Of a DNA stretch of 64,000 nt, positions 1 through 64,000 are shown in pieces; position 1 is the first letter of the stretch; the number at the start of each line of letters is the position of its first letter. Origin of the DNA: a virus; the IMG/VR virus record IMGVR_UViG_3300031885_000006, positions 12,890-76,889 of that record. The stretch is one strand, 5' to 3'. The position numbers and the translations under genes are program-made. The notes below the pieces were generated by a model. That model saw nothing but the letters and a program-made list of their open reading frames with translations, did no database searches and had not been told where the DNA came from.

Positions 1-843
1 TCCTACACTGCGTTTAAGGGAGGCCATTCCTCTACCGCCACCGTAATCTTCACTAATTGTTTCAACTTCGATAGCTCCTTCGGCTCGATCTTGCACAACA
101 TTGATATGATTGCGTTTTGGAGTTTTAGCTTGAGCCAAATCTGTTGAGAATGTAATTGGCTCCCCCGTGACTACCGAAACAATAACGTCTTTCCAATCAT
201 CTTCTGTATTATTATCAACGATAGCCAAGCCTTTAAAGGCAACAATATCATTGCAATTTAAACGATAGCTAATTTTCCAAGCAGCGGCGGGCACTGAATA
301 TTGAATTTCAACATTTGAATCTTCGACGCCCAAGAGAGACAATTTAACAAAAGTGCCATCTGGTTTGATGCTTTGGAGATTGGCGGCAAAGGCTTTCTTG
401 ACTTCCTCTTGAACTTTTACATCTGTAAATTCGAAATTCGAAATATCATCAAGAGGCACCGCAAGGAATTGATTGCCAGCTTTACAAACAAGGCTGGTAA
501 TTTCTCTGTGTTCGGAAGTTTCTTTATGAATTCCACACAGATTGCATTTGACGACCTCGCCATCGATGCGATTCAAAATAATTTCTGCGCCGCTTAATTT
601 TGTCGCTAGCTCTACCAACACATTATCAGACGCCAAAGACAGAGCATCTTCACTATTGACGGTTTTGAAGCTTGGTGGCGAAGTCAACTTAACATTTCCA
701 TAAACGTTAAGGGACGCCAAGATATCTCCTACGTGGCTACTTTTAACGGCCAAAGAGATCTCTTTGGTATCATCTTTTTTGATTTCGTAATTTTGAATGA
801 AATCGGCGATGCCATTGCTAAAAATGGTAATTTTGTTATTCAC
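1..843 (-). CDS. DUF4139/MuiA-like protein, C-terminus runs off the window
   Basis: Hand-translated and not in the track. GTG at 843 after AAGGA; open to position 1. Reads MNNKITIFSNGIADF...YSVPAAAWKISYRL...AIVDNNTEDDWKDVIVSVVTGEP, typical of the DUF4139 region. Confidence 0.7.
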   Translation of the reverse strand, partial: MNNKITIFSNGIADFIQNYEIKKDDTKEISLAVKSSHVGDILASLNVYGNVKLTSPPSFKTVNSEDALSLASDNVLVELATKLSGAEIILNRIDGEVVKCNLCGIHKETSEHREITSLVCKAGNQFLAVPLDDISNFEFTDVKVQEEVKKAFAANLQSIKPDGTFVKLSLLGVEDSNVEIQYSVPAAAWKISYRLNCNDIVAFKGLAIVDNNTEDDWKDVIVSVVTGEPITFSTDLAQAKTPKRNHINVVQDRAEGAIEVETISEDYGGGRGMASLKRSVG

Positions 844-902
844 AATGATCTTCCTTTAAAATTGGATTTGGCCAGAAATAGGATGGTAGATCAATTTCGA
901 AA

Positions 903-1484
903 TTACGTCAATGCCAGAATTTCTTCGAATTTGGAGAAGCTTTCAATGCCGAATCTTTGACGAATGAGTTCAAGTGCGGCGAATCCATACTGTTGGGCAC
1001 AAACACGAGAAACAAGTTTTTCTTGTCCGTACCGACTAACCATTTGCTCGGCTATTTCGGCCCATGTCATTTCATTCATAAAGTGATCATAGAGAATTTT
1101 TTTATTTCTTATATCTTTCTCTGTGTCATCTTTGTGATCTTTGAACATATCTTCAATAACAACGCCAACCACCAATTTATCAATTGTTGCTGGAGTTGTT
1201 GCTGGACAAAGCTCTGAATCTATGGAAACAACATTTCCTTGTCGTTTTTGACGCTTTTGTCGTCTCCAACGTTGAATTAATGATTTTTTAATACAAACAA
1301 CAGCATAGGTGGAAAACAAACCCACTTCAGGTTTATATTCTTTGTATGCATTGATAAGGGCCAAAACGCCTTCACTATATTCCTCAGAGTCTTCAGTATT
1401 AACGCCCTTTGGTACGTATTTAGACACGACCATGCGAACAAGGCCCAAGTGGTCCTCTGCTTTAATTATCGTTTCCATTTCCAT
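903..1484 (-). CDS. Sigma-70 family RNA polymerase sigma factor
   Basis: Region 2 motifs HLGLVRMVV..EGVLALINA..Y.P..G.FSTYA and a C-terminal HTH (MTWAEIAE). Confidence 0.8.
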   Translation of the reverse strand: MEMETIIKAEDHLGLVRMVVSKYVPKGVNTEDSEEYSEGVLALINAYKEYKPEVGLFSTYAVVCIKKSLIQRWRRQKRQKRQGNVVSIDSELCPATTPATIDKLVVGVVIEDMFKDHKDDTEKDIRNKKILYDHFMNEMTWAEIAEQMVSRYGQEKLVSRVCAQQYGFAALELIRQRFGIESFSKFEEILALT

Positions 1485-1562
1485 TTCAAATCACACCCAA
1501 TCGCTCAGGCGAAGTCACAATACAGCAACCCAAGCTAACAATATACTATATTTATAAACAAT

Positions 1563-1595
1563 AAAAAAGCCCGTTTTCTAAAAACGGGCTTTTTT
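1563..1595. terminator. Intrinsic terminator, bidirectional; ends the Ro60 operon
   Basis: aaaaaagcccgtttt-cta-aaaacgggctttttt inverted repeat flanked by A and T tracts. Confidence 0.85.
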
Positions 1596-1600
1596 AAAAA

Positions 1601-1658
1601 CCAAGACGAGTATCGATAAGAAGCCTTTTGGTAATGTATTCCTATCTAGCATTCTTGG
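1601..1658 (-). ncRNA. Minimal Y-RNA-like hairpin, copy 1
   Basis: Minus strand reads CCAAGA-AUG..GAUAGGAA-loop-UUCUUAUC..ACUCG-UCUUGG. Near-identical to 1671-1726 with compensatory changes in the closing stem; lies downstream of Ro60. Confidence 0.65.
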
Positions 1659-1670
1659 ATATTTTAAAAA

Positions 1671-1726
1671 CCGGACGAGTATCGATAAGAAGTTTTTTTT
1701 GCAATGTATTCCTATCTGCATTCCGG
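1671..1726 (-). ncRNA. Minimal Y-RNA-like hairpin, copy 2
   Basis: Minus strand reads CCGGA-AUG..GAUAGGAA-loop-UUCUUAUC..ACUCG-UCCGG. Confidence 0.65.
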
Positions 1727-1738
1727 CATATTTTTACA

Positions 1739-2191
1739 CTAATTACATTTTTGCTTTTTGGTAAATAATTCTGACAGATCATTCAAACTAGGTTCAAATA
1801 TACACAATTTATAACCAATCACCAACACCATTGGATGATCAAGCACCATCCTGCCGCATCCACCATTACAAACATCCATTCTAGCAGTATTACAATGTTT
1901 GGCTGATTTGTAAACAACCTCTTTGGGCAATTTAGCTTCATGCACCAAATTACAACGCAAAAACTTATAACAAAAAGCAGCCAATGTGTAATGCTTTTTT
2001 CCAATTAAAAATTTTCTTTTATCTTCCGGCATCACCGCTGACATAACCGCTCGGAATGCGGCACCATCTTTCAATTTAGGACATCTTAGACGAGAAACAC
2101 CTGCCACTGCGAGTAAAACACTAATTAATGCTCCTTCATAAAATTCATTGTCATAAAGACAAGCAGCTTCCTTCAACCTAGTTCTAATCAT
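1739..2191 (-). CDS. Hypothetical protein (RxxxxH, HEPN-like motif RCNLVH)
   Basis: 150-aa ORF overlapping the upstream stop (ATGA); contains LRCNLVHEA. Confidence 0.55.
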   Translation of the reverse strand: MIRTRLKEAACLYDNEFYEGALISVLLAVAGVSRLRCPKLKDGAAFRAVMSAVMPEDKRKFLIGKKHYTLAAFCYKFLRCNLVHEAKLPKEVVYKSAKHCNTARMDVCNGGCGRMVLDHPMVLVIGYKLCIFEPSLNDLSELFTKKQKCN

Positions 2192-3042
2192 TTTCCTCCA
2201 AAATTTTTATACCATGCTTGATGACACGCAAGTTTTGTTTTTAACTCAAAACCATTTAGTTGTTCCCATTTCCTTTCAAGGCCGGGAATGTCTAAAATCA
2301 TTATTTTTTGCAATATTGCAAACGCTCTTGCTCCAGTTATTTTGTAATCTGAAACTTTTCTAGTCTTTCGTCGTCTAGCTTTTGCCCGCATTTTCCCAGC
2401 AGGTGGAACTATCTCATCAAAAACAGATTGAATCCAATTTAATACATCAAAAGTTCCAGTAAAACTTACTTCTAAACGACCTTTATCAAATCTTATGCAA
2501 CCATCACCATCAAGATAACCTTTGATAAAAGCCAACTTATGGTTCACATCACTTAAATTCGGCGGCTGCAAGATAAGTGATTTTTTACGGACAATATTGA
2601 AATTCCTTTGCAACGCCTCTACAACTCGGGTTGCACTACAAATTTCAACAATAGCTGTATACTTATCTTCTCCTGTATGGAAATACTTGCCTTTCCTAAT
2701 TTTTACATTGCCTGTGTATTTGATATCGTCAGCGAATTTTTGAATGTGTTTAACATCATCAGATTTAAACGCCAAAAAAAGATAATAGCTGTTATCACGT
2801 ACTTTTCTGACCCAACCATCTGCTGCTAATACTCCAGCCCAATAACAATTCCCAACATCTGGTTCATCAAAATAATTTTCATTATGTTGATACTTTTTAA
2901 GACCTTTTTTCAATCCTAAAATATGAGCGTGATTTGTAATTGCACTTGGAGTCTTACCAAGTATTTCGGCTATTTCACTTCTATTTTTAGAAGGATATAG
3001 CTCCCTAAGTTTTTCCTCGTCTTCAAGATTCCACTTTTTCAT
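2188..3042 (-). CDS. Free-standing LAGLIDADG homing endonuclease
   Basis: Two motifs, YWAGVLAADG and FIKGYLDGDG, plus an N-terminal HTH. Confidence 0.85.
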   Translation of the reverse strand: MKKWNLEDEEKLRELYPSKNRSEIAEILGKTPSAITNHAHILGLKKGLKKYQHNENYFDEPDVGNCYWAGVLAADGWVRKVRDNSYYLFLAFKSDDVKHIQKFADDIKYTGNVKIRKGKYFHTGEDKYTAIVEICSATRVVEALQRNFNIVRKKSLILQPPNLSDVNHKLAFIKGYLDGDGCIRFDKGRLEVSFTGTFDVLNWIQSVFDEIVPPAGKMRAKARRRKTRKVSDYKITGARAFAILQKIMILDIPGLERKWEQLNGFELKTKLACHQAWYKNFGGK

Positions 3043-3096
3043 GTTATGCCTTATACAAGATAGATTTCTATCTTATATAGGCACCAACATGAAAAT

Positions 3097-4674
3097 TTAA
3101 ATTTCAATCTTTTCGATTACGTCTACCCAATGGTCTGCTGACGCACCATATTTGATAAAATCAGCAATGACATCAAATGATGCATCCGACCAGCCGCCAC
3201 ACTGCAATATTTCCTTGCTAGGAGCTACTTGGCTAGTTGTATTTGGGATCAAGTCCACGCAAACCAATTTCGACTTTTGATTGCGATTCTTGAATTTGCT
3301 CCATTCGTCAAGCATGGATGTGCCACGACCATAATATCCGCCACCATTTACCCAAGATTCGTTATCTGAGATAAAAATAACAGCCGAGCCTTTAGCCTGA
3401 CGACTATTTAATTCACGCAACGCACAACCACAATCTGTGCCACCACCATTGCGAGCAAATTTTTGAGCATTAGTCATAACGGAATCACGAGGATTCACAT
3501 TGACGGAATGCACTACTGTGTCGAACAACAATACTTCTGCTAATTTATTTTTTCGCAACATAGCTGCTGCCACCAAAGCTGCAACGTCCAAACAACGCAC
3601 GGACGAAGTTGCCCCAGCACGATAGCCAGTGATCGCACTTCTCATGGAACCGCTAGTATCTACGCAAATATAAATCTGACCGTCGATAGCTGGGGTGTTT
3701 TCCAACGCAGTTTCCATAGCATCTTGCAACGATTCACGCACCATTGCTGGCACATTTACGGCTGCATTATAAGCCATGAGCAACTGATATGGATAAGCAC
3801 GAGCCTTAACAATTTCCTCTTTGTTGGAAAGTTTATCCGCAACAGCCTTTACCAATTCTGGAGAATTGAATACGCCATATTTTTGGAAATTGTTCAAGTT
3901 CATACGGGTCATCTGCCAACCACCGTGACGTGCTTGGGATTCCCACATTTTACAAGCTTCTTCTTTGGTCAAAATGCTATCGAGCATTCGGAAGTCAACC
4001 TTTGGGATTTCTCCTTCATGGTTCTTCTTGAAGTTTTCATATTGCTGTACGATAGCTGGCAAGTGGCTAAACACTTCTGCTTTGCCGCTAACCAAATAAC
4101 CATACAACGCTCGTTTTTCTTCATTTTCTGGACGTGGACGAGCCATACGCAAAATGTCACGCATAGTTGGATCGTTACCGATACTTGCACGGAAAATGAA
4201 TTCCGAAGTATGAGATTCAAACCAAGTATTGATAGCACGTCGCACACTGCCAGAGCTTACGTTCAATTTCTTTCCAGCTTGACCGGATCGGCCAATTTGG
4301 ATGAAATTACGCAACATCTTGCCGTTATCAATAATTTTTGGAAACACTTGACGGAACAATTTGCTATCCAAAGTTGCAAGTACCGCAACGAGATATGCAG
4401 GCATATCTTTCATATATGCTTTGTTACGAGCATATACAGCTACTTTTGCAATAAACTCTGGATCGCTGTGCAATTTAGCCACAGCTTCCTTAGCAATTTT
4501 AAGATTAGACTCAGCATCTGCATAATAAGTGCCGTTGAAGCAATTAGTGCATGCAATTTGAGCCAACGCATGACGAGAAGTCATTTCGTAAGCTTTGCCG
4601 CCAGCCGCATTTACAGTGTTTGCAGCAGGAATTTCACTAGTTGGCGCACCGCCAAACAAAGATTTATTAGCCAT
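3097..4674 (-). CDS. rsr: Ro60/Rsr RNA-binding protein (TROVE + vWA domains)
   Basis: N-terminal NAAGGKAY, TROVE repeats, vWA MIDAS motif CVDTSGSM, GGGTD and ISDNESW. Confidence 0.92.
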   Translation of the reverse strand: MANKSLFGGAPTSEIPAANTVNAAGGKAYEMTSRHALAQIACTNCFNGTYYADAESNLKIAKEAVAKLHSDPEFIAKVAVYARNKAYMKDMPAYLVAVLATLDSKLFRQVFPKIIDNGKMLRNFIQIGRSGQAGKKLNVSSGSVRRAINTWFESHTSEFIFRASIGNDPTMRDILRMARPRPENEEKRALYGYLVSGKAEVFSHLPAIVQQYENFKKNHEGEIPKVDFRMLDSILTKEEACKMWESQARHGGWQMTRMNLNNFQKYGVFNSPELVKAVADKLSNKEEIVKARAYPYQLLMAYNAAVNVPAMVRESLQDAMETALENTPAIDGQIYICVDTSGSMRSAITGYRAGATSSVRCLDVAALVAAAMLRKNKLAEVLLFDTVVHSVNVNPRDSVMTNAQKFARNGGGTDCGCALRELNSRQAKGSAVIFISDNESWVNGGGYYGRGTSMLDEWSKFKNRNQKSKLVCVDLIPNTTSQVAPSKEILQCGGWSDASFDVIADFIKYGASADHWVDVIEKIEI

Positions 4675-4698
4675 TTTATCTGTTCCTTATGTAAGTTT

Positions 4699-4760
4699 AT
4701 TCCCGTGAGGGACGAGTTTTGAATAATCACTCTTGGGCAAAAGCAATTATCCGGTAAAAC
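4699..4760 (-). promoter_or_regulatory. Structured 5' leader of rsr carrying a permuted copy of the Y-like motif
   Basis: Minus strand has hairpin GGAUAAUUGC/GUGAUUAUUC, then ACUCGUCCC-UCAC-GGGAAU, just upstream of the SD AAGGA (4684-4688). Confidence 0.5.
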
Positions 4761-4790
4761 CATTATACGCCAAAAATATCATTTGTAAAG
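4761..4790 (-). promoter_or_regulatory. Sigma70-type promoter of rsr (TTTACA-N16-TATAAT)
   Basis: Both hexamers visible; 29/30 nt identical to 59376-59405. Confidence 0.8.
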
Positions 4791-4802
4791 TTGAAGAGAA
4801 AA

Positions 4803-5072
4803 TTATTCTGTAATTTCTTCAACACATACAGTTATATTGGAGGCACGATTGACGATTTCATCTCTGCGAGCGTCCATTGCCGAAACAATTTGAGTTTCTA
4901 CAGATTTCACCACAAAAGAACGATTGGTGGTGGCTTCGACACGAAAAGGAATCGCACCAATACAATTCAAAATCTCACCAACATACGGAACCCTATCATC
5001 TGAATAAACAAATTCAAGCCGACCATCAAGTTGGATTTCAATGTCAAATTTAAATTGATTCATAAGGGACAC
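4803..5072 (-). CDS. Hypothetical protein
   Basis: 89-aa ORF filling the gap between ligA and rsr. Confidence 0.55.
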   Translation of the reverse strand: MSLMNQFKFDIEIQLDGRLEFVYSDDRVPYVGEILNCIGAIPFRVEATTNRSFVVKSVETQIVSAMDARRDEIVNRASNITVCVEEITE

Positions 5073-5078
5073 ACATAA

Positions 5079-7226
5079 TTAAGAAAGGTTCAGGATTTTT
5101 TTCAACTCATCGACCGAAATCAACGAAATTCCTAGCTTTTTGGCTTTTTCCGCCTTTGAACCGGCATCGACGCCTTCGACCACGAAATTCGTCGTTTTTG
5201 ACACACTAGAACCGCATTTTCCGCCCTGTTCTTCGATCAAACCCTCATAAAACTTCTTCCCCTTATCAAATCCACCTGTCAGCACGAAATTCTGCCCGGT
5301 AAGTGGACCCGTTTTAGGCAACTCAGGTTCGATAAATTTTAGCAATTCTTTGATGCCCGGCTCATGGCTGGTCAGGTATTCATTGACCAGCATAGCTGTT
5401 TTAATGCCTACGCCTTCAACGGCTGCTAATTGTTCGTCGCTGGCAGCCATAATTTTATCTAAGCTACCAAAATGATCGACCAATGCTTTGCCCGCACTTT
5501 TTCCGGCGCTTTCAATTCCAAAAGCGGCAAATAGTCGCCACAACGGAACAACCTTTTTATTCTTTTGTGCTTTGACGATAGCTTTCTGCAAATCATCGTC
5601 TTCCATCTGATCGGGGCTATCGATCATATGAATTCCAGCTACAGCTAGCATGCCTTCTCGTTCTGAGAGGCCAGAATGGCGACATTGCTGAACAGTTAGT
5701 TTATAAAAATCAGCAAAATGTTTAATCCATCCACCAGCAACCAAATCAGCCACTGTGGATTCTCCCAATCCCAAAACACCAATTGTTTTAAGAAAGTGTA
5801 AAAGTCTGCTGATATTTTTAGCCGGGCAGTCGTCGTTAATGCACATCAACTCATACATATCGCCACCCGATGTTGGCGTATGTTTAACATGCGTTTTTTC
5901 GCCACAGGATGGACAACTGCGTGGGTAATTAATTTCTTCAACCTGAAGATAATCGACTTCTCCACCCGCAACACCGACAACTTTGGGGATAATTTTGCCA
6001 GCTTTTAGAACAATAATTTTCGTTCCAACTGCAATTTTATTTCTAAAAATGAAGCCAACATTATGCAAAGTTGCTCGACGAACTTGGGTGCCTGCCAAGG
6101 GGACCGCATCAAAAATAGCAACAGGTTTAATTGCCCCTGTACGGCCTGTGTTCCACTCAATAGAAGAAACTACAGGGTTGGCTCGTTCTTCAGCGAATTT
6201 CCAGGCAATCTTTCCTTTTGGAGTACCAGTTTTGGGATCTCCGCTACGTCCCAATTGTTCTTGATCTTCTAGATTATTGACGCCGATTACAACGCCATCG
6301 ACTTCATAATCCAGATTAGCAACATTCGCCTCCATTTCGGCTAAATCATAGAAATTGAATTCTTTAATTTGCACAAAGGGGATGCCCAATTCTTTATTGC
6401 AGAATTTGGCACGCTCAATTTCAGTTTTATAAGGCGGGCTATCAATTCCTTCAACGGAATAACCAATAAAACTAAGTCGTTGGTCTTTAACTTTAGCGGG
6501 CTCTTTAAACTGACGAATTCCACCTGCGGTGTGGTTGCGAGGATTGGCACGAAGTTGTTCGCCCAATGATGCCAATTCCTGTTGAACCTTATTGAAATCT
6601 GATAACTTGCAAATCAATTCACCACGAATTGAGCATGTGATCGGCAACTTCAATTCTTCAGGAATATCATGAACATATTTTACTTGTTCGGTAACATCTT
6701 CACCGTGAACGCCATCTTTTGGCCGTAGCCCGGCTTTAACCAATTTGCCTTTTTCGTAATACAAGCCTAGAGCAACGCCATCAAGTTTGTAACTTTGATA
6801 AAACGTATTTCTTGGATAGGTGACAACTTCGTTGTTGAAGGTACGTTCTTTTTGTTGAACGCCATCAATTTCTTTGGCAGCCAAATCAAAAACTTTATTT
6901 TTACCATCCAATTCAACGGTGCAATCGTTCAGCCACTTAAAAAGCTGCTCTTCTTGGACATCAAGATCTTCGTGACTTGCTTTAGCAATACTGGTGAGGG
7001 GCGGATGATGCTTCATCTTTTTGACGGCACTACTGGCCTTGGATGCCGTCACGGTATCGAACAATTTGGCATTTGGATTCAAAGCCTTCAATGCTCGACG
7101 CATCGAATCATATTCACCATCACTAACGATTTCACCCGTATCTGGATGAGTACAATCATCACCCACTTCATAAAGTGTGTCTAGGTGAGCGATAACACGT
7201 TCTAATAATTGAGCTTGAGTTTCCAT
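5079..7226 (-). CDS. ligA: NAD-dependent DNA ligase
   Basis: KLDG adenylation motif, RGE, DGVV, TGRTG, ATLHN, KAGKIIP, Zn finger CPSC..C..C, HhH and BRCT. Start moved to ATG 7226 (GGAG upstream). Confidence 0.95.
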   Translation of the reverse strand: METQAQLLERVIAHLDTLYEVGDDCTHPDTGEIVSDGEYDSMRRALKALNPNAKLFDTVTASKASSAVKKMKHHPPLTSIAKASHEDLDVQEEQLFKWLNDCTVELDGKNKVFDLAAKEIDGVQQKERTFNNEVVTYPRNTFYQSYKLDGVALGLYYEKGKLVKAGLRPKDGVHGEDVTEQVKYVHDIPEELKLPITCSIRGELICKLSDFNKVQQELASLGEQLRANPRNHTAGGIRQFKEPAKVKDQRLSFIGYSVEGIDSPPYKTEIERAKFCNKELGIPFVQIKEFNFYDLAEMEANVANLDYEVDGVVIGVNNLEDQEQLGRSGDPKTGTPKGKIAWKFAEERANPVVSSIEWNTGRTGAIKPVAIFDAVPLAGTQVRRATLHNVGFIFRNKIAVGTKIIVLKAGKIIPKVVGVAGGEVDYLQVEEINYPRSCPSCGEKTHVKHTPTSGGDMYELMCINDDCPAKNISRLLHFLKTIGVLGLGESTVADLVAGGWIKHFADFYKLTVQQCRHSGLSEREGMLAVAGIHMIDSPDQMEDDDLQKAIVKAQKNKKVVPLWRLFAAFGIESAGKSAGKALVDHFGSLDKIMAASDEQLAAVEGVGIKTAMLVNEYLTSHEPGIKELLKFIEPELPKTGPLTGQNFVLTGGFDKGKKFYEGLIEEQGGKCGSSVSKTTNFVVEGVDAGSKAEKAKKLGISLISVDELKKILNLS

Positions 7227-7228
7227 GT

Positions 7229-7408
7229 TTATTCTCCTACTAGACGGCATCGCCATGCTTCGACGATAGAATCGTCTTCCTCAAAAGAAAAAGCTGGCTT
7301 CCCCAGGGGGTGTTCCACCACGTCTTTTACGGTGTTGGCTTTATAACTAGATTTAAAAGGTTTGCCGGAAATCTTGACTACTTTTTTACCAATATATTCT
7401 TCAAACAT
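7229..7408 (-). CDS. Small hypothetical phage protein (59 aa)
   Basis: Hand-translated MFEEYIGKKVVKISGKPFKSSYKANTVKDVVEHPLGKPAFSFEEDDSIVEAWRCRLVGE; fills the gap exactly. Confidence 0.7.
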   Translation of the reverse strand: MFEEYIGKKVVKISGKPFKSSYKANTVKDVVEHPLGKPAFSFEEDDSIVEAWRCRLVGE

Positions 7409-7410
7409 AA

Positions 7411-7761
7411 TTAGGCATCCATAAGGTTGTGATTCGTCAATTTCTCGACGAACCTAATTGCGTACTTCCAGCCTTTATCATCTGGAGTGAAGCGGGCAAT
7501 CGGATAAACGTAGTTTTCTTTTTCATCACCAAAATGTGGATCTAGATTTTTTTGTTTGACCAGATCTACAAATTTAGCTTCATAGACCAGAATTTTCATG
7601 CCATTGTGATTTTTGCAATCAGGGTATCGCAGTTTCAAGATGGCGAAGCCACCATGCTCAAAACAATCGACTAGATCCCACTTGGTGGGATCGGGAACTG
7701 ATTCATTTTTATAGACAATCTGGTATTCTACATCCCTGTGTCTGCTGCCGTAGATGCCCAT
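7411..7761 (-). CDS. Hypothetical phage protein
   Basis: 116-aa ORF with TAATG coupling to infA. Confidence 0.7.
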   Translation of the reverse strand: MGIYGSRHRDVEYQIVYKNESVPDPTKWDLVDCFEHGGFAILKLRYPDCKNHNGMKILVYEAKFVDLVKQKNLDPHFGDEKENYVYPIARFTPDDKGWKYAIRFVEKLTNHNLMDA

Positions 7762-7982
7762 TATTTCATCCTAAATGTAATGCGACCTTGAGTAAGATCA
7801 TATGGTGACACTTCAACCTTTACTTTATCGCCGGGTACAACCCGAATAAAATTCTTTCTGATGCTGCCTGCTAAACGGCACAACAAAACCAATTCTGAGT
7901 CATCGACTTTGACTCTGAATGCACCTTTGACAGCCTCAAGCACTGTGCCCTGAAGTTCTATCGGGGCTTCTTTTTCCTTCAT
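7761..7982 (-). CDS. infA: Translation initiation factor IF-1
   Basis: IELQGTVLEA..FRV..GSIRKNFIRVVPGDKVKVEVSPYDLTQGRITFR. Confidence 0.95.
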   Translation of the reverse strand: MKEKEAPIELQGTVLEAVKGAFRVKVDDSELVLLCRLAGSIRKNFIRVVPGDKVKVEVSPYDLTQGRITFRMK

Positions 7983-7995
7983 TTGCTCTCCTAAA

Positions 7996-8023
7996 AGTAT
8001 ACTACGATTTTAAAACTTGTGAA
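7996..8023 (-). promoter_or_regulatory. Promoter TTCACA-N16-TATACT for infA
   Basis: Same architecture as the other sigma70-type promoters in the window. Confidence 0.6.
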
Positions 8024-8024
8024 C

Positions 8025-8246
8025 TTATTCTTCGTGAAGTTCAACCATGACTGTTCTGGAGATATCTCCAGATCCATTCCAACCATAAAGATATTTTTTA
8101 TTATGCCACTTAAAAGTCACCCAGCTTTTAGACAACTCTTTAATTTCGGTTGAATTTGGCGGAAGTTCCTGTTGCCATTGCAACAAACGACCTTCTGGAG
8201 TCGTACAGCCACAGAGCAACAAGCTAATTAGAAATAGCTTTTTCAT
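8025..8246 (-). CDS. Small lipoprotein
   Basis: MKK, hydrophobic stretch and lipobox LLCGC. Confidence 0.6.
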   Translation of the reverse strand: MKKLFLISLLLCGCTTPEGRLLQWQQELPPNSTEIKELSKSWVTFKWHNKKYLYGWNGSGDISRTVMVELHEE

Positions 8247-8890
8247 TGATGATGATCTCCTGTAGTGTGACCGGGTCTGTCCTTCAATATGTCTATGACT
8301 TCTTCTAACGCAAATGGCCGATAAGCTCCCAACAATTTGGCGGCATTATCAACGCCAATATCCATTGAACGCCGACCGGGCATGATTTTATCAGCCCATC
8401 GTTCAGCAGTGCTATGGCTATGAGCATAGCACAGGATCGCTTTATGATGATGCTTATTCCAAATAGCCCCACAATAATGATCAAATACAAAGAATTGATT
8501 ATTATATGTGGTAAACGCTCTATGCCCATTCGTCTCAAATATCGAAGGCATATCATCATAAAAGTCATGATTGCCAAAAATCTGATGGACTCGCCTGCAA
8601 TTAATCCGATCCCTAAATCTTTTTACTGTTTTGTAATAATCGTATTTAGCACCAAAGCAAAAGTCACCAACATGATAAAGTTCATCATCTTCTCCAACTA
8701 GCTTGTTGATTTCATCAAAAAGGTAGTCATTCATCCGTTCAACGGACTCACGACTAACCCTAAAATCAACTCCTTCATCTAGTTGCTTTTGTTCTTTTTC
8801 ATTCAACCCAGGACGCCGACAATACTTCATGATGTTCGCATGATTTATGTGAAGATCTGAAGTTACGAATTTTCTTCTTTCTTTTTTCAT
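8243..8890 (-). CDS. Calcineurin-like metallophosphoesterase
   Basis: SDLH, VGDF, GNHD and AHSH motifs. Confidence 0.88.
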   Translation of the reverse strand: MKKERRKFVTSDLHINHANIMKYCRRPGLNEKEQKQLDEGVDFRVSRESVERMNDYLFDEINKLVGEDDELYHVGDFCFGAKYDYYKTVKRFRDRINCRRVHQIFGNHDFYDDMPSIFETNGHRAFTTYNNQFFVFDHYCGAIWNKHHHKAILCYAHSHSTAERWADKIMPGRRSMDIGVDNAAKLLGAYRPFALEEVIDILKDRPGHTTGDHHQ

Positions 8891-8897
8891 GCAGCAT

Positions 8898-8925
8898 ATT
8901 CTACCACATAAATTCGATTTGTAAA
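8898..8925 (-). promoter_or_regulatory. Promoter TTTACA-N16-TAGAAT
   Basis: Hexamers lie directly upstream of the ATG at 8890. Confidence 0.6.
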
Positions 8926-8929
8926 CTAG

Positions 8930-8965
8930 AAAAAGCTCCTTTAACGCAAGGCTAAAGGAGCTTTT
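8930..8965. terminator. Intrinsic terminator
   Basis: aaaagctccttta...taaaggagctttt inverted repeat. Confidence 0.8.
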
Positions 8966-9005
8966 ATGTTGCTTCCCAATTAATTGAAATCACCCCCTTC
9001 AGAGT

Positions 9006-9323
9006 TTAAGTGGAAGCAAATTCATCGATGACTTTTTGAATCGCAGCTTCACTTTGCAGCCCGATTAGTGTTTTGACCACAGTGCCATCTTTAAAAAACA
9101 ACATTGTGGGCAAAGATGCTATTTGATATTGCGTTGCAATGCCGACACTATCATCAGTATTGAGTTTGAGCAATTTGAATTTATCGCCATTTGATGCAAC
9201 CAATCTTTCTAGCAATGGTGTCAATGCTCGACAAGGCCCGCACCAGGGAGCAAAAAAATCGACTAAAACTAGGCCGGTGGCCTGCATTACTTCTTGATCC
9301 CAATCTTCTTCATTTATATTCAT
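9006..9323 (-). CDS. trxA: Thioredoxin
   Basis: DFFAPWCGPC; 105 aa. Confidence 0.95.
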   Translation of the reverse strand: MNINEEDWDQEVMQATGLVLVDFFAPWCGPCRALTPLLERLVASNGDKFKLLKLNTDDSVGIATQYQIASLPTMLFFKDGTVVKTLIGLQSEAAIQKVIDEFAST

Positions 9324-9326
9324 AAT

Positions 9327-9947
9327 TTAATTCCAAATAGTTCCCAAGCCAATCAGTGTTGGCTCAATGGTTGAGTTGTTAGGACGGACTAATTTAACAC
9401 GTATATCATCAGTCATTTTGTTTATGAATGATTCTCGCCAACCGTGGCGGTCTGTCACATAAATTCCACTGCCATTAATAAATCTAGTATAGCCAAACAA
9501 AAATCTTTTTACAGCATTTTGTGTTTCTTTTGCATACACATCTGAAAACAGGGCTTCTTCATAATTATCTAAATCTTGACGATATTCAAATCCACATCTC
9601 AAAAGTATGGTCAATAAAGACCTACGCATAGGGCATTCCTTCCAAAAGTCTGAAGGACTGACCCATAAAGCGTATGGCATATTGGTTTTACTAAATTTGG
9701 AACGTGGCAATGTTTTATGAGAAGCCCCCAGCACATCCTCTGTTTTGACTAAAAAGGCGGCGACGTTTTCTCCACATGCATTGGGATGCGAGAAAAAAAA
9801 GCCCTCTGTGTTTTCAGTGAAAATTTTGGCAAATTGCTCTCTGCACTTTCGCCAATCTAATGGTCCTTGTAAAGAAAAAGACCCTAAAATTGGCTCAGAT
9901 GGAGATAAATTATCGACAATTTTGGGTTCCCCAAATTCAACACTCAT
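9327..9947 (-). CDS. Hypothetical protein, paralog of 42905-43510
   Basis: Shared pattern W..CR, F.F.H, N(V/I)AAF...E..L, PS..W, RSL.TIL.R.G, RFL.GYT. Confidence 0.7.
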   Translation of the reverse strand: MSVEFGEPKIVDNLSPSEPILGSFSLQGPLDWRKCREQFAKIFTENTEGFFFSHPNACGENVAAFLVKTEDVLGASHKTLPRSKFSKTNMPYALWVSPSDFWKECPMRRSLLTILLRCGFEYRQDLDNYEEALFSDVYAKETQNAVKRFLFGYTRFINGSGIYVTDRHGWRESFINKMTDDIRVKLVRPNNSTIEPTLIGLGTIWN

Positions 9948-10000
9948 GCGAAATCTCCTTCAGCATGATAAGTATAATTAATTTGCGTTTTAAAGCAACA

Positions 10001-10825
10001 TCAAAAATACAAAACTTTATTGCTGTGAAGGTCTGAACACTCTTTCTTTTTAAAGGTGATGTTTTGACGAAGAATGGCATCCTTCATTTGTGGAACATAT
10101 TTACGAACTCTTTGTGCATGGCCATTAACGGGGGTGGGAGAAATTATAGTATAGGTTTTGGGTTCTTTGTTTTTTATTCTGATATTTAAATTCAAAACTT
10201 TGAATACGCCATCCAGTTCATTTGTATCAAATACAATCTTGCCAGCTTGATGCGTGCCTTTATCCAGATGACTTGCATTAGGACAATAAAAATTATAATG
10301 ATGCTCGAATGTTGTACGGCATTCAAATAAATCTGCCCAGTTCCAAATATTCGAACTATATTTTGTGTAATCACGAAAATTATATTTTATGCCAGACTGC
10401 CCAGAAATAATGGTATGGTCCCACTTGCCCTGAAAAGCAGAATCGAAAATGACTATTTTCAACAATGTATTTGGATCTACATTTATAACATTTGTATCTG
10501 GATTGATGATCGTCATTATTGATCGGGTATCATTTTCCAAAAACACACATAAGCTGCCACATTTATTTTCTGTAAATACCAACACTTCGCCCAAATGCAA
10601 TCTGGTATGCGGGCGACGGGATAAATCGAACTTTTGATGAAAATGAAAGGTAGCATGATCATCACTCCGATCTACCCTATAAGCATGAAAAAAATGACTA
10701 TTGCATTTAACATCTGCATGTCGGCCATGTAGCGTTACAACAAATCCTTGGTTTGGATGCAAAGGCACTAAATGACCTACGCCAGGATTCACAACTCTAA
10801 CAGGCTCATATTTTTTAATATCCAT
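10001..10825 (-). CDS. Hypothetical protein
   Basis: 274-aa ORF. Confidence 0.65.
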   Translation of the reverse strand: MDIKKYEPVRVVNPGVGHLVPLHPNQGFVVTLHGRHADVKCNSHFFHAYRVDRSDDHATFHFHQKFDLSRRPHTRLHLGEVLVFTENKCGSLCVFLENDTRSIMTIINPDTNVINVDPNTLLKIVIFDSAFQGKWDHTIISGQSGIKYNFRDYTKYSSNIWNWADLFECRTTFEHHYNFYCPNASHLDKGTHQAGKIVFDTNELDGVFKVLNLNIRIKNKEPKTYTIISPTPVNGHAQRVRKYVPQMKDAILRQNITFKKKECSDLHSNKVLYF

Positions 10826-11396
10826 TTTTTTTAATTAATTCAACCAACCAATGACAATAATTTTTAGAATATATGTTTAACAAAGAATTCCATTGTTTGA
10901 AAAATGAATAATGCCCACTAGCAGACTTCATAGTTTTTTGATAACTAGAAAATCTTGCTTCCACAGAAGAGTTGAAATTCAAACTCTCAAAAAGCAAAGG
11001 TTCTAAATAATCAAAATTTCTAGCAAAATAGGTGTCATGACAAAAAATGAAAATTTCCCAAGCGGCCAACACCATCTCTTTGTGACCAGAAATCACTGTA
11101 GATCTCTTTTGTTGATACGTCCAATCATACAAGAAATCTTCATAGGCATCCCAATTCAACTCTATTTCTGGAGAAACTAGATTGTCTTCAATTAAATTGC
11201 CATCATGCACAGGAGTGTAAACATTAAAGCAATAACGACCTGGACTGCGGTCTTTTTCTTTCCAGTTAAAACGCACAATCTCCCAATTAAAGCCAATGCC
11301 GGTAGGTTTCTTTAAGAACAAGTAACCTACCGACACATACTTCACTAGAGACATCCCAATGTCATGCCTCTGAAGATATTCTTCGTATATTTGCAT
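10815..11396 (-). CDS. Hypothetical protein
   Basis: 193-aa ORF. Confidence 0.65.
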   Translation of the reverse strand: MQIYEEYLQRHDIGMSLVKYVSVGYLFLKKPTGIGFNWEIVRFNWKEKDRSPGRYCFNVYTPVHDGNLIEDNLVSPEIELNWDAYEDFLYDWTYQQKRSTVISGHKEMVLAAWEIFIFCHDTYFARNFDYLEPLLFESLNFNSSVEARFSSYQKTMKSASGHYSFFKQWNSLLNIYSKNYCHWLVELIKKNGY

Positions 11397-11412
11397 TTCA
11401 AATTAACTGCAA

Positions 11413-11952
11413 TTATTGTTTAAAAAGATCGTCTACTTCTTTATCCGATGGACGAGTTGGATTGTCTACTGGGCTTGGCAAAGTGCTATCATCTAGCTTT
11501 GCTTTCTTAGCCAAGGCATCAGGAGTTTTCAATCCAGAAGGTCCAGATTTTTTCTGTGCATTCTGTGGTCCAGCTTGATTATAATTCTTAACAGCGGATG
11601 GACCCATTTTTTTATGATTAGCAACTAATCTTTTATCATATACGACGCCGCCTTTGTAAGCAACCGTATATGGATAATCTTGACCAAAATCTAAAACCAA
11701 TCTGTCCTCAGTAGTGCTGACAAAATGAGTTATCACTGGTAAACGGCCATTAATGACTGGAACCACGTATGTTCTTCCATCTATATTGGCATTAACATGC
11801 GAGCGAGTCTGCTGACCGCCTGCAACGTTTACAATTTGCCACACCAATTTAGGCTGTTGAATCACAACCGTATAACTATTTGAATACTCTGTGGCAACAG
11901 CACAGTCGCCTTGGCTTACTAAAGCCGCTACTAACATCAATGCATTAATCAT
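11413..11952 (-). CDS. Hypothetical secreted protein
   Basis: N-terminal signal-like stretch; low-complexity C-terminus. Confidence 0.6.
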   Translation of the reverse strand: MINALMLVAALVSQGDCAVATEYSNSYTVVIQQPKLVWQIVNVAGGQQTRSHVNANIDGRTYVVPVINGRLPVITHFVSTTEDRLVLDFGQDYPYTVAYKGGVVYDKRLVANHKKMGPSAVKNYNQAGPQNAQKKSGPSGLKTPDALAKKAKLDDSTLPSPVDNPTRPSDKEVDDLFKQ

Positions 11953-12184
11953 TTTTTTTCTCCATTCCTAGATCAAATTTTTCTGTTTGTACTAAATCCC
12001 TTGTCGTAACCCATCTACGATCCACTTCACTCCAAACTACTGGATACTCCTGTGGAAGTGAATCCAATATATCGAACAACTCTACTTCTGAATTCGTTTT
12101 TTCTACCGATCTATGAAAAATCAAAGGGTGGATATACGAATAACTATTCTTTATTTTTTCTAAAAAATCCGGCCTAATTGCCAT
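11945..12184 (-). CDS. Hypothetical protein
   Basis: Likely start MAIRPD at 12184 (AGGA upstream) within the track ORF 11945-12250. Confidence 0.6.
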   Translation of the reverse strand: MAIRPDFLEKIKNSYSYIHPLIFHRSVEKTNSEVELFDILDSLPQEYPVVWSEVDRRWVTTRDLVQTEKFDLGMEKKND

Positions 12185-12446
12185 TTTGTCCTGCTTTATA
12201 ATCTTTGTATTTTGCGTAAGCGTAACAAAAAATAACGCCACCAATAACACTCATAACTAAACTAGATGACGATAAAACATGTTCGCTTCGCCCCAATATC
12301 CAATTTAATAGACCGCCTATATAAGAGCCTGCGATACCGATCCCTAATGTTGGGAAAAATCCAATTGGATCGGGGCCTGTATGAATTGCCTTGGCCAAAA
12401 TCCCTATTATCAATCCAAATGCCAGCCAAGATAAAACATAAAACAT
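12174..12446 (-). CDS. GlsB/YeaQ/YmgE (transglycosylase-associated) membrane protein
   Basis: WLAFGLIIGILAK..G...TLGIGIAGSYIGG..SVIGGVI; three TM helices. Confidence 0.85.
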   Translation of the reverse strand: MFYVLSWLAFGLIIGILAKAIHTGPDPIGFFPTLGIGIAGSYIGGLLNWILGRSEHVLSSSSLVMSVIGGVIFCYAYAKYKDYKAGQNGN

Positions 12447-13147
12447 TAACCCTCCTTGTGTTCCACTACTAATTTACAAAGTTGCTTAAAATACTCTTGT
12501 TCATGATTCCACTTCATGACATTTATGTGTTTATGCACCCATTGCACATTTCCTTTTATATATCCCATATTAGAATCAATTCGATCTAAAGATGGAAAAT
12601 CACCATCTTCAACCTTATTTGGAAATGGAATGTCTAGCCCTGTCAAAGCACATTTCCCATTTTGTTTTTCATACAATTCCCAAGCATAATCTATTTCTAT
12701 TAAAAATGGCAAAGAACGACTTTTTCTTTTTGCGTTGTTTTTAATCCGTTTCCAACATGTTCCGCTCAATTGTCCGCAACCGCTCCAATTACAATTATTC
12801 GAACTCATATTAAAACAATATTTACACTTTTTGATTCTTTCAACCAACAACCAAGTTTGTCTTATTTTAGACTGATTTCCGCAATCACATTCACACAGCC
12901 ACATAACTCTATTCCAATTACACTTACCATCCTTTTCTATTAATGGCATGATAACAGTCCAATTTTCTATTTTTAAACCTTTTAAATTATCTTTAATTTT
13001 TATTCTTGGAGTGTAACGCCTAATTATCCCTAATTTTTGCAAATGTCTTTGCAGGGTAGTTTTTGGGATATTGTTTAAAACTCCAGATTCCTTTATTGTC
13101 AAACCAGATTGATAATCTAATACTGCTTTTTCAAAATTTTTATTCAT
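12446..13147 (-). CDS. HNH-type homing endonuclease
   Basis: N-terminal HTH, WLCECDCGN, KCALTG and SLDRIDSNMGYIKGNVQWVHKHINVMK. Confidence 0.8.
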   Translation of the reverse strand: MNKNFEKAVLDYQSGLTIKESGVLNNIPKTTLQRHLQKLGIIRRYTPRIKIKDNLKGLKIENWTVIMPLIEKDGKCNWNRVMWLCECDCGNQSKIRQTWLLVERIKKCKYCFNMSSNNCNWSGCGQLSGTCWKRIKNNAKRKSRSLPFLIEIDYAWELYEKQNGKCALTGLDIPFPNKVEDGDFPSLDRIDSNMGYIKGNVQWVHKHINVMKWNHEQEYFKQLCKLVVEHKEG

Positions 13148-13212
13148 AAATTACATAGTCATGAACAAACCATTCTTCCATGAAAGATCCGCCAAATAAA
13201 AAACAAAAAAAA

Positions 13213-14118
13213 TTACTTGTTCTCTATTTGTAGATATGATTCTGGGGTCGTATTTCTCTTAACATCCTCTGCTAAAAATCCAGTAAATCTAGTGAGGGCA
13301 CCATCAAACTCTGGCAATTTATTAAATCCCATATAATCGCTTATGTCGTGTTCGTAATTATCGTATTTCAAAAAATAATGGAACTTCTTTTGCCCATACT
13401 CTTTACGTATAAAAAGACACAAAACGGCTGCTTTGGCATCAAATATTTGCTTGTTTTCTGGAGTTAATTTTTTCCATTCGGCCTCTGTAATCGCAAAAAA
13501 GTCATGCACAGACGGTTTCCAAGCAAGAGTTTTTGGTGCCCCAGCTAACGCCACATTCCTTTTGATTTGTGAGACATTACCATTTAAGACAGACATGCCT
13601 CGATATAGCCACCAACCCAAATTCAAATTAAATTGAGAATTAAATTCTTTTAAACAAATCATTGTAAGGGCTGAAGGTACGACTTCGGCGGGTCGGCCAT
13701 CTAAAATCAACCACAAATAACTAATGGTTATTTTGCCGTCAACTTCTCTGACTTCGCCATAGGAGCCATTAATGTTGAATAGCTTTTGCATCATTTCTAC
13801 ATTGGGGGCGCAAAATATACGACATTCTGAGCCAAATTGAATATCTGGCAGGCCCCAACGTTTTAGACACCAAGCTTTTATTTGTTCTATATTATGAAAT
13901 AAATATTCACCCTGGTCGAAATCGATAGAATGAATAGTAAAATTTTTAGTTGTCCATCTATTCCAAGCAATTTTTGGAATAGATGGATCAACAGATGGTT
14001 GAACTCCACTGGGAACTGGCAACTGTTCAAAAAAAACTTTTTGCTGTCCCATAGCCGCATTGACAAGGCACAACACAAATAATATGCTGGCGAGGCTCTT
14101 TGACCATATATTCATCAT
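13213..14118 (-). CDS. Hypothetical secreted protein
   Basis: Signal peptide; 301 aa. Confidence 0.6.
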   Translation of the reverse strand: MMNIWSKSLASILFVLCLVNAAMGQQKVFFEQLPVPSGVQPSVDPSIPKIAWNRWTTKNFTIHSIDFDQGEYLFHNIEQIKAWCLKRWGLPDIQFGSECRIFCAPNVEMMQKLFNINGSYGEVREVDGKITISYLWLILDGRPAEVVPSALTMICLKEFNSQFNLNLGWWLYRGMSVLNGNVSQIKRNVALAGAPKTLAWKPSVHDFFAITEAEWKKLTPENKQIFDAKAAVLCLFIRKEYGQKKFHYFLKYDNYEHDISDYMGFNKLPEFDGALTRFTGFLAEDVKRNTTPESYLQIENK

Positions 14119-14127
14119 AAAAACTCC

Positions 14128-14640
14128 CTATGCCGCCATTGTCATCTTGACTGTATCTCTTGCAGATTTAAGCACTTGAGATATTCTTGATTCCGAGACA
14201 CCAATTTTGCAGCCAATTTCTCTCATAGACATTTCATGCACATAATACATGATTAATATGTTTCTATCAAGATCAGTTAGCTTTTTTGTTGCATCCTCAA
14301 AAAAATCATTGCTATTATTTTCTTTTTGAGGAATAGATTCTGCTAAGCTATTCCCATTTTCGTCAGTTTGATCTAAAGATATTCCATATCGTGAACTAGC
14401 TTTACATGCATTTCTAACAAAGTCTTTGATTTCTCCGACAATACGCCATCTAGCATAAGTGCCAAAAGAACTCTTAGATGGGTTGTATTTTTGAGCAGCG
14501 TCTACCAAGCCAAAATAAGCCGCCGATTGTATATCATCAATATCAACTTTTTTTGGCAATGATTTTTTCCTTTCAAAAACAATAGATTTAGCCAGTGGAA
14601 GATAGTTTTCAATAAGTTGATTTCGTTCTGTAATAGTCAT
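14128..14640 (-). CDS. Sigma-70 family (FliA/WhiG-like) sigma factor
   Basis: LIENYLPLA, GLVDAAQKYNP, FGTYARWRIVGEI and MSMREIG..IGVSESRISQ. Confidence 0.9.
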   Translation of the reverse strand: MTITERNQLIENYLPLAKSIVFERKKSLPKKVDIDDIQSAAYFGLVDAAQKYNPSKSSFGTYARWRIVGEIKDFVRNACKASSRYGISLDQTDENGNSLAESIPQKENNSNDFFEDATKKLTDLDRNILIMYYVHEMSMREIGCKIGVSESRISQVLKSARDTVKMTMAA

Positions 14641-14729
14641 TATACGTTTTCCTAGTTAATAAAGTTATAAAGTTAAAGAAAGTTAAACACGCAGATACAA
14701 TCTGCTATAGTTAATAATAGTATATTTAG

Positions 14730-15689
14730 TCAAAAAAGTCCTTTTTCAAATTGTTTTTTTACCTCCGAATCGCCATATAAAAAGAACCTTTCAATCAAAA
14801 ACAATTTAGCCTCAAACAACTCTTTATTGTCTTTTACATCAGAATGCGATAATCCGCAAATAACAAAAAAATCTTTAATGCTTTTGATTGCGGATAAATC
14901 AACTGGCATCTTAGATTTTTTTGAAATTTCTATAAATTGTATAAAGAATTTAACCCAAGATCTGACTGCTCGGGCATCTAGCGTACCTTCCGGCATGCGG
15001 AATTCAACAGTTTTTTTGAGATTTAAATAAACTGGTGGGTCAAAAGGATGAAATGTAGATTCGTAATACAAAGCTGCGGCGACATTCACCGTATTTAAAG
15101 TGACTTTCTTTTGCCGATTTTCATGCGGACTATATTGATTGGGCTTTAATTTATTCCACACCTCTTCCGCTTCATATTTTTTACTTTTAGCTATTTTTCT
15201 AGATTTGCTAATCAACTTGCAAAAATAATTATCCACTCGATGAGGAGGCATTAAATTGCACAGCATGCCCTCAATCTTCATCCATCGAGACAATAAAACG
15301 CCCAATTCTGCTGGGGTGAAATCGCTCACGCAACAATGAATGTGAAAACCACAATTAACATTAGGCAAACAAATCGCAGATAAGCTTTGAGCCACTTGGC
15401 TTATATGATTTAAATCATTATCGCCTGCCGCAACAAAAGAAGCGACTTCCCAGCCATGATCGGCATATTTAGTCTTGCCATCAGCATGTTCTACTTTGCC
15501 AATAGGACCGCATGTTCTATCAAATTTAACATGCCAGTAATTATTGTTAGTTGTTTGTGCCCAAGACGAATTAACAACTATCTCACGACTAGAGCATTTT
15601 TTAATTGTATCTTCTATTTGTTGTTGTGTTTTTTCATTACCAACTTCAAATTCTACGCCGAATTTACGAGCTTCTCTAACATTAGCCAT
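14730..15689 (-). CDS. Putative amidoligase (COOH-NH2 ligase family)
   Basis: FGVEFE, WEVAS, CGFHIH and TVEFR motifs. Confidence 0.8.
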   Translation of the reverse strand: MANVREARKFGVEFEVGNEKTQQQIEDTIKKCSSREIVVNSSWAQTTNNNYWHVKFDRTCGPIGKVEHADGKTKYADHGWEVASFVAAGDNDLNHISQVAQSLSAICLPNVNCGFHIHCCVSDFTPAELGVLLSRWMKIEGMLCNLMPPHRVDNYFCKLISKSRKIAKSKKYEAEEVWNKLKPNQYSPHENRQKKVTLNTVNVAAALYYESTFHPFDPPVYLNLKKTVEFRMPEGTLDARAVRSWVKFFIQFIEISKKSKMPVDLSAIKSIKDFFVICGLSHSDVKDNKELFEAKLFLIERFFLYGDSEVKKQFEKGLF

Positions 15690-15742
15690 AAAATGAACTC
15701 CTATGTCATCAAGGCTAATGCAAAACTACAAATAAATCAATA

Positions 15743-15976
15743 TTAATTACGATCTAAAAATCTCGGATCATATGTTTGAGCCCCTTCAATATCAACCAAT
15801 CCACTATCCATAGATCTTGTTGTTTTTTGAGCATTACTCGGTGGCTCCTCATTCAACGCATCCATCCTTTTTTCAAAGGACACAACAAAGTTGGCCAAAA
15901 AAGAAGCAATTCCAATATTAAATATCAAAATCAATAAAGTTAAAAATAAAATAAACCAAAGCAAAACAATTTCCAT
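15743..15976 (-). CDS. Small membrane protein
   Basis: Hydrophobic N-terminus. Confidence 0.6.
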   Translation of the reverse strand: MEIVLLWFILFLTLLILIFNIGIASFLANFVVSFEKRMDALNEEPPSNAQKTTRSMDSGLVDIEGAQTYDPRFLDRN

Positions 15977-15987
15977 TTTTTACCTTT

Positions 15988-18030
15988 CTAATTATAAAAA
16001 ATAGGCTTTATATCAAGGGTCTTATCGGTACTTGGCAAACTATTTTCAAATATGTTGATCGACAAATTAGGATTTTTTTCCCAAGTCTTGCCAACAAACA
16101 AACCAACATTATCATATAAAATAGAATCTCGAATAACCAAATCTTCAGGAAGCACAACAGATTTAGTTTGCGTATTTATTTTAAATGTAAATTTCAAAAC
16201 ATTATTATTGCAAGTAGGAGCAGTCGGAAATGTATAAAGAATTCTTGTTTCTGTTTGCTCGCTATTCAAAACCCTCTTAATAAGTACCGAGAATCTCCAC
16301 AATGTTGACCCCAAAGTTTCAGAGCCGATTTCATTACTGCAACCCCATTCAAATAATATAGACCATTTTTCATTAGAATTGCTGCCAATGCCATTAAAAT
16401 GGTAATTGGCACGCCAAACATTGTCAAGCTTATTGTAAATCAAAACCAATTGTTCTGAAAGAGTTAAATTATTTCTAGCCAAAAATGATTTCAAACTAAC
16501 GCCAGTATCGATATTGTGAGACATTAACAATAAATTAGGAATAGGATCACAACCGCAACTAGCATTGACATTGGCAATGTCTGGTGCAAAATTAGTAAGT
16601 GCAACATCGATTGGATAAACTGGCTCGATAGACAATAATACAGCCTCTGAATTTATATCAACGTCAAATATTCCCAATGCAGCAAAATCCGTGTCTGCCG
16701 ATCCGCCTAATGTCAAATATCCTGAAGATCTAGTGTGCCATGTCGGACTATATCCAATCAACATTTCTCCACCCAATGTTAGGCCGCCAGATGCAACAGA
16801 AAAATTCGATTGAGTAGAAAGACTTGTTGATCCCACTGTTAAAGAGCCAACTGGGACATAATGAAAATGCAAATTAGATGACCCAGATAAAGACAGGCCA
16901 GAAGTGGGCACATAATGCCATGTTTTAAATTTCAAAAGAGGACTGCCGCTTAAAGTCAAACCACCAACAGCAGTATAAGAAAATCTGTTAGACTTAAAGC
17001 TATTTAATCCAGATAACGTTAAACCACCCGAAGAAGAAGTTCTAAATCTAGCATGTGTTATAGTAGAACTGCCCCGCAATAGAACTCCACCAAAAGGTGG
17101 AGAGTAACGATATTTAGAACGAATTATTGCGGAGCCTCTTAAATTCAAGGTTCCATTGCCGACATAATGGTGATTTGGAGATACAACCAATGGCGTTCCC
17201 GATACCGTTAAACCACCATTGCCCGTGTAGCTCCAAACATTAGAACTTAATTCACCTTCCCCAGCTAACGTCAAACTTCCAGAAGCAACATATTGTTGGG
17301 CACTAGATGTAATGCCAGCAGATCCGCCCAAAACGAGCCCGCCACCAGCATCTATTTTTCGATCCACATCTAAATCAAAAGAACCACCTAACGTCAAGCC
17401 GCCCTTGGCCTCATAATTATAAAATCTATCTTGCAATACCGCAGTCATACCCAAGCTAATTACAACATCTTCGTCCAAGCAAAAATCAAAACATTCTGGA
17501 ATATGGCAGAACATTTGATCGTCTAGCGTATTACAGGTGTTGTCGATTCCCAAAGCAGCCTGGGCAGCAATATCTGTTGTTCTTACGGGTCTACTCCAAC
17601 GACGAATTCTTGCAATTGGCCAATTGCTTGGATAATTCAACAAAGGCTCTTTCATTTTGGTGCATAGATCCGCCAAATCGGTAGCTGCTATGACTGTTAA
17701 AAATCTTTGTCCATCAGCACATTTATCATCATTGATATTAAAACTAGTAGCCTCGCAGGTAGGTGGTGTGCAACGACCTTCAATTTGATAATATCTCAAA
17801 ATTTGATTGCCAACATCCCAGGCACTTTCCATGCTTATTTCAATAGCAGCCAATGAATCCCAAGAAAACTGCTGGGATACCAAAAAATACCCAGTAAAAA
17901 TAACAGGATCAAAAGCATCATTAAATAAAGTTAATCCACCACTGCCAACATAGTTGAAACTAGTAAAAGTTTCACCTGAACAGCTTAGAACTGCCTCTGA
18001 AAATAGATCTGCGGTTGCGAGTAGTGTCAT
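15988..18030 (-). CDS. Repeat-rich protein, probable virion component
   Basis: A dozen or more imperfect Y.(A/G).GGLTL(G/S)GS repeats in the central region. Confidence 0.6.
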   Translation of the reverse strand: MTLLATADLFSEAVLSCSGETFTSFNYVGSGGLTLFNDAFDPVIFTGYFLVSQQFSWDSLAAIEISMESAWDVGNQILRYYQIEGRCTPPTCEATSFNINDDKCADGQRFLTVIAATDLADLCTKMKEPLLNYPSNWPIARIRRWSRPVRTTDIAAQAALGIDNTCNTLDDQMFCHIPECFDFCLDEDVVISLGMTAVLQDRFYNYEAKGGLTLGGSFDLDVDRKIDAGGGLVLGGSAGITSSAQQYVASGSLTLAGEGELSSNVWSYTGNGGLTVSGTPLVVSPNHHYVGNGTLNLRGSAIIRSKYRYSPPFGGVLLRGSSTITHARFRTSSSGGLTLSGLNSFKSNRFSYTAVGGLTLSGSPLLKFKTWHYVPTSGLSLSGSSNLHFHYVPVGSLTVGSTSLSTQSNFSVASGGLTLGGEMLIGYSPTWHTRSSGYLTLGGSADTDFAALGIFDVDINSEAVLLSIEPVYPIDVALTNFAPDIANVNASCGCDPIPNLLLMSHNIDTGVSLKSFLARNNLTLSEQLVLIYNKLDNVWRANYHFNGIGSNSNEKWSILFEWGCSNEIGSETLGSTLWRFSVLIKRVLNSEQTETRILYTFPTAPTCNNNVLKFTFKINTQTKSVVLPEDLVIRDSILYDNVGLFVGKTWEKNPNLSINIFENSLPSTDKTLDIKPIFYN

Positions 18031-18102
18031 TAGGGCCTTTTTAATTTAACGATAGTATATCTATTAAATTCAGGCGATTTATATTGAAATAATGACTAAG
18101 AG

Positions 18103-18777
18103 TTATTCACCTAATCTATCAAGAATTTTGCCTATTAATGGATGTCGTACAATTGAATCATTTTCAAATTTAACAATACCGACACCTGGAACGTTTTCTA
18201 ATCTATAAATAACGTCGCTTAAGGCACATGTTGTTCCGCCAAGATCACTCTGAGTTGGGTCGCCAGTAATGATAATTTTGCTATCTTCTCCAAATCTTGT
18301 CAAAAACAACTTCAACTGCATTAAAGAACAATTCTGGGCTTCGTCTAATATACAAACAGAATTATCAAAAGTTCTGCCTCTTAAATAGGCAAGAGGTGCC
18401 ACTTCTGAAGCTGCGGTAATTACGTCTCTTTGAGGATTGTCTTCTCCAACTAACTTCTTAATAGAATCATACAAAGGCATCATATAAGGATTTACTTTTT
18501 CTTGAAAATCTCCTGGCAAATAGCCCAAAGACTCTCCAGATTCCACAATAGGTCTTGTCAAAATGATTCTTTTTTTGTTCTTTTGCAACACCTCATTTAT
18601 GGCAAAAGCTGTGGCAAGAAAGGTTTTTCCAGTACCGGCTGGACCTGTTAGAAAAAGCACATCATGTTGTTGAAAACCAGCCCAGGCTAGTTTTTGAATA
18701 GAATTTTTGAATTCGATGTGGAATCTACCCTGCCCCTTAGACTTAGTTGCAGGTGTCTTCTCATGTGATTTTGCCAT
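18103..18777 (-). CDS. phoH: PhoH-family ATPase
   Basis: GPAGTGKT, LGYLPG, AYLRGRTF, LDEAQN, TGDPTQSD and IVRHPL. Confidence 0.95.
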   Translation of the reverse strand: MAKSHEKTPATKSKGQGRFHIEFKNSIQKLAWAGFQQHDVLFLTGPAGTGKTFLATAFAINEVLQKNKKRIILTRPIVESGESLGYLPGDFQEKVNPYMMPLYDSIKKLVGEDNPQRDVITAASEVAPLAYLRGRTFDNSVCILDEAQNCSLMQLKLFLTRFGEDSKIIITGDPTQSDLGGTTCALSDVIYRLENVPGVGIVKFENDSIVRHPLIGKILDRLGE

Positions 18778-18801
18778 GCTTTATTTATAGTTACTATCAA
18801 T

Positions 18802-18834
18802 AAAAAAAGCACAAGAAAGTCTTGTGCTTTTTTT
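18802..18834. terminator. Intrinsic terminator ending the ~420-nt ncRNA
   Basis: aaaaaaagcacaaga-aag-tcttgtgcttttttt. Confidence 0.85.
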
Positions 18835-18846
18835 ATTTAAAAGGAA

Positions 18847-19265
18847 ATAGTCCCCCCATTACCAGTATGGGACTCGTTTTTCAGATATAATTGCTTATAT
18901 CTACGAGATTAAGAGGAATTGAACGTCGTTTAAAGGATTTGACATCAGTCTGAGTATTTCTTAAAGAACGACCAGATTAAGAAATTGTCGCAACAACCCT
19001 TCTTTTTGTTCAAATATCTTAAAAGTGTTTTCCTTGTTAAATTGTAGCTCTGGCTCGCCACCGAAGTGGAGTTTCAGTCAAGTTTCAACCAATTACCCAC
19101 GGCTGATCGGGATGGCAATGTAGTATGCCAACGACTGTTTTCATATCGGGGACATGAAAACCATCCCACTAGTTCAGTTCATAGTAGAACCACGAATTTT
19201 ACACCAGTGCGGCGATGCATATTTTTAAATGTCCTGCATGGGGACACCCCAAAGGGCCTGACTAT
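18847..19265 (-). ncRNA. Unassigned ~420-nt structured ncRNA
   Basis: No minus-strand ORF in the track. Ends pair (AUAGUC/GACUAU); CCAC-UUCG-GUGG, AGAUAUAA-GCAA-UUAUAUCU and several other stems; own promoter and terminator. Confidence 0.7.
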
Positions 19266-19269
19266 CAAT

Positions 19270-19299
19270 ATTATAAATGAATTAATGGCAAATTTGCAA
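19270..19299 (-). promoter_or_regulatory. Promoter TTGCAA-N18-TATAAT for the ncRNA
   Basis: The -10 ends 5 nt before the 5' closing stem. Confidence 0.6.
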
Positions 19300-19318
19300 G
19301 TGCTTTTCTACATATTAT

Positions 19319-19807
19319 ATGGAAAATCTCAATTTCAAACATTTTTTAGAGTCTGCTGAAAAAGAATTCAAGGATGACATCAAACAGACACTTAATAAAA
19401 TACCAGCCAGCCACAAAAAGCTAGTGCATGACTACAAATTTAAGTCAGAAGGTGGAAACACACTTAAAGGAGATCAAAAGCATGTGGGTGAAATTGACGA
19501 GAAAAAGAAGCACATAAAAGTCGCCGCACCCTACAATTACAGCAGAGAGACAACCATTTTACATGAGATAGCTCATGCAGTCTGGAAATTCGTTCTTACT
19601 CCAGATTTAAAAAAACAGTGGTCGCACCTTCTTAAAAAGACCAAAGACGAACACAAAGATAAAACTAACAAAGCTGCCAAAGACTCATTAGATCAAAATG
19701 ATGAGGAGATCTTTTGCATGTCATATGCGAACGCCTACACAAAACACAAAAACGCCACCTATAATCATGACGCATGGGATAACTTCATAAAAGCGTTGCC
19801 AAAATAA
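19319..19807 (+). CDS. HExxH zincin-like protein with capsid-targeting-like N-terminus
   Basis: LHEIAH...EEIF; N-terminus MENLNFKHFLE. Confidence 0.65.
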   Translation: MENLNFKHFLESAEKEFKDDIKQTLNKIPASHKKLVHDYKFKSEGGNTLKGDQKHVGEIDEKKKHIKVAAPYNYSRETTILHEIAHAVWKFVLTPDLKKQWSHLLKKTKDEHKDKTNKAAKDSLDQNDEEIFCMSYANAYTKHKNATYNHDAWDNFIKALPK

Positions 19808-19821
19808 ACCAAGGTATAATT

Positions 19822-20694
19822 ATGAATTTCAGTATGTGGCTAGAAAATGAAGCAGATGAATTAGAACATCAAGCAGCCGATTTTATTTTTTCCAAAATAA
19901 AACAAGCATGGCAGTTATCAATTCAAAATAAACAGCCAATTCGATCTATTATGCCGCAAATTTGGACCAACAATATGCGTGGTATCAAGTATTTCCTTCC
20001 TAACGATCAATTTCCGTCATTATCCCAAATAGCAATTCGATTTCCTCCTTCAACAGATGAATCAGACACAATCAGAATGCATGGACAAGTGGTTGAATTT
20101 AATTTTTCTTTAAAAAAATTAGACGATGCAAAAAATGAACAAGAATCACAACAGGCACTTAATTCAATTGGTGGAACAATACATCACGAAATCACTCATT
20201 TGCACCATAAAGGAGCAGATTTAGACTCCAGCGATACGAGTGGGGGCTCAGATGGACAAGCAGAAAGAGCCATTAAATATATGATGTCGCCGGGTGAACT
20301 ACAAGCACATGCGAAAGAATATGCTTTTGCGTGGAATCGACTATTCCCAAATCAAGCATTTAATCCACAACAATTTGTTCAACAAGTCATACCCCAAATC
20401 GCCAATAAAAACAAAGCAACAAATTATTTCGTGGCATTTGCAGACCCCATCAAACAAAACAAATGGAAAGCAAAAAATTTAGATTTGGCCTCTGCCTACG
20501 GCCAAATAGTCAAAACCACATCTAATTATGTGACCGCTTTCAATCAAAAATCTCAACCTCAACAATCTCCAATCGACATCGGTGCAAACAGCAATTGGCA
20601 ACAAAACCTAGCCAAGCTAAAATCAATGGGAGTAGACCCTGAACGAGAAAATTGGAGCCGAGGGGAGATAATTAGAGGCAGGAAAAATAAATAG
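19822..20694 (+). CDS. HExxH protein with capsid-targeting-like N-terminus
   Basis: HHEITH...Y..SPGELQA; N-terminus MNFSMWLENE. Confidence 0.65.
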   Translation: MNFSMWLENEADELEHQAADFIFSKIKQAWQLSIQNKQPIRSIMPQIWTNNMRGIKYFLPNDQFPSLSQIAIRFPPSTDESDTIRMHGQVVEFNFSLKKLDDAKNEQESQQALNSIGGTIHHEITHLHHKGADLDSSDTSGGSDGQAERAIKYMMSPGELQAHAKEYAFAWNRLFPNQAFNPQQFVQQVIPQIANKNKATNYFVAFADPIKQNKWKAKNLDLASAYGQIVKTTSNYVTAFNQKSQPQQSPIDIGANSNWQQNLAKLKSMGVDPERENWSRGEIIRGRKNK

Positions 20695-20700
20695 AGTTCC

Positions 20701-20728
20701 TTCACAATCCTAAAATCTGTGGTATAAT
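20701..20728 (+). promoter_or_regulatory. Promoter TTCACA-N16-TATAAT for the RNA ligase-map operon
   Basis: Both hexamers visible. Confidence 0.7.
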
Positions 20729-20772
20729 CAATGAGCATAAAAAAACTCGATTTGAATTTTAGGTTGTTTATA

Positions 20773-22113
20773 ATGAGCGAATACAATACCACTCAATCTC
20801 AAAAAGACAATATCCGCACGATCATTCAGAAGCTAATCGCTGATGATAAACGCTGGTTTATCGACAATCTCATTATTGTTGGCGATAAAGGTCCATATTG
20901 GATTTTGAATTACCAGCAGGGCGGTCGCAACGAATTCAACCAATTGGTTCGTGGTATGGTAGTAGCTAAACCGCCAGCAAACTTTCATGGCGACCTATTA
21001 TCGCTAATCAAATCCTTCCCATTCATCCGATTCTATAATCAGGGTGAAGGCGATGCTGCGCATGTTGACTTCTCCAATGCAGAAATGCTTGAGAAAATGG
21101 ACGGCACGATGGTTGGTGCGTTCTTCCCAACGGGAGATCCAACTAAGCCGGAATTCCACACTCGCAAAATGATGTCAACTCATGAGCCAGACGTGTCACG
21201 ACAAATGACTACGTTCCAGGGCAAAGACGCTAAGTTTTTACCAACCATTCGCCCTTATGTCGATCAATTGAAATTCACTCAGAAGGATGTGGACTACACA
21301 TACGTCTTTGAGTTCTTGCATGAGATTTCGTATGTTCTCACCAAATATCAGCCGCACCAGTATGGCTTGTATTTGTTGGGTGCCCGAAATATCAAAACTC
21401 ACCAAGAAATGAATGAAGATGAATTAGATCAAACCGCAAAACGACTTGGAGCAAACCGTCCTCGCCGTTTTGTATTGGGAAATAAAACTTCACAACCAGA
21501 TCCTATGTTCGGGGCAGAACGTAGTGGCGCTAAAATCGCAACGCATGCGGAAATTGAAAAAATGTTCCAAGATGCGGCGGCTGAAACTCCAGACTTTGAG
21601 GGCTTCGTTTTCCGAGATAAACAAAGCGGAAATCGAGTCAAAGTTAAAGATCCAAAATATGTAGAAAAACATCACTTGTTAGACAGCCTGTCTTACAAGC
21701 GGCTTATTCCTCTATTGCTTAAGGGAGAAGAAGAAGAGATAGTGGCTTACTTCCCTCAGGCAAAAGAGCGTATCGAGGAAATTAAAACTGCCTACAACAA
21801 ATATCTCAACAACGTTGTCGATACCGTCCAAGCATGGCAGCGGTCGGGTTTTGTAGGTAAAGAATTAGCTTTAAGAATTTTCGGACCAGAAAGTTCTGCT
21901 ATGGATAAATTCACCAAGAATATGTCCAAAAAATTTAATGACGTGCGAGATGTAGATGCGATTCGCAATGGCGTAGACGCACAACTTAAACAAATTGCTT
22001 TAGGCACCGGCAAAGATGGAGGTGGTGGTAGCCCAAAACGATTAATTGAGCTAATTGGATTGCATGACGATGAAGAAGAAGAAAATAACAACCCTAATGT
22101 AGGCGAACTATGA
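20773..22113 (+). CDS. T4 Rnl1-like RNA ligase
   Basis: RG, PF.RFYN.GE, motif I EKMDGT, FE, EGFVFRD and RVKVK..YV..H. Start 20773 preferred because the promoter ends at 20728. Confidence 0.8.
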   Translation: MSEYNTTQSQKDNIRTIIQKLIADDKRWFIDNLIIVGDKGPYWILNYQQGGRNEFNQLVRGMVVAKPPANFHGDLLSLIKSFPFIRFYNQGEGDAAHVDFSNAEMLEKMDGTMVGAFFPTGDPTKPEFHTRKMMSTHEPDVSRQMTTFQGKDAKFLPTIRPYVDQLKFTQKDVDYTYVFEFLHEISYVLTKYQPHQYGLYLLGARNIKTHQEMNEDELDQTAKRLGANRPRRFVLGNKTSQPDPMFGAERSGAKIATHAEIEKMFQDAAAETPDFEGFVFRDKQSGNRVKVKDPKYVEKHHLLDSLSYKRLIPLLLKGEEEEIVAYFPQAKERIEEIKTAYNKYLNNVVDTVQAWQRSGFVGKELALRIFGPESSAMDKFTKNMSKKFNDVRDVDAIRNGVDAQLKQIALGTGKDGGGGSPKRLIELIGLHDDEEEENNNPNVGEL

Positions 22114-22856
22114 TACGGATAAAAACAGCAGAACAAATTGAAGGCATTAGAAAAAGCAGCCAATTGGCCGCTCAAACCCTTGTGCATCTTGAACAATTTG
22201 CTCAACCGGGTGTTTCCACAGCCACAATTGATCAAGAAGCCGATACGTATATTCGTGATCATGGTGCCATTCCAGCATGCTTGGGATATCGTGGATTTCC
22301 AAAATCCATTTGCACATCTCTAAACGAGGTCATTTGTCATGGCATCCCTTCAGAATATATTCTGAAGGAGGGCGACATTCTCAATATCGATGTCACCACC
22401 ATTTTAGATGGTTATTTTGGAGATACCTGTAAAATGTATCCAATTGGAGCAATCACATCAAAAGCCCAAGGATTGCTAGAGACCACCAAGGAATGTCTTG
22501 AACTTGGAATTAAAGAGTGCAAACCAAACAATCTCTTCGGAAACATTGGCTTTGCTATCAACAAACATGCCACCAGTCTTGGCTTTTCTGTAGTTTATCA
22601 ATTCGTAGGTCATGGAGTTGGCCTAGAATTCCATGAAGAACCAAACATCAATCATGTCGCCAGAAGAAACACTGGTGAGGTTATGCGGGCAGGAATGATC
22701 TTTACCATTGAACCTATGATTTGTACAAAGGCTCCCGATGCCGTCATTCTAGAAGATGGATGGACCGCTGTAACTAAAGATGGCGGATTATCTGCACAAT
22801 ATGAACACACCATCTTGATTACAGATGATGGTCATGAAGTTCTTACATTATTGTAA
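22110..22856 (+). CDS. map: Methionine aminopeptidase type I
   Basis: CTSLNEVICHGIP, DILNIDVT, GDT, GHGVG..FHEEP, FTIEPM and SAQYEHT. Confidence 0.97.
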   Translation: MIRIKTAEQIEGIRKSSQLAAQTLVHLEQFAQPGVSTATIDQEADTYIRDHGAIPACLGYRGFPKSICTSLNEVICHGIPSEYILKEGDILNIDVTTILDGYFGDTCKMYPIGAITSKAQGLLETTKECLELGIKECKPNNLFGNIGFAINKHATSLGFSVVYQFVGHGVGLEFHEEPNINHVARRNTGEVMRAGMIFTIEPMICTKAPDAVILEDGWTAVTKDGGLSAQYEHTILITDDGHEVLTLL

Positions 22857-22858
22857 TT

Positions 22859-22981
22859 TTAATTCGGCCTTGCAATTGTAAAGGGAGGCACAAATGGACC
22901 CGGTGGTTTTATAATTTTAAATTGATCTAAAATCAAAACAACAGCTATACACAAAATAAATAAAACCAAAAACCCTTTCAT
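22859..22981 (-). CDS. Small membrane peptide (40 aa)
   Basis: Hand-translated MKGFLVLFILCIAVVLILDQF...; strong SD AGGAGG. Confidence 0.55.
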   Translation of the reverse strand: MKGFLVLFILCIAVVLILDQFKIIKPPGPFVPPFTIARPN

Positions 22982-22993
22982 ATTCCCTCCTGA

Positions 22994-23764
22994 TTACAAT
23001 ACATTTTTTACTGTTTCAGTTTGTATATCTCTTAGCAATTGTGGCAATGTGACCATTGCGGCTTCTGTAAGGCGTTCAAATTCATTGATATCCAAGCTGA
23101 AAATCTTATAATGATGTGCGATAGGATTTTTCATAACTTGTGGCTTATAGCCATGATGTTGAGCCTTTAAAGTGGTAATAAAAGACGGTCCAATCATTGG
23201 AAGTCTCTCAGGGAACGGACCACAATCCTCCCAACATTCTCTGGTGAACATAACCAGCCACTCTCTGATAAAGTCTACTTTCTTTTGCTGCAAAAAGTAG
23301 CTTTGCATTTCCAAGCCTACCAAGCCAGCTTTTTGTGATTCACAAATAGCCGTCAAAAGATCTAACCAGCTTGGATTTTCAATTACTACATCGCAATGCA
23401 TAAACACAAGATATTTAGAATTTTTATCCGCTGCTTCTGCCCCTTTATTGGCCGCTGCTGACCAATAGAGATTCTTTTCATTTCTAATTACTTTAACTTC
23501 GCCCTCAATATCATCAAGAAACTCTTGGCTTTCCTGATCCGATCCATTGTCAACAACGATTAATTCATAATTGTTATTGAAGCTTGTAACCGCAATCGAT
23601 TGCAAACAGATGTTTAAATGTGCCGGGCGATCTTTATGCACAATAATGATTGATACTTGCTCATCTGTGCCATCATGCAAATTAATATTTAATTCAGGGC
23701 GATCTCCCTCTAATGGGTTCCATGATTGATTGGGATTTGATCCATGCTTAATACTGTCGCTCAT
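22994..23764 (-). CDS. Glycosyltransferase family 2
   Basis: VSIIIV, ELIVVDNGS, N.GA and HCDV. Confidence 0.85.
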   Translation of the reverse strand: MSDSIKHGSNPNQSWNPLEGDRPELNINLHDGTDEQVSIIIVHKDRPAHLNICLQSIAVTSFNNNYELIVVDNGSDQESQEFLDDIEGEVKVIRNEKNLYWSAAANKGAEAADKNSKYLVFMHCDVVIENPSWLDLLTAICESQKAGLVGLEMQSYFLQQKKVDFIREWLVMFTRECWEDCGPFPERLPMIGPSFITTLKAQHHGYKPQVMKNPIAHHYKIFSLDINEFERLTEAAMVTLPQLLRDIQTETVKNVL

Positions 23765-24012
23765 ATTTCTCCTTTTTCTAATTCAACTTCGAAGACACCT
23801 AATTCGCAATGACATGACACCTCTCCATGTTCTGTTTTCAAGGTAACAGGCACTGCGTTTCCGTCTTTTGTATATTGTGCTTTTAAAACATATAGAAAAT
23901 CATTTGCTTTTTCCTCTGTTTCAAAAGCCCGCTGTGTTTGCACAAACACCCATTCTCCATGAATTTGTCTGGCAACTGACATGACCACAAAAATTTTCAT
24001 TATTTGTTCCAA
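23761..24012 (-). CDS. Hypothetical protein
   Basis: ORF within the operon; the true start may be ATG 24000. Confidence 0.6.
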   Translation of the reverse strand: MEQIMKIFVVMSVARQIHGEWVFVQTQRAFETEEKANDFLYVLKAQYTKDGNAVPVTLKTEHGEVSCHCELGVFEVELEKGEI

Positions 24013-24473
24013 TCAAAAAAGTAAACTGGCTCCAACCATATTTGGGCAACACTTTCTTGATGAGAAATAACCAAGGGTGTTTCTTGTCCAATATTGGTAA
24101 GCATTAATTTCAATCTATCATCTTCAATAAAAGCATGTGTAATTAACAATCCTCGATTAGCCCAGGCTTTTTTAGCCTCTGCTTTAACTTTAAATCCAGC
24201 AGGCACCTTAATGGTAAATCCGCAATCTAAAACTTGAACTGTTCTGTGATTCAATCTTACTGCTTGAACGCCTTGATGATTCAAAGCAGGAACCACCACT
24301 CGAACATCTGCTACATTTGTTTCTTTGTAAACAGGGATAAAAATACTCTCTTCTGAACTTATCTCTGTGGCAATAGAAAATAGATTAGGAGCAGTATATT
24401 TCTCGCAAATGGATTTCTTGACTGCCGTGCTGACTTTGCCCTTGGGCTTAACTTTAGGTTTTGTAGTTGCCAT
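24000..24473 (-). CDS. Degenerate trimeric dUTPase-like protein
   Basis: Fold-like pattern AD, G..I.VPAG, LKLMLTN.G, VAQ; the catalytic RSG and GxID motifs are missing. Confidence 0.55.
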   Translation of the reverse strand: MATTKPKVKPKGKVSTAVKKSICEKYTAPNLFSIATEISSEESIFIPVYKETNVADVRVVVPALNHQGVQAVRLNHRTVQVLDCGFTIKVPAGFKVKAEAKKAWANRGLLITHAFIEDDRLKLMLTNIGQETPLVISHQESVAQIWLEPVYFFDWNK

Positions 24474-24712
24474 TATTCTTCTTCTTTCTTTGGCTTACTG
24501 ATACGTTCTATATGTCGTTGAATATCTTTGAAAAACCCTTCATACGTATTAACTGGCATTCTTGTTATGGCTTTGATTAATTTTTCTTCCATGTCGGCTG
24601 TGTAGCCTTTTTGCTTAATCAAATTAATTGCTTTAACAAGTGTTAATTTTGGTCTAGAATTCAAAGAATTAGCTCCTGGTACATTGACTTTAAAATTGAA
24701 GCTTTCGGGCAT
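24473..24712 (-). CDS. Hypothetical protein
   Basis: 79-aa coupled ORF. Confidence 0.6.
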   Translation of the reverse strand: MPESFNFKVNVPGANSLNSRPKLTLVKAINLIKQKGYTADMEEKLIKAITRMPVNTYEGFFKDIQRHIERISKPKKEEE

Positions 24713-25076
24713 CGGGTTTCCCTTCTTCTGCTGTTTTTTTGGCTTGCATTACACTATCCAGAGCATCTAACGGCACTGTTGTATTCTGAGTATTTGACTT
24801 CTTTTTATTTAATATTTCCAGTATTGCACTGCCCATTTTGGTGTCATTGATGTTACAAAATTTTTGATCGTATACTATACTTTCGTAAAAATCCAAATAA
24901 ACTAACGATGTGCCTGTTTCGCCGGTGGTTGCCAGCCATTTTGTGGCCATTGGCTGCAAATTAGACATCCTAATAATAGTATATTCTGCACCTGATGATT
25001 TGTGTTCTTCTAAACCATCCATAGATAATTTAATATTTGCTTCGTGTTTAAAGTGTGCTTTTTCTTCCATATTCAT
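24690..25076 (-). CDS. Hypothetical protein
   Basis: 128-aa ORF. Confidence 0.6.
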   Translation of the reverse strand: MNMEEKAHFKHEANIKLSMDGLEEHKSSGAEYTIIRMSNLQPMATKWLATTGETGTSLVYLDFYESIVYDQKFCNINDTKMGSAILEILNKKKSNTQNTTVPLDALDSVMQAKKTAEEGKPDARKLQF

Positions 25077-25111
25077 CCTAAATACTTATGCCTTTTTAAT
25101 AGAGTGAGCAA

Positions 25112-25525
25112 ATGTTAAACTTTAAAGAATTTTTAAAAATAGAAGAACAAAATACAGTCGGCACGCACAACGATGGACCGGGCGTGGCTTATTTGCCAAG
25201 CGAATTCACCGGCTCTGCGGCTCCAGACAAAACGCTAGATGCTAGAAACTTATCTAGCCTAGAAGGCAAATCTCACATATCTAATCTAGATGCTGTTTTG
25301 CCTGCGGTGACCAAAAAAGGTCAAATCAGATTGATAGAAAGGAATAAAAATCCAATTTTCATCCTTTTATCCGATGGCACCCAACTTTATCTAAGCTGGG
25401 ATGAATTCAAAAGAATTCATGGACAAACACCAGAAGTTGGCAAACATTTAACAGTCGTCTTTCAAAGACATCTTGCCGATCAATCAAAAACACCATCAAA
25501 AATCAACAGTATTTTATGTCACTAA
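25112..25525 (+). CDS. Hypothetical protein with capsid-targeting-like N-terminus
   Basis: MLNFKEFLKIEE; CTAAATA upstream. Confidence 0.65.
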   Translation: MLNFKEFLKIEEQNTVGTHNDGPGVAYLPSEFTGSAAPDKTLDARNLSSLEGKSHISNLDAVLPAVTKKGQIRLIERNKNPIFILLSDGTQLYLSWDEFKRIHGQTPEVGKHLTVVFQRHLADQSKTPSKINSILCH

Positions 25526-25797
25526 TTAAAATCCCACACACTGTTAAAATCAGATGGTGTAACATAATTGCTACGAGATGGTGGTGGAGCCTGTTGATTC
25601 TTAAAGAAATTAGGATCGACTTTATCAGGATCAAATCCTGGGTTGTATGGACCGGGCGAATATTCCCTGCGCATTTCTTTGATTACTTTTTCAGTAACTT
25701 TATCAACCACCAATTTACCACCGATAGTGCATATTCCCAAGACTACGGCAAAAACTAAAATGGCTGTCACGGCGTTTTTATTCAGATTTATGTTCAT
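25522..25797 (-). CDS. Small membrane protein
   Basis: One TM helix and a Pro-rich tail. Confidence 0.6.
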   Translation of the reverse strand: MNINLNKNAVTAILVFAVVLGICTIGGKLVVDKVTEKVIKEMRREYSPGPYNPGFDPDKVDPNFFKNQQAPPPSRSNYVTPSDFNSVWDFN

Positions 25798-26836
25798 ATG
25801 ATTCCCCTGAATATATATTCAAGAGATTATTGAATTCCAAAATCTCTTTAGTTGGATATTTCTCCTCCAACTCTGCCAATTCTTGCAATTTAACAACATA
25901 TTCTTCTGAAAGGTCGGTCGGAGTTTGGGCGACCAATAAAACAATTAGATCTCCCGTATGTCCTTGTTCATCCACAATGCCCTTACCACGCAATTTCAAT
26001 TGGGCACCATTTGATGTTCCGGCAGGGACTTTAGCAACAAACTGTTCTTTCAAAGCAGGCACTGTAATATCGCCACCCAATGCCAATTTAGAATAAGAAA
26101 CTGGGATTTTGCAGTGTAAATTCAACCCGTGTCTTTGAAATATAACATGAGGCCGCACATGGATAGTAACATACAAATCGCCCCGACGACCAGATCTATC
26201 ATAGTCGCCTTTATGTCTTAACCGTAACGTTGCTCCGGTATCGACTCCAGCCGGAATTCTAATCGACACATCTTCATCAGGAAGGGGCTTAAAACCTTCA
26301 TTGCATTCACTGCATTTATCAGTATTAATTTTTCCATTGCCGTTACAAACATTACAAGGCGTTTGAAAAAAAGAATGACCAGAGCTTACTACTCTTACAC
26401 CTTTGCCGCCACACTCATTGCATGTAGTCGATTGCATCCAGCCGACAGCATTGCATGTTTGGCACAATTCTTTAGCAATTGCCTGAATATCTTTATTGCA
26501 ACCTTTAGCGGCCTCAATAAAATCCAACTCAATGTGCATTTGCATATCGAGTTGGATTTCACGTCGTCGTTGAGGACCAACAGAACCGCCAAAAATTTGA
26601 GCAAAAAAGTCCATTGGGTTTCCCTGATGCTGATACGGATTATCGTATCTAGCCCTTTTTTCAGGATCGCCCAAATGCTCATAGGCTTCACTTACTGCTT
26701 TGAAACTCTCAACCGCTTCTGGGTTGTTGGGATTCAAATCAGGATGAAACTGTCTGGCTAGTTTTCTATAAGCCACAGAAATATCATCGGCATTAGCATC
26801 TTTGCTAAGCCCTAATATTTTATAATAATCTTTCAA
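25778..26836 (-). CDS. dnaJ: Chaperone DnaJ
   Basis: DYYKILG, HPD, CxxCxGxG-type repeats and the C-terminal domain. Confidence 0.93.
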   Translation of the reverse strand: MKDYYKILGLSKDANADDISVAYRKLARQFHPDLNPNNPEAVESFKAVSEAYEHLGDPEKRARYDNPYQHQGNPMDFFAQIFGGSVGPQRRREIQLDMQMHIELDFIEAAKGCNKDIQAIAKELCQTCNAVGWMQSTTCNECGGKGVRVVSSGHSFFQTPCNVCNGNGKINTDKCSECNEGFKPLPDEDVSIRIPAGVDTGATLRLRHKGDYDRSGRRGDLYVTIHVRPHVIFQRHGLNLHCKIPVSYSKLALGGDITVPALKEQFVAKVPAGTSNGAQLKLRGKGIVDEQGHTGDLIVLLVAQTPTDLSEEYVVKLQELAELEEKYPTKEILEFNNLLNIYSGESYEHKSE

Positions 26837-26838
26837 AA

Positions 26839-27180
26839 TTAACCTTCAACCAAAACTGCCTTGATCATATCTGCGTAAATTAGATTTTTTTGTCTAACAT
26901 CATCATCTAAACCAACGGCAGGCACAAAGGAACCTTGCAGATATACACGGTCACCCACTTTAATGCCGTATTCTTTACTCACTTGAGGTCCAAGTGCCAA
27001 AACATACGCTTGGTTTGAATCTTCATCTGCCGTGGATAACAAAACCGAAGAAGGATTGATTTCCGAAGCTTTCAATCTCTCTACCAAGACTTGATTTCCC
27101 ACTGGAACGATTTGTTTGATCTTAGGAGCGGCAACTGTTATTGAATTGCCCGTCATATCTACAATTTTATTCTTAGCCAT
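26839..27180 (-). CDS. groES: Co-chaperonin GroES-like
   Basis: IVPVGNQVLV, VLALGP, IKVGDRV and IKAVL. Confidence 0.75.
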   Translation of the reverse strand: MAKNKIVDMTGNSITVAAPKIKQIVPVGNQVLVERLKASEINPSSVLLSTADEDSNQAYVLALGPQVSKEYGIKVGDRVYLQGSFVPAVGLDDDVRQKNLIYADMIKAVLVEG

Positions 27181-27190
27181 AAAAACCTTT

Positions 27191-27529
27191 CTAAATACTA
27201 TTGCTATTAACTATTCTTACATATCCATTTGCATCGAGCATTGTATATGGAGGAGACGTATCAAATGTAATTGTTGTACTTGGCATTGGCGACATCATTG
27301 TGTAGCCGCCAGAGGTATAAAAGTCAGAGGTATAAGTACCAGCAGAGATGCTTACGCCTCTGGCCGAGGGTTGAACATACTCTTTCTCTTCCTTGACTTT
27401 TTCCTCCATCGCCTCTTCAACTAATTTTTCTATAAATTCTTCTTTCAAATCTTTGTAACCATACATGCCTTCATCGAAGGCCGAACTTAATAGAGCAATT
27501 AACTTTTGTTTATCAATAAAAATATTCAT
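27191..27529 (-). CDS. Hypothetical protein
   Basis: Likely start MNIFIDK immediately after the iscA stop. Confidence 0.55.
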   Translation of the reverse strand: MNIFIDKQKLIALLSSAFDEGMYGYKDLKEEFIEKLVEEAMEEKVKEEKEYVQPSARGVSISAGTYTSDFYTSGGYTMMSPMPSTTITFDTSPPYTMLDANGYVRIVNSNSI

Positions 27530-27530
27530 T

Positions 27531-27851
27531 TTATTCTGCACTAAAACTTTTGCCGCAGCCACAACTTTTAGTGGATTTAGGGTTAGAAAACTTAAAGCCA
27601 CGATTTGCTAATGTTTCCACCCAATCTACGGTCACATCTTCTAAGTGTACCACAGATTTATTGTCAATTGCAACTGATATTTCTCCAAATTCTAAAATAG
27701 TATCTTCTTCTGTTATTGAAGACTTATTTTCAATAGCCATATCATATTTAAAGCCACTACAGCCACCTGCAACAACCTTGATTCTAAGCACCTCATCTTC
27801 AGATTTGCACTTTTTCAATTCATTAAAAGCAGCAGTTGTTATCGTAAGCAT
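27531..27851 (-). CDS. iscA: HesB/IscA family Fe-S cluster assembly protein
   Basis: GGCSGFKY, F.NP and SCGCGKSF. Confidence 0.92.
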   Translation of the reverse strand: MLTITTAAFNELKKCKSEDEVLRIKVVAGGCSGFKYDMAIENKSSITEEDTILEFGEISVAIDNKSVVHLEDVTVDWVETLANRGFKFSNPKSTKSCGCGKSFSAE

Positions 27852-27856
27852 AATTA

Positions 27857-28972
27857 TTACTCCCAAAAACTAATAAAGTAAACCTTGCCATCTTTTTCAC
27901 CTAACAAAATTGGGTGAATGCATTTTTCTTCGATTAACATAGTATCTAAATTGAATTTAGTTGAATTTTTCGTCTTGTTTGGCCAAGTAATTGCAATTCC
28001 AGGCACAACAGCAATAAATTGATCAAAAATTGGCTTGAAATTAGCCTCTGGCATCGCCTCTAGATGGACGATGATTCTTCCAATGTTTTCTGAATGAGTT
28101 ATAGTATGTGCAGGATAGGTCATCGGTTGATAGAAATAATCTGCCGCTCTAGTAGGCTCAAAATTAATGCCCGTAAAATTGCTACCCGGCATAGTGATTG
28201 TGCTTGTTATGCCATTAAATACACAATTATGCATTTTGGACAAAATAATTGCCGCATTTGCTATCGATATTCTTTGAAAACCATAATATCGATCTTCAAA
28301 TGATTCAAATTCTTTTAACGAATCCAAAATCTCACTACACATCGATTCTAATCGCAGTTGTTTATAAACTTCTGCTCGTTGTTTAATTTTATCAACTTGG
28401 CACTGATGATAGTTATCAAAACGACTGTAAGCTTCTAAATCTTCAACGCTATCCCAAATAACAGATGCTTTTTTGAGAGATAATGGCAAATCAATTTGTC
28501 TGGCTATTTTTGATGCTCGGAGTCTAGTGCGATCCGATTCTTCTTGGAAAAGTCTAATATATTGCTGTTGATTTTTCAGAAAATTAAAAGACCACTTCAA
28601 ATCTTTAAAAACAGCCTTAGCAATACACTTAGAAAAATTAGGCAAAATTTGATCTAATTCTTTCTCTTCCGCCAATGAGACTAATTCTAAGAATTGTATT
28701 AGTTTGTTGGATGCAGTGGCATCTAACATGAAATTAGAAAAAAAAGCGCCTGATTTAATTTCAGGATGATCGAAATCTACATCTTGAGCAACTTCATACA
28801 ATCTAGAACCAAAGTCGGCCAATGCTAAATCGCAAGTGTGACGACCAGCTTCTAGAATTTTTTTGAAAATATTGGGATATGATTCCGTTGTTTCTGAGGT
28901 TTCGGCTATTTCAAAAATTTTAGGCAATAGACGATTTTGTATATCAGAAAATTTAGACATTGCATTTATCAT
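27857..28972 (-). CDS. Hypothetical protein
   Basis: 371-aa ORF. Confidence 0.65.
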   Translation of the reverse strand: MINAMSKFSDIQNRLLPKIFEIAETSETTESYPNIFKKILEAGRHTCDLALADFGSRLYEVAQDVDFDHPEIKSGAFFSNFMLDATASNKLIQFLELVSLAEEKELDQILPNFSKCIAKAVFKDLKWSFNFLKNQQQYIRLFQEESDRTRLRASKIARQIDLPLSLKKASVIWDSVEDLEAYSRFDNYHQCQVDKIKQRAEVYKQLRLESMCSEILDSLKEFESFEDRYYGFQRISIANAAIILSKMHNCVFNGITSTITMPGSNFTGINFEPTRAADYFYQPMTYPAHTITHSENIGRIIVHLEAMPEANFKPIFDQFIAVVPGIAITWPNKTKNSTKFNLDTMLIEEKCIHPILLGEKDGKVYFISFWE

Positions 28973-29499
28973 TTTGATTTAGGTTCGATGATACAATTAA
29001 GAGCATTACCGTCTAATCTAGGCTTGGCCTGAGGTGCCCCGACTTCTTCTAGTTCTTTAACGATTCTTTCAACAACCTTAAAGCCTAGTTCTTTATGTGC
29101 ATTCTCTCGTTTTTCATATTTCAATCGAAAAAATACACGACAACCTTTTTCCAAAAATTTTCTGGCGGCGTTGATCTTAACGACTAAATCATGTTCGCTA
29201 ATCCCTGGGCTTAATCGAAGCTCTTTTTCCTGAAAAGATTTTTGTTTCTTCTTTTGAGCCTTTTCTTTTACCCCTTGTTCGTATTTGAATTTGCCATAAT
29301 CCATAATACGACAAACTGGGGGCTTGGATGTAGGTGATATTTCAACTAAATCCAAGCCAGCTTCTCGGGCTATTTTGCGAGCTTCTTCTGATGTAAAGAC
29401 ACCCAAATTCTGGGAGTCTTGAAGCAGCATTACGGTAGGACACCGTATTTGTTCATTGATTCTATTACGTGGCTGACTATTAAACTTATTATTTGACAT
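28969..29499 (-). CDS. infC: Translation initiation factor IF-3
   Basis: INEQIR, GLDLVEISP..KPPVCRIMDYGKFKYE, KELRL and HDL.VK. Confidence 0.95.
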   Translation of the reverse strand: MSNNKFNSQPRNRINEQIRCPTVMLLQDSQNLGVFTSEEARKIAREAGLDLVEISPTSKPPVCRIMDYGKFKYEQGVKEKAQKKKQKSFQEKELRLSPGISEHDLVVKINAARKFLEKGCRVFFRLKYEKRENAHKELGFKVVERIVKELEEVGAPQAKPRLDGNALNCIIEPKSK

Positions 29500-29500
29500 T

Positions 29501-31132
29501 CTAAACTCTTAGGGACAATCCTTCTGTCATTCTCTTTAAAGCTGGTGAGATATCCAGGGAATCTACAATCACATTGATAATTGTCAATTCCTTACGATTT
29601 AATGCATCCGTAAACTCTTTGTCTAATTCTGCCTCTGTAGTGACTATGCATCCGTAACCACCTCCCAACATATCTGTTATCTTATGATAGTGCCAATCTG
29701 CAATATCATTAAATTCTCCATCAATTAAATATCGCTCGGTTGTGTAGCCATGATTATTCAAAACAATCACAATGGGATTCAACTGCCTTCGAACAATCGT
29801 AGACAATTCTGTACAGGACATTTGAAACGCACCATCGCCCACTAAAACAATCGGTCTTTTTTCGGGTTGGGCCAACAGCATACCTAACACACCAGGAATG
29901 GCATTCCCCATTGAAGTATAAAAAGCAGACGCTATAAACGAAGATTTGTGATGCATCACTAAGTCAGCCGCACCGAACAAACAATCCCCAACATCGGCTA
30001 TAACCGACATTGTTTCGTCTAATATAGAATTGATTTTTTCAAACAATCTAGTAACTGTTAGTTTGTCATTTGTAGGAATAAAAACCTGTTTATCTCGATT
30101 TACACTGCTCTTGATGTTGCATTCTAATTTTGGCAGGTCAAGTTTAAAAAACGCTTCACAAAACTCTTGAAATTGAATATCAGTATATGTGTGATTTTTA
30201 ATCTTCATTCCTTCGATAGCACAATTCACACAATTTCTCTTTTTAAACCTTGATGGCATAAATGTCAAGGTCATATCTGTTAATAAAACACCAAACATTA
30301 ACAAACAATCAGATTCTTCTACAGCTTTCTGCACGCCTTCTTGACTTGTACCGCCAGCATAAACACCTAAAAACAAAGGATGTCTTTCGTTCACCACAGA
30401 TTTAGACAATAGTGTTGTCGCAACTGGAATGTTGACCCGTTCAGCGAATTTGATCAATTTAATTCCAAGATCAAATCTTGATAGTTGCACGCCAGCTAGA
30501 ATTACTGGATTTTTAGCTGTTTTTACCCATTCTGCAACTTCAGACAAAGCTTCTTCGAAATTTTGCTCATCGCTTTTTGGAGCCATTGGAGTGCCTTGAC
30601 GATACACATCATAAACAATTGGTTTATCGGCGATGTCTCTAGGAAGTTCAATGTAAATTGGTTGTTTGTGATGGGCTAACGCCTCAAAAGCACGATCAAT
30701 TTCAAATCCGGCTGTAGTAGGATCATCTAAAACTACCGAGGCACATGTTAAATTTTCAAAAATGTTTTTTTGACATTCAAAAGAACGCACCATGTGATGC
30801 AGCAACATGCCCTCTTGTCGTTCTTTGATCCCAGGCGAACCAGAAATAATTACTACAGGGCATCGTTCAGCATATGCACAAGCCACAGAATTAGCGATCT
30901 TTAATGCTCCTACATTGTAGGTAACACAAACAGCACCAATGCCATTAACTCTGGCGTAAGAATTGGCCGCAAACCCGGCATGAGCTTCATCAGTACAATT
31001 TACTAAATCAATATTTTCTTGATCAGATAGCTTTTTATAAAAGTTAAGAACGTAATCACCTGGAACTCCAAAAACATGTTTTATCCCGGCATGCTCAAGT
31101 CGGTCCAATAAAAAATCGGCTACTGATGGCAT
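29501..31132 (-). CDS. TPP-dependent alpha-keto acid (pyruvate/indolepyruvate) decarboxylase family enzyme
   Basis: FGVPGDY, E..AGFAA..YAR, LLHH and the TPP motif GDGAFQM...NNHGY.TER. Confidence 0.9.
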   Translation of the reverse strand: MPSVADFLLDRLEHAGIKHVFGVPGDYVLNFYKKLSDQENIDLVNCTDEAHAGFAANSYARVNGIGAVCVTYNVGALKIANSVACAYAERCPVVIISGSPGIKERQEGMLLHHMVRSFECQKNIFENLTCASVVLDDPTTAGFEIDRAFEALAHHKQPIYIELPRDIADKPIVYDVYRQGTPMAPKSDEQNFEEALSEVAEWVKTAKNPVILAGVQLSRFDLGIKLIKFAERVNIPVATTLLSKSVVNERHPLFLGVYAGGTSQEGVQKAVEESDCLLMFGVLLTDMTLTFMPSRFKKRNCVNCAIEGMKIKNHTYTDIQFQEFCEAFFKLDLPKLECNIKSSVNRDKQVFIPTNDKLTVTRLFEKINSILDETMSVIADVGDCLFGAADLVMHHKSSFIASAFYTSMGNAIPGVLGMLLAQPEKRPIVLVGDGAFQMSCTELSTIVRRQLNPIVIVLNNHGYTTERYLIDGEFNDIADWHYHKITDMLGGGYGCIVTTEAELDKEFTDALNRKELTIINVIVDSLDISPALKRMTEGLSLRV

Positions 31133-31145
31133 ATATTTCCTTTAA

Positions 31146-31967
31146 TCACAATTCTTTTGTCGGTGAATTTATTATTTGAATTAAAAAACCTTCGCCTGAC
31201 GCTGGAAATCGTCTGACCCAATCTACTCCAGCACCCAAACAACATCCAAAATCGGCGGCGGTCATTGTGCTAGGTGTGAAACTAATGTCGCTTATCGTAT
31301 TAAAATCCAACATGTTAACAGTTTCTTCGTCTACGCTTAAACTTAAATTTTCAACAGGGTCAGTCATTCTTAACAATTTAAATTCTAACCAATAGCACCC
31401 TGGAGTACAAGTGTCTTTAACGTCATAATTATAAACAAATGAAGTCTCTATAATTTGATCGTGAGCAGTAGATCCATCTTCTTGAATAACATCACCCGTC
31501 ACAGTCTCTATTGTGGCAGCATTTCCCATCGCTCTGAAAATTCGCATGCCAGTGCCTTTTTTCCAAGTAGTGACCGCAGTAGATCGATAACCTCTTTCAA
31601 CTTCTACTAAAAAATTATTCTCATCAAAACCAATAACCAACATATATTCTGGCGACCTTACTCTATCCATGACAATTACATCGCCTACCATAATTTGATC
31701 AAAACCAATATTATCAGCTAATTGAAAATAAGTATCGGTAGCATTAATGCTTTTTCTTAATTTGGCTTTTGCCCAAATACTTGCCTCTAAAACCAAATTG
31801 GTATCTGTTAAATCCAAAGAATCATCATCTATAACAATTTTAAAAGAAGGTTGTGTGTCATGCCTTTTCATGGTGGCATCAGGACACACTCCAGGCGGGC
31901 AGCCCCATTTATTGGGACAAGGACAAGATTGATAAAAATTAGTTAATCCGATTGAGACATTATCCAT
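31146..31967 (-). CDS. Probable structural protein (BppU-like N-terminal domain)
   Basis: KRHDTQP..DLT...DT..PG.Y.LEF...FP pattern; TATAAATA upstream. Confidence 0.45.
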   Translation of the reverse strand: MDNVSIGLTNFYQSCPCPNKWGCPPGVCPDATMKRHDTQPSFKIVIDDDSLDLTDTNLVLEASIWAKAKLRKSINATDTYFQLADNIGFDQIMVGDVIVMDRVRSPEYMLVIGFDENNFLVEVERGYRSTAVTTWKKGTGMRIFRAMGNAATIETVTGDVIQEDGSTAHDQIIETSFVYNYDVKDTCTPGCYWLEFKLLRMTDPVENLSLSVDEETVNMLDFNTISDISFTPSTMTAADFGCCLGAGVDWVRRFPASGEGFLIQIINSPTKEL

Positions 31968-32010
31968 AATATTCCTTGTGCGTTAAATAGCACTATTTAT
32001 ATATCGGACA

Positions 32011-32511
32011 TCAATCGAAAACTCCAATTGATTCCATCCATTTCAGCCGGTCTCGCATCCAATTTAAATTACCTGCAAATTTTGATAAATGCATTGATGA
32101 CAACCGAGCTATTTCTTCAATGGTCGGCCATTCCAATCCAGGCTCCCCATTATTAAAATAAACGATCCGTTTAACTCCATGTCCAGCCATTTGCAGCACA
32201 CATGCTTTACATGGACGAACTGTCACATAGACAGTAGAACCTTTCAAATCTAGGCCGCTTGCATGTCGAATAGCATTAGCTTCAGCATGAATGACAAATG
32301 AACCTTTATTGGCAAAAGACCAATCAACTACAGAATCGATTATCTTAGAAGGTGGGCCATTGTAACCAGTAGATATAGGCTCGTTATTAGGACCAATAAT
32401 ACAAGCTCCTTCTTGAGAACGTGGATCTTTTGATTTAGAGGCGATCCAAAAACAAAGGCCCATGTAATAATCATCACGCTCTACAGTTGATCTTGGCTTT
32501 TCTTTTGTCAT
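32011..32511 (-). CDS. dCMP deaminase
   Basis: SKDP..Q.GACI, STGYNG, HAEANAI and PCKAC. Confidence 0.9.
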   Translation of the reverse strand: MTKEKPRSTVERDDYYMGLCFWIASKSKDPRSQEGACIIGPNNEPISTGYNGPPSKIIDSVVDWSFANKGSFVIHAEANAIRHASGLDLKGSTVYVTVRPCKACVLQMAGHGVKRIVYFNNGEPGLEWPTIEEIARLSSMHLSKFAGNLNWMRDRLKWMESIGVFD

Positions 32512-32513
32512 AA

Positions 32514-33050
32514 TTATCTAATTAACATTTCAGCTAATTTAGCCTTATCTTCTATTTCTGGTGCTGTCACTATCAGTCTATTGGTGTCAAGCCAAGATTT
32601 AGCAGAACCATTATCATCTGGCTTGTTAATTAAATGTGGCAAATGAAAAGGAACTGACTTTTGAGAAAACATTGATTTATTCAAGTCCAGAATATCTTTC
32701 CCTTTAAAAGAAAGCCCGAATCTCACCAGACAACGACGAACCGCAATGTCGCTGTAATGGTCACTGTGTTGGTTTTGTTTTTTATAATCTAAACCAGATT
32801 CAATGTCAAATCGATTTGTGACATAAACATTAGAATAATTGTCAACCAAGTTTTTAAAATCATCAATATTATGTTTCAAATGCTCCCAAAAAGCATCTTC
32901 ATATAATTGAAGACCCCATTCCCAAGAGTATAACTTTTTTTTAACAAAAAAAGCCCAAAACCAATTGCCCTTACCAGCCACTCTGGTTACTTTGGCCAAA
33001 AATTTATCTCGATTTACTCCAAGATCTGACACTTGTATATAATCTAGCAT
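32514..33050 (-). CDS. Hypothetical protein
   Basis: 178-aa ORF. Confidence 0.65.
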   Translation of the reverse strand: MLDYIQVSDLGVNRDKFLAKVTRVAGKGNWFWAFFVKKKLYSWEWGLQLYEDAFWEHLKHNIDDFKNLVDNYSNVYVTNRFDIESGLDYKKQNQHSDHYSDIAVRRCLVRFGLSFKGKDILDLNKSMFSQKSVPFHLPHLINKPDDNGSAKSWLDTNRLIVTAPEIEDKAKLAEMLIR

Positions 33051-33495
33051 TAATTTACTTTAGGTTTCGGCGATGATTCTGGTTTTTTAGGATCAGACTT
33101 GTCCTTTGGCTCTGCTTTTTCCTCTTTGTCTGTAGTTTTGTTATCAGGTTTTTCTGCTGTTTGCGGTTTCTCTTTTTCTGGTTTTTTGGGCTCTGGCTTT
33201 TTCTCGTCTTGCTTGTGTTTATCACGAACCTTCTTAAGCTTATCTAGATCCCCTTCAAGAGCATCTACTTCTTTAAGCCAATTATCCAGGTTATTTGCAT
33301 CCCCTGTTTTGCTTACCTTTTTTTTTTACTTTTCTTCTCTATGCTTTTCTTTTCCCAAGGAGCGGCGGTAGAATGACTGTTGACATTGCCGCCCAAACTT
33401 GCGGGTGGTTTTAATCCCAAAGCAACCTCTCTGCGTCGTCTAGTAAAGGCAGTTGATTCATTTTGCTGCCAGTCGTGATATTTAATAAGTGCCAT
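33050..33495 (-). CDS. Lys/Glu/Pro-rich protein interrupted by a frameshift at an A10 run
   Basis: Frame 0 stops at 33313. The -1 frame continues (KVSKTGDANNLDNWLKE...KPKVN) to TAA 33050, which overlaps the next ATG. Confidence 0.65.
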
Positions 33496-33516
33496 AAAGT
33501 TATATAGTTATTAAAT

Positions 33517-33552
33517 AAAAAAAACCTTAGTCCTGAGCAGGACTAAGGTTTT
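33517..33552. terminator. Intrinsic terminator
   Basis: aaaaccttagtcctg-ag-caggactaaggtttt. Confidence 0.85.
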
Positions 33553-33567
33553 GGCAGTTTTACCGAC

Positions 33568-33786
33568 TTAATTTTCTAATTTTTGGTCTAATATTCGAAT
33601 TGACTTGATATAACCAAACATTTCGACCTCTAACTTGTCGCTTTGTTCGGAAATTACTTCTATTAAATCTGGGTGTTTTGCCAATTTTTCTTTTAGTAAT
33701 TTGGCTTTTGCAGCAGTCTCAGCAATTTGTCCGACTAAAATTGAGCATTCTATTTGTAAATCTTTATATTCTTTTAAGGACATCAT
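33568..33786 (-). CDS. Hypothetical protein
   Basis: 72-aa helical ORF. Confidence 0.55.
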   Translation of the reverse strand: MMSLKEYKDLQIECSILVGQIAETAAKAKLLKEKLAKHPDLIEVISEQSDKLEVEMFGYIKSIRILDQKLEN

Positions 33787-34117
33787 CAGTGTATAAACCA
33801 GACTCTATAAGTGTTATCTTTTCAAAATCCATTTCTGCCCTCGCTTTTTCTAACAATGATTCCAAGTGATTGTAACGAACAACCAACAATTGAAGCCACC
33901 GTATTTTACAATGCACCCCGGTATGATTGGAAAAATTCGATGCACTACCAAAAATGTAATAATATCGAACAAACTGTTTTTGAATGTGTGATCTAAAATA
34001 CTTGAACAAATATCTTTTTGATTTTGGAAGCACTAAGTCAAAAAACTCACCTGAGATCAAATCTAAATCAAAACGCAAACTCGATCCCTTCGCAAAATTC
34101 CAAATACAACAATACAA
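33764..34117 (-). CDS. Hypothetical protein (start uncertain)
   Basis: Fills the gap between its neighbours; overlaps the upstream gene. Confidence 0.4.
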   Translation of the reverse strand: MYCCIWNFAKGSSLRFDLDLISGEFFDLVLPKSKRYLFKYFRSHIQKQFVRYYYIFGSASNFSNHTGVHCKIRWLQLLVVRYNHLESLLEKARAEMDFEKITLIESGLYTDDVLKRI

Positions 34118-34475
34118 TGCCAGGAATGTATTTCGGTGGCACTTTTTCTATCGCACATGCTCTCATAATAGCAACCACTATTTTAATATCATCTGCAACT
34201 AGAGACTCATTATCCGTTTCTGTGGCGATGTGACCCGCCATTTCAATCCCACTATATGCTTTGCGTATGCCCGGTTCTAATTCCGTTGTGCGAACCATTG
34301 TGATGTTCCTTTCAGAACACAACAATCGCAGTGGAATCGCCCCGCCGCAATACATTTGTCTGCTGGCAAAGAAATTTATCACATAATTTCTTACCAACAC
34401 CTCTTCTGGAATTTCGTCACACTCAACACACTCAATTTCATCATAGTCAACATCTTCTAATTCTACAGCCAACAT
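34068..34475 (-). CDS. Hypothetical protein
   Basis: SD AGGAG; 135 aa. Confidence 0.65.
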   Translation of the reverse strand: MLAVELEDVDYDEIECVECDEIPEEVLVRNYVINFFASRQMYCGGAIPLRLLCSERNITMVRTTELEPGIRKAYSGIEMAGHIATETDNESLVADDIKIVVAIMRACAIEKVPPKYIPGIVLLYLEFCEGIEFAF

Positions 34476-34579
34476 AAATTATCTCCTGTTGCTGAACTAC
34501 TTCCGTGCTTTCACAAAATTTAAACAAAAACATACGACCAAGTCAATAGATACTTAAGAAAACTAAAAAGAGGTCATGG

Positions 34580-35083
34580 ATGAGATCAATTTTATTAACA
34601 TGCATTTTGACAACCGCCTTATTCACAGGCTGTAGCAAAAATCTATCTCCGTTAAGCCCAGAGCTAAAACAAGAGCTAAACAACGCAAATGGGCAAATTG
34701 AAGAATTAAAAAACAACCAAGATAGCATTGTTTTGGAACTTGGAAAAATTCGAAATCAAAATCAAATGAACGCCCAAGAAATCAAAGATGCTCAACAAGG
34801 CTTGATCAACATGAAGGGCAGCCAAAATTCTGGTATCGCCATCTTTTCTGGAGACGGAGGTTTAATTATGTTCTTTGCCTTAATCGTTGCGGCATTTGTA
34901 TTCATCTATCACTACAGAGATCGAGCCGTAAAAGCCGAAAAAACAGCAGACATATTAGCTCAATCTATTGCTGCACATGATGACATTGAGCTAAATAACA
35001 AAGTGTTTTCTGCCGCTATTAACACAGATGTCGTATCCGACGTTTATCGTCTTATTGTCAAAAACCAAAAATCAAAAATTTAA
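34580..35083 (+). CDS. Lipoprotein with coiled coil and internal TM helix (spanin-like topology)
   Basis: Lipobox LFTGC, heptad region and TM LIMFFALIVAAFVFIY. Confidence 0.55.
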   Translation: MRSILLTCILTTALFTGCSKNLSPLSPELKQELNNANGQIEELKNNQDSIVLELGKIRNQNQMNAQEIKDAQQGLINMKGSQNSGIAIFSGDGGLIMFFALIVAAFVFIYHYRDRAVKAEKTADILAQSIAAHDDIELNNKVFSAAINTDVVSDVYRLIVKNQKSKI

Positions 35084-35355
35084 ACATCCTTATCATAGCC
35101 TTGTTCTAAGTACCTCAAGAAAGGATATCCAGAACAATTATCCTCAATGGGATTATTTTGTTTTGTGGGATCTAAACCTTTGCTTTTACATTCTGCAATG
35201 AAGTTAGACACGCCAACATCGATTGTTTTCTTTTTTATGGAATTATGTTTCAAACAATACCATTTCGTATGATCGACATCATCGCTATCTAAATAACGAC
35301 ATGTACCAGGACCATGTAAAAGACAAATATCTTGAAGTTGTTTTTTGCTTAACAT
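35080..35355 (-). CDS. Cys-rich hypothetical protein
   Basis: 91 aa with SD GAGG. Confidence 0.6.
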   Translation of the reverse strand: MLSKKQLQDICLLHGPGTCRYLDSDDVDHTKWYCLKHNSIKKKTIDVGVSNFIAECKSKGLDPTKQNNPIEDNCSGYPFLRYLEQGYDKDV

Positions 35356-35365
35356 TTTTTCCTCG

Positions 35366-35872
35366 TTAGTAGATATCTACTTCTTTTCCAATATCGGAGA
35401 TTAATATTCCTTGATCATGTTGGATCTCATGCTGGAATACGGCGGCAAAATAACCTTCGACATAATAGCCTTCTAATGTCTTTAACACAAGCTCATTTTG
35501 TTGATCTATTAGTTCGTAACCAGAAACAACAATTTTTTTATAGCGTTGTACTTCAAAAGTTCTTAGTTGGCCCTTAGAATTAACCAAAGAAAGACAACCT
35601 TCTAAATGCGTTATCTTTTCTTCGTCCACTGGCAAGAAGGTGCAATTTATAAAATATCTGAAGTTGTCTTGTGGATATCTAACCAAAAACAATTTCATTG
35701 GAAGACCGGCTTGCACTGCCGAGATGCCAACCCCTTTTTCTAAAACACATAAAACTTGCAATTGCATACAAGTTTTATAAATCTCAAAAAGAGTTTTTGA
35801 AGAATTAGATATAACCAGATTTTCCCCTAAAGGAATATCCGCCACAGGCACTATGTTTAAATTATTTTTCAT
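35366..35872 (-). CDS. def: Peptide deformylase
   Basis: GVGISAVQ, EGCLS and QHEIQH..G. Confidence 0.9.
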   Translation of the reverse strand: MKNNLNIVPVADIPLGENLVISNSSKTLFEIYKTCMQLQVLCVLEKGVGISAVQAGLPMKLFLVRYPQDNFRYFINCTFLPVDEEKITHLEGCLSLVNSKGQLRTFEVQRYKKIVVSGYELIDQQNELVLKTLEGYYVEGYFAAVFQHEIQHDQGILISDIGKEVDIY

Positions 35873-35877
35873 AAATT

Positions 35878-35915
35878 AAAAAATGTGGACCAAGATTATA
35901 CTTGGTCCACATTTT
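35878..35915. terminator. Intrinsic terminator
   Basis: aaaatgtggaccaag...cttggtccacatttt. Confidence 0.8.
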
Positions 35916-35920
35916 GTATT

Positions 35921-36199
35921 TTACTCTTCTACACAAAGTGCCTTTACAATTGCCTCTATCTTAGAATTAAGGAATTGACGTAATTCACCTTCGTCGCCCT
36001 TTAAATGGGCAGGAACATCAATAATTACGTGAATTTCCTCGCCGTCATTTACGAGTAGACTTAAATGCTTTTCAACTAAATCTCTAATCAAATGAGATAC
36101 CGAACAACCCGCCTTTTTTGCAGATGCTTTTAGCAAATCTTGCATATCAGGTTCAATCGACAAACTCATTATTTTTAGTTTTGTTTTATTCTCGCTCAT
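35921..36199 (-). CDS. Ribbon-helix-helix DNA-binding protein
   Basis: IMSLSI...LLK.SAKKAG.SVS.LIRDLV. Confidence 0.65.
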   Translation of the reverse strand: MSENKTKLKIMSLSIEPDMQDLLKASAKKAGCSVSHLIRDLVEKHLSLLVNDGEEIHVIIDVPAHLKGDEGELRQFLNSKIEAIVKALCVEE

Positions 36200-36214
36200 T
36201 TTATAACATTTCTA

Positions 36215-36469
36215 TTAACCGAAATGCTCCCTTAGACGTGTTTTTAGTTGTTCTTTTTTACGTAGTAAATCTGCCGCTCGATCTTTTCTACGCCTTTTCT
36301 GTGTCTTGCTCTCAAAAGTCTGTCTTTCTTTATATTGAGTTAAAATACCAGAATCGTTGACATGCTTCTTAAATGTCGCAAATAGGAATTTAAAAGAACG
36401 ATCTCTTTCTTCCCAAGACGCATTTGGCGGTAAGGACTTAGCCGTTACCCTTATTCTAGTTACAGACAT
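36215..36469 (-). CDS. rpsU: Ribosomal protein bS21-like
   Basis: FKK.V..SGIL..YKER..FES...KRRRK pattern. Confidence 0.75.
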   Translation of the reverse strand: MSVTRIRVTAKSLPPNASWEERDRSFKFLFATFKKHVNDSGILTQYKERQTFESKTQKRRRKDRAADLLRKKEQLKTRLREHFG

Positions 36470-36491
36470 TATAAACCATCCTTATTATTTA

Positions 36492-37658
36492 TTAATATTT
36501 AGGCACTTTTATGAAGTGGGTTCCAAGTTTTTTGCGTTTAATCTCTCTAACTCTGCTATATGGCACTATTTCATACGATTCAGAGGGCGATGGCCAGTTG
36601 TCTCGACTGCTATCGCCTAATAAAGACATTAGTCTAATCATTATACTATCAAATATTGCTAAATTCCAGCTTGATTTATGACTTTCTTCCAATATTGAAG
36701 GAAATAAATACAAATATTCTCTCGGCAAGCCATTTCCACACAAATCATCTATCTCATATTCCTTTAAATTATTATAAATCATCCGCTCCTGACAAGAAAT
36801 ATAAGGACAACGAGCGGCTATAGCAAGTCTAGATATACCGGAAAATACATCCAATACGCAACCTACCGTCCGCATTGCCGACATTAAGCTAGAAACGCTC
36901 AAATTCGACAAATAAACGCATTTTTCTAAAAAATCAGGTGAAACATCAAATGTGTTGTAATTTTGGTAAATAACGGGCAAATAACCATCTTTAAGCACCC
37001 TTTCTATCAAATTAATCCAAAATACTTTAGATGCCTCTTCGGATCTCAATTTTCCGTTTTTCCAGCTTTGCACATACATCGAAGGATAAATAAATATTTT
37101 GTTGCCAGGAGCCAACATCCTTCTATTAAAATCATTGCCCAATACATTTGATGATGGAATTGATGGCAAAAACCTCTTTATATTTTTAAACCTTTCTTGA
37201 TACTCTTTGGTAAACCCATTATTGTAAAATGGCTCCAAAGCAGACCAATCCAACACTTCTTCAAAAAAAGAATTTAATATTCTCTGACAACCTAACACCA
37301 CGTCATGACGATTAGAAAAACAACTGGCATGATTGTAAATTGATCGCAAATGACTTGCATCTTTAAGCATTTCTGGATTCAAATCCCAATATTCGTCAAC
37401 ATATGGGAACAAACCTTCGTTTCCAGGCCATGACGCCAAAATAAAATATTTTGAACCCCTGGCCTCTTCTCTAAACTTTCTCAAAAGCAAAGAAGATAAA
37501 GTAAACGTAGATCGAATATCACCAAAAAACAACAATATAGTCACATTGGAAATTGTTGTCGGCACCGACTTTTCCGAATATCTAGCTCTGATGAAACCAG
37601 CTTTATCCGCAGCACGCTTCAAATTTTGCGTAACAGGTATAGCATCCAAATCAACCAC
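36492..37658 (-). CDS. Glycosyltransferase (GT9/GT-B-like)
   Basis: FGD, FPYVDEYW and DVFSGISRLAIA. Confidence 0.5.
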   Translation of the reverse strand: MVDLDAIPVTQNLKRAADKAGFIRARYSEKSVPTTISNVTILLFFGDIRSTFTLSSLLLRKFREEARGSKYFILASWPGNEGLFPYVDEYWDLNPEMLKDASHLRSIYNHASCFSNRHDVVLGCQRILNSFFEEVLDWSALEPFYNNGFTKEYQERFKNIKRFLPSIPSSNVLGNDFNRRMLAPGNKIFIYPSMYVQSWKNGKLRSEEASKVFWINLIERVLKDGYLPVIYQNYNTFDVSPDFLEKCVYLSNLSVSSLMSAMRTVGCVLDVFSGISRLAIAARCPYISCQERMIYNNLKEYEIDDLCGNGLPREYLYLFPSILEESHKSSWNLAIFDSIMIRLMSLLGDSSRDNWPSPSESYEIVPYSRVREIKRKKLGTHFIKVPKY

Positions 37659-38823
37659 CTATCCGAGCAGAATTATCCCGCTGCATATCCTGAGCGGCAA
37701 TCTGACTCTCTAACAATCCAAAAACAACCTCGAAATTACCAGCCTCAACCTCAACCACACATTTATCCAATAAATTCAACCCAGCCAAATTGTCATTATA
37801 GACATTTAAAAAATGAGATATAACCAACTTCTTCGGACTGAAATCGCAAAGATTTAATCGATACCCCTCTTGACCATTACCCCAGATCTGATCCGGCGTC
37901 TCAAAAATGATATATGGCGTGCCCATCATCGCCGCCAACCTAGTGCTTGCAGTCCAAAATTGAACCGTAAACTCCAATTGTTTAACAATCGCCAAAGTTA
38001 ACTCTAAATCCTTAGATTCAGGCAACCTAGAAAAATCAACTATATGATCCAAAGGACAAGCTAATGTAGATTGTTTTTCTCCCAACCAAATCGGGGTGTA
38101 GCCTTTAGACTCCAACAATTCAATTAACTTAACATAAAATTCGGGTTGTAGATTTCTACCATAACATGTTCTGCCCCTGGCAAAGACACCAACGGGCTTA
38201 ACTCCCAAATAAGTTTTAGCCAAAGCCATCTTCTCTGCACTAGGATTTGGAATCTTGGTTACATTGGCCTTATGATGTTGAACGTCCCCGAATAAAGATT
38301 GATTTACATTTGTACTTTTACACTTAACGCACTCGGCGACCTTTACTATACTGCCCCAGAATGCACCGCAATTGTTGCACTTAACGCCTACAGCTACTTT
38401 TCCCAAATCATTAGAATTTATAACATGACCAGCAAAATTACTCATTCTTTTTTCAACAAGCTTGATGTTTTTTGATTCATTGTGAAACGCACGAGCATAT
38501 TCCCTAAGCCACATATGCTCCTCTTTAATTTCCCAAAATTCGTCCACCAAATGACGATATAAATATTCTCTGCCGTACCAACCCGCCACGATGATATATT
38601 TACCAGGATTCTCTCGAATGATCTGCGGGATGCAATACATCATCCCAACCGTCTCGCAACCAAACTCAGAGAAGCAACATATGATCAAAATTTGATCTAT
38701 GTTAGTTGGTTTGGGCCTATTATTGAACTTAACAATATTAAAATCTAAATTTTTAATAGTTCTTTCTACGGCGATTTCTTTTTTATCACCTGGATTAAAA
38801 GACTTTACGCTCAATAATTTCAT
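37651..38823 (-). CDS. Glycosyltransferase (GT9/GT-B-like) with Zn ribbon
   Basis: EFG.E, VDEFW, DFS..L...LAIV, TASTRLAAMMGTP and a CxxC..CxxC insert. Confidence 0.55.
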   Translation of the reverse strand: MKLLSVKSFNPGDKKEIAVERTIKNLDFNIVKFNNRPKPTNIDQILIICCFSEFGCETVGMMYCIPQIIRENPGKYIIVAGWYGREYLYRHLVDEFWEIKEEHMWLREYARAFHNESKNIKLVEKRMSNFAGHVINSNDLGKVAVGVKCNNCGAFWGSIVKVAECVKCKSTNVNQSLFGDVQHHKANVTKIPNPSAEKMALAKTYLGVKPVGVFARGRTCYGRNLQPEFYVKLIELLESKGYTPIWLGEKQSTLACPLDHIVDFSRLPESKDLELTLAIVKQLEFTVQFWTASTRLAAMMGTPYIIFETPDQIWGNGQEGYRLNLCDFSPKKLVISHFLNVYNDNLAGLNLLDKCVVEVEAGNFEVVFGLLESQIAAQDMQRDNSARIGG

Positions 38824-39002
38824 GTATTACCTTTAATTCTAGTCTGTTTGACTATTTTATGACAAGTGGGACACTTAAATTTTCTTGGACCTCCGCAATT
38901 ACCACACTTCACAATTTCATGAAGATCCTTTAAATCTTCAGAAATCCCCGTGCTATAGCGTGTCCAACCACACTTGCATTGCAATAAGAAACGATATTCC
39001 AT
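38820..39002 (-). CDS. Small zinc-ribbon protein
   Basis: CKC, CGNC and CPTC in 60 aa. Confidence 0.6.
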   Translation of the reverse strand: MEYRFLLQCKCGWTRYSTGISEDLKDLHEIVKCGNCGGPRKFKCPTCHKIVKQTRIKGNT

Positions 39003-39054
39003 ATCGTTAAGAGAGAAAGAACTATTAAATAATTCTTAGTGTTTTCGAAAACTA

Positions 39055-39555
39055 TTACCATTCCTTTGGCATTGGATAATTAGCAAAGCAATCCTCGTCG
39101 TGATTTGAATCATCAAAATAATATCTGAAGTTTTCAGCCGAATCTAAATCCTGATTCCATGTTCGGCCATCCCAAACTTCAATCCCCTGTGAATCGATAT
39201 TCTTTTGCGTATAAAAGCTCCCTGGTGTTTCTCCCAAATCATCTGGCTTCCAAGAGTTACGGTTCAATTTAAACCGTAAAATAATAGGAATATAGCCTTC
39301 TTCTAAAGGCTGATCGGAATGAGTGTAGGCTTGCTCTGCCATTGCATCCAACCAATATTGAACACATTTTGGGTTCGAGCAAAAGAAAACACCCTTGGCA
39401 GAATGATATTGCAAATGAGGCTTGAGCCAAGCAGAAGTACCAGCCCGTGGCATCAATTTAGATGCCGCAATACCTTCCATATTTCTTAGATAGGTAACTT
39501 GATAGGCATGAGGATTCCGCCCCGTGGTATTCATCCATTCGTGAAAGCTTAGCAT
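39055..39555 (-). CDS. ADP-ribosyltransferase-fold-like protein with capsid-targeting-like N-terminus
   Basis: MLSFHEWMN; YQVT...N..GI....L.P...GVFF...ILRF pattern. Confidence 0.4.
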   Translation of the reverse strand: MLSFHEWMNTTGRNPHAYQVTYLRNMEGIAASKLMPRAGTSAWLKPHLQYHSAKGVFFCSNPKCVQYWLDAMAEQAYTHSDQPLEEGYIPIILRFKLNRNSWKPDDLGETPGSFYTQKNIDSQGIEVWDGRTWNQDLDSAENFRYYFDDSNHDEDCFANYPMPKEW

Positions 39556-39574
39556 TCACTATTTAGATGAACGA

Positions 39575-40027
39575 TCATTCTTTTCTCCCAGAAAACGCAT
39601 TATGGCTGTAAAATCGAGTTGTGCTACCAATTTCGGCTCGACCCGAAACTGCGCCATGTTTGTCATAAATAGAAGCAATGCTTCCAGAAGTAGCAGTGCG
39701 GCCCACAAGAGCCCCTGCTTTGTAGATTTGATAATTACCACCGCTTCCGTAAGCCCAACCAGTAACGGAACCGCTGCGGTCATAAAAGGTCGTTTTGTTG
39801 CCAGCTACTTCATACCGTCCAGCAAAGGAATTAGATTCAAATATCTCAATTTTGTTGCCGCTTCTTTTGCTGCGACCTTCAAGACGACCATTCGCATTGT
39901 AATAATTGGCTGTTGATGAACCAAGTAAAATTCTTGCAGGCTCAATGGCAAAACAATTTGCCACCAATACCGCCATCGCAATTACAATGGTGACATAAAT
40001 GAACACCTTCAAAAGAAACTTCAACAT
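39575..40027 (-). CDS. Secreted protein with short YD..G beta repeats
   Basis: Signal peptide; YYNANG, FYDRSG and IYDKHG repeats. Confidence 0.6.
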   Translation of the reverse strand: MLKFLLKVFIYVTIVIAMAVLVANCFAIEPARILLGSSTANYYNANGRLEGRSKRSGNKIEIFESNSFAGRYEVAGNKTTFYDRSGSVTGWAYGSGGNYQIYKAGALVGRTATSGSIASIYDKHGAVSGRAEIGSTTRFYSHNAFSGRKE

Positions 40028-40034
40028 AATGACC

Positions 40035-41159
40035 CTATTTCATTAAAATACGATTGATTCTTTTAGTTTCTTTTTCGTTATACAGATCCCAAATTTTGAT
40101 TTTGGTCTCATCATCATCTTCTTCTTCGATACTACCACCAGCTAAAGGATACTTATACGCTCCTTTACCTAGTTTACCACCACCGCAGCCAAATTTACCA
40201 GCAAATTCTTTGCAAAGATCTGGCACCATGATACTGGCATTGCGACTTCGCACGCTGCCCTCTAGCCGGTCGCCTTCCACCATCGCAAAAGCCACGGCTG
40301 TATTGACATCTTCCCAAGCCAACATGGAGTCGGCCATATCGGCAATCATATCCCGATGTTTAGCCGGAATGATACCCAAACCAACAATTCCCAAACCATC
40401 ATTTACTAAAGCATTTTTAACCGCTTCGGCCTCATGATCTATCCAGAACTTTGGTTTCTCCCAATGAATAATTTTTTTGATGACATTCAAACTTCGAAAC
40501 TCAAACAACTCTGACCATGCGTCAAACTCATATTGAGTAGCATCATCGGACATGAGTGATTCGGTGTCGGTAGAAATGCCCACCATCATACCAGTGGCTA
40601 TTTTACTATCGTTATCATTATCGTCTTCAAAGTGAAAGCTTTCTGGTGGTCTGGCAGCATCTTTGACCGCACGCATATTCTGCATGCTTTTTATTAGATG
40701 ATAGATTGTGCCACAACAACTGCCAGCTTTAATGTTGATAAACAAACCATTAAATCCACCATTAGGGATTTCTCGATGGTGATCAACAACCAAATCAAAT
40801 TTGATCAGATGTGTGCCAACCCCTGCATTCGCAGGAACTGTGTCCACCAAAATGTGAAAGCCATATTCCTCTGGCTTGTATAAATCTATCGTTTTGAGAT
40901 TGGGATCTAGCAAATTCACCATTGCTCTATTTTGAGGATGGGAAATTGTGCCGTCGTAGAAAGATTCTGACTCTATACCATATTTCTGCAAGAGCCATTG
41001 AATCCCCATAATACTACCGATGGCATCGGGATCTGGGGTGGCATGCGTGAACAAAGCTGCTTTGGTATCTTTTTTGGCCTCAAGCAACTTCAAAAAGTTC
41101 TTGAAATAGGCTGCATTCCCAGTATTACGAGGTTCTGAAACCTCTTTTTCGTCTTCCAT
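40035..41159 (-). CDS. DHH/DHHA1 phosphoesterase (NrnA-like)
   Basis: H..PDPDAIGS, LVD, VDHH, GISTDT, SVRS and GGG; SD GAGG before ATG 41159. Confidence 0.88.
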   Translation of the reverse strand: MEDEKEVSEPRNTGNAAYFKNFLKLLEAKKDTKAALFTHATPDPDAIGSIMGIQWLLQKYGIESESFYDGTISHPQNRAMVNLLDPNLKTIDLYKPEEYGFHILVDTVPANAGVGTHLIKFDLVVDHHREIPNGGFNGLFINIKAGSCCGTIYHLIKSMQNMRAVKDAARPPESFHFEDDNDNDSKIATGMMVGISTDTESLMSDDATQYEFDAWSELFEFRSLNVIKKIIHWEKPKFWIDHEAEAVKNALVNDGLGIVGLGIIPAKHRDMIADMADSMLAWEDVNTAVAFAMVEGDRLEGSVRSRNASIMVPDLCKEFAGKFGCGGGKLGKGAYKYPLAGGSIEEEDDDETKIKIWDLYNEKETKRINRILMK

Positions 41160-41198
41160 TTTTTCCTCTATGAACAAAATCGTTTCCGTCCACAAAGC

Positions 41199-41226
41199 AT
41201 TATACTACGGAAAACGACTTTGTAAA
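41199..41226 (-). promoter_or_regulatory. Promoter TTTACA-N16-TATAAT
   Basis: Hexamers visible upstream of the DHH gene. Confidence 0.7.
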
Positions 41227-41233
41227 TCTGTTG

Positions 41234-41668
41234 TTAATCGTAGATCAAATGTTTTTCTCTTAGCCATTTAGCCAAGCTGATTTCTACTTTTTCTCCGTCT
41301 GCGTTATCTGTCGTCAAATACATAGAAACCACCCAAACATTATTCTTGTGCTGCTGAAGAATAATTCTGGGGCTTGTACACTGATTTATGAAAGCCAACA
41401 CCTTAGCTTTAGCGTCTGGGGTGGATCTCACATCTAAAATTGCGTGAATCCTTTTATCATCCGCTAAAATTAAATCAAATTCATCTCCCCCAATTACATT
41501 GATCTTTTTCACGGTAATTGGGTTTTGTGCTTGAATATATGAATTTGCAACGGGATCTGTTGGATGGTGAATTTCGATTTTATGTCTAACAACGGCTACG
41601 CCTACGACAATCAAGGCGACCAATGTTAGAATCAATAGAATCGAATTTTTATATTTCATTTTTTTCAC
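41234..41668 (-). CDS. Membrane-anchored hypothetical protein
   Basis: N-terminal TM helix. Confidence 0.6.
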   Translation of the reverse strand: MKKMKYKNSILLILTLVALIVVGVAVVRHKIEIHHPTDPVANSYIQAQNPITVKKINVIGGDEFDLILADDKRIHAILDVRSTPDAKAKVLAFINQCTSPRIILQQHKNNVWVVSMYLTTDNADGEKVEISLAKWLREKHLIYD

Positions 41669-42233
41669 CAGCGGCTTCGGCCATTACAGATTGCAAGTCA
41701 TGCAACTCAGGACACCACAAGCCATACCTACTGACATTTTTACTGAAAACGCTTAAATCCAAAGGAGCAACCCGCCACTTTGGATTCCCATCGTCATCTA
41801 ATTTAAACTCACTAGTATATTTAATCCGACCCCACTCATCTTTAACAACTATTTTCTTTTTTCCTTCAACTATTGTCTCGGGAACATAATCCGGCTCACA
41901 ACGAGTTAAATGCAGGTCGATAAGAGCTTCCTGTTGATGACTATTTAACACCGAATGCCAAACATCCGAACAGATGGTGATGCAAAAATCCTGTTTTTGC
42001 GGCTCTTGAAAGAGTTTATTAAAAACCGAAAACTTGCTAATTGAGCCCCAATTAAAACGATCTTTAATAAAAGGCTTAGATTCATTGAAAACTACAGCAA
42101 AGTGTGCAGTTTGAAGACGAGGCTCATGATACTTAACTTTGACACTATTAAGTAGATCTACAACATTAGAGGGAGCTTTCCAAGCTAAAGACATAACATA
42201 TCTCCAAATTGGAATTTTACAAATTAAAACCAA
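41649..42233 (-). CDS. Phage putative metallopeptidase-like protein
   Basis: DF.I.I..D.W...L...Q..ALID..L and D...F...V.RYGLW pattern; HExxH not intact. Confidence 0.5.
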   Translation of the reverse strand: MVLICKIPIWRYVMSLAWKAPSNVVDLLNSVKVKYHEPRLQTAHFAVVFNESKPFIKDRFNWGSISKFSVFNKLFQEPQKQDFCITICSDVWHSVLNSHQQEALIDLHLTRCEPDYVPETIVEGKKKIVVKDEWGRIKYTSEFKLDDDGNPKWRVAPLDLSVFSKNVSRYGLWCPELHDLQSVMAEAAGEKNEI

Positions 42234-42253
42234 TTAATGCAAGCCCACAAATG

Positions 42254-42276
42254 AAAAAAGCCGCATTTAGCGGCTT
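42254..42276. terminator. Intrinsic terminator
   Basis: aaaaaagccgc-attta-gcggctt. Confidence 0.7.
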
Positions 42277-42282
42277 AATTTT

Positions 42283-42882
42283 TTAGTCACCTTGGTGACT
42301 TGGTATTCCTTGGGATAACCCATCACTAATTTCATCAATTTGCTTTTGCAAAGATACAATTTGAGATTCTAGTTTAGCACTTGTATCCGCCAAACCCTCT
42401 AAGCCATTAAGTTTATCCAATAATCCGTGCAATTTAACCTTAAGACTCTCAAGATTTTGCAAATCAGAAATATCGTAAGTTGAGCCTAAAGACACAGGAT
42501 TTTTAACATCTTGGTCGATTCCAATAGAACTAGGCTTGATTGGATTAGCAGAACTTGCCATTGCCCGAGCCATTGTTTTTGGGTCAACCTTGACATCCTC
42601 CTGCATCAAATCACCTTCTAGATGATCATCGTCATACTGATTCCCCAAATCATTTTCATCTGGGGCGTATTCTTTAGATAAACCGTAAAGATTGTTCCAG
42701 TACTCGGTATCCGAAACATTTGCTTTGTCAGAGGATTTATCAGAAGACATGCCAAAGAAATCCGTAAAGCCAGTAGCTGCTGAAGGAGCCGCTGGTTTTT
42801 GATCCTTAAAGGCATCGGTTTTCAAAGCAGCATCCCACTGATCCTGCCATTTTTCAAAGTCATTGTAATCTTGATCATTCAT
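42283..42882 (-). CDS. Acidic hypothetical protein with C-terminal coiled coil
   Basis: 199-aa ORF; CTATATA upstream. Confidence 0.65.
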   Translation of the reverse strand: MNDQDYNDFEKWQDQWDAALKTDAFKDQKPAAPSAATGFTDFFGMSSDKSSDKANVSDTEYWNNLYGLSKEYAPDENDLGNQYDDDHLEGDLMQEDVKVDPKTMARAMASSANPIKPSSIGIDQDVKNPVSLGSTYDISDLQNLESLKVKLHGLLDKLNGLEGLADTSAKLESQIVSLQKQIDEISDGLSQGIPSHQGD

Positions 42883-42904
42883 AATAAAATATATAGTTTC
42901 TTTT

Positions 42905-43510
42905 TTATGGTTTTACCAACAATTCTTCGACTTTCTTAATATCTGGCTGTTCATGCTTTAAACCATTATAATAGAATTGGTTATACCAACCCGTAATGTT
43001 TCCTGTATATCGGGTATATCCATCTAGAAACCGATAAAAAGCATAAGACGTATCTGTCAAATATGTCCCCTGCTCCACAACATCTGCCAAGTTGTTTTTA
43101 TTCCTCTTAAAGTATTTGCCCGCTCTAATCAAAATAGTAAACAAAGATCTTTTCATGGCTCGTTCCATCCACCATTTAGAGGGCCGAACGCAAATCACAT
43201 CCTCAAATTGTGTCGGCTCAAATAAGGTTAGGGCTTTTAATTCCAACTTCCTTTCGATAAATTGGATGAAAGCCGCAATATTTTTCTCTTTATTGATTTC
43301 ATGACAGAACAAAAATCTATCTTTTTTCTTCGACTTTGAAAGAGTTGAATGAACAGCATCACGACATCGCAACCAACTGTCGATTGTCAGCCGCTGTTTA
43401 TCATCTTTTGCTATGGCAAAATAATCAGCTTGTCTTTTGTTGTAATAATATATTTCTTCTTCCACAAACTTAATCTTTTTGTCGCTGTAATTTTTTAAAA
43501 TAGCGCCCAT
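42905..43510 (-). CDS. Hypothetical protein, paralog of 9327-9947
   Basis: Shares the motifs listed for 9327-9947. Confidence 0.7.
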   Translation of the reverse strand: MGAILKNYSDKKIKFVEEEIYYYNKRQADYFAIAKDDKQRLTIDSWLRCRDAVHSTLSKSKKKDRFLFCHEINKEKNIAAFIQFIERKLELKALTLFEPTQFEDVICVRPSKWWMERAMKRSLFTILIRAGKYFKRNKNNLADVVEQGTYLTDTSYAFYRFLDGYTRYTGNITGWYNQFYYNGLKHEQPDIKKVEELLVKP

Positions 43511-43517
43511 CTTAACC

Positions 43518-43907
43518 TCAAAGATTTAAAAGAGAAATACTTGTCCAGTGCGGATCAGCAGGAATGTTCTGAGGGTCTGTGTAGTAAAACAGTTCGATCT
43601 TATATTTGTAAGGCTTCTCCAAAACTTGCTCTTTTGTCATGCCCCCAACTAAATCTTCTGCTATTTGCTTGGGAACCAAAACGGAATCTATTTCAGAAGC
43701 ATGCAATAAATTTTTCATGATCTGTGATGCAGCCACGCCTTTATTGGGCATATACAACAGATCAATCATTTGCTTCTTTTCATTACTTGCTACAAAATCA
43801 GCCATCGCCGAATAACACACCATCACCTGCCCTTTTTTTGGCGTATGCAGACGAACATCAAAAAAATGCTGGTCGAAGTTGTCTTTATCTATAACTAATT
43901 CTTCCAT
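43518..43907 (-). CDS. Hypothetical protein
   Basis: TAATG-coupled to the dnaE C-terminal piece. Confidence 0.65.
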   Translation of the reverse strand: MEELVIDKDNFDQHFFDVRLHTPKKGQVMVCYSAMADFVASNEKKQMIDLLYMPNKGVAASQIMKNLLHASEIDSVLVPKQIAEDLVGGMTKEQVLEKPYKYKIELFYYTDPQNIPADPHWTSISLLNL

Positions 43908-46276
43908 TACACCACCAAAACGTTCTTTAAATTGATAAGATTTTTAGGAGAAACCAAAGATTCCACTTTGTCTACTTCGTCTAACTGAGATGGCCTAGCC
44001 AAAACAACAATTCTATAATCTTTGTTCTTGTCTTTTGGAATTTCTTTCCACCTATTTTGTTTTGCCGGGGCATCAAATGTATAACTCTGCCAACCTTGCT
44101 CAGGTTTTTTCAAACGAATGCTTAAAAAATTACCTTTTCTAACATCGCTTTCCCAATATTCCAATTCCTCTTTAAATCTATCATAATCATCAGACCAAAA
44201 AGTAATCATTTGAGATTTAGAGTTGGCATCTTCTACTAAAACCGTGTAATACACAGTTTTATTTTTAGACTTAGATTCTTTTCTTCTGGGTCTTTCAATC
44301 ACATGGACTTCACATGCTTTTGTTGTAATCGTCTCGTCTTCATCAAAGTCAAAAAACGTCCTGTCGCCTTGGAAATCAGGACTGCTTTCTAACAAATGTC
44401 GCCAACTAAATCCATAGAATTTACTCTCGGCGATCTGAGGAACTTCGCACAAAAGCTCTTTCATTTCCACAGTCAATTCCGTTGCCGACTCAAAATCTTC
44501 CAAAGAAGCAATGCCATCCAACTCCAATTCTGCATTTGATTTTGTTTTTTTGTACTTTTTAACCACTTTCCAAAGCGTTCTGATTTCTGATTCTTCTAAC
44601 AACTTCCAAGGGCAATCAGCACCCTGCATGTACTCAATGAACGCTCTTTCTGTATCAAACTCTGCTGCATCTTTTAGAAAACTCATATATTTTTCGTCTA
44701 CCGTGAACTCTTTAAGCTGCTTAACAGACATCTTTGCTTTAAGTGCCGAAAACATTAAAAGTAGTTTGTCTCTTGAAGATATATCTGGTCCTTCTGGACC
44801 TTCGATTTCTTTTACATCTGATAAAATCAACTCGACCTCTAATGCGTATTTCTTATAGCTTTCCTCAGTCCGCTTCACGCTATCAGTTAGTTTTTTAACT
44901 TCCGCTTTGTAATATTCATAATACAAATACAGCTTGACCGGATCGCCTTCAAACACTCGCAAAGCAATTAACGCCTTAACAACATTTGCTTCTGTGCCAA
45001 ATCTCTTTAGAAAATCTTCAAAGTCTCTATATGGCTGCCCCGCCACTATCCTCGCCGCTATTTCCTCCCCCACACCCTTGATATTGGAAAACCCCATGTA
45101 AATGGCATCATCAACAATATCAAACTTTACTTTAGACTTATTTAATGTGACACGACCAATGCTGATTCCCATGCTTTCAGCTTCTTGCCGATAGCCTTTT
45201 AGCTTCGCCGTATCATCGCAACAACTTAAAATAGCTGTAAAAAACTCCAAAGGATAATGTGCCTTCAACCACAACAATCGACTAGAAACATAAGTATAAG
45301 CAATGGTGTGCGACTTATTAAAACCATATTCGGCGAAAGCCTCAATTTGATCCCACAATTCGGATACCCGAGCCTCATCCCAGCCTAAAATCTCTTGGCC
45401 ATTCTTTAAAAACATTTCTTTGTAACGACCAAATATTTCTATCTTTTTCTTAGAAATAGCCTTTCTTACAATTTCACAGTGCATATCTGGCACATTGCCA
45501 ACCGCACGTAAAATCTTCATAACCTGCTCTTGATAAACCATCACGCCATATGTCATTCCCAAAATTGGCTGCAACACTGGGTGCAAAGTGTATTTTTCGT
45601 GACCACGTTTTCTTGCCACAAAAACATCATGCATTCCCAAACCCATCGGTCCTGGTCTATACAAAGCAGAATAAGCTGCAAGATCTTCGAAATTATCAAC
45701 GCCACCTCGACGCACCAACTCTCGAATACCATCTGAATCAAATTGAAATATACATTTTAATTTAGCTTCAGATGCCAAGGCAATCGCAGCGGGATCATCT
45801 AAGTATGCTGTGTCGCTCCAGTCGGATTGACCGGGCAAGGCACATATAGAAGTCACACCATGTCGTTCTTTAATAATACGACATGCAATTGCAATCTGCA
45901 TTAAATTGGTAATTACCAATAAATCGAATTTAATTAGCCCAAGTGGGCCTAAATCCGTACCATGCAAACCTTCTACAAAGGCAGAAGTTGGCAAACCATC
46001 CTTGCCACGTACCAATGGCACCAAAGCATTAATTGGACGATCAGCTATAATTAATCCAGCAGCATGCGTTCCTGCACCACGATTACGATGCAATAATCTG
46101 TGAGCGGCATCCGCAACATCTGGGTTTTCATCACAATAAGTCTTGAGATCAGGATATTGCTCCATCGCTTTATCCCAAGTCAAATTGTTGCCATCGTCAT
46201 CCTTCAGTCCTATTTTTGTAGTGATCTTTAAGATATCACTACGATCTTTGCCATGTACACGAACCATATCGATCAA
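43907..46276 (-). CDS. dnaE: DNA polymerase III alpha, C-terminal piece (thumb, fingers, HhH, OB)
   Basis: HAAGLII, LIKFDLL, FQFDS, ALYRPGPM, YQEQVM, FAEYGFNKSH, LKAHYPLEF and IKGVG. Confidence 0.93.
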   Translation of the reverse strand: MIDMVRVHGKDRSDILKITTKIGLKDDDGNNLTWDKAMEQYPDLKTYCDENPDVADAAHRLLHRNRGAGTHAAGLIIADRPINALVPLVRGKDGLPTSAFVEGLHGTDLGPLGLIKFDLLVITNLMQIAIACRIIKERHGVTSICALPGQSDWSDTAYLDDPAAIALASEAKLKCIFQFDSDGIRELVRRGGVDNFEDLAAYSALYRPGPMGLGMHDVFVARKRGHEKYTLHPVLQPILGMTYGVMVYQEQVMKILRAVGNVPDMHCEIVRKAISKKKIEIFGRYKEMFLKNGQEILGWDEARVSELWDQIEAFAEYGFNKSHTIAYTYVSSRLLWLKAHYPLEFFTAILSCCDDTAKLKGYRQEAESMGISIGRVTLNKSKVKFDIVDDAIYMGFSNIKGVGEEIAARIVAGQPYRDFEDFLKRFGTEANVVKALIALRVFEGDPVKLYLYYEYYKAEVKKLTDSVKRTEESYKKYALEVELILSDVKEIEGPEGPDISSRDKLLLMFSALKAKMSVKQLKEFTVDEKYMSFLKDAAEFDTERAFIEYMQGADCPWKLLEESEIRTLWKVVKKYKKTKSNAELELDGIASLEDFESATELTVEMKELLCEVPQIAESKFYGFSWRHLLESSPDFQGDRTFFDFDEDETITTKACEVHVIERPRRKESKSKNKTVYYTVLVEDANSKSQMITFWSDDYDRFKEELEYWESDVRKGNFLSIRLKKPEQGWQSYTFDAPAKQNRWKEIPKDKNKDYRIVVLARPSQLDEVDKVESLVSPKNLINLKNVLVV

Positions 46277-46294
46277 GGAAGACTTGATCTTAAA

Positions 46295-46663
46295 TTAAGT
46301 GTAATTTCCGATAGCACAGACATTATCTTTACCAAATTCCTCAATTGCCCATTCGTTCTTTAGATAATCACGAACTATTTGAAGATAATCCGTATCCACG
46401 TCAGGAAATTCACCCAAAGTATATTGTGGCTCTAATTCAATATCAAAATCATCCACCAGCCTTAACAGCTTGGCCACAAACAAATTATTTTCATTCTTAG
46501 CAAATTTAGCTTTTCTATCAAACAAATCCAAAAAATAATCTTGCGCCATTAATATGTCAATTTCTTTCACCTCCATTTCCAACCTAGCTTTATACCTAGC
46601 ATCGTATCCATCATGATCAAAAATAGCCCAAATAATTTTCAAAAACTTTTCTTGAGAATCCAT
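46295..46663 (-). CDS. dnaE: DNA polymerase III alpha, middle piece with catalytic DxD; in frame with 43907-46276 across one TAA
   Basis: YKARLEME..DYFL, FPDVDTDY and FGKDNVCAIGNYT*FKIKSSLIDMVR. Confidence 0.85.
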   Translation of the reverse strand: MDSQEKFLKIIWAIFDHDGYDARYKARLEMEVKEIDILMAQDYFLDLFDRKAKFAKNENNLFVAKLLRLVDDFDIELEPQYTLGEFPDVDTDYLQIVRDYLKNEWAIEEFGKDNVCAIGNYT

Positions 46664-46711
46664 AATTTTATACTCCTACGTATATATAGATTATATGTAA
46701 AATAAAAGGAA

Positions 46712-47512
46712 TTGTCAATGAAATACACAGATAAATTAGAAAATGCAATCAAACTCTATCTACATGGACTATCTTTGCAAGCAGCCGCTAAAACAGCAAA
46801 TGTATCCTATAGCAGCCTTCAATTAAGAATTAAAAATCTTAACCTTACTAGAAGCAACAAAACAAATTCTAGAAAATATTTTGTAGATCATAATTTTTTC
46901 GAAAATATCAATTCAGAAATTAAAGCTTATTGGTTAGGATTTATGTATGCTGATGGGTATATCTCTAATCGTGGTTCACAAAAATTAATAGGGGTTGCCA
47001 TTGGCACAAAGGACAAAAATCATTTAACAAAATTCGTCAAACATTTAAAATCTAATTATCAAATTAAAGAATACACGGCTAATAGCGGTTATAGCAAAAA
47101 TATTATTTACAATAGACTTTTAATGACTTCAGAAACAATGTTCAATGATTTACTTAAACAAGGACTTACCGAACACAAAAGCTTAACACTCAAATTTCCA
47201 AGCATCACCAAAAAACTCGAAAGACATTTTATAAGGGGCTATTTTGATGGCGATGGTTCGTTTGCAAAAGCCGTTAATGGCTACAACATTAAAATATGCG
47301 GAACAAAAGAGTTTTTAACAGCCATTTTGAATATATTTCAAAAAAACAAACTTAAATTACACCAAAGAAATCCCGATAAAGATAAAAATAATTACTACTT
47401 AACTATAGGTGGAATGCAACAAGTTAAACATATAGCTGATTATCTATATAAAGAATCCACTGTTTACTTAGACAGAAAACATACGCTTTATGAAATAATT
47501 AAAAGCTATTAA
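46712..47512 (+). CDS. Free-standing LAGLIDADG homing endonuclease
   Basis: YWLGFMYADG and FIRGYFDGDG; N-terminal HTH. Confidence 0.88.
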   Translation: MSMKYTDKLENAIKLYLHGLSLQAAAKTANVSYSSLQLRIKNLNLTRSNKTNSRKYFVDHNFFENINSEIKAYWLGFMYADGYISNRGSQKLIGVAIGTKDKNHLTKFVKHLKSNYQIKEYTANSGYSKNIIYNRLLMTSETMFNDLLKQGLTEHKSLTLKFPSITKKLERHFIRGYFDGDGSFAKAVNGYNIKICGTKEFLTAILNIFQKNKLKLHQRNPDKDKNNYYLTIGGMQQVKHIADYLYKESTVYLDRKHTLYEIIKSY

Positions 47513-47978
47513 ATCCCAACAGCTTAAAAACTTCAGTTAAATATTCTGCGGTAGCTATATTTGTGCCACCATAAGTCGTCTCTGCATTGCCAGCTACATT
47601 AAGCACTTCTATATTATTATTCAATATCCAATCCACCACATCTTGATGAGGAATTGGATTGTTTAAATCAACATCAATATACGGTTTATTATATTGCTTA
47701 ATTGCATTTAAAGTGCAAATTTCACCTCTAGATTGAAAATTAAACGCCAATCTAATTGTGCCATCTGCATCTTTGGCATTTTGATAAGTCCTTGGAACAT
47801 AACTAGCCGAGACATGTTCTTTTATATTGTATAAATTTGCATATTCAGGACGAGACCCGGCTGTAGTTTTGTATCCTTTGGGCATAATGCCATCTGTTGG
47901 AATACCAAACTTTTTAGCAGTGACCAATCCCGCAATATCAGCCCCATTTTGAGCGCCTGAAATACATTTTTTCAACAT
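47499..47978 (-). CDS. SLOG-superfamily (putative molybdenum carrier/YpsA-like) protein
   Basis: ISGAQNGAD.AGL, G.MPKG, RT..N..DADGT and LNVAGN. Confidence 0.8.
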   Translation of the reverse strand: MLKKCISGAQNGADIAGLVTAKKFGIPTDGIMPKGYKTTAGSRPEYANLYNIKEHVSASYVPRTYQNAKDADGTIRLAFNFQSRGEICTLNAIKQYNKPYIDVDLNNPIPHQDVVDWILNNNIEVLNVAGNAETTYGGTNIATAEYLTEVFKLLGFNSF

Positions 47979-48151
47979 TTCGTACCATTCGTTCCAACAG
48001 AAATAATATACGTTTTTACCAACTCCATAGCCTCAATAGTGGTAAATTTTTCGGCAAGGCAATTATCGTAAAGCCTTCGCCAATGAGGCGGGTAAATCTC
48101 CGATACCAATGCCATGCTTTGATCCAACTTCGACAAATCATTATTTTCCAT
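47972..48151 (-). CDS. Small hypothetical protein (59 aa)
   Basis: Hand-translated MENNDLSKLDQSMALVSEIYPPHWRRLYD...; overlaps both neighbours. Confidence 0.6.
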   Translation of the reverse strand: MENNDLSKLDQSMALVSEIYPPHWRRLYDNCLAEKFTTIEAMELVKTYIISVGTNGTKC

Positions 48152-49176
48152 TACTTGTCTTCCTTTTCAAATTTGGTGAAACCCAAAGTATTTTTATCTT
48201 CATCTGAAGACAAACGATTTTCTACCATGCTTTGCAAGCTATCAATGACTGTTTTATAGGGATCGCCCAAAATACAAACAGCAGTATAAAGCTCTTTAAG
48301 ATGAGCAACTGACATGCCCACTGTATCTTTAACCCATTTATCCAAATCGACCTCAACATCACCAGGAGCTTGATTTTTCAACAAATGCTCAAGATACAAT
48401 CTGCGAGATGCCTTGCTGGGGTGTGGCATTTTATACCGACGATCAAATCTACTTGGACGATTGATAATTCGTTCGCCTAATTTCTCAGGGTAGTTAGTAG
48501 TAGCCAAATAAACCACTTTATCAGTGGTTTCAACACCATCCAAAATATTCAACACCTCCGTCTCACCCCACTCTTCAATAATAGCATCAATATCTTCTAA
48601 CAAAACTACTATTGGTGTTAATTTTTGAATAGTGCGAATAATTCTCATGCATTCAATAAACACGCTTGGATTGCCAAACTTTATAGCCACACCATCTCGC
48701 TCAAACACATCTTTCAAAATAAGCTTGATAGTGCTGCTCTTGCCAGATCCTGGTGGACCCCAGAAAAGCAAACCACGCTTATATGCCAATTTGTTTTGAC
48801 GATATTTATCTTCTAGTCCCCAAAAATTCTTGATCTCTTCTACAATTAGTTTGGAGTTGGTTTCTGGAAATTCCAATAAACCATTTGTGTTACATTCTAC
48901 TTTTTCAAAAAAGTAACCACGATTAGGACAATATTTTGGCTCCCAAAGTGCTGGTCCTAACTCTGAATAAGTACGACCAGCAGGAAAAAACTTAGTGTTA
49001 TCTGTTGATGTCCATTGGCAATATGCCCCAGAACTAGCCTCTTCATCTGTTTCTGGAGACCGATATCCATTGCTATAATAAATAGTTCCAGGCTTATTGA
49101 TATTGTTAGTTGTAGTCTTGGCTACATCAGACGCCTTCAATATTTTATTTAATTCTTGATTTTCTTCAATCGTCAT
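48151..49176 (-). CDS. AAA+ ATPase
   Basis: RGLLFWGPPGSGKS, LLEDID, ATTNYPE and RPSRFD. Confidence 0.9.
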   Translation of the reverse strand: MTIEENQELNKILKASDVAKTTTNNINKPGTIYYSNGYRSPETDEEASSGAYCQWTSTDNTKFFPAGRTYSELGPALWEPKYCPNRGYFFEKVECNTNGLLEFPETNSKLIVEEIKNFWGLEDKYRQNKLAYKRGLLFWGPPGSGKSSTIKLILKDVFERDGVAIKFGNPSVFIECMRIIRTIQKLTPIVVLLEDIDAIIEEWGETEVLNILDGVETTDKVVYLATTNYPEKLGERIINRPSRFDRRYKMPHPSKASRRLYLEHLLKNQAPGDVEVDLDKWVKDTVGMSVAHLKELYTAVCILGDPYKTVIDSLQSMVENRLSSDEDKNTLGFTKFEKEDK

Positions 49177-49178
49177 AT

Positions 49179-50411
49179 TTATTCCAAATGATTTGTTTTA
49201 ACTGCGGATTGTAAAAATGAAAAATCGGTATGAGGTGCCCAATAAGCGTACTTCCAACTGATACCGTGCATCAATACTATTTTGATCATTAAATGTTGGA
49301 CATCAAATAGCTTAGCAGCAAGTATTGAAAAACTACTATCTGCTCCGATGAAATACTTGCCTTTTTTTAGGATCTCGATAGATTCAAAAATGTCAGTTTG
49401 GCCAGAGCAATCAATAATACTAGGATGGTCAGGAACTGGTTCTCGTTTGTCGTTTAAGACCACGCCTGTTATTTTCTTTCGTTCTAGAAACCGTATGACT
49501 TCTTCCCAATCAGATGTCAATAAATTCCTAGAAACGCCTTCATAAATACTGCCATCTAGATTCCTAAAATTGCTCGATGCATAAGGACAAATTACAACAT
49601 ATTCTATGGGAAGGTCAATACTAATATCTGATAATTTATAATTTAACCAACTTGATTTATTATAAGCCACATGTCCAGCAGCGAATTGCGGGAAAATTGT
49701 AAATATTCCAAAATCAACAGCATTTAAAAACTCTGGATGGTCCGACTGGCAATCCGCCTTATTTGCAATATAAGGTCGTTCGCTAAAATCATCCCATACC
49801 ACAACATGCTTTTTTATGTTGTAACAAGGCAGAACCGAAAATAACTTTTGCAATACCTGCGATTGCTTGGTCGCATAACAAATAGTTTCTATGTTTGATT
49901 TAATGTCGTCGCTTAGAAAACTATCAATTGCAAAAATATCACCAATGCCGCCAGTAAGAAAAATAGACTTAGCATTTAAATCTATTTTTGGAACTTTCTC
50001 ATGACAATGACACTTGGCATCGCAACCAATTACTTGAATGTTGCCCACAGCAAACAATTCTGCCAAGTCATTAATTCCCACCTCGGCAAAACCATATTTG
50101 AAATCTGGATGCGTGTATTTTCCACCATATTGATGCACTTTGTTATCAAATGTGCCAAATGTAGTTTTTTTACACGCAAAGACAACTTCAAAATAATTTT
50201 GCCCTGGCACTTTATGGGCAGTCGCCGCAAAGAGGACGCCTGATCTTATGTATTCTACAAGATAAGTTGAGTATAATTGTCCATTTTCATCCAATGGAAT
50301 TAAATAAAAGCCAGATCGCTCTGGCTTTTCTATTTTCAAAATACATTGATTGGGATCATCGCCCTCCACCATATAATACATATATGGATAATTATAACAA
50401 TATCCGTCCAT
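49179..50411 (-). CDS. Glycosyltransferase family 9-like, with N-terminal extension
   Basis: GGIGD, ICPYAS, D.SGQT and FIGADSS..ILAA. Confidence 0.6.
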   Translation of the reverse strand: MDGYCYNYPYMYYMVEGDDPNQCILKIEKPERSGFYLIPLDENGQLYSTYLVEYIRSGVLFAATAHKVPGQNYFEVVFACKKTTFGTFDNKVHQYGGKYTHPDFKYGFAEVGINDLAELFAVGNIQVIGCDAKCHCHEKVPKIDLNAKSIFLTGGIGDIFAIDSFLSDDIKSNIETICYATKQSQVLQKLFSVLPCYNIKKHVVVWDDFSERPYIANKADCQSDHPEFLNAVDFGIFTIFPQFAAGHVAYNKSSWLNYKLSDISIDLPIEYVVICPYASSNFRNLDGSIYEGVSRNLLTSDWEEVIRFLERKKITGVVLNDKREPVPDHPSIIDCSGQTDIFESIEILKKGKYFIGADSSFSILAAKLFDVQHLMIKIVLMHGISWKYAYWAPHTDFSFLQSAVKTNHLE

Positions 50412-52870
50412 TAAACCTCTTGTGTAGATACTTTAGCTACTTTAACTACAGATTCATGATCATCTAATTTAACTATTTTAACACCACTCGTAGTGCGTCC
50501 CGTCTCTCTAATATCTTGTAAGTCTATTCTAATGCATTTGCCACTTGAAGTAAGTGCAAGCAATGAATCTCCCTTCGATACAGCACATGCCCCAATTATA
50601 TCCCCATTTTTAACTAAAGTTTGCTTTTTAATTACAGAATAGCCTTTGACATTTTTATTGGTCAAAGCACGATATTCTTTTGCAGAAGTCCTCTTGGCAA
50701 AACCGCCACTTGTAACCACCAATACATCTGGCGTGTCCTTAACTTCTAGTGTAAACACCTGAGCCACTGTATCATCCAAATCTAAACGCATTGCACGACT
50801 ACCTCTTGTCGTCCGACCTTGGATCGGAACGATCTTCTCGTTGTATCTCACACACTGCCCCTTAGCAGTGACGATAAATACATCCTTTTTGCCATCCGTC
50901 ACACAAGCAAATGCTACTTGGTCGCCCATCCCCAATTGAATAGCGGCAATGCCACTGTTCTTTCTGATGGTGTTGTATTCTTTAATCTCGCTCTTTTTAA
51001 TCACACCGTTCGTAGTGACAATCACTAAATAACCAGATTCATCAATGCTTTTGATGCTAACCATGTTGGTCACAAATTCACCAGCAGCAAGATTCAACAT
51101 ATTGCTGGCGTGCAATCCCTTGCCAGTCTTAGACCCCTGAGGAATCTCATAAGCCTTACGTTGATACAAAATGCCAAGATTGGTAAAGAACAACACCAAA
51201 CTTTTGCTGTTGGCTTCAAACATTTCAAAAATGTTTTCTGGCTTATCCGACTTGCTCACAGCTATTGAACCGGCTCCACCACGAGCTTGAAGCTTATAGC
51301 TATCCAAAGATACAGACTTCACATACCCGTCGCCAGTAAGCGATATCAATAATTGCTCGTCTTTGACCAAATCCTCATCGGCAATATCTTCTGCATCTCC
51401 GACTATTTGGGTGCGACGATCATCACCCAACTTCTTGGCAAGCTCTTCCTGCTCCTGCACAATCAACTTCAATATTTCAGATGTATCTTTTAATATGCTG
51501 TTCAACCATTTAATTCTGTCAGTGAGTTTATTTAACTCATCAACAAGCTTGTTGACCTCTAATTTTGACAGTTGTCTCAACGTCAAAGCCAAAACGGCTT
51601 TCGCCTGCTCAACAGTTTTTACATATTTTTTAGATAGCAAATCCTCTTCTGGATTATCCGAACTTCTAATTAATTTGATAACAGCATCCAGAACATCAAA
51701 GATGCCAATCAAACCTTCCAAAATGTGAATTCTATTTTTAGCACGAGTCAATTCCGCCGTGTACTTGTTGGTCAGCATTAACTTTCTGTGATCAACAAAC
51801 GCCGAAACCAACTCCAATAAATTGGCATCTGGAACTACCTTGCCATCAACAAGCACAGTGTGATTTACAGCAATCTTCTTTCTCAAACAAGTCTGCTTGA
51901 GAAGCTGATTCAAAACCAGATTTGGATTGCCGCTCTTGGCAATGTAAATAACAACCCTAATGCCCGTCTTCTTTGAAGACAGATTTTTCAAATCAGAAAT
52001 GCCAGTTATGACTTCGTCGTCAACTAGCTTCTTAATTTGAGTGCATAATTGATCTGGGCTGATTTGATAAGGCAATTCAGTAACTACAATCGAATTGCCT
52101 TTGCCATCTCGCTCTATAGCATACGTGCCTTCAAGTGTTATCTTGCCATGACCTGTCTTGTAATAATCAATAACACCCTGTCTTCCTAAAATTTTTCCTC
52201 CTGAAGGAAAATCAGGACCGGGCATAATTTTGACTAATTTTTCACAAGTGACATCGGGGTTCTCAATGTACTTTTTAATGACGGCCACAACTTCTCGATG
52301 GTTGTGGGGCAAGATCTTTGTCGCCCAACCAACCGCCACGCCTTCTGAGCCGTTAACCAATAAATTAGGCAACATCGACGGAAGAATAGTGGGCTCTTTA
52401 CGTTTTTCATTGTAATTTAAAACATAAGGAACCACATCTTCAGACAAATCCGCAAGCATCGCTTCTCCGAAACGAGAAAGCTTTGCCTCGGTATATCGCA
52501 TAGCGGCTGGAGGGTCGCCGTCAACATTACCGAAATTACCCTGGCCAATCAAAAGAGGATATCGCAGAGCCCATGACTGCACCATGCGGTACATCGTCGG
52601 GTAAACAACAGCTTCGCCATGTGGATGATAATTTCCACTGATGTCACCGCAAATTTTAGCCGACTTTTCTGTGGCTCCATTTGCTGTTAATCCCAAATCA
52701 TTAATGGCGATCAACACTCGACGCTGAGATGGCTTCAAACCATCTCGAACGTCAGGTAGAGCCCGTTGCTCTAGCGTCATGAAAGCATACAACGTAAATC
52801 TTGAATCAAGAACTGTCGCCAGTTCTTCCTCAGACATAAGTTGATCTGCGGTGTCTAATTTTTTCGCCAT
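50411..52870 (-). CDS. gyrA: DNA gyrase subunit A
   Basis: ALPDVRDGLKP, YHPHGE, AAMRYTE, GPDFP and a beta-pinwheel CTD with GyrA-box-like QARGGAG. Confidence 0.95.
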   Translation of the reverse strand: MAKKLDTADQLMSEEELATVLDSRFTLYAFMTLEQRALPDVRDGLKPSQRRVLIAINDLGLTANGATEKSAKICGDISGNYHPHGEAVVYPTMYRMVQSWALRYPLLIGQGNFGNVDGDPPAAMRYTEAKLSRFGEAMLADLSEDVVPYVLNYNEKRKEPTILPSMLPNLLVNGSEGVAVGWATKILPHNHREVVAVIKKYIENPDVTCEKLVKIMPGPDFPSGGKILGRQGVIDYYKTGHGKITLEGTYAIERDGKGNSIVVTELPYQISPDQLCTQIKKLVDDEVITGISDLKNLSSKKTGIRVVIYIAKSGNPNLVLNQLLKQTCLRKKIAVNHTVLVDGKVVPDANLLELVSAFVDHRKLMLTNKYTAELTRAKNRIHILEGLIGIFDVLDAVIKLIRSSDNPEEDLLSKKYVKTVEQAKAVLALTLRQLSKLEVNKLVDELNKLTDRIKWLNSILKDTSEILKLIVQEQEELAKKLGDDRRTQIVGDAEDIADEDLVKDEQLLISLTGDGYVKSVSLDSYKLQARGGAGSIAVSKSDKPENIFEMFEANSKSLVLFFTNLGILYQRKAYEIPQGSKTGKGLHASNMLNLAAGEFVTNMVSIKSIDESGYLVIVTTNGVIKKSEIKEYNTIRKNSGIAAIQLGMGDQVAFACVTDGKKDVFIVTAKGQCVRYNEKIVPIQGRTTRGSRAMRLDLDDTVAQVFTLEVKDTPDVLVVTSGGFAKRTSAKEYRALTNKNVKGYSVIKKQTLVKNGDIIGACAVSKGDSLLALTSSGKCIRIDLQDIRETGRTTSGVKIVKLDDHESVVKVAKVSTQEV

Positions 52871-53223
52871 TAAATTCTTTCGTAAACCGTAATCGTTTTC
52901 TCTACCGGCTTAACTTCGTAAAAATCCATTGCATCATCTAACTGGCTACCATCGTATGAACTGTAATAGCCATCTGCTTGGAAAATACGATCTCCAAACT
53001 TCCATCTCCAGGTATAACCGTCATGGTCATCATCCGAACTACGCTCGCTATCCATGAAGGCAAACTTTAATTCAGATTCCAAAAAGGCTTTGACCTTTTC
53101 AAAGCCGCCTTCTTCATCTTCTCCATAATAATAGCCTTCATTGCTAATGAATTCACTCCACACTTCCTCTCCAACATTTTCCAAAATAGCTTTTTTGAGT
53201 TCTTCTAAAGATAATTCGCTCAT
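52870..53223 (-). CDS. Acidic hypothetical phage protein (YSSYDG family), paralog 1
   Basis: G.YSSYDG...DFYEVKPV..T.YE. Confidence 0.7.
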   Translation of the reverse strand: MSELSLEELKKAILENVGEEVWSEFISNEGYYYGEDEEGGFEKVKAFLESELKFAFMDSERSSDDDHDGYTWRWKFGDRIFQADGYYSSYDGSQLDDAMDFYEVKPVEKTITVYERI

Positions 53224-53225
53224 TT

Positions 53226-53531
53226 TTAATCCTTTTCTCTATAAACAGTAATTTGCACAGCCTTCGCTTCATAAAAATCTTGAATCTTATCCATATAACA
53301 CCCGTCATACGAAGAGTATTCGCCACTAATTTGATACAATTGACCATTAAGCTTCCAAGTCCAATTGTAATACTCCCCCTGACGAGATGCATCAACGAAT
53401 TCAAACTTCAAACCAGTTTCTTCTTCAAATTCTTTGACGCCATCTTTATAATCGCCTTCGCTTTCAATCAATTCCTTGAAAGCACTAAAGTCATACTTCT
53501 CAATCAATTCTTTTATTTCAGCTAATTGCAT
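53226..53531 (-). CDS. Acidic hypothetical phage protein (YSSYDG family), paralog 2
   Basis: G.YSSYDG...DFYEAKAV.ITVY. Confidence 0.7.
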   Translation of the reverse strand: MQLAEIKELIEKYDFSAFKELIESEGDYKDGVKEFEEETGLKFEFVDASRQGEYYNWTWKLNGQLYQISGEYSSYDGCYMDKIQDFYEAKAVQITVYREKD

Positions 53532-53575
53532 TTCTTATTTTCCCTTCTTTCAATTTTGACGTTACATTGGTTTGC

Positions 53576-54256
53576 TCAAAGTAAATTCACCCTCGGTCCA
53601 AAATGGTTTTCATATGCTTTTACTTGCATTTTTGGATCATATGTTTCAATATACTTAGTTTTATTCTTTAATACAAGGTCGCATAAAAAATAAAACTTTT
53701 CCATAGAAAAAGCCCATTTCATAACATTGATATCTTTATGAACCCATTGAACATTTCCTTCAACATACCCCTCAGAATTGTCAATGCGATCTAAAGATGC
53801 TGTTTGCAACTGGGATTCTTTTTTATACATATGCCTAAATTCCAAAGGCAATTCGGTAATAGCACAATTTCTATTTTGTTTAAGAAAAACATCCCAACAA
53901 TAGTCAATACTTATTGACCATTCAAGATTTCTATCTTTAGCATCACGTTGCAAACGATTAAAATAAGATCCGCTTATTTCTCCATAACCCTTCCAGCATC
54001 GCTTTTGCATCATCTCTATTCTGTAACATCCACATGATTGATTGCCCCCCTTTTTCAGACATGTTGAATATTGTGTTGTTGTGTTTCCACAATCGCATTT
54101 GCATGTCCATCTATCACAACGACGTTTTCCATTTGGCGACAAAGCGTCATCCGCCCTTTCAATTACAACAAGTCTTCCAAATTTTTCTCCCACCAAATCT
54201 TTTCTTTTTTTAATCATAATCACCTTTACTATAAAATTAGGAACTATTTGCCGCAC
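53576..54256 (-). CDS. HNH-type homing endonuclease
   Basis: DLVGEKFGRLVV, W.CKCDCGN, SCGC and SLDRIDNSEGYVEGNVQWVHKDINVMK. Confidence 0.85.
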   Translation of the reverse strand: MRQIVPNFIVKVIMIKKRKDLVGEKFGRLVVIERADDALSPNGKRRCDRWTCKCDCGNTTTQYSTCLKKGGNQSCGCYRIEMMQKRCWKGYGEISGSYFNRLQRDAKDRNLEWSISIDYCWDVFLKQNRNCAITELPLEFRHMYKKESQLQTASLDRIDNSEGYVEGNVQWVHKDINVMKWAFSMEKFYFLCDLVLKNKTKYIETYDPKMQVKAYENHFGPRVNLL

Positions 54257-54257
54257 A

Positions 54258-55046
54258 TTATATAGTATTGATATTTTTTAAATTTTGATGAAATAATTCA
54301 ACAAAATTATGATCATCAGGTTTGCGGAGATTAAGCCAATTCATCGCAATATAACTCGCAAACCAACCCTTGGTCATTGATGTAATCAAAAGCTTACATG
54401 CTCTCTTATAAGCTACACTTCTGCTTGTCCTAAAATCCAAAGGAATTAAAAATCTCTCCAAGGCTGTAACGTAGATTTCTTCTCTACATAGTTTCAATTG
54501 GTCATCATAAGAAAGATCTAAAAACATGTTGTGATCAAGCATTGCAGAAGAACGATCTTTCTTTAACTTCTCAAACATAGGCTCATTATAATACGCAACC
54601 GCCCGATGGATGTCATCATGAACATATTTTCTATCAACTTTATCTTTAAAAAAATCATCATTTGTTTTCTTTAAGCAAGCACGTTTGCTTCCATGCAGCA
54701 AAGCCCAATCTTTATACAATTGTTTGAATAATTCGCAATCCAATGTGACATTGTTTTTTTGAAAAAACAAAATGTCAAACATTGTTTTTTCCCAATTAAT
54801 ATCCCAAAAACAATGCGACAATTTCAACGTATAAAGCTGTGATGGTGTTGCCACCTCTTCATTCTCATCAAATATACGACGTATGCCCACACCATTGTTG
54901 CAATTATGATATTCCACACCACTTTCATGATACGACAAATCATCAATCAAATAATCAACATCTTTCGATTCACGAAAATCTGGAAAATGTTGTTTGGCTG
55001 CCACCGAGCCAATCAAAACTAATTTCAAACCGTGTGAAGATTTCAT
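54258..55046 (-). CDS. Phage protein with nucleotidyltransferase-like N-terminus
   Basis: LIGS.A....DFR..KDVD (GS..DxD), LK.SH, HDDIH, ALERF and KGWF. Confidence 0.55.
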   Translation of the reverse strand: MKSSHGLKLVLIGSVAAKQHFPDFRESKDVDYLIDDLSYHESGVEYHNCNNGVGIRRIFDENEEVATPSQLYTLKLSHCFWDINWEKTMFDILFFQKNNVTLDCELFKQLYKDWALLHGSKRACLKKTNDDFFKDKVDRKYVHDDIHRAVAYYNEPMFEKLKKDRSSAMLDHNMFLDLSYDDQLKLCREEIYVTALERFLIPLDFRTSRSVAYKRACKLLITSMTKGWFASYIAMNWLNLRKPDDHNFVELFHQNLKNINTI

Positions 55047-56965
55047 TGCTTAATCACACTATTGACTTGATTGATAATATGTTTCTTACGAGGTGCGGCA
55101 TCAGTGCCCATCAAAACAGACACAATATGCTCTGAATTACCAGGATCGTTAATCTGCAATTGAATTAAACGTCTAACATCCGGCTGCATTGTCGTTTCCG
55201 CCAATTGCTCTGCATCCATTTCACCCAAACCTTTAAATCGCACAACCTTGGACTTAGCATGTTTCTTTGTTTCAGCTTGCATTTCCTCGTTGGTCCAACA
55301 ATACTTTTTAACCTTGCCAACCTCTACACAAAAAAGTGGCGGCTGAGCCAAATAAACATGACCACCCGCTACCAATGGCCGCATATACCGATAGAAAAAA
55401 GTCAACAATAAAGTGGCAATGTGACAACCATCCACGTCAGCATCCGCCATGATAATTACTTTATTATATCTCAATTTATCTAAATTGAAGTCATCTTTAA
55501 TTCCAGTCCCAATGGCAATAATTAAAGATACAATTTCTTTGTTATTTAACAAATCAGAAACATCATTCTTTTCGGCATTAATCACCTTGCCACGAACCGG
55601 AAGAATGGCTTGTATTTCTGGGTCTCTGCCGTCTTTCGCACTACCTGCCGCCGAATCACCTTCAACTATAAAAAGCTCTGACAATTCTTTTTTCTCAGTG
55701 TTACAATCATACAACTTTCCAGGCATACGATTGTTTTTGCCAAGAATGCCTTTTCTTTTAATTAATTCAGATGTCTTTTTAGCTGCTGTTCTGGCCTCTT
55801 GTGCCAGCAATGCTCTTTCAACGATCTTCTTTAAAACGCCAGCATTCTTATCAAAATAGCTGGTCAATAGATTTATCGTTAAATTGCTAACTACGGTTTC
55901 AACTTCGACGCTTCCCAATTTAGATTTTGTTTGAGATACAAATTCTGGTCTAGGAAATCGAATGCTGATAATGGCAACCAATCCCTCTCTGACATCGTCG
56001 CCATTTAAATTTGTGCCATTATCTTTAATTAATTTGTGTTGACGAGCAAAATTGTTAATCACCCTTGTCAATGCAGTTTTGAATCCGCTGACATGGGTGC
56101 CACCGTCGCTGGTAATAATGTTATTGACAAATGACAAAATGGATTCATCATCTTCTTCAGAATAGACCAAGGCAATTTGCACACCACATTGCCCAGAACG
56201 AGAAGTTAAATCTACTTTGCCTTCTCCATAAATTACATCAGTGGGATATAAGCCAGCTTTGCCTTGACACAAAAATTTTGTGTAATCAGCAATGCCGCCA
56301 GTATAATAAAATGTTTCTTTAAAATTAGTGGCTTGATTAACGTAATTAAGTTTCAAACCACGATTCAAGAAAGCCATTTCTCTAATTCGACGCACAATCC
56401 AATTATCATCTATTTTTGGATTATTTTTAAATACAGATGGATCAGCATGCCATGTTATTTTGGTGCCCGTTTTACCTTTTTTGCATTCTGATATTTTAGA
56501 AACTTTACTGGTGGGCTTGCCTGCCGAATAAGTTTGACGCCACAAATAACCTTCTCGAAACACTTCTGCCGTCAAGCTATCTGAAAGGGCATTTACGCAA
56601 CTAGCACCAACACCATGCAAACCGCCAGAAGCTTCATAGGTTCCGCCGCTTTCATTAAATTTACCACCGGCATGCAAGGTGGTCATAACTAATTCTAAAG
56701 CGGATTTCTTTTCTGTTGGATGTAGATCAACTGGAATTCCACGACCGTTATCTTCTACAGAAACAGTCTCTCCATCTTTATCGACATTAAGCCAAATTTC
56801 AGTACAATGGCCAGCCATCGCCTCATCGATAGAATTATCAATGATTTCCCAAACAAGATGGTGCAAGCCTTTGCGGTCTGTATCGCCAACATACATGCCG
56901 GGATTTTTACGTACAGCTTCCAAGCCCTTCAAAACAGAAATTTGAGATGCGTTATAGTTATCCAT
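55043..56965 (-). CDS. gyrB: DNA gyrase subunit B
   Basis: GLEAVRKNPGMY, EIIDNSIDE, DNGRGIP, LHAGGKF, GLHGVG, VEGDSA, DADVDG and FKGLGEM. Confidence 0.96.
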   Translation of the reverse strand: MDNYNASQISVLKGLEAVRKNPGMYVGDTDRKGLHHLVWEIIDNSIDEAMAGHCTEIWLNVDKDGETVSVEDNGRGIPVDLHPTEKKSALELVMTTLHAGGKFNESGGTYEASGGLHGVGASCVNALSDSLTAEVFREGYLWRQTYSAGKPTSKVSKISECKKGKTGTKITWHADPSVFKNNPKIDDNWIVRRIREMAFLNRGLKLNYVNQATNFKETFYYTGGIADYTKFLCQGKAGLYPTDVIYGEGKVDLTSRSGQCGVQIALVYSEEDDESILSFVNNIITSDGGTHVSGFKTALTRVINNFARQHKLIKDNGTNLNGDDVREGLVAIISIRFPRPEFVSQTKSKLGSVEVETVVSNLTINLLTSYFDKNAGVLKKIVERALLAQEARTAAKKTSELIKRKGILGKNNRMPGKLYDCNTEKKELSELFIVEGDSAAGSAKDGRDPEIQAILPVRGKVINAEKNDVSDLLNNKEIVSLIIAIGTGIKDDFNLDKLRYNKVIIMADADVDGCHIATLLLTFFYRYMRPLVAGGHVYLAQPPLFCVEVGKVKKYCWTNEEMQAETKKHAKSKVVRFKGLGEMDAEQLAETTMQPDVRRLIQLQINDPGNSEHIVSVLMGTDAAPRKKHIINQVNSVIKQ

Positions 56966-57045
56966 GTATTTCCCTAAAAATGAATTGGGTGAATGCACAC
57001 CCTACCATATACATCGTAACTTGTAAAGCTATACTTTAGCGGCAC

Positions 57046-57456
57046 TTACTTCAATCTGCCTAATGTCAGATGAAAATTAAACTTTTTATGAGGCAATCCT
57101 AAAGCATCTCTAAAAACATGAAGTTGCGGACACCAAACATCCAGCCAAGCATGACAATTGTTATCAGTTCGCACAATATTAGAATAATAAAATTTTATTC
57201 TGTCATGCTTAAATCCCCAAAGATTTTTGTTTTCAGGTTCTTCACCTTTAACCCAACTAATGTGCGGACCCCAAGCATTGCCCTTGTCTATTGGTTTTCC
57301 CCATTTGTGACAAAGCCATGAATAAAAATCAATAATCCCATGAGCCTCACAAATAACCAAGCTCCACCAAGGCTCATATAATTTGGGATCGTTTTTACGA
57401 GGATCATAAACGATCCTGCCATATGAATAATATGGAAAATATGTTTCGCTTCTCAT
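57046..57456 (-). CDS. 2H phosphoesterase-like protein
   Basis: Two Hx(S/T) motifs, PHISW and FHLTL. Confidence 0.6.
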   Translation of the reverse strand: MRSETYFPYYSYGRIVYDPRKNDPKLYEPWWSLVICEAHGIIDFYSWLCHKWGKPIDKGNAWGPHISWVKGEEPENKNLWGFKHDRIKFYYSNIVRTDNNCHAWLDVWCPQLHVFRDALGLPHKKFNFHLTLGRLK

Positions 57457-57484
57457 TATCGGGAATCGGCTGATGCTTTCATGT

Positions 57485-57754
57485 TTATTCTAAAATTGAT
57501 TTTCCGAAAAATTTTATAAGAGATGCTTCCAACTGCAATTTTGCAGATTTATAGACCTTCCAAGCAGCCTTCGTTTCAGCCTCTTTTGAAGCCCGATCAG
57601 AGACGCCATAAAACTCATGACACATTTTCAAATCCGCATATTTCATTTGCAAATTATAAATGAGATGCAAAGCCGATTCAACAGCTTTTATATTTTTTAA
57701 AATATCTACGGGATAATTTTCACCAAAGCTACCACCAAAACCACAATCTATCAT
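57485..57754 (-). CDS. Hypothetical protein
   Basis: SD AAGGA; 89 aa. Confidence 0.55.
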   Translation of the reverse strand: MIDCGFGGSFGENYPVDILKNIKAVESALHLIYNLQMKYADLKMCHEFYGVSDRASKEAETKAAWKVYKSAKLQLEASLIKFFGKSILE

Positions 57755-57835
57755 AACATTCCTTTGTATTTGTTATTTTTAAACTTTTGCCGTCCATGTT
57801 ACCTCGCTAAATTAGTGGCCCGTTTTTCATAATAG

Positions 57836-58393
57836 CTATGCGCCGAAGGCGTTGTTTTCCACTACCGCCCGACAAAATTTCAAAACTTCTTGCCCTGCCC
57901 ATCCATTTTTTGCATATTGTGCAATTAAAGCGACAAATTGAATATTATCTTTAGTGTATCCTTTAGAACTATCTATTCTATCTAAACTTGCACGATCTGG
58001 TGTCGTTGACAAACATGTGCCATTCGTTGTTTTTTCTGAAATTTTCAATTGCCAACCTGTATAAGGACAAATCCCTTTCTGTTTTTCCCATTGTGACTTC
58101 AAATCTTCCAATGTGATTGAAACAATTCTGTCTTTCTTTTTTTTACTTTTATTTCTATGTTTGCAACTTCCTTTTGCCGATGAAAGAAATTTTCTGAACG
58201 GTGAAAACTCGTCACATGTTCGCCAAGGAGTCAAATGTTCATGAACTCGCTTTTCTCCTAGATTTGAAAGGTTAACTTTACCTTGACACTCTCTAGAGCA
58301 AAAAACTCTTCTTCCTATTTTTTTATTTCTATTTACTTCACTAGTTGAACGAAAAAATTCTTTTTCGCAAACCTCACATATTAATTTTATCAT
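57836..58393 (-). CDS. Free-standing HNH-like endonuclease next to the tmRNA
   Basis: CEVC..FCS.EC, QKGICPYTG and ASLDRIDSSKGYTKDNIQFV; SD GGAGG before ATG 58393. Confidence 0.8.
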   Translation of the reverse strand: MIKLICEVCEKEFFRSTSEVNRNKKIGRRVFCSRECQGKVNLSNLGEKRVHEHLTPWRTCDEFSPFRKFLSSAKGSCKHRNKSKKKKDRIVSITLEDLKSQWEKQKGICPYTGWQLKISEKTTNGTCLSTTPDRASLDRIDSSKGYTKDNIQFVALIAQYAKNGWAGQEVLKFCRAVVENNAFGA

Positions 58394-58440
58394 AACTACC
58401 TCCACGATATGTATGCATGGAGCCGATGATAAAAACAAAA

Positions 58441-58476
58441 AAACTCCGCTCAGATACATGTATCTGAGCGGAGTTT
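58441..58476 (-). terminator. tmRNA terminator (perfect 36-bp palindrome)
   Basis: aaactccgctcagatacatgtatctgagcggagttt, followed by a U-tract on the minus strand. Confidence 0.85.
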
Positions 58477-58478
58477 AG

Positions 58479-59064
58479 TGGAGCCGAGGGGAGTCGATAT
58501 TCCCCACACCTATTACTAGGTGAATGGACTATATCATTGCCATAGCTTTTCAGCCTTAGGCATCGGGCGCTTATCTGGTTATTAAGAGGGCTAAACCTCT
58601 CCAGTAGTCTCTACACCTTCCTGCGATGTATCGCAAGCTTGGCTCGGTATTGCCCCAGAGGGGTTTCACCGAATTCACCCAATATTTTTTTCTAAACCTT
58701 TCGATTTAGATGGGCTCGACTTCCGAACCCCTTTCCAGAATAACTTGTAAAAAGACCTCTACATGCTTGTCTTATTGTTTTTGCTTTCGCATCTCGCCAT
58801 TCGTGTCCACATAAAGCTAAGGACAATTCACAGCCAGCAGAATCTTTGTCTCGTTTAGGTATCTCTGCGTGAACCTAAACCAGCCGGATTTTTTTTCAGG
58901 TTTTCAAGACGCTACCAGCATCGCTTCTATCAACCTGTCGCCACCTTAAGCAGCGAGAGCTAGAGTGTTGCCTGTTAAGGCTTGAACGATTTTTAAAGCG
59001 GCCCTTCGTTCAACCGCTGCATGCCATCTATCTACTGCATTACCTGTCGATGCCTGACGGCCCC
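58479..59064 (-). ncRNA. ssrA: tmRNA, intron-interrupted; tag peptide (A)GNTLALAA
   Basis: Acceptor stem GGGGCCG/CGGCUCC-A with G3:U; T-arm AGGGG-UUCGACU-CCCCU after intron removal; pk1-like knot; tag frame 58972-58946 ends LAA-UAA; 357 nt spliced; CCA not fully encoded. Confidence 0.93.
58498..58726 (-). mobile_element. ORF-less group I intron (229 nt) in the tmRNA T-loop
   Basis: P1 GGGUUCG/CGAGCCC with U:G; P/Q AAUUCGGUGAAAC..AAUACCGAGC; P7 GAGACUA/UAGUCC; P3 GGGUG/CGCCC; P9 CACCUA-GUAA-UAGGUG. Confidence 0.9.
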
Positions 59065-59070
59065 ATAAAG

Positions 59071-59195
59071 GACGCCTCATGTTCCGCTAGCCAGTCGCCA
59101 TCTGGTCAATCTAATCCCCTTATCTTGCGGTCGTCTTCACCGCCTTACGGTTAAGCCCAGGCAAACGGGCACTTTAGCGTCATGAACTAGGTGTC
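59071..59195 (-). ncRNA. Unassigned ~125-nt structured RNA just upstream of tmRNA
   Basis: Nested closing stems GACACCU/AGGCGUC, GUUC/GAAC and CGCUA/UAGCG enclose several hairpins; GC-rich with no ORF in the track. Confidence 0.55.
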
Positions 59196-59214
59196 AACAG
59201 TCTTTTTTCAACCT

Positions 59215-59370
59215 CTACCCGTGTCCTTGTCACATAGTAATCAAAAATAGGTTTTCGTCAATAGCTCTTATTCGGAGGACGCAAAACACGGAAAACCTTA
59301 ACCCTGTTTCGCCACTTCCTCTCCACTACTGACGGGTCTGCCGCTAGGAACTTTCGTTCTTCGGGCAGGT
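59215..59370 (-). ncRNA. Unassigned ~155-nt structured RNA at the 5' end of the tmRNA transcript
   Basis: CUGCC..GAAC-GAAA-GUUC..GGCAG, AGGUUUUC/GAAAACCU, CGUCAGUAG/CUAUUGACG and CCGUGU/ACACGG. Confidence 0.55.
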
Positions 59371-59375
59371 AGTTT

Positions 59376-59405
59376 CATTATACGCCAAAAATCTCATTTG
59401 TAAAG
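59376..59405 (-). promoter_or_regulatory. Promoter TTTACA-N16-TATAAT of the ncRNA/tmRNA locus
   Basis: 29/30 identical to 4761-4790. Confidence 0.8.
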
Positions 59406-59409
59406 CAGC

Positions 59410-60042
59410 TTATCGAATTTTTTCTGCCAATTCGAAAAAGTTGCTTCCATCTCTATGTAGTAGCGGAGTTTTACTTTTGTCGAATTTCCATGCACTAGTT
59501 GGGATTAAAGCTCCTGTGTGGGCGATATGGGCACCTCGATCAATCAAATCCAACTTCTGCCAATCCGTCATTCTTCGCAATAGTTGTTTTCCCACAGAAG
59601 CCCAATAAGCATACTCTCCTTCAAAAACACCCCGTAGCCTAGCTGGAGCTACTGTTCTTTTCGCCAAATCCATCAACCAAGGCGTGCTTTTTGAATACAA
59701 TAATTCTCCAATTGAGTCTTCATCAGGCTGGATGTCATGCAGTGCCGAACCTGGAATCTCAAATAAATAACCAACTTTATCCCAAGTTTCTGGAATATTA
59801 TGTCCTGCCATGTCACCACCCAAACAATAAATAACAGCATATCTTAACTCGGGAGTTATATACACTTTGCCTGGAACTGGCGTTAAATGAGTTTTTGGTT
59901 TAAATGTTAAATCAGGCGGCTGAATACCAGATTTGAATATAGATTCTCCCTGAGCAGCTTTAGAAGTGCCATGATAATAAACGCCAGCTAGATGCTTTTC
60001 TAGCGGGGCAGCCATTTCTGTGTACCAAGTCTTGAAATTCAT
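59410..60042 (-). CDS. ADP-ribosyltransferase-fold-like protein with capsid-targeting-like N-terminus
   Basis: MNFKTWYTE; YYHGT....I...GI.P...VYIT.....A..Y; LFEI; PDED. Confidence 0.5.
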   Translation of the reverse strand: MNFKTWYTEMAAPLEKHLAGVYYHGTSKAAQGESIFKSGIQPPDLTFKPKTHLTPVPGKVYITPELRYAVIYCLGGDMAGHNIPETWDKVGYLFEIPGSALHDIQPDEDSIGELLYSKSTPWLMDLAKRTVAPARLRGVFEGEYAYWASVGKQLLRRMTDWQKLDLIDRGAHIAHTGALIPTSAWKFDKSKTPLLHRDGSNFFELAEKIR

Positions 60043-60118
60043 GATTTATTTAGGAGAATGCTGCTTAAATATATTAGTTGCCTATATCTATTAATAAACA
60101 ATCTCAACGGAGACAATA

Positions 60119-61093
60119 ATGTTCAAAAAGTTCACAAGTTATATTGAAGAGAGAAAAGAAGGCGTAGACGCCAAAGGTGGTTTGGTCGGATCGCCAAAAG
60201 TTAAATTGGTTGCCGATTACGACGGACCAGATCCCAAAAGCCCAACCAAAGGCCAAGGCCAGGGCGAACTATCTCCTTATAAGTCTGCCAATGGCAATGC
60301 GGCTGCCAAGGGTGCCGAAAAAGGTGGATTTGCTGATATGGGTGACGGCAAACTAAAATACGAACCAGATATGAAGGCTGGAGCTTCTAAATTGTCTGCT
60401 TTAGGTAAAGAACTTGGTGGAGATTGGCCAAAAAACAAAATGCCTAAAACAGAACATTTCTTGAACAAGACCAGCAAAATGTCTGCCAGCCAATTCGCCA
60501 AGTATATGATGAAAGAAAATACTTGTGATAATGATGCCATTAGATACATCGTCGCTCTAGCCGGTCAAAATCCTAGAGTTGTCGAACATTTGGTTCATGA
60601 AATGCGACGAGCCAATATTCTTGGCGAAATGTTGAAAGCTTCTTTAGAATTTCCAGAAGCTTATCAAGAATTGACAATTCTATTCGGTGATAATGAAGGC
60701 GAAAGACGTGCTAATCGTCTTGCCAGAGCAATGGCCGAAGCTGTTGGCCCTCCTATGGGCATCGGCAATAATGGCGATGCTAATTTTGATGGCGAACAAG
60801 ATATGGATGATGAAAAAGTCGAACCATCGGAAGATGACGAGGAAGGTCATCCAGATGATGAAACCGATCCTGACGAAGAACATGACGACACCGATGAAGA
60901 CGGCGACGATAGCGACGGCGATGAAAATGGAGATGAAGACGAATATTCAGATGATGAAGATGGATCTGATCCATTTGGCAAAGAAGATGAAGCTCCTGAA
61001 CAAGATGGCAATCCAATGAAGAAGAAAATGCCTCATGAGCATTTAAAAGATGCTCTTCAAAGAGCCTTCATGAAAGCCTTCATGAATAAGTAA
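60119..61093 (+). CDS. Hypothetical protein with long acidic tract, probable head-associated protein
   Basis: MFKKFTSYIEE N-terminus; D/E-rich C-terminal third. Confidence 0.65.
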   Translation: MFKKFTSYIEERKEGVDAKGGLVGSPKVKLVADYDGPDPKSPTKGQGQGELSPYKSANGNAAAKGAEKGGFADMGDGKLKYEPDMKAGASKLSALGKELGGDWPKNKMPKTEHFLNKTSKMSASQFAKYMMKENTCDNDAIRYIVALAGQNPRVVEHLVHEMRRANILGEMLKASLEFPEAYQELTILFGDNEGERRANRLARAMAEAVGPPMGIGNNGDANFDGEQDMDDEKVEPSEDDEEGHPDDETDPDEEHDDTDEDGDDSDGDENGDEDEYSDDEDGSDPFGKEDEAPEQDGNPMKKKMPHEHLKDALQRAFMKAFMNK

Positions 61094-61096
61094 ATT

Positions 61097-61119
61097 AAAG
61101 CCCCGAAAGGGGCTTTTTT
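61097..61119. terminator. Terminator between convergent genes
   Basis: aaagcccc-gaaa-ggggctttttt. Confidence 0.85.
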
Positions 61120-61124
61120 ATTAC

Positions 61125-62510
61125 CTAAAACGGACATTCTTCCACTGTGCCTTTTTCTGTTTCTATATAAATAGGATCTGAAGTCCATTTATACCTCATG
61201 GTTTTACCACCACGAGCAGGACTTAAAAATCTAGAAAACAATAAATCATGTTTAATTGGATCTACATCATGAATTTTAAGGCAATAGGCCACTAAAGAAC
61301 CACCAATACTGCCTCGCCCAGGACCAACAGCTTCTGAGCCGTCGCCCCAGCCCAAAAGGCGAGGACAAGCCCGTCTGGCTTCATCAGTCATTTTCTTTTG
61401 AATTAGAAAATAAGAAGAAAATCCTTTTTGGATAATAAGCGATAGCTCTTCCTGCAATCGCATTATATATTCTTTAGTTCTAGGAAGGGCTCTTTGATCA
61501 AAACCAGTGATTACAAAATCTGTTAATTTTGCATCAGCATCTGGAATAATGGGCAACTTATTAGATCTGTCTAATTGAACGCCTTTAGCTTTTTGACAAA
61601 TGGCGACTGTATTGCGTTTGGCCTGTTTCAACAGTTCATAATCAATAACATCGCTATAATTCGATTTCCACTTGGCATCAATTTCTTCTTCGGATTTATA
61701 CCATAGATTTTGATCCTGAAGCTCGAACATATCGGCTGTTTCGTCTTCATCAAGTGCTTTTTGAATATCTTGAATTGTCTTTCCTGTTTGAACCATAAGC
61801 ATTAATCTCTGCATATGGCTATCTTCTTTCAAACAATAATGACAATCAGTTGTCACAACTAAAGGCAACTTATATTTTTCATGGGCTTTCAAAATGAAAA
61901 CATTATATGGTTTTTGTTTTACAAAATCCAACAGCATAAATTCAAGATAGAAATTATCCCCAAACATCTCCATATATTTTTCAATCATAGGAAATGCCAA
62001 TTCCTCTCCACCCCGATCAAATGCTTGACCGATTTCGCCATTATAGCAACAAGAAGTAAATGTAATTCCTTCCTTGTATTTCAATAATTGCTCATGATTA
62101 ACTCTAGGCTTATAGTAAAACCCTTTGGTCCAACCCCAAGAAGATAGTTTAACTAAATTAGAATAACCAATTTCATTATGGGCGATGGCCAGCAAATGAT
62201 TAGATTTTCTATATAGTTTCTTTTCTTCTGGCGAGAGGTGTTTGGCAAAATCGCCACCAGCTTCACCTTCTTTTAGTTCTGGTTGCATGGGGTTTACATA
62301 TAATTCACATCCAAATATAGGATTGATTTTATTTTCTTCACAAGCTCTGATCTGGCGTGGGATTGCTCCCATCACGCCGTGATCAGTAACACAGAGAAAT
62401 TGTTGATTTATTTGTTTAGCTCGTTTTGCATATTCCTCAATTTTAGCATACCCATCGAGAAGGCTGAAATCTGTATGTGTATGCAAATTTTCGTAACCTG
62501 TAATTTCCAC
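61125..62510 (-). CDS. dnaE: DNA polymerase III alpha, N-terminal piece (PHP domain and start of palm)
   Basis: LHTHTDFSLLDG, VTDHG, GCE, FYYKPR, TDCHY, GPGRGS.GGSLVAY.L.I..VDP...LLFSRFL; ends before the PDxDxD motif. Confidence 0.93.
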   Translation of the reverse strand: MEITGYENLHTHTDFSLLDGYAKIEEYAKRAKQINQQFLCVTDHGVMGAIPRQIRACEENKINPIFGCELYVNPMQPELKEGEAGGDFAKHLSPEEKKLYRKSNHLLAIAHNEIGYSNLVKLSSWGWTKGFYYKPRVNHEQLLKYKEGITFTSCCYNGEIGQAFDRGGEELAFPMIEKYMEMFGDNFYLEFMLLDFVKQKPYNVFILKAHEKYKLPLVVTTDCHYCLKEDSHMQRLMLMVQTGKTIQDIQKALDEDETADMFELQDQNLWYKSEEEIDAKWKSNYSDVIDYELLKQAKRNTVAICQKAKGVQLDRSNKLPIIPDADAKLTDFVITGFDQRALPRTKEYIMRLQEELSLIIQKGFSSYFLIQKKMTDEARRACPRLLGWGDGSEAVGPGRGSIGGSLVAYCLKIHDVDPIKHDLLFSRFLSPARGGKTMRYKWTSDPIYIETEKGTVEECPF

Positions 62511-62519
62511 CTTTAACCC

Positions 62520-62960
62520 CTAATCAACTTTCTTGTATTCTTCGGCATTTAACGTTTCTTGAATAGCCCAATTAATCATCCTATCCAATACTTCTACCGC
62601 AGCTTTTTTATGTTTTGCTGGAACAAAAGATAACAATAATTCACGATCAGCATCTTGAATCGGCTCCTCTTCGTCATCACCTAAATTTCTAAGCTTTTCA
62701 AAAAAAGCTTCATCATCATTTTCAGTTAATGAATCTGCGCTGCCATTATCAAGGAATTCTGCAATCTTTTCATTAAGAGCAGAGAATTCTGTCTCCATCA
62801 TCCATTGATGTTGCTGTATCATATCGAATAGAGCTTGATCATTTCCATCTAGGATTTCTTTTTCCTCTTCGGCCATCATCAATTGGCGTCGTTGCACCAT
62901 ATCGAATAAAGCTTGATCATTTCCATCTAGGATTTCTTTTTCTAACCAATGATTAACCAT
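62520..62960 (-). CDS. Hypothetical protein with a 26-aa internal duplication
   Basis: EKEILDGNDQALFDM occurs twice; likely start MVNHW at 62960. Confidence 0.6.
   Translation of the reverse strand: MVNHWLEKEILDGNDQALFDMVQRRQLMMAEEEKEILDGNDQALFDMIQQHQWMMETEFSALNEKIAEFLDNGSADSLTENDDEAFFEKLRNLGDDEEEPIQDADRELLLSFVPAKHKKAAVEVLDRMINWAIQETLNAEEYKKVD
62795..62942. repeat. Tandem direct repeat, period 78 bp
   Basis: 62820-62864 and 62898-62942 differ at one base. Confidence 0.85.
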
Positions 62961-63165
62961 TATTAGAGGCTCCGGTTTTAAAAGCTTCCCATTCTTCTTG
63001 TAATGTTTTTGCTTCGTCGTCAATAGCCTTCAATTCTGATTTGAGTTTGTCGTACAACAACTTCAATTCATCTTGTTTAGATTTTTTGCGATCAAAAACA
63101 TCTTTAATTTTCTGCGAGAAGACCTGAAATTCTTCTGTTAGTAAAAATTCTACACTGTCTGACAT
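62953..63165 (-). CDS. Small coiled-coil protein
   Basis: 70-aa helical ORF. Confidence 0.65.
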   Translation of the reverse strand: MSDSVEFLLTEEFQVFSQKIKDVFDRKKSKQDELKLLYDKLKSELKAIDDEAKTLQEEWEAFKTGASNNG

Positions 63166-63177
63166 ACAAACCCTTTC

Positions 63178-63861
63178 TTATTGATTTTTTAATTTGTCTT
63201 CTAGTTTTTTAATTAAGTTTAATTCTGTAGTGGTAAATTTAGCAGACCACTCCTTAAGTGCATATGGCAAATACATGTTAAATTTAGCAGCTTCTCTGCC
63301 TGATTTTTTAAACCAAACTTGACCATTGTCATTGCTAAACACCATTTTGTTTCTATATTGCCAATCAGAAGATGTTGACCAAAGCTGAACTAATTCTGGT
63401 GTGAAAAAAGAAGGAGCCAAAGTTGGCTTGTCTGTCACGCATGTGTCCCATGCATCACAAAGAGCCATAAGCTCAGGTCGAATGATTTCACAAGGAACTC
63501 GATAGACTTCGTCAAATAGAACAACATAATACCAAACAGTCTTTTCATCACGAATGCCACGAAAGTCTCTACCATCTTTAGTTTTTTCGTGATTATGGCC
63601 ATAAAAAGGTTGATATCTATTAATCGGAACATCTTTGTGTTTTGGCTTAGGACGCAGCTTAAATTGAATTGGCACTTCTGAATCGGAATCAGAAAATGTT
63701 ACCCAGTAATCCACGCCATCGACATCTTCATCTTTGGTTGCTTTTCTTAGTGTTTTAAAATGACCATTCTTCTTGCAAATAGCAGCTATCAAATCTGTCT
63801 TTAGATTACTTTTTTCAATTCTTGATGTAAAGTGTTCTTTATTCAAATTAGCTAATGTCAT
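63178..63861 (-). CDS. Hypothetical protein, possible PD-(D/E)xK nuclease
   Basis: EDVDGVDYWV...PIQFK pattern. Confidence 0.45.
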   Translation of the reverse strand: MTLANLNKEHFTSRIEKSNLKTDLIAAICKKNGHFKTLRKATKDEDVDGVDYWVTFSDSDSEVPIQFKLRPKPKHKDVPINRYQPFYGHNHEKTKDGRDFRGIRDEKTVWYYVVLFDEVYRVPCEIIRPELMALCDAWDTCVTDKPTLAPSFFTPELVQLWSTSSDWQYRNKMVFSNDNGQVWFKKSGREAAKFNMYLPYALKEWSAKFTTTELNLIKKLEDKLKNQ

Positions 63862-64000
63862 ATCTTACCTTTAAACTTTTCGTATATTTTTAATTCTTCA
63901 GTGGTTTCGCAGCCTACATCGCCCAAGATGTAATCGCAGAAACCATAATACAACGCTTCTTCAGCGCTTAAAAACCAATCGCCCTTATCTTTAATTTTCC
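63858..64000 (-). CDS. clpP: C-terminus of a ClpP-like protease (partial)
   Basis: Hand-translated ...KGDWFLSAEEALYYGFCDYIL...; TGA overlaps the next ATG. Confidence 0.7.
   Translation of the reverse strand, partial: KIKDKGDWFLSAEEALYYGFCDYILGDVGCETTEELKIYEKFKGKI

Follow-up and report, generated by a model that had tools for sequence, protein, structure and literature searches.

The 23S rRNA intron Cbu.L1917 of Coxiella burnetii, which Raghavan et al. (2007) are said to have described as lacking the canonical terminal guanosine of group I introns (omega-G), reportedly ends in A and self-splices, and we know of no omega-G sister at its site. The first-pass annotation of the DNA studied here had named this intron, along with introns in the T-loop of tmRNA genes, as prior knowledge, which is right as far as it goes but leaves out an omega-A intron of hexacorals. 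This intron, the mitochondrial ND5-717, also has A as its last base, and exon ligation is correct in vivo (PMC8146996, PMC6545197); its splicing is less efficient than that of an omega-G intron of the same genome, and no circles were seen (PMC6545197). Its authors suggest that an A at omega keeps circularisation and hydrolysis at the 3' splice site in check (PMC8146996). Introns known to end in A have been admitted to group I (PMC8146996), and so omega-G can be regarded as near-universal and not as strictly defining.

A catalogue of intron-form tmRNA genes interrupted in the T-loop lists 883 unique sequences, which span 21 phyla and fall on four subsites (PMC11915505), a far wider range than the "some Clostridia" from which the first-pass annotation knew them. 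Subsite 2 accounts for 22 genes, 21 of them from Chloroflexota and one from Myxococcota, and all 883 sequences are reported to obey a boundary rule of U at the last position of the 5' exon, U(-1), and omega-G at the end of the intron, save 15 with C(-1) (PMC11915505).

Here we describe a 64,000-nt stretch (hereafter the window; positions 12,890 to 76,889 of IMG/VR virus record IMGVR_UViG_3300031885_000006) on which a huge phage most probably carries a functional tmRNA gene, interrupted between nucleotides 1 and 2 of the T-loop by an ORF-less IA-type group I intron. The novelty lies in the combination of a conserved omega-A clade within phage tmRNA genes and a sister at the same site that ends in G; each element, the omega-A intron and the T-loop tmRNA intron, was known before, and no new principle is involved. 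The clade resides in a stable RNA, not in an mRNA or rRNA.

Judged by their published description, the subsite 2 introns (PMC11915505) resemble the window intron in their position between T-loop nucleotides 1 and 2, in the P1 wobble at U(-1) and in the restoration of a 7-nt loop, and it differs from them in its omega A and in being carried by a phage. ND5-717, an organellar intron of giant size that itself carries genes, interrupts a protein gene, and its sequence context is unrelated to that of the window. Cbu.L1917 is likewise a group I intron of the bacterial world that reportedly lacks omega-G, but it occupies an rRNA site, belongs to a different subgroup and is confined to a single lineage. 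As host genes and subgroups differ, common descent with Cbu.L1917 or ND5-717 is unlikely. Among phage introns, those of T7-like polymerase genes share a P3-P6 core that is 93-98% identical to that of the window over 43 nt, and phage IA introns in general (T7-like DNA polymerase; T4 td and nrdB type) have the same P7.1/P7.2 insert; unlike the window intron, these lie in protein genes and end in G wherever the position of P9.0 allows the end to be read.

An interrupted tmRNA gene from a very large phage

The stretch is contained in DNA runs from sediment metagenomes, and the locus lies on its minus strand. The viral record is 76.9 kb long with a CheckV completeness of 15%, and is thus a piece of a very large phage. 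On the raw, unspliced window ARAGORN found no tmRNA, and Rfam broke the gene into two partial matches, one to the tmRNA model RF00023 (59057-58733, minus, 62.1 bits, E 7e-22) and, adjoining it, one to the group I intron model RF00028. The published U(-1)/omega-G boundary rule cannot place this intron, and genes of this kind will thus be missed or mis-mapped. BLAST against GenBank phages gave matches covering 7-13% of the query, none of which spanned the whole tmRNA gene, and the matches in annotated phages fell within endonuclease VII or DNA polymerase genes. The features of the locus are collected in Table 1.

Table 1. Features predicted at the tmRNA locus and its surroundings, in window coordinates.
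Feature	Positions	Strand	Basis or remark
tmRNA gene, intron-form, complete, 586 nt	58479..59064	-	RF00023, ARAGORN after in-silico splicing, acceptor pairing
5' exon of 338 nt, with the 5' strands of the acceptor and of the T-stem (AGGGG for the latter) and, between them, the pseudoknot and tag region	58727..59064	-	
Tag reading frame GGC..UAA, product (A)GNTLALAA*	58946..58972	-	direct reading and homology
Group I intron, 229 nt, IA-type with P7.1/P7.2, ORF-less	58498..58726	-	RF00028 and covariation
P1 hairpin, GGGUUCG (58730-58724) : CGAGCCC (58718-58712)	58712..58730	-	Rfam structure line
P10, 5' part of internal guide AGUCGA (58721-58716) : 3' exon UCGACU (58497-58492)	58716..58721	-	
P2 with GAAA tetraloop	58692..58709	-	loop in 7/7 sequences
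P7 5' strand, G-a-GACUA	58605..58611	-	invariant in 7/7, omega-G relative included
P7.1/P7.2 insertion, P7 to P3'	58575..58604	-	helices 9 and 10 with compensatory changes
P7 3' strand, UAGUCC; C58527 : G58609	58526..58531	-	
P9.0 5' strand, AUUC, directly after P7	58522..58525	-	
P9 hairpin, GUAA loop	58508..58521	-	absent altogether in L081
P9.0 3' strand, GAAU	58499..58502	-	compensatory U-A to C-G in L034
Predicted omega, A, single unpaired base between P9.0 and P10	58498	-	
3' exon, 19 nt: T-loop UCGACU, T-stem CCCCU, acceptor 3' strand, discriminator A	58479..58497	-	
Intrinsic terminator, 16-bp stem followed by T run	58441..58476	-	
Free-standing HNH/endonuclease VII-like ORF, 207 aa	57836..58459	-	phrog_3322 6e-18, phrog_3118 5e-10

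Excision of 58726-58498 in silico gives a 7-nt T-loop, UUCGACU, as the first-pass annotation had predicted, and the joined sequence is GGGGU+UCGACUCCCC, a reading also present in some 60 tmRNA or tRNA-like genes without an intron, which end in the same 19-mer as the 3' exon. After splicing at the omega-A register, ARAGORN called a tmRNA in five of the seven members of the clade described below, the window included. The last base of the 5' exon, the U(-1) at 58727, is the first U of the T-loop. The acceptor stem pairs GGGGCCG (59064-59058) with CGGCUCC (58486-58480), including a G3:U70 pair, and is followed by the discriminator A58479, with no CCA encoded in the gene. We placed the tag by homology to the ARAGORN resume sites in two relatives, L089 and L214, and the call that ARAGORN itself made for the window looks misplaced. 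Throughout the clade the tags end in ALAA, AMAA or AIAA, and the acceptor stems covary (CCG/CGG, UUG/CAA, UCG/CGA), which suggests that these tmRNAs are under selection; judged from these features, they look functional.

Structure of the intron

The match to RF00028 (Intron_gpI) runs from 58736 to 58506, covers the full model (1-253) and scores 74.2 bits (E 5.5e-17), where the threshold is 50. This score, the wobble in P1, the covarying core and the G-C pair of P7 together mark the locus as a putative group I intron, and the insertion of P7.1/P7.2, a motif common to 16 viral contigs, makes it IA-type. P1 is made up of exon GGGU and intron UCG, and its sole wobble, U58727:G58715, places the 5' splice site at 58727|58726. 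P3 to P6a are regular. P8 contains a CCUAAG/UAUGG receptor-like motif that, by analogy, is likely to be the partner of the GAAA loop of P2.

The guanosine site of P7, which had looked canonical in the first-pass annotation, proved to be so: the pair G58609-C58527 is invariant in all seven sequences, and by analogy it would be the guanosine-binding pair, which we take to correspond to G264-C311 of the Tetrahymena intron. The 207-nt intron of the relative L081 (L081:13098-13336, minus strand) lacks P9 and reads P7, then AUU-UGGGG-AAU-A, then the exon, and for this reason P9 and L9 seem dispensable in the clade. A run of GGGG stands just 5' of the P9.0 3' strand in all seven introns (58502-58505 in the window), and its complement, CCCC, occurs in the 3' strand of the T-stem (58488-58491). 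Before splicing, the precursor could thus form a pseudo T-arm of GGGG, a loop of 10-11 nt and CCCC; the seven introns showed no covariation to back this pairing.

Relatives of the intron and covariation

Pattern scans recovered six distinct relatives (L034, L081, L087, L089, L213 and L214), with the window as the seventh sequence. L034 was recovered identically in three metagenome samples (L208-L210), L089 lies on a 458.8-kb phage contig (IMGVR_UViG_3300023179_000009), and L214 is RXKI01000036.1, a single MAG contig that was binned as Neisseriaceae and has phage-type polymerase and endonuclease genes. L034 and L089 come from lakes. Pairwise identities within the clade, over intron and flanks of the seven sequences, are 74-88%. 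L214 is like the window in its tmRNA type, its subsite and its downstream HNH-like gene, with an intron that is 76-83% identical, and unlike it in its tail, ..AAAAG, in its omega G and in the unpaired base that precedes it.

The structure derived from the window fits this alignment well, as 89.5% of cells are paired over its 66 pairs, compared with 32-45% in slid controls. Compensatory changes occur in 25 of the 66 pairs, a count reached by none of 500 shuffles, and are located in P3, P4, P5, P6a, P7.1/7.2, P8, P9 and P9.0. In a maximum-likelihood tree of the intron core with outgroups, only the clade of L087, L089 and L213 was resolved.

All members found by scans of viral contigs in which omega was left free, or in which the 5' side only was specified, end in A. 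The metagenome pattern demanded a T before omega, and variants like L214 may therefore have been missed in metagenomes. An exact 5'-junction pattern gave no match; a loose version gave more than 119 random GC-rich matches, none of which passed the filter, and L088 and L215-L217 fell in coding DNA and matched by chance.

Other introns of the same subfamily were seen outside this clade. The phage that carries L089 has a second one, L086, apparently within a protein-coding region, and by the P9.0 rule L086 apparently ends in G (ACU..AGU-G), while the tmRNA intron of the same phage ends in A. On three viral contigs (L073, L075 and L078) such introns lie in the anticodon loop of a tRNA with a long variable arm. 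If U(-1) (GGGAU|) is combined with the terminal G that lies nearest, these would leave an anticodon loop of 8 nt, and a 7-nt loop requires either a last base other than G or a -1 base other than U; their junction is possibly non-canonical. A further phage contig, L050 (IMGVR_UViG_3300011116_000709), combines a tRNA cluster with a permuted tmRNA (RF04321) and, apart from the latter, a match to group I introns.

The splice register and the terminal A

The sequence TCG is common to the start of the intron and the start of the 3' exon, and in the window this leaves four registers with the same spliced product, one of them ending in G, an ambiguity that the first-pass annotation had already pointed out. 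No register in the window gives U(-1) and omega-G together. The relatives resolve the matter, since the repeat is broken in four of them: the introns of L087, L089 and L213 start with UCA and that of L214 with UCU.

The first-pass annotation had read the register from three pairings in the window, and all three recur across the clade. It had placed the 5' site at GGGGU|UCGG from the U:G pair of P1, and this wobble of the first T-loop U is invariant in all seven sequences; the second T-loop U pairs with A in five and with G in two (L081 and L087). P10, proposed as AGUCGA with UCGACU, is paired in 93% of cells across the seven sequences, and in 19-38% when slid. P9.0, proposed as AUUC with GAAU followed by A58498, ends one base before the 3' exon in every member, with P10 beginning one base after its end, and in L034 the pairing is preserved by a double change from U-A to C-G. 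In introns of the same subfamily in other genes (the L074 group and L086), P9.0 is followed immediately by G. The intron of L214 has the tail ..AAAAG before UCGACU, as against ..AAUA in the window, with a U(-1):G pair and omega-G; together with its UCU start this makes it canonical at subsite 2 and nowhere else, and its G falls in the same alignment column as A58498. The base in this column, for which A had been proposed in the window in place of G, is A in the window, L034, L081, L087, L089 and L213, and G in L214.

The window has U(-1) and, where the boundary rule has G, A58498. On the comparative evidence we consider it likely that the window intron lies after the first T-loop U (subsite 2) and ends in A58498. 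Read from the seven aligned sequences, omega-A is real, and a small group of phage introns that interrupt tmRNA genes at subsite 2 of the T-loop has conserved it.

A different view of the same terminal base is that the intron is a decaying relic that no longer splices, in a dead tmRNA gene, with the A among its inactivating mutations. Changes from omega-G to A are strongly deleterious in model introns, as this view would have it, and the RNA contigs that we recovered lie in exon 1, with no splice joint among them. These contigs, from the RNA runs X7, X8 and X9, cover 58754-59041, with no intron cover or cross-intron joint, and as they lie within exon 1 only they are uninformative on splicing or on the intron ends. 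The A is kept in six sequences of 74-88% identity, compensatory changes are found in nearly every core helix, and the tag frames are intact, the acceptor stems covary and the terminator is present. A dead gene would not have retained the whole set, and we regard decay as unlikely.

We observed separately that, in three metatranscriptome studies, contigs matching this tmRNA or its close relatives stop near the same two points, about 59025 and 58755, and that those of X7 are flanked by Illumina adapter sequence.

The canonical end could also be rescued by shifting the intron to 58723-58495, so that it ends in G58495 and the 5' site follows UUCG, with a -1 base, G58724, that is paired with C. In the window this gives an identical spliced product and an omega that is G, and P1 and a 3-bp P10 (AGU/ACU) can still be drawn. 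Such a site has no U:G wobble, however, and three unpaired bases separate P9.0 from omega. Carried over to L087, L089 and L213, it gives a -1 base that is an A standing unpaired in the loop of P1 and turns the T-loop into UUCAACU, and in L214 it yields UUCUACU although a fully canonical U/G junction is available at subsite 2. We therefore judge the shifted intron to be very improbable.

Placing the splice site after the second U (subsite 3), with an intron that ends in U58497, likewise leaves the product unchanged, and in L081 and L087 the second U is also in a U:G wobble. In the other five sequences, including the window, this U pairs with A; an omega U is no better than an A, P9.0 would be set apart from omega, and L214 is canonical at subsite 2 only, so that there is very little indeed to be said for this site. 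That A58498 stands for a G that was misread in sequencing or assembly has next to no probability, as its sole attraction is the prior rarity of omega-A and the same base stands in an independent DNA run (contig X2, 58447-58585, no differences), in five other distinct sequences and in the identical L034 copies from three samples.

Predicted course of splicing

For the intron that ends in A58498, an external guanosine would attack after U58727, and the 5' exon would then attack the bond after A58498. Since A fits the guanosine pocket poorly, the choice of the 3' site would fall chiefly to P9.0 (3-4 bp) and P10 (5-6 bp). For the same reason, and in parallel with published omega-A introns, the second step would probably be slower than with G, yet sufficient to yield a working T-loop. 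The ligated exons are predicted to read GGGGUUCGACUCCCC, and the spliced tmRNA would consist of the phage exon 1 joined to UCGACUCCCCUCGGCUCCA. The seven-sequence alignment shows no change of the pocket that tracks A versus G in P7, J6/7 or J8/7. Compensation for omega-A by a longer P9.0 was also weighed and set aside as weak, because the omega-G intron L086 pairs its omega-1 base likewise.

One may speculate that a slow second step gates the maturation of the tmRNA. It is conceivable, though rather doubtful, that the terminal A is selected and not merely tolerated, either because it suppresses side reactions that depend on omega-G or because it delays tmRNA maturation during infection. The reactions that would be suppressed are hydrolysis at the 3' splice site, which would waste the 19-nt exon, circularisation, and re-insertion into the tightly paired ligated T-loop. 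The close omega-G relative offers a clean test of the last base where P9.0 and P10 are strong, and L214 on the one side and L087, L213 or the window on the other form a natural A/G pair with shared exon surroundings, ready for the study of its effect.

The downstream HNH-like gene and other genes of the phage

Directly downstream of the tmRNA gene, just past its terminator, lies the HNH-like ORF of Table 1. Homologues with 47-49% amino acid identity occupy the same position in L087 (886-1449), L214 (725-1237) and L081 (12576-13088), and such a gene thus stands next to the intron-bearing tmRNA in four of the seven clade members. From this arrangement, the HNH-like protein may mobilise the ORF-less intron as a partner in collaborative homing.

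The phage fragment also has gyrB, gyrA and a gene similar to PolIII-alpha. The GyrA and GyrB homologues are full-length (50411-52870 and 55043-56998 of the window, minus strand). The polymerase gene is apparently in pieces, both in the window (61125-62510, minus strand, and 60119-61093, plus strand) and in L214 (1801-6014). In the window, the fragment that ends at 61125 is 461 aa long, comprises a PHP domain and the beginning of the NTPase domain, and adjoins an ORF of 324 aa on the opposite strand that has no family match. In L214, an endonuclease ORF is flanked by two pieces of the polymerase, and the split gene could reflect the insertion of an intein, an intron or a homing endonuclease.
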